DNA of 64,000 bases, taken from Narcine bancroftii. Taxonomy: Eukaryota. A model generated the notes under the pieces. The model was not told the origin of the DNA. It saw only the letters and a list, made by a program, of their open reading frames with translations, and did not search any database. The stretch spans positions 304,916,001 to 304,980,000 of the forward strand of contig NC_091472.1 in NCBI RefSeq assembly GCF_036971445.1, read 5' to 3'. Made by a program: the position numbers and the translations under genes. Positions 1 to 64,000 of the stretch are shown here, in pieces (the stretch's first letter is position 1; every line of letters starts with the position of its first letter).

Positions 1-1682
1 AATTCAAAAACCATAGATCCCACTTGTGGTTTGTTCCTGTGAAATAACAACTTTTCTTGATTCTTCCCCCCACCCCATCTTCTCAAAAACAAATCGCCGG
101 GATTCAAAACGACTTTTTAAAAAAAAATATTATCACAATCCTAATTTTCCTCTCGCGTGGAATTGAATTGCTTGACATTTTCAATTATTGTCGAAACCGT
201 GTCATGTTTCTCTGAGTGGCAACATAGTCAACGAATTTGCCAGTGCAAAGACTCGCTTGGCGAAAGCAGGTAAACCTACTCTCTTAACTAGTGAGATGAC
301 CCCCTTCAAGACACCACAATATTCTGAAAACTAGGTCACAACGACTGATCTCTTTCCATTATCCATTTAAAATTTGTGGAATGTTACTCTTCCTAGTTTT
401 GTAGCTCCATCTGATCTATACATTTTATTTAAATATTTGCACATTTCTTCCTTTTCGTGAATCAGAACATTGAGAGAACATCCATTGCTCGGAAAAATAA
501 TCTCTAAAGAGTGTACGGCTTGGTTTAACATATAAAATATATATTGATTTTACTTCTCGTGGTGGTAGACAATTCACATAGCATTTATTGTTGATAGATT
601 TCCGTAATCTAAAGGTGTTCTATTCCACAGAGCTGAATTATTTAGTATACGTTTTGTTTTTGCTTCTGCCCTGAAGTCTGAGATAACAATTGGGTTAAAC
701 GAACCAGGCACTCGAATTTTGCTAAAATGTTCACCTAAAAGCTAGATAGGTTCAGATTTTTGCTAAAAAACGTAGCCAATTGAGAAAGCCGGTGATTCCA
801 AACTCAGGTTTTTAGTCTGCTTGAGATATATCTCTGAAAGTTCTTGCACGGTCCTATTACTCTCAGGAGTTGACAATTTAGAATAACTGAATTTTCTCAA
901 TACAGACTATAAACTCAGCTCTGGTATGGGAACATTTTGTTCTGTTATGCAATAGCACAATTCGAAAATTACAGCGCTGAGAGGAAAAAAGACTAAGGTT
1001 CAAGTAACTTTCACTCGATTTTTTTAAAAGTATCAATTTAAGAGTGATTGCTTTAAGAATTAAATAGACAAAAGAGAAAATGTGATCTTTAAAATCTGCT
1101 TCGAGGTGGTTTTGTCGATGTTATCACGAAGAACACATTTTGATACTAAAAGGGTTGAAACCGGGATTCTTCCTCAGAATTCATGAAAATGCAAAAATCT
1201 ATCACCACTCTCTCCATTCTGTAAGTGTGACAACAAACATAATCCCATTTGCAAGTAATTTTCGCATGTTCCTCAATGCTTAATCTAAATTTAAGAAATC
1301 CTCAAAAACTCTTCATGTATTCAATACTTGTAAGGAACTGACACTTCAAATAATATAAAATGTTTTATGTCATGAATATTATCCCATGTAAATATCAATT
1401 AAACTGCATTAGTTGTAGTATTGCCGAGAAATAGCGATCCTCTTTTTTTAACTTATTTCACAGTTTCGATTATTTTATTTAATTTTTTGGGGAAAAAAAA
1501 TTAAGATCGGGAAAAGAGGGCAGTGGGTCTGAAGCGAGATCAACCGCGGAATGTCACGTGGTCAAAACCGACCTATCGCGTTTCACTCGCGCAATGCACA
1601 CTCTCATCAGTGAAAATAAGCACCTCTTTCCACTCCGAGACTGCTTTTATAAAGCAGTACTTAGTTTGCAGTGGGTCGTGAT

Positions 1683-2367
1683 ATGACAGCTCTTCTTTCA
1701 GCCCCTTGGAGGACTGATACTGTCAGATACCTGCACAGCAGAAACAATACGAATAATCCGGAGATGGAAGGATTGGGTGGGAACGTCCCTTCAAATCAAT
1801 GCAGGAATTTCCTATCTGCCTCTGCATTTGGAGCTCATCACAACTCCTTATCTTCGGGACCTGCTTACTCAGGCGGAGATCGGACGCATTCTGTCACTTC
1901 TGAACCAGCTAAGCAATGCAGCCCATGTCCAGCTCCTCCAAGCCCTTCAAACCCAGCCTTCAGTTATGGCTATCACTTTGGAAGCAGCTATTACAGTTGT
2001 CGAAATGTTGGTATACAGCAAACAGGACTGAAATCTGGTGCTCACGCGTCTCTAGCCGGTTACCCGGTGGACAAATACATGGACGTTTCGGGGTTGACCA
2101 ACACTTCTATCCCCAGTGATGAGGTGTCAACTCGGGCAAAAGAATTTGCTTTCTATCAGAGTTACCCTAATCCTTATCAACGAGTATCTAGTTATTTGGA
2201 CGTTCCAGTAGTTCCGACCATAAGTGGCCACGGAGAGCCGAGGCATGAAGCCTTAATATCCATGGAGGGTTACCAGCCTTGGACCTTTGCTAATGGCTGG
2301 AATGGTCAAGTATATTGCCCTAAAGATCAGACACAGTCTTCACATTTTTGGAAATCGCCTCTTTCAG
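1683..2367 (+). CDS. hoxd13: Hoxd13 exon 1 (alternative downstream start ATG at 1764, MEGLGG)
   Basis: Hox13 motifs [28 protein letters not shown]-like, YLDVPVV, WNGQVYC; phase-1 donor TCAG|GTATCA at 2367/2368; spliced product about 311 aa. Confidence 0.93.
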
Positions 2368-2710
2368 GTATCATAAAATATTTTCACAGAAAAATATTTC
2401 AAACTCATTTTAATGTTAACAAAAGAAAATGGAGGAAACTTTCATTTACCTTTATGGGAAATGTTCTAATTTATTTTTCCATTTGGAATATTTAAAATAA
2501 ATAACATTTAGAACCCATGTACCAGAACTAAGATGGTCTGCTTCATTTGTCTGAAAGCTTAAAAATCTCAAATGAGTGATCAAATGTACCAAATATTCAA
2601 ACGTGCTATTAAAAAAAAACTTTCACCATCTCCTCCTTTTTATTTTACCCTCCCTTTTCAGCTGAAGCTTCTTGGAGCTTATGTTCTTCTAATTTGCATT
2701 TTCCCTTCAG

Positions 2711-2961
2711 GAGATGTGATGCACAATCAGACAGATATAAACCTTTACAGGCGAGGGAGGAAGAAAAGGGTTCCCTACACGAAAACGCAGCTTAAAGAAC
2801 TCGAGCGAGAATACGCCACTAATAAATTCATTACCAAGGAAAAAAGACGAAGGATATCTACAGCCATCAACCTTACCGAAAGACAAGTTACCATTTGGTT
2901 TCAGAACAGAAGAGTTAAGGAGAAAAAAGTGGTTTCCAAAGTCAAAGAAAATATACCTTGA
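2711..2961 (+). CDS. hoxd13: Hoxd13 exon 2, homeobox
   Basis: Acceptor TTCCCTTCAG at 2710; [12 protein letters not shown]...[17 protein letters not shown] is paralog group 13; TGA 2959-2961. Confidence 0.96.
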
Positions 2962-5339
2962 TTGCGCAGACATCACTAGCCAATAACGGCGCATGATAAA
3001 TTATACCGAATGGTATTTTACAAACGGAAGATAACTGAAGGTGGGAGACATTAAGCAAAATATTCGGATTTATAAACAAAAAAATCTTGAAGTGGAAAGT
3101 TCCATGAAATGTATTGCAAAACTTCGCCACATGAGAACAAATGAGGCACTCCTTGAAGAGAGCGACCAATTCCACAGTGATAAATTTGTATTGCGTTACC
3201 GTGCTGGGTCATTTTCACGAGCGATATTGCACAAGTTGCAAAATCATGGGGTTTCCCCCCCCCCCCCCCCCACGTCTTAACAATATGTTCTGGATTCAGA
3301 TCAATTGAGCGATTTTTCGAAACGTGGAGATAAAATATCGAGAACTGATAGATAACACGTTTAGCCCCCAACGCTGACAGTAAATAAAGTTCGCTATTTC
3401 TTACGATATTTTTTTTTCCATTTTAACATTTTGTCATATTTTGCAAGGAATCCAATGTGAATAGGTTCAAATGGTAACCGCAAATGCGAGCAACAATGAT
3501 TTAGTGATTGAAAATGCAATGGTAACATTGATGCCCATCAGATATTATTTGCAACAGTGCAGACTCCGTGCGGCGAAACGCCGTACTGTTGTTATTTTAA
3601 TCCGCCGCGAATTTACAATCATGTTGATAACAAATTATTTAGTCCATATACCGAGAAAGCTTGAAGTTGATTAACAGCAGAAAATTCTTAGGTATCACAG
3701 TTCCAAAAGCAAATGTAGTAATTAAAGAGAAACATCAGTCTCAAATGAAATATTTGTCCAATTTAAACGACTTCGTGTATATTTGTGATGTTAAAATAAG
3801 AAAGGCTATGTTTCTACCTTTTGAATATTTTGTTCTTTGAACTGTTATTTTCAAAACAAATGTTAATATATTTGAAAATCCGATTGATATTTTGAATGCG
3901 GAAGCTTTAAGTGAACTCTCTTCAGCTATTTTCTAAATAATGGCTTATTATTTTACTTCTTTATTGGAATCACGATTTACTATATGAGTAAATCATGAAA
4001 CATCATTCCGGTGTTTTATGTATATTTTTAAAATAAGCGTTGTTCATATTTCCCTCATTTTCTTTACCTAGGGCATTTCTGATTTGATATGGTGTCGTTT
4101 TCTTACATGGATTAATGCTATGTAAAAATTAAAACAACTCACTCTTCAACTATGTCGAAGTTTTATATTTCTTGTAAATTATTTCGACATATTTTAGTAC
4201 ATCAACGTTTATCATATTGAACTGTACATTGCTTGAATAAATGTTTCAGAATTCATTGCTATATTGCGTTTTATCTGTAAAATTCTAATAAAGGGAATAA
4301 ATATAGACTGTTTCATTTATAAACTGGAAGGAACTAAAAGGGAAAAGATGCTATTTGATGTTTTAATGACATATGTTTGATCGCCCGTGAGCTTTTCTGG
4401 TATTTTGTAAGCATAATTGAAGATACTCTAAATTTGCAAGCTATCCATTTAGCTGTGCTTTAAAACAAACTATGAACAGCATAATTTGTCAGAATTATTT
4501 CACTCTGCCATGTCCAGACGTGAGGAAAATGCCAAATTGCCTCCCATTCCACTCGAATACAATTCCGAGATTTCTTTAAAAACTGCTCCATTTCAAAATT
4601 CAATTTTCGCGTTTTGCAGATGAATTGAAAACATTGACACGTTTATCACATAAAAGCATTACCTAAACATTGCACCCAAATAATTACTGTAAATCAATAA
4701 AGTGGATTGTCCTGTGGATATCAGGAGCGATTACTTTACATTTGGCTTGCCAAAATTTTCACAGTGCAATCTCTTGCCGTTTGCACACTATAGACTTTCT
4801 TTCATTCCTTTGATAGAACTGAGACCCTTGGAAATATCACGAGCTCCGCACAGATGGCAAAAGGAAGTATTCATTGTAGCGTCCCTGTTGGCAACCGTGT
4901 GTAAATAATACAATACATGATGATATGGGTAATGTGTTCAAAGCAGTTAAAACCCAGCCTGGGATTTCCAACTCACTCCTTCAAGTAAAAGATGGGGTGA
5001 ATATTGAAGTTCAAGGAAGTGGAAGTGGGGTGGAGGCAATAAATCAGCTCCTAGTTTCAAAATAGACATATTAAGTGATGAAATTTTGAATTATGTGAGA
5101 TTCATTGCTTTCATATGAGCACTAACTTAGTAGGTGATAATGCTGTTGACCCTGCCATCTTTATTTACCACCTGCTTACAATTGCTAACCATGTTCCTGT
5201 GCCCTGTACTGTTGGTCAAACGTAGCAACAAATGTAACAGATTTGTTTCCTCATGTTACACGCAAAGTCTGACAATTCTCCGTTAAATTTGTTGGAACTT
5301 TGTGACATTAAAATAGATTTCTGCAGGGATGTTCACACT

Positions 5340-5464
5340 TCTGACGTCAGATTTCTATTCACCCTTGACCTTGACTATGGTTATAGTCTTTGACCTTGAC
5401 TTCATTTAGCATCATGAATAATAAAAGCTATCTTGACCACGGAATTAGTTCGCCATCTGCTGGA
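5340..5464. promoter_or_regulatory. Hoxd13-Hoxd12 intergenic element: CRE palindrome, two TGACCTTGA sites and a CTCF-like motif
   Basis: TCTGACGTCAGA 5340-5351; TGACCTTGA 5366-5374 and 5391-5399; minus-strand TCCAGCAGATGGCG 5451-5464. Confidence 0.55.
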
Positions 5465-8040
5465 TAACCTGCTCTAAAACATGAAGGAACACAGTTGTTG
5501 GAACTGAAGCGCGGGCTTCAAGATGGTCGTTCGGTCGTAACTTTAGGTTGGAGAATTTTGCCATTTTTTTTTTATTTTCATGGGCTTAATGATGAGTCGC
5601 GTGAGCATCTTTTGTTCAAGGAAAACACGAGAAAAAAAATGTCTGATATTTTCGAAGGCCAGTGTTCAACGTGTAAAAAACTGAGGTATGTTTCGCATTG
5701 ATTTCACGAAGTCACGCATAATATAATATTGGTCTATTTGGTATTTAGATCCCTGGAAACACGGCGCATCCCGAATTGGAATTTTGTTCTCAGTGATACT
5801 GGCCCTCCGCACGGGTGGTTTCTATGAAAGTATGGCATTTGGTTCGGTTTTATGTTGATTTTATTTTTCAATGTGCAGCAATAAAATATCAGAAAGGCTA
5901 ACCTGGATCGCATAAGAAGTTTGAGAAACAGAATTAACAATGAAACAGCTTTTTCTGTTGTAGAGGGTGTAAAACGAGCTTCGGGACCCAAGTTGCATGA
6001 AATCAAATGAAAATTTCATGGTGTGCAACCTGACGCCCAGCTTCAAAATGAAATGGCAAAGTATATATTAATCTTAAACATTGTCAGTAGATGCATAGTA
6101 AACAAATCAGCGACTTGATCTCATTCGACATTGACCTTGAACTGCGCTGCAGTTTAATTTCAGAGTATTTTCAAGATTTTGCAAGATTCGATAGGGAGCC
6201 TTTGTAATTGTTTTTGGATTTTCATGTGCTGCTGAAGAAAACCTTTTTCGAGATTTTTTTGTGGAGAATCGTTGGGTCATAAAAGGACAGGGGACAAACA
6301 GTCCTTTTTCCTTCCGGTGGTGGTGATTTTACTGCTCGTGATTTGTACTGAAAGGACTATTTCTTGGTGAAGTTGTAGATAGGCATGTATATTTAAAGAG
6401 CGAAGCACTTTGTTCAATTATAGACTTGATATGGCAAACTAAACAAAATATGTAGTTTCTGCAGTCGATGCCACGCTAGATAGGTTACTTTAGGATGCAT
6501 GCGTGACTTTTGGTTATCTAAAATAAATGTTGACAGAATAAAATGTATAGTTCGATAAGGATGTACACATTTGGATTAATGTTATCTCATACGGGTTTCA
6601 GCTGATAATTGGTCAAGCGCCATGTTAATGTTTTAATCATTAAGAATTGTGATGTTTCTCGCGTGGTTTTGCAAATCAGTTAACTATCAAAGTTTAAAGC
6701 AGATCAACGCAAGAAACGGATACGCTCTTGTGATCTCGAAACCAACGTTGGAAAATCTGCTGCTATTGACTTCAGCAAAAATGTCCAGATTTCCATTCGT
6801 TTAGAATTAAAGTGAGCGTTTGCGACGCTCTAATTTACAGATGACAATCTTCAGACATCTTGTACTTTTTCAACTAAGCCCCTTCAAATTAAAGAAGGAT
6901 CAAATCCAATTTTCAAAAATCTACTTGAATAGTCGAATTGTAAACATAAATTTATAATCGAATTACCGTCAGTAGCTTTTAAACCTAGCCGCGCTCGACA
7001 GGGCTGCACAACACGATTCGGTTAAAATATGGACACGCTGGGAACAGAGCCATTTTAGTTTTCACCAACAAATGAATTACAGGTTTAAATGTGATAAACG
7101 AGTTGATTTTGAAAAATAAAAATGCCTGCGATTATTACATTTGACTACGAGATAGGGGGCATGTTTATCATTCACTTTCCAGCAAAAATAATGTCGATGG
7201 ACGCACGGTATAATTTTATTATTAAGGTTTATTTTCGTGCTAAACACGGAACCAAACCTTAGCACATTGCATTCTACTTGTAAATTGGCGCATTCGATTT
7301 TTTGAAATAGTCTCAAAATTATTTTGGCATAAAATATCTTTTTCTAACCTCTTTAGGTTCGCCAGTTTGATTATTGAAAGTCTTCGTTTCATTAACAACA
7401 GAAATAAAATATGTAAGTTGTCGAATTGGATGTGGTTCACAAGGGATTTGGACTGTACGAAAATACTTACTGATACACGAATAAACAAACGTGGAAATGC
7501 TGATGGAAATAAAAATGATTTTATTGGAAATGCTCCACGTTTATTTGACTTAAATGGATATTACTCTTGGATACCATTAAAAAAGAATGTATTATCTCAG
7601 CTAATGTATCAGATGAGTTTGACGTTTTGAACAATTTTAACTGTTACTTAAGATAACATGGAACAATTTCGGGTTGAAAGCAAATACAATATACGTTTAT
7701 CAAATTCATCAAATGTCGAATTTAACCAATCGAGCAGTGATCCGGAGGCACGATTGCAAACAGGATGTCACAATTATTACATGAAGGTATTTTTTTTCTG
7801 AACTCTCTTTGCATCCCGCCACGGCATCGCACTAACAGCCGTAAGTGGATGAAAGTACACATGGACGTGGACTTGGACATTTCGGTCGCGAGTTGTGTTG
7901 GGACGAAGGCGGTGCCAAAGAAAAAAAGCTGCTTCCGCTTGTCTTGTGATCCTCCTGGAGCCAATCGGGGATCGCCTTTCATTTATCTCTGTCTGGAAGC
8001 TAAATAGGAGACAGAGAAGATCTGATCGCGCTTCTCGGAA

Positions 8041-8620
8041 ATGTGCGAGCACAATCTGCTAAATTCAGGTTATGTCGGCTCTCTGTTAAATTTTGCCAGC
8101 CCGGAGCCCTTCTACTTCCCTAACCTGCGTCCGAATGCGGCTCAACTGGCAAATCTGTCACCAGCACTTTCTTGCACCCGCAGGGAGGTGTGCTCGTTCC
8201 CGTGGACTTCCAGTCCATGCGCATCGCCGCCGCAGAGCCGCGCCTTCAGCGGCTACTCGCAGTCCTATCTCAGCAACTCAGTCTCCATCAGCATCAATAG
8301 GCATGGATCAGACAAAGCCGCAGCCGGCGAAGAGCCTAACAAATATTACTTCCAAGACAGCAGCCGAAAACTGGACGAGAGATGCAGACACAATCAGTCC
8401 TATCCAAGTGATACCAACATCCCCTCTTCAGTCAACATCAATCCTGCCAAGTACGAGTACCTCAACGTGGAAACATCTCTCCATGGCTCGTCATTACATA
8501 ATCAAGGCTTTGAATTGAATTCCACCTCTCCCTCTGTAAATGAAGACGGCAAGCAATGTGTGAGCCTCAATATGTCATTACAGTCATCAGTTACGCCAAT
8601 GTGCAACAGATCCGCCGATG
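8041..8620 (+). CDS. hoxd12: Hoxd12 exon 1
   Basis: MCEHNLLNSGYVGSLLNF Hox12 N-terminus; phase-1 donor GATG|GTAGAG at 8620/8621. Confidence 0.94.
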
Positions 8621-9302
8621 GTAGAGTATCAGTGCAACATTAAAACAATGGCCATTTGAATAATGCGGTATCCTTCCTTGTTCAACGTGCTACCTGTCAT
8701 CTTGACGTGAATTTCAGTTGTGGAACAGCAAACAGAGATCCTGGAACAGTTAAAACTATCAAAAGCACCATGATTGTAAATTCAAAGCTATTCTGACGAA
8801 ATAATAACAAACAATGAAACTCAAAACATGATGACAAATCATTGGTGATAAATACTTATCTTCACTAGCACGTAAATTACAACGCAGATATTGCAGTCGA
8901 CTTTTAACGAGGAAGAGAATGTATCTGATTTCCAACGATTTGTCATTTTATTTAAGAAAAAGTCAAGGAGATCGCTCTGTTCGGATTTAAATTAGAGAGT
9001 TTTTCGTGTTAACTGTGACATAATATGAAGGCAATAAGATAGATCATTTAAATTTTTGTGTTAATTATACTTGGCTCTTGACTCGTTTAATGGCTTAATA
9101 GCGTTGTCTTTCGTTTGTAAGATTAAAGGTCACCCAAATAGAAAACATCGTGTCTAATAATAATAAAAATGTCGATTTCTAAATGCTGACAACGGCCTGA
9201 ACTCAAACAAAAATCGCACTTAAAAGTATGAATCGCTTTGGGATGAGTATGTTAAAGTGCCGCAATTTCTTTAGCGTGTTCTTTTCTAATTTCCACTTGC
9301 AG

Positions 9303-9541
9303 GGTTATCGTGGTGCCCAACCCAAGGGAGGACAAGGAGGAAACGCAAGCCGTACACAAAGCAACAAATAGCTGAACTTGAAAATGAATTCCTCGCGAAC
9401 GAGTTTATCAATCGACAGAAGAGGAAGGAATTGTCCGATAGACTAAATCTGAGCGACCAGCAAGTGAAAATCTGGTTTCAAAACCGGCGCATGAAAAAGA
9501 AGAGACTTGTTATGCGCGAACAAACGCTTTCACTCTTTTAG
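9303..9541 (+). CDS. hoxd12: Hoxd12 exon 2, homeobox (not in ORF track)
   Basis: Acceptor CACTTGCAG at 9302; hand translation [79 protein letters not shown]; spliced product about 272 aa. Confidence 0.96.
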
Positions 9542-12500
9542 GCCAAAGTAAAGTTTAAATGTGAGTTTCAAGGTCGTGAATTGAACTTTGTCTGGTAATT
9601 AAGCTTGCTCACAGAAAGCATGTAGATCAAGAACATCCATTGTTTTAATGGAAAGGTGCTCCTTTGATGTGCTGTCATATAAAACAGCTATCGACCATTC
9701 CATTGCCACTGCCTCTAGTCCAGGGCGTGTTGGTTTAGTTAAACCTCAGCAACATACAGGGACTGAGATGCAAACTACGGATACCTCATGAAATTTTGTT
9801 ACAGCAGGAAATTAATCGACAGGCAAAGATAAAGAGACTTTTTTTTTTAGCCTGTTTCTTGCTGTTCATGCATAACATGCCAGCGCCTTCTCATCATCAT
9901 TAGTTAGTTTCGATGACATTTGTAATTAGTTTATGTCTTCGGTTTGTTTAAATTGTTCCACAACTGTCCACTTGAACAACACGCAGATTTTCTGCATTTT
10001 GAGAATGTAAGTACAAAAGACAATTAAAATTGAACCTTAGTATTTTAATCGTAAGTATATAAATATTATGCATGCACTCTACCTATGAAAATGGAGTAAG
10101 AATAAAACGAATGTTGAAACAAATGTACATTTGTATATCAGTCATATTCTTTCCTTATTGTGTTGTAGAGTTGGAGGCGGTAAACCGATTAATTCTAAGA
10201 CGAATTAAGATCTTGTAATGATACATGTTTAACCAGCAGTGCTAAATTCCTGTTTTGAAATTGGTGGCGTTCACGGGATACATGATTTAAATTGTGTTAT
10301 TGGTGCTATGTTGTTCTCAAGATTGCACCGACCCAGGCTGCATTATTCGGAGTTATTTTTCTGAAATTACAGGTGAACCTGGCAGGTACAATAAAACAAG
10401 TGCCAGAAAATAAATAAACATGCGGTTGATAAACAGTTCCTTATTTGTATTTTTCTTGCTTGCTTTGAAGAGCCACATGGAGCATAATAATAAAAACACG
10501 CTTCTTTTTATACAATTAATTTATTGGTATTGTTCTGGTTCAGTAACATATTTACTGAGGGGACGAATTCAAAAATGATCCAGTATTTATGCCCTCAAAT
10601 TTTATTTCGGACCTCTAACTTTGACGCACACGCTGCGGAAATAGCAAGAGCCCAAATAGACAAATTACAAGGTAGATCGCTTCCAAATCAATCGCTTCCA
10701 AGCCATGTCATTGAGAAGGCGCCAATGTTGCGCCATTACTACGAACTCGTTTCCCACAATTTCTTTTTAACCGAGTTTACCTATTAACTTGAGGATTGGA
10801 CTGGGGAACATACAGCGGCCGCTTGGATATTTTAAAACATTTTTTTTTTAATTGAAATATATCGAATGCGGAATAAACTTCTTTCCATACAAATGCGATA
10901 ACGGTGCCCAATAGAATCTGGAAATAATTAAAGAAACCCGTGATCTTATCTTTCACTTTTAATGTATTGGGTTTAATTTGTTAAAAAGCGATTTAATTCT
11001 CTAGTTTGAGAGATATTATGGAAAACCTATTTTCATGCCGGTATTTGGAAGGAAATATTTAGATGCCTCACTATGGGAATCTAAACTATTAATTTGAAAT
11101 TATTCTCCCTCTGAATCGCTAGAAAGAACAGATATCAAACAAACAAGTGAAGACAAAAGTTTTAAAAAAAGTTCAAATGAAATCACACAGTCTTTCGGGT
11201 AGATTAGAAGTTATTTGATCGATTATAAGATGCGACCTATTTTATTTGAAGCCATAATTCGCTTTTTATTCGTAATTTCCTGCGGCTTGATGGGGCGACT
11301 TAACTTTTTTGCCCAACAGATTAGAAATTATTGCTTCCTAGAACTAAAGCAATAGTGATCGATTTTCAAGAATGGAGTCAACCTCTTCCGAAGGAGATCA
11401 TTTCACTTCCATGTTATGAATAACATCACGGCCGGGTCCTAAACGAACTCATTTTATTAATTCCCGGTTTCAAGTATGCACGTAAATGTTTCATTCGATC
11501 AAGTTGTGATGGCTAATCAACGAGGGCATTTGGATAAACTCTTTGCATCTGTGTCTGAACATTTAGCGGAAGATGTAAACGAGAACAAGTGACACGCACT
11601 CTCTTTACTTCTCTTTCTCGCAAATCAGGGCGGAGGTGGGCAGAAAACAACCAGTCCCGCCATTTGTCTGGGTTCCCATTAATTAAGCATGCACCGTGCG
11701 ATTTTTATTATTTTTAAAAAAAGAGTTTATTGAAACATATCAACACAAATAAATAAGAATTGGTCACAGTGTTATATTAATCCTTTCGTGATACATCAAC
11801 AGAAGGTGTCACAAATAAGAAGCGAACAGTTAATTTTTGGGATAATGACGCGCCTCAAATTCAAACAGTGTTTTGTTTCAGTTGATCGATGTAGATGAGG
11901 ATTGTACTGCAAACCACGCACTCACATATTTAACAGAATTTAAATGATTCTCGCGCTAGTTAAAATGCTTCCTTGCGGTAAAACGATGTCCTAGTTCTTG
12001 GGCTTCGTGCTTATAGCAAGTAAATGAAAGGGGGAAAAAAAAGATGCCCTGTGGCCCCGACGTTAGACGCATTTCTCTGTGTCCCTGTAGACGGGGCCAT
12101 GTAAAGAGAAATACCCTAGTTGTCCAGAGCCTTTTACTTGACGTGGAGGCGGGTTTTATGACAGAAAATACTTCAGATTGGGACAAATGGATAAAAGTTC
12201 CACCAAATTCCATTTTACCAGGATTTATATGATATTTTGTGGATTCAACCATGAAATAGATTGAAATGAACGCATGCAATAATTTGCAAAGATATTGTTT
12301 ATTTACTGCGAGAACTCCGTGCAATCACAGACATTTCCACTGCTTCTTTGACTTTAAATCGCACGAATATGCACAGACTCTTGAACCGTGTAGACTTTTC
12401 CAGAGTCCGAAGCGATATAAACATCGAAAGGCCATACATTCATCTAAATCAAAAATATCTGTTATTTATTATCCTCTGGTTCAAATTGTAAATAAAAGTG

Positions 12501-12897
12501 CCCGGGATTCCAGTACTTGCACGTTATGAATTGACTTGCCAATTAACTTAAAAATTGAATTGTAAACATCGTCATGAGAGTTTAAAGTCTGGTATTTTGA
12601 GGGGTATCATCAGCCCTGAGCGTGGCGCCGAATTTCTGATTTTTTTTTCTGCTGCACGATAGGGGATTACTATTACATATGGATTATTATTTCACTCCGT
12701 AATTTGCATTAATCTGTTGGATAAGATTAATTAAAAGATGCATTTACATCCAAATATATTGCAACAGTGCAACAGAATATACAGCAATTTTAACCCGAGC
12801 TTTCGGAATTTGTTCGACATTCGGTTGAATTGATCAGAATCTCTTTTCCATCTCAGTTTTATTGTCGAGCTGCCAGGCGGTGTCTCTACGCGCTCTC

Positions 12898-12935
12898 CAG
12901 ATACTGGGGGCGCCATAACAAAGTTAAGGTCAAGT
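12898..12935 (+). promoter_or_regulatory. Hoxd12-Hoxd11 intergenic element (CTCF-like motif plus nuclear receptor half-site)
   Basis: CAGATACTGGGGGCGCCA followed by TAACAAAGTTAAGGTCAAG. Confidence 0.45.
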
Positions 12936-38557: not shown

Positions 38558-38984
38558 ATGAGTTCCTATTTTGTAAATCCATTTTACTCCAAGTACAAGC
38601 CAGGAGAAGCCCTCAGCCCCACTTACTACGACTGCCGGTTTCCACAGGACGTGACCAGCAGACACGCTGTGGTCTATGGTCCCAGCAGCGGCGCGAGCTT
38701 CCAGCACCCAGCTCAAGTTCAAGAATTTTACCATCATGGGACATCAGCACTTCCTAATACTGGCTTTCAGCAGAATCCTTGTGGAATTACGTGTCATGGT
38801 GACCCCTCTAAATTTTACGGATACGATAACTTACAAAGACAGCAAATTTTTACGACACAGCAAGAGGCCGATCTGGTACAATATCCTGACTGTAAATCGT
38901 CCGGCAGTAATATTGGCGAAGAACCAGAGCACTTAAATCAGAACTCGTCTCCTACTCAAATGTTTCCCTGGATGAGACCTCAAG
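38558..38984 (+). CDS. hoxd8: Hoxd8 exon 1
   Basis: [26 protein letters not shown], hexapeptide MFPWMRPQ; donor CAAG|GTTGGA at 38984/38985. Confidence 0.94.
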
Positions 38985-39199
38985 GTTGGATATATTAAAA
39001 TTAGCTTCCATCTCACGTTTTGCTGCTCAGTTCTGCCGCCAAGGTGTTTAATGCTATCTGTAGTAATCGCACTAATAGGGACTGTTTCTTTCTATAGCAT
39101 TGCCGAGCGAAGTAAAAGTCGTTGTGATTATTATTTCATTTTGTGCATTTTACCAAAACTTTATTGTTTCTTTTTGTGTGTGTTTGTCGTGTTGTTTAG

Positions 39200-39495
39200 C
39201 AGCGCCTGGTAGACGCAGAGGGAGACAAACTTACAGCCGATTCCAAACCCTGGAGCTGGAGAAGGAATTCTTGTTCAATCCGTATCTGACTCGAAAGCGA
39301 AGGATCGAAGTCTCTCATGCTCTGGGACTGACTGAGAGACAAGTGAAGATTTGGTTTCAAAACAGGAGAATGAAATGGAAAAAAGAAAACAATAAGGACA
39401 AATTCCCAACCTCTCGGAACGACGATGAGGGGGAAGAGGTCAAGAAAGAACAGGAAGAGCCTGAGCAGGACACAACAGAGAAAGAGACCAAGTAA
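39200..39495 (+). CDS. hoxd8: Hoxd8 exon 2, homeobox (tandem TAG-CAG acceptor; alternative start 39203)
   Basis: [70 protein letters not shown]; RFQ is typical of Hoxd8. Confidence 0.96.
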
Positions 39496-39883
39496 CTTTA
39501 CCCCTTTGGCCTCAGAGAGCAACGTCATTCAGTTTGTGCCAATTCCACTGTTATTCGTGTTGATCAGATTGAATCCTCCACCACACCGATGGTTAGTTTG
39601 GTGTAAAACAGTCCACCAGCTTTTGAAGTTCTTTCGAGCCTTAATTCCACATTCTTTCTAATGAGGTCTGTGTACATCATTTTAACCTTTTCGATCAAAT
39701 CCTGGCAAATACAGTATCAACTGTCATATAGAATTTTGCAGCTCCCTTCAAAAGTGGAAAGTTGCAATATCTCAGAAGTAATAGCCATTTGAATAAAGAT
39801 TTTATTGCTTTTTAATAGGAGGAAAATATAAATGAAATTGTGATTAATTTAGTTGGTTGATTTTATTTAGAATTGTGATTACA

Positions 39884-39904
39884 CCCAACAACATGAACTG
39901 CCTA
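39884..39904 (+). promoter_or_regulatory. miR-196 near-perfect complementary site in Hoxd8 3'UTR
   Basis: CCCAACAACATGAACTGCCTA versus reverse complement of miR-196a CCCAACAACATGAAACTACCTA: one missing A, one G:U. Confidence 0.88.
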
Positions 39905-40480
39905 ATAGAATGGATTATTTGGAATGTATTGCGAACACTCTTAATTAATGATAGAGAAAAAAAAACAGTGCACTTGCGATGTGTCTTAATTACTGTGCGT
40001 GTAAACTAATTGGTGGTGTATTGCGGCTGGAAATTCTCAACAATTACCTGTCTCCGAAACGCAGTTAATAAACATAAGCAAAAAAAAAAGGTATTCCGCA
40101 GCAATAGTCACTTTTTATGATGGTCGAATGTGATTAAATTAATAAATGTTGATTAAATTTAACTGTGTGATTGTTTCATTTTGTGGCCAGTCTCCCAAAG
40201 AAAATAAAAGTAACCCGTGCTTCACAGAGAAACATTATAGCTTGATTGAGACAAACAGCCGAGATCGCTAGAGTTCTGTGGCTGCTTCGAGGAGATTAAA
40301 TCGAATGTATTTGAGTTTTGTTTACTTCTGCGGTCACAAGGTGTCCGTCTGCGACACAACAAGGCTGTTCTGGTCGTTGGACAAAAAAAAATGAAGATGG
40401 TATGTTTTTATATGTAGTTATAAAAGTTAATGATGAGAATATTAGATTATCTATGCCTTAAGTTAAATGCCCTTCGAGTG

Positions 40481-40690
40481 GCCATTGGCTAGTTAAATCA
40501 CATGCCTGGCTCATGTGTGGCTAAAAGGACGCTTTAACAGTTAGTGTTTTGTGTAAAGCTGCGGTCAACTGTACACCTATATCAGCAAATCTCGTAAAGC
40601 CGACAATAAAATCCTAATACTACAAATCACTCGGCAAAGTGAAGACTTCGAGGTTCCAATTTACTCTTCTCCACTTTACAGGCTGGAGGC
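40481..40690 (+). pseudogene. Probable Hoxd7 remnant (promoter, 5'UTR and decayed start of exon 1)
   Basis: CATTGG-9nt-TCACATG; TATATCAGCAAATCTCGTAAAGCCGACAATAAAA and CTACAAATCACTCGGCAAA resemble the Hoxb7/Hoxa7 5'UTR as recalled; AAGACTTC at the ATGAGTTC position; NLLFSTLQAG versus Hox7 NALFSKYTAG; syntenic slot of Hox7. Confidence 0.7.
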
Positions 40691-41683
40691 GCCGACAGAA
40701 TCTACAGTTGTCGAATAACCTTCCATTTTCCCCATTAGACTTTGCATAAGCAACGATCAACTTTAACAGAATCAGCGATCAAGCTCCATATAAATCCTTA
40801 GAAAAGGAATGGACAATTTTTGATGTCCACATTGATGTACAAATTACTATGTCATGGGAAGGCTGAACAAAACGATAAACAGGAAATGGTGCTGAGGAGG
40901 GGTAGGATTAACAGACCAATGTTAGGTAACAACTAAATACATTTACACGTTATTAACAGCAGATACTAGAATCCACTGTGATATTGCAGTGATGTTCAGA
41001 CATGTGTAATCCAATGAACTGATTCAATGCATAATTGGGCGTCATGTCTCACAATTTCCTAATTCTGCCAGGCACGGTTGCCAAATTCACTATTTCAAAA
41101 TGAGAATTCATAAGAAAACTTTGCTGCAGCATTATTTATATATATTCAATGTTTTTTTTTAAACTAGCTTCATTTTATGTTAAATACATTTGATCTAATT
41201 CAAACAATAGCAGTGTGGTTGGTGCCAGTTAACCCAGCAAACAAACGATTTTATTTAAAAAATGTCACTTTCGTAATTGCCTTCTCGAATACGAAATGTT
41301 ATTTGTACAATTTTAAAGGACCTTATTCAACACTTATTCGGACATTCTAATTACATTTCCCAAATAGTGTGAACACTCGAGCTACCCCAATAGTGTTTCA
41401 GATATAACCCTCCTTTCGGAAAGAATCTAGACAATCACCAAATTCCAAACCACATAATGAAATCATTATTTTGCATTTGTTGGTTTTATACATTTGTGTC
41501 TCATTTATTGGTCTTCGCTCTATTAGAAGCTCCGACGGGTTGTACAATGGCACTAGATCGGGATCTCGTCGCGATCTTATAAGCTGATAGAAATCTTACT
41601 GGAGGAATAAATGATGAAAACGACCAACAGTTTTAAGGAGAAGGTAGAGCCTGCAGGGACTGCGAGTTTTACATGTGTGTGTG

Positions 41684-41829
41684 NNNNNNNNNNNNNNNNN
41701 NNNNNNNNNNNNNNNNNNNNNNNNNNNNNNNNNNNNNNNNNNNNNNNNNNNNNNNNNNNNNNNNNNNNNNNNNNNNNNNNNNNNNNNNNNNNNNNNNNNN
41801 NNNNNNNNNNNNNNNNNNNNNNNNNNNNN
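41684..41829. other. Assembly gap following a (TG)n start
   Basis: Run of N. Confidence 0.99.
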
Positions 41830-43057
41830 TCCGATATTTAGACATGAATTAAAACAAACCTCTGTAAATCCGTGCAAATGATCCTTTTGGTTCTTCAACC
41901 CATCATTATTTTTTAAATGGGTAATTTGCAGAAAATATTCCAGCACATTCTGCCCACAGCCCAACATCCACATCCCACGCCAGAAAAAGGGGTTTTTTTT
42001 GGGAATAAGAGGTAATAGAATTTGAAAATTTTAACATTTTAATGTCGCATCGCTGCTCTTGTGTTACGTTTAGTTTCCAGAGGACTTTTGTATATTTTCT
42101 CCATAGAATTGTTTTTAACCATTGGCCCAGAGACGATTAGATTATTGACCTTTTACATATCAAACCCCACGGACCATAGACGGCAAGGAAAGGATGGCAA
42201 ATACCAACCGATGTCTGCTTCTCCCCGAACTAATTTGTTGCGTAACTTTGGTGCATGAATTTGCTGCCGAGCTCTGATGCCTGTAGCAAGGAGAACAATT
42301 GCGGAACAAACATTTTACACCTTTCATGAGCGCTAAATATTTATTTATCGAGAGCGCAGCTATATTTAATGAAATTACTTGTGAAATTGTGAATGCCTTT
42401 TGTTTTCTCTCCAGCACTGAAAACAGGAGGGGCAGAATGAAATAGGGGGGCTTAAATGTAATCAGATCATTTCACACGCTGAGAACCCACCTCCCCTGTC
42501 TCCGTTCTCACCTGTGCAGAACGCACAATGTCACATGAATCATAAGTTGTCACACAGTTTGCATTTCAGGGTTTTGTTTGAATGAAGGCAGGCGCCGTGC
42601 ATGCAGATTGAACTCAGTGGCCAAACGTGCTTCGTGTTCGCTTGTTTCCTACTCTTAGCTCGGTCAAATCAAAGGGATCGGAAAGCATGTCAAAGCAAAA
42701 TGGGAAGCCGCCTGATTCATAATTACCAACATTGGGAAATATGAATTAAACCTGCAGGAGTTGTCTACGAAAGAAACATTAGACTTGACGCATTGAAAAC
42801 CTGAACTAAAAGTGTCCTGGGTTATCGAATTGCAGGGGCTGGTGGTGTGAACTACCCACTGTCGTGAGGGTTATTTCCCTTCGTGTTTACGCGGTGGCTG
42901 CACTTCCGCCTCTGTAGTTGGTTAGAATGTTTGTTACAATGTATGTTATACTGTATAACAAATAGCTGTAGCCAAGAACTCGTTAAAGGAAACATGGCGC
43001 TTGCAAGCGGTACTTGCGAAATCCGCAAGGAATTGCTGCGAATTCTTTTTTGTTTGA

Positions 43058-43533
43058 AGTAAATTTACAACTTTGTAATGGACCCTTTTACGAGGGGGTC
43101 GGCGCTCCCATTGGCTACTTTTGGTCATGTGAATCAAGCAACTGCGTTCATGGCCTTTTCATGATTTCCCTTGTGAATATTTCACTGCATTCCGCTGCTA
43201 ACTCGTCTCAACCCGTCTTTTCTGTCGGTATCTCTCCTTGGCTGCTTTTGTCGTGGGTCTTTGGCGCCAGCTGCTTGGGGGGAAAAGAGAGACTTTCCGC
43301 TCTCCTCCCGGTGTTCAACCCTTTACTGTTGAACTATGAGGAAGTCATTCGACACATGCTGGGATTCGGCAATCTGATCTCCCTCGCAGACCTGTGACGT
43401 CTGCTTCCAGTCTCTCCTTCACCCTTCAGTTCGCTTTGCCTATTTTAAGTTATTTTGATAGTTGAAACGGTACAAATGGAATACAAAATCCACACGATTC
43501 CTACTGGGGGGAGGCGCCATGAAACAGGTAAGT
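43058..43533 (+). promoter_or_regulatory. Orphan Hox-type promoter and putative first exon between Hoxd8 and Hoxd5
   Basis: TAAATTTACAAC and TTTTACGA Hox sites; CATTGG (43109) plus TCATGTG (43125); perfect donor CAG|GTAAGT at 43527/43528. Confidence 0.6.
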
Positions 43534-46450
43534 CCCTTTGCTCTTGTCCGTTGGGCTATCGCAGATAGATGTGTTGTAATGGGAAGCCACGACGTTGTAT
43601 TCACTGGTTGAGTTCGAGGCAGCTGGTTGTCAGGTCGAAGGCAAGACTGGTTTTCAAATGGCACTTTCTAACGAGGTCCCGGTGGTCGATTCAGTATAAA
43701 CGGGGGCCGAGCAGCAGATTAATTAAATATTTATTTTCGGCCACGAAACGGGGAGTCGTGATCCATGCCTATCTTTCTGATGACAGCCTTGCTACAAGAC
43801 GGCTGACATTTGCATCGAACATCTCCTGTGGCGATTAATCAAGTTGTCTAGTTCATTCAAGACTTTTTGATTTCGTTACTTTTATTAGCGATGGTTGTTG
43901 TTTGCCTGCTGACCTACTCCAGTGGTTGTTAGCCTCAGTCTATTTTTGCTGATCTGTGACTTTCCATGGTATTTTCTAGCTTGCAGCCAAGTGTATGAAG
44001 GTTGGACACTCTCTGATGTAAAACTGGAGCAATGAGTGATGGATTTGTGTTAATGATCCGAATAAGTCCGCGCGGAAATCACTGGGTTTGGAAATATCAA
44101 GAGCTATGGGATTTTGGAACAAACGTTTCGTTATCATTTTAATAATATTTCACCACGTGATAGCAGTGCGCAAATGAGGAGAACTCGACGATCATTTTCC
44201 TGCGGTCAACATCAGACACGCTTTCAATATGTTAATGACGAGAGTCATGGCTATTTATACTTGATTTGTCAGTGCAAATAATTTAAGTCTGTTCATTTGG
44301 TGAAGTGCAATGCCAATTTGCGATTGTTCATCTAGTTGTGTTGTATTTAAGAAAAGAACTCTTCAATTTGTAAAATATTTCTAAGCAGTTCCAACGTCAT
44401 GTTCATGACTTCACAATGCAGCGCATGAAATCAAAACAGCGCTATTTTTTAATATTAATTATTAGTTGAAACTGTCTGCTCGGGAAATAACATAGGGCCA
44501 CAGTGATTGTTAGCAGTAAAGTAACGCGGGTATTTCTGTTCTTATTTCTCAGCCAGTTGTCTGTATTTCCGCTGATGGAATATTCGGAAAGAATTGTTCT
44601 TTATTTTGTGTCAGAGATGAAGGAAGAATTTTCTAGCTGCATGCACTTGAAAGTCAATATTATTCGACTATGAACCAATTCATCTTGCTGACACCAAATT
44701 ATTTCTAGGGAACGAATAAAAAAATAATATATCAACATGACCCATGTATAATTAGATAGATATTAATTTACCGATGGAAACTTGTGTCTGTTTGCAAATG
44801 TTAAATTATTAAATGCTCCTTTTCTATCTGTATCTATTGGACAGACGGACAGGGACATTGTGAAACGAAACGCTGGCCACTAAAAAAAACTTAGATCACA
44901 GCATATTGCAGGAACCAAATAAGCATTTAAACTAATGAGCCCATTTTAAATTACAAAATAAATACGTAAATACATATGATCGACTTAAGTCATATCTCAC
45001 AAGAACAAAATGTCAGGATGGCGACCCATATAGTGCACAATATTTAATATTTTGCTTTATGGAGAAAGCAATTTTATTTGCGCCTCAATTGTCAAACAGT
45101 GGTTGGCTTTAATAATTTCCTACAACGTGTTTTCCACACAATGTTCGCCACAGGAAAACATTCTCGTGCAACCTCTCTTAATTAAGACCCTGTCCCTCGT
45201 TTTGAAAAGTGAACAAATTAAATATTAGCTTAAATTTCTTTCTGGTGAAACTAAATCTGTTTAGCATCGAATAAACGCTGTCCATTTTTAGAATTGCGTT
45301 AAAAAAAAAACCTACCTGATGTCTCCTCAAAATTTTCATCTTAATGGAAATTATTTGGTTAAAAATCCGAACAAAAATGTAAATCGTCATTATAAATTTA
45401 ATTCAGAAGTACATATTTCCAAATTACGCCTCCACAGACTATTTTAAGATGGGGCTGTTTATGTAAGGTTACCCCACCGAAAAGTTCTGAAATTTCTAAA
45501 TGGTAAATATCGCTATCTCTGAGTGCGTCTGCTATTAGGGCCAATATCCAGAATTCTATTTGGAAGCTTAAATGTGAAGAATTTTGCTCACTATTGTACC
45601 TTCAATAGTAGAGCGACAACGTTCAATGGCAATAATCAATTTCAATGAAATTGCAAAAATTCTCTTTTAATTGAAATACTTTCGGTTAACATCTGTGACA
45701 AAAGGTCATTTGACTTTCAACAACGTTCACCGCATTTTAATTCATCGTGCCTATTTACATTTAAAAATAACATATACTTATAGACATAAATAACTCCAAA
45801 TCCGAATCACAAATATGTAATCTCGTACATAACGGTGATTAATCCACTGCTATCGCAGAAATTTGCTCACTCTTTACAGGACTGACAAACGAAATTCCAG
45901 ATCGCATCTTCTCCGAAATTTATGACAATGGCCAACCCGCTGCAAAACGAAAAATCAACAAAACATTTAGTATGTCGGGCCCGAACAGGTTTCTTTTTTC
46001 CAACAGTATGAACGCGACTTACTTATTCAACTGTTTCAAATATTGTAGAGAGCTGGACAATCAGTTTGCATGGCTTTCCCATCTCAAGTTATCTATTTCC
46101 ATATTTATTTACTGTCGTACTTAGGCTTAGAACTCCTTCAATCTAGGCCCAAATGGTACTTCGGGGAAACTATCATCCTGCAAACATTCTAATAATCGGA
46201 GATCTGTGCAAACCTACAGTACAATGGACAGTGTGGCCAGATCCCGATTGTGAATGGTTTTGCAAGATTTTAGGTCCATTTTCTAATGTACCCATTGAAA
46301 TGTATCAGGCAAATGAACATAAACAACTCAATTTCCCAACTCTGGGACGATCCTGTAAAGACTGCAATTATATTTCCTCACAACCTAGAAATCAAATACC
46401 ATTTCATCCTAAAATTTGCACGTGTGTTTGAGTTTGCGTGTGTGTGCGCT

Positions 46451-46504
46451 GGAGAGAGGGGGGGGGGGGGGGGAGAGAAAGAGAGAGAGGGAGAGGGAGG
46501 GAGT
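46451..46504. repeat. Polypurine G/GA tract
   Basis: GGAGAGAG, poly-G, then AG/GGAG repeats. Confidence 0.85.
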
Positions 46505-48072
46505 GGTATTCAGTAGCCAAATAATTTAGTAATGCTATTTCTCTGCGCCCTCATTCATTTACATACGCAGAGCAGGGAGCGCCCAGCAACAGAGAGAGCA
46601 ACAGATAACTCAGATCCAAATGTGTTAAATATTACTGCTACAAAGGACGGATCTTTGCAAATTATCCAGACAATGCAGTTAGCGTTTTGACATCGTTTCA
46701 CTGCCTTGATTATTTCTTATGTTCGTGATCAGAATCAACCCTTTAAAATTCGCCAATGAATCAAACAGGAAGAAACAAACCTTGTTTCAAATCATTATAT
46801 TTATGGATGTCGAAGTCTCCCTGCATATGATTCGATGCGTCTAAATTCGAGTTGCTGTACTCTGACACGATCCCGCCGGAGACAGACGGCGAGACCGAAC
46901 GTGCAGCCCTTGCAATCTGCGCCATTCGTTCCCCACATTTGTGCATATCGGTTTTGTAATGACCTCGGTGTACATATTGATCAGATCTTGCAACAGGTCA
47001 AATTGAAATATTCTGATCGGCTAGATCGTAAATGCGGGGAACGCACCCGTGCAGTTGAATCTCACAATGGAGAAGAAGCGGGTTTCTGCTGAAGTTCTCG
47101 GTTATTGCTTCTGTGGTGACTGGCCCCGACTTAACTGGCCGTGAAAGAAAATAATTGTAATTCTTTATTTATTAACTCAATGGCCGATGAAAATAGAGAG
47201 CAAATGCTAATCCAGAATCCTAACTTAAATGCGCAAAAGAGAGTAAAAAGGCGGATCACGTGATTGTAAATGAAACTAGAACTACAAACTTTGTGAAGCC
47301 GTTTCTCTGTAAAACTATATGACCAGTGAATCAATAGGCTTAGTTCATAACACATCACGAAAATAACACCGTAGTCTTTGTACATTGTGTTTAAACGTGC
47401 AATGAATATAAATCTGATATTGGATAGAGGTTTTTTAACCGAACAAAATATTTCCTTGGCGTCTTAACAAATTCTAAACGTCTGGAGTAAAGATTACAAT
47501 AAGAGTTGCGAAGTTGTAATAATTATTGGGAATATGTAGGATTTTCCCCCTATCGGGCTATGTTTAAGCACCACGTTTTGGGATTAAATATGAGATAAAA
47601 ACGTGGTGATTCACCACCTTTATTCCAATACACAATATATGATTTGTTCCACAAAACGTGTTGAATTATCTGGACGCAATTTATATTATTGGAATGATCG
47701 CATGAAATGTTAAGACCCGCACACTTTTCTAATACATCACCACAGAGAATAATTGTGATGTTCAATGAATGCACGCACTGGTTTTCTGTTGATATAAACG
47801 TTTGGCGGGTGTTCTGTACGTCCTCCAATGTATCATTGATAAACTTCATCAAAACAGAACTGTTCATCGTTTATATCCTAAACCGTGAACCATTTGAAAA
47901 ACTGAAACCATTCCCGAAAAAATTCATCCTTTGAACATTAACGTCTTTCAATTTGGCTTGCAGAATTGAGCCGGACTCTCTTCTTGTTTGACAGAAGGAG
48001 GCGCTGTAGGACAAGGCTCGCTAAATCACAGCACGAATTCTCACTGCATGAATTACCCCTAGGGTCAGGCAC

Positions 48073-48249
48073 AAGAATTTACGACTGGTCAACAAAAGCA
48101 CGTGATCTAAACTTGCGTCCCATATTTGGTTGCATACGTAGGAGGCAGAGAAATGACATGTGCCTTTTATTTCCATATTTCATTATATATCGCGCGTTCT
48201 GGTGGCGAATAAACGTCTAAGAACCACAAATCAATCCCCTAAAAGGCAG
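48073..48249 (+). promoter_or_regulatory. Conserved Hox5 proximal promoter/5'UTR
   Basis: GAATTTACGAC...AAAAGCACGTGAT...CCCATATTTGG...TACGTAGGAGG...CCACAAATCAA, the same block order as the Hoxa5/b5 leader as recalled. Confidence 0.75.
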
Positions 48250-48757
48250 ATGAGTTCCTACTTTTTCAACTCCTTCCCAGGTCGCTACCAAAATGGCCAC
48301 GATTATCAGTTGCAGAGTTATGGGAATGCCTCGTCTGTGGGAGAGCATTTTAGGGAGTCGACGATGCTCTCCGCCAGGTATGGCTATGATTACACTGGGA
48401 TAGACCTCAGCATGACTCGTTCCAACTCAAATCTTCGTGGAGATAATGAAAGGTCTACTAACTACACGCAGACAACCAGTAGCACCTTCCACAGTTCTTC
48501 TGGTGCGAGAACTAAGTCTCCTGATCCTGCATTCTGCCCAGGATCTTTAATAAGCCCATCAGACAGTTCCATTAAAACGGGGACGACTATCACAGAGCCA
48601 AGTCACTCATACCGCGGTGGTCAGGATGCATCACCAGTCACCGATGAGCATCTTAAAGCAACGAACAGCCCCAAACCTGAAAGTGAGCAGCTAGACAAGG
48701 ACTCAGCACAGCAGATGCAGATATACCCATGGATGAAAAAGCTTCACCTCAGTCAAG
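48250..48757 (+). CDS. hoxd5: Hoxd5 exon 1
   Basis: [44 protein letters not shown] Hox5 motifs; donor CAAG|GTATGC at 48757/48758. Confidence 0.93.
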
Positions 48758-49068
48758 GTATGCTCAGTGCCGCCATTCTCCCTTTTGATATAGATTCGAA
48801 TTTTTGACGAAGTACTTTGAGAAACAACGTGATTTAATAAAATTAAGTGAAGCATGGTATTTCCCAAACTCTAACAATTTGAATGAAATCGGAATATCAG
48901 CTGTTGCTTTGAACAGTTGTAGCAATTGTATCAGGATCGACATCATTTTATGCATCAGCGATTTCCCTTGAAAATTAAATTATGTCTATCTTACATATCG
49001 AACTTGCTTATTTTGTTTATCAGAAGCTGCATTATTTCCTGTTCTGCACGATTAGGTGCAATAATTAA

Positions 49069-49332
<264 letters not shown>

Positions 49333-50744
49333 CTGGCTACACCGAACTGGTTCTAATAATATCCTTTACGTGGCAATGAGAGCGGTCGTTTGGTCACATA
49401 AAATACTGCGTGGCATACATTTTTGTCGTATGGATTCAACATCTTGTCATCAATACACTAGATATATTAAAATATCTATTTCTAAATTTAGATCAGAAGT
49501 GAGAACAATAACGAGGTCTGTCGGCGTAATGTAGCCAAACGAACCGTGTACCTCTGAGGGCAGAATGAAGTGTTCATGTGACTGGTTGCTTCGTTAAAAC
49601 AGTAATTTGATCACGTTTTGTAAAGTTAGATAAATATTGTTCTTTCATCTTTTTATTTACATCAAAAATGTTTTGTTTTGATTAATGCTGGGAATCGTTG
49701 CTGTGATTCCCCCAGGTATATCTTGTTCTGTATATTCTGTACATACATGATGTTTAAATGTCTGACTTTGTGCTATAAAATGACATAAATGATGTTTTGG
49801 CAACAACATTGAAATAAATCCAGTTTTACCAATAAAAAAAAATCACCTTGTGTTTTTAGCTCCAATGCATGCGCAGAAGTGTTGGCAATCGGCCACTTGT
49901 TAAAGAACCAATGCGACCTTACTGTCTCACTTTGCTTCTATTTACTCGACACTAAAGTTTCTCTAGTTTTATAAAAAGATTATGAAACTACTTGCTTCGA
50001 ATGTTTTTTTTTATTATCTCATGTTGTTCTTGGTTTAAAAAAAAACTGCTGGCCGAACTGACATCTTTCAACATTTTATTTTTAAAAAGAGAACACATCT
50101 TCGTCCAGAAACTTCAGCATCGAGATTCCAGACGTGTTCATTGACATAAGACAATTTGATAATCTGATATCCTCTGGTGAAACTATGCAATTTTTACATT
50201 TATGTCTATTAATAGTAGATCATTTGGAAAAAAAAAAATATTATGTATCCATTCGTGAGACTTTTCTGTCAGAGCTTTGGAAATTAAGGAGTTCTCCATT
50301 AGTTTCCATTGCGCGGAATTATTCAGCAGGAGAAACTGAATTGGGGGTTTTAAACTGTATTTATCTTTAAAGCAGGATGAAATAATGGATGATTGAAGCC
50401 ATCGAAATAACTAAAACTAAGTCACAGGAAACGCTTAATGTTCAAAAGGAAATCTTGCTTGTAATTGACTTAATTATATTTCACAAGTTATCCGTCACGG
50501 ATACACACAGTGGACTGAAACTTACCAAATCTAATAGATCGCCGTGGCTGCTTGGGAAACGCCCAAATTGCGTTTAAAGTACAGAAAACTTATTCACCGA
50601 GGCAAGCGTCCTCTGGGTACTCAGATATTAAGCTTTATATTTCTGAGAACATTTCAATGAACATGACGGTCTTTAGTGAATAAAAGTTTTAAAGTTTAAG
50701 GGTTATTTATATGGACGCCACAGAGCCAGGTCCTGACTGGTTGT

Positions 50745-50973
50745 ACATGGACACGTGACGCCATTAAACTTTGTTTTATGGCTAGGGGAGTTGACAAGCC
50801 AAAATATAATTCACATCATATATTAGGTTAAGAGCAGACAAGTGCAGATGGTTAGTGTTTTCGAGAAGGTCTGTGGAAAGTGACACCAAGAAGCTAGCTG
50901 TCCTGTTCCGCCGCTATGCATCGGAAGTGTCCAAGTGGCTTCTACCTTTGCGTTGGAAAAGCAGCAAGTAAGT
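50745..50973 (+). promoter_or_regulatory. Conserved element 3' of Hox5; likely distal promoter/first exon for Hoxd4/mir-10b transcripts
   Basis: CACGTGAC E-box, CATTAAA, GTTTTATGG (Cdx/Hox), GAGTTGACA (Meis); donor CAA|GTAAGT at 50967/50968. Confidence 0.6.

Positions 50974-64000: not shown

What the first reader, a model, noticed from the sequence alone, without database searches (positions are those of the whole stretch)
40481..40690. Ghost Hoxd7: promoter and 5'UTR retained, coding start decayed
Seen: about 1 kb after the Hoxd8 stop is a CATTGG-9nt-TCACATG module with the same spacing as the Hoxd9 and Hoxd4 promoters. It is followed by GTGTAAA...TATATCAGCAAATCTCGTAAAGCCGACAATAAAA...CTACAAATCACTCGGCAAAGTG-AAGACTTC. 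Recalled knowledge: the human HOXB7 leader reads GTGTAAA...TATATCAAGGAATCTCGTAAAACCGACACTAAAA...CTACAAATCATCCGGCCAAATT-ATGAGTTC. The ATG position reads AAG (40642-40644). After an apparent 5-nt deletion the sequence encodes NLLFSTLQAG (from 40658) versus Hox7 NALFSKYTAG. I know of no jawed vertebrate with an intact Hoxd7. Inference: a fossil of a gene lost very early whose promoter is still recognisable, implying retained function as a lncRNA or long-transcript promoter, or as an enhancer.
Basis: partly seen in the sequence, partly recalled or inferred. Interest (0 to 1): 0.85.

Follow-up and report, generated by a model that had tools for sequence, protein, structure and literature searches.

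The report
Fossil Hoxd7 gene in cartilaginous fish
Between two working body-patterning (Hox) genes of a shark or ray lies the worn but still readable remnant of Hoxd7, a gene not known intact from any jawed vertebrate, with its promoter motifs in place and most of its first exon recognisable.

Summary
The motifs and coordinates are as reported. The window is an elasmobranch HoxD cluster, and the element sits 1 kb after Hoxd8. The same frame continues to 40921 as a decayed Hox7 exon 1: 75 codons align without a gap to gar HoxB7 59-133 (18 identities), the best of 102,186 non-coding positions. Hox6 and Hox8 proteins score at background. Lesions: start codon lost, about 5 nt and about 114 nt deleted, two stops, hexapeptide destroyed, no homeobox found (low power, assembly gap nearby). 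Decay is about 0.5-0.8 substitutions per site, yet the CCAAT and E-box core is perfect. Verdict: a unitary Hoxd7 pseudogene (about 0.9) whose promoter is probably still under selection (about 0.55, untested). The recalled leader alignment could be checked for only 10 nt. No description turned up in the papers searched, but key Hox-footprinting papers are not held.

The parts
40483..40488 (+). Inverted CCAAT box (CATTGG), NF-Y type
   Evidence: same module at the Hoxd10, d9 and d4 promoters; 5 found vs 0.16 in shuffles
40498..40517 (+). Two E-boxes: TCACATG 40498-40504 and CATGTG 40512-40517
   Evidence: mouse Hoxa7 needs a double E-box mutation to lose promoter activity (PMC9456764 passages)
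40545..40641 (+). Former 5' leader: TATATC 40578-40583, CTCGTAAA 40591-40598, CTACAAATCA 40620-40629. The start at about 40545 is inferred from the roughly 60 nt CAAT-to-TSS distance of Hoxa9
   Evidence: TATATC..ACAAATCA layout shared with the Hoxd5 leader; 10 nt shared with a published HOXB7 primer; TSS distance
40642..40657 (+). Destroyed start region: AAG at the presumed ATG position, about 5 nt short of Hox7 codons 1-7
   Evidence: the ATG register rests on recalled leaders, not on a tool result
40658..40687 (+). Remnant of Hox7 codons 8-17 (NLLFSTLQAG vs NALFSKYTAG)
   Evidence: not paralogue-specific on its own
40688..40696 (+). Junction of an in-frame loss of about 38 codons (about 114 nt) relative to gar HoxB7
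   Evidence: N8 to first aligned residue: 51 codons in gar, 13 here
40697..40921 (+). Remnant of Hox7 exon-1 codons 59-133, gap-free against gar and bowfin HoxB7; stops at 40736-40738 and 40799-40801; hexapeptide region decayed (RIYPWM to RINRPM, 40904-40921)
40925..40931 (+). Donor-like G|GTAACA in phase 1, 6 nt earlier than the Hox7 intron register; may be coincidental
   Evidence: intron register from read-through HoxB7 models P0227 and P0174
41684..41829 (.). Assembly gap (146 N) where part of the intron or exon 2 could lie
38558..39495 (+). Context: Hoxd8 coding span, the intact upstream neighbour
43109..43131 (+). Context: second CCAAT/E-box module without a coding remnant, followed by donor CAG|GTAAGT at 43527|43528

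Best explanation
This is a unitary pseudogene of Hoxd7. The gene survived the vertebrate genome duplications, then lost its start codon, about 120 nt of exon 1, its hexapeptide and (as far as can be seen) its homeobox. SHOWN: group-7-specific exon-1 similarity, the lesions, the position, the promoter motifs (identity about 0.9). INFERRED: the coding part has drifted neutrally by about 0.5-0.8 substitutions per site, which at an assumed rate near 1e-9 per year means several hundred million years. It stays alignable because chondrichthyan Hox clusters change slowly and take few indels. INFERRED, about 0.55: the CCAAT/double-E-box core and the leader motifs are still under selection as DNA elements. 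They would act as an NF-Y plus bHLH (USF-type) promoter or proximal enhancer, with a posterior-Hox/Cdx-type site (CTCGTAAA, motif recalled), feeding neighbouring transcription or starting a non-coding RNA. No Hox protein can be made.
For: Ungapped 75 codons vs gar HoxB7: BLOSUM +55 vs mean -84, sd 17, rank 1 of 102,186; bowfin also rank 1; horn shark and elephant shark rank 3 and 4. Unanchored sliding scan: 3 of the top 4 gar-B7 hits fall on this one diagonal (z 7.1, 6.2, 5.7), while the best hits of the other profiles reach 4.6-6.0. The leader plus start aligns to the window's Hoxd5 leader (0 of 300 shuffles) and ties with the real Hoxd8 start as best non-self tile of 1,130. Decay calibration. 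Chance that 12 core bases stay intact at 56-63% identity is 0.001-0.004. Slow evolution and near-identical intergenic lengths of skate and horn shark HoxA: PMC2746220 passages.
Against: A first screen in 60-residue pieces and tblastn gave nothing significant (best E 0.12). A back-translated nhmmer exon-1 profile missed the site at E<20, though it also barely saw the real Hoxd8 start, E 1.8. 4 of 8 HoxB7 proteins do not score ungapped (ranks 1,466-24,539), and the mammalian HMM is at background. No HoxA7 protein and no Hox7 leader DNA were obtained. No homeobox remnant was found. 225 nt without a net indel is unlikely at that decay: P 0.0001-0.08 for d 0.45-0.6 and 15-40 substitutions per indel. 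There are no expression, chromatin or cross-species data for function, and the site was found because its motifs were intact.
Confidence: 0.6

Rival explanations
1. Same pseudogene, but wholly inert: the promoter, leader and exon all persist only because the lineage evolves slowly.
For: The dead exon is itself still detectable, so survival needs no function. The motifs were picked because they are intact. The 43109 module could supply any long transcripts. PMC2746220 notes that chondrichthyans retain ancestral non-coding sequence.
Against: 12 of 12 core bases intact at canonical spacing, against about 56-63% expected identity (P 0.001-0.004); 26 motif bases give 3e-7 to 6e-6, chosen post hoc.
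Confidence: 0.28
2. The remnant is Hoxd6, or a decayed tandem copy of Hoxd8, rather than Hoxd7.
For: Frame 40649 fits the HoxB6 start without any deletion (22/30 over residues 2-11) and the peptide fits HoxB8/C8. An N-extended echidna HoxB6 model matches 40616-40636 at 19/21, and a two-block match arose in only 2 of 200 shuffles.
Against: Hox6 and Hox8 exon-1 proteins and HMMs are at background on the long remnant. The Hoxd8 upstream region does not align (58 of 300 shuffles). The SRVL leader block shared by echidna HoxB6 and Hoxd5 is absent here (7/15). The leader motifs are common to groups 5-7.
Confidence: 0.04
3. An ordinary conserved promoter or enhancer, with chance resemblance to Hox7 coding sequence.
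For: The same module occurs without a coding remnant at 43109. The early screens were negative. Many profiles were tried.
Against: Rank 1 of 102,186 at the place and in the frame that the leader predicts; HMM E 0.046 over 1,955 frames; group-7 specificity.
Confidence: 0.04

Closest known systems
Hox pseudogene remnants: group-14 pseudogenes of cartilaginous fishes (PMC3509897 passage), caecilian psiHoxD12 (PMC4470032 passages), bichir HoxA7 pseudogene (PMC1845163 passage)
   Same: Disabled Hox gene left in its cluster slot and found by alignment to living relatives
   Different: Slot D7 has no living orthologue that I know of, so only paralogues can reveal it; the remnant is promoter plus exon 1, not a homeobox; the loss appears far older than D12 or A7 losses
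HoxB7 (and HoxA7), paralogy group 7
   Same: Position 3' of group 8; collinear exon-1 residues 8-17 and 59-133; 10-nt leader motif; two E-boxes as in mouse Hoxa7
   Different: No start codon, frameshift, 38-codon loss, two stops, hexapeptide gone, no homeobox found
CCAAT plus E-box (NF-Y/USF) Hox promoters, e.g. Hoxa9 (PMC9456764 passages)
   Same: Same two motifs side by side, with the spacing of this cluster's Hoxd9 and Hoxd4 promoters
   Different: No intact ORF downstream; activity unknown
Shared upstream promoter of Hoxc6/c5/c4 polycistronic transcripts (PMC1831499 passages) and the 'H8/7-6 four-cluster sequence' (recalled; no paper held)
   Same: A promoter in the group 8 to 5 interval with no gene of its own
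   Different: That role fits the 43109 module better; the candidate carries a coding fossil

Membership tests
Hox paralogy group 7 (by descent) | Exon-1 body similar to group 7 and not to groups 4, 5, 6, 8 | tested here: met
   HoxB7 only, no HoxA7 available
Hox paralogy group 7 (by descent) | N-terminal MSSxYYxNALFSKY motif | tested here: inconclusive
   6/10 on residues 8-17, but Hox8 and Hox6 registers fit as well
Hox paralogy group 7 (by descent) | Position 3' of group 8 and 5' of groups 6/5, same strand | tested here: met
   about 1.15 kb after the Hoxd8 stop, 7.6 kb before the Hoxd5 ATG
Hox paralogy group 7 (by descent) | Group-7-type promoter and leader DNA | not testable with these tools
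   no vertebrate DNA collection; only a 10-nt primer overlap; supplement searches empty or truncated
Functional Hox gene | Intact ORF with YPWM hexapeptide | tested here: not met
   no ATG, two stops, RINRPM
Functional Hox gene | Homeobox exon | tested here: not met
   8 of 8 real homeoboxes found, none between d8 and d5. Power for a decayed one is 23/40 at 65% identity and 4/40 at 56%; a 146-N gap is unseen
Unitary pseudogene | Disabling lesions in a gene at its ancestral locus | tested here: met
Unitary pseudogene | No intact orthologue elsewhere; remnant shared by related species | not testable with these tools
   the horn shark HoxD list lacks d6 and d7 (PMC3509897); absence in all gnathostomes is recalled
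CCAAT/E-box Hox promoter | Inverted CCAAT and E-box 8-9 nt apart, 100-150 nt before the start position | tested here: met
   (143 nt; real genes 100-150)
CCAAT/E-box Hox promoter | Transcription start, NF-Y/USF binding, reporter activity | not testable with these tools
   no expression or chromatin data
Hox group 6 or 8 | Exon-1 similarity to that group | tested here: not met
Structured ncRNA or local repeat | Rfam match, stable fold or repeated copy | tested here: not met
   only miR-10 in the window; fold z +0.79; only a 27-nt two-copy match at 78% in 37500-48500; no vertebrate repeat library

The most novel reading that the evidence does not exclude
Hoxd7 was not lost in the jawed-vertebrate stem. 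It stayed an open, fast-evolving coding gene in the cartilaginous-fish lineage after the split from bony vertebrates, which would explain 75 codons in one frame with only 2 stops (about 6 expected) despite 24% identity. It died later and independently, leaving a promoter that still fires. The ancestral gnathostome HoxD cluster would then gain a gene, and some living chondrichthyan might keep a less damaged copy.
Probability: 0.2. Interest if true: 0.82.

Novelty: new member of a known kind. Interest (0 to 1): 0.62.

Why it matters
It is direct sequence evidence that a group-7 gene existed in the HoxD cluster after the genome duplications, a gene so far only inferred from an empty slot. It offers a fourth-cluster group-7 sequence for testing the duplication order of the clusters, and shared lesions can date the loss. 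It also sets a dead exon beside its own promoter, a built-in neutral control for the old question of whether regulatory elements of lost Hox genes are kept for their neighbours. The ungapped paralogue scan used here could be run on the other empty slots (A8, C7, D6) in chondrichthyan genomes.

Tried and rejected
Hox7 leader DNA was sought and not found. No N-extended HoxB7 was seen among the 51 named proteins printed, nor among those. The mouse Hoxa7 leader in PMC9456764 Dataset S3 is cut at 400 of 1,168 characters, before the relevant part. Motif searches in the supplements of PMC12048685, PMC4470032 and PMC8892498 gave no sequence; PMC2746220 has no readable supplement; bioRxiv supplements are closed. 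Homeobox remnant: none by nhmmer, Smith-Waterman or ungapped scan; a by-eye resemblance at 41540-41650 did not beat background. A Hoxd6 ghost was not found anywhere in the interval. The good score of the bony-fish HoxB7 start (0 of 250 tiles) depends on a Q that sharks lack; the shark profile gives 23 of 250, so I did not rely on it. The bacterial promoter scan is irrelevant. RNA structure and repeats: nothing. The global alignment misplaced the fragment and was not used. The first paper search was off-topic; PMC11554307's motif hit is a Hoxc10 primer; a guessed PMC id was an unrelated paper. No structure or complex job was sent.

Full report
Setting. Eight homeoboxes on the + strand and miR-10 at 56299-56370 make the window a HoxD cluster: d13, d12, d11, d10, d9, d8, d5, d4 (the labels other than d8 come from order and recalled motifs). 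Hoxd8 exon 1 is 98% identical to a sawfish-represented cluster, so the source is an elasmobranch. The horn shark complement also goes from d8 to d5 (PMC3509897 passage).

Observation. Every quoted motif is present at the stated place. The CCAAT/E-box module occurs 5 times against 0.16 in 200 shuffles, and the other four are real Hox promoters. A relaxed pattern adds a sixth at 43110. E-box to presumed start is 143 nt; real genes here show 100-150. A second E-box follows at 40512. Mouse Hoxa7 loses promoter activity only when two E-boxes are mutated, and the Hoxa9 CAAT box lies about 60 nt before the start site (PMC9456764 passages).

Leader. My own recollection agrees with it, but that is not independent. 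What could be tested: a published HOXB7 primer shares 40620-40629 (one passage each in PMC5352052, PMC4047917 and PMC7732634). The stretch 40604-40682 aligns with this window's Hoxd5 leader and start (35 vs 20.5+-2.8, 0 of 300 shuffles; six leaders tried, Hoxd10 3 of 300, Hoxd4 15, the rest 58-145). As a query, the Hoxd5 leader finds the candidate tied with the real Hoxd8 start as best non-self tile of 1,130. An N-extended echidna HoxB6 model matches in two blocks (2 of 200 shuffles), but that extension may be spliced. So this is a group 5-7 type leader, without saying which group.

It matches cartilaginous-fish HoxB7 at 6 of 10 and is above chance (43 of 103,892 positions), but HoxB8, HoxC8 and an ungapped HoxB6 register match comparably (20, 34 and 74 positions).

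The deciding evidence. The best, non-significant tblastn hit of an early screen (E 0.12) lay in the same frame further on. An exon-1 HMM from 13 slowly evolving HoxB7 proteins ranked this frame first (11.6 bits; 0 of 1,952 non-coding frames as high, maximum 6.8), while Hox6, Hox8, Hoxd5 and Hoxd4 profiles left it at background (509-1,208 of 1,952). By taxon (978 frames, two settings): coelacanth/lungfish/non-teleost 0 and 0 frames as high, teleosts 0 and 0, amphibians 0 and 0, sauropsids 1 and 3, chondrichthyans 10 and 18, mammals 191 and 201; HoxB6, D8, B8 and C8 68-978. These groups are related and not independent tests. Ungapped, with the hexapeptide methionine placed at 40919, gar and bowfin HoxB7 each give 18 identities in 75 codons and rank 1 of 102,186 (z about 8). 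Horn shark and elephant shark rank 3 and 4. Four other HoxB7 proteins do not score ungapped (ranks 1,466-24,539; codon gaps are the likely reason), and 6 of 6 Hox6/Hox8 proteins are at background. A scan with no chosen anchor finds the same diagonal (z 7.1, 6.2, 5.7; the other profiles' best hits reach at most 6.0). Against this: a back-translated nhmmer profile missed the site, and no HoxA7 was available.

Anatomy. Promoter 40483-40517; leader to 40641; start codon lost with about 5 nt missing; codons 8-17; about 38 codons missing; codons 59-133 with two stops and a destroyed hexapeptide; a phase-1 GT 6 nt early. No homeobox was found, but a simulated one is recovered in only 23 of 40 runs at 65% identity and 4 of 40 at 56%, and 146 N lie at 41684-41829. 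The first ATGs after the presumed start open only short frames (the longest of the 8 listed is 37 codons), so any transcript would be non-coding.

Age and mechanism. Mutating the living Hoxd8 exon and comparing it with gar HoxB8a reproduces the candidate's identity and BLOSUM score at about 0.5 substitutions per site, and its nucleotide score at 0.7-0.8 (this assumes similar paralogue divergence). That fits an ancient loss. At that decay, 12 intact core promoter bases have probability 0.001-0.004, which favours continued selection, though the site was noticed for those motifs. I therefore favour a dead gene with a live regulatory core (about 0.55) over an inert fossil. One thing is unexplained: 225 nt with no net indel and 2 stops where about 6 are expected (P 0.057; the other two frames have 7 and 6). 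Either indels are very rare here (skate and horn shark HoxA intergenic lengths are virtually identical; PMC2746220 passages), or the frame was kept open until late.

Literature. Ten searches were run. 'Hoxd7' gave 33 papers, 29 listed; by title many are sequence-alignment papers (probably the HOXD70 scoring matrix, recalled) and none is about a remnant. Whole-word hoxd7/hoxc7/hoxd6/hoxa8 gave 2 papers. The remnant, footprint and four-cluster searches showed no report by title. I saw these as listings only, apart from the papers named here. Precedents seen as passages: group-14 pseudogenes, caecilian psiHoxD12, bichir HoxA7, polycistronic Hoxc promoters. PMC8293171, PMC8892498 and PMC3038165 passages added nothing on this element. 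Kim 2000, Prohaska 2004, Ravi 2009 and Matsunami 2010 (recalled) were not read; the last was asked for and is not held. They may already list the promoter part as a paralogous conserved element.

Verdict. A real Hoxd7 pseudogene remnant, larger than reported. It is a new member of a known kind; its function is open. Interest 0.62.

Noticed in passing
window 43060-43135 and 43527|43528: Second CCAAT/E-box module with an upstream TTTTACGAG site and a strong splice donor 400 nt later. It resembles the recalled H8/7-6 four-cluster element and is a likely promoter of long spliced transcripts; no coding remnant follows it.
   Followed up: partly
window 39884-39905: Sequence after the Hoxd8 stop that looks like a near-perfect miR-196 target site (microRNA sequence recalled); AATAAA signals follow at 40067, 40141 and 40203.
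   Followed up: no
window 4938-4979: Residues 15-28 of the N-terminal extension of an echidna HoxB6 model (P0172) match this non-coding stretch between d13 and d12 (E 0.002; 0 of 200 shuffles). Unexplained: chance, an old repeat, or a paralogous element.
   Followed up: partly
window 30897-30934: The Hoxd9 promoter is symmetric: one E-box flanked by a CCAAT box at the same spacing on each strand.
   Followed up: no
window 38540-38558: The Hoxd8 ATG directly follows an acceptor-like CACAG, and its upstream region lacks the CCAAT/E-box module, suggesting a spliced leader.
   Followed up: no
window 44451-44750: Top non-coding frame for the Hox8 exon-1 HMM (8.0 bits of 1,952 frames), about where a Hox6 gene might have been. 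It does not exceed chance maxima in the ungapped scan (z 5.3) and Hox6 profiles do not hit it.
   Followed up: partly
window 22766-22823: Third TATATC..ACAAATCA pair (50 nt apart) in AT-rich DNA between d11 and d10, with no Hox-like frame after it; probably chance.
   Followed up: partly
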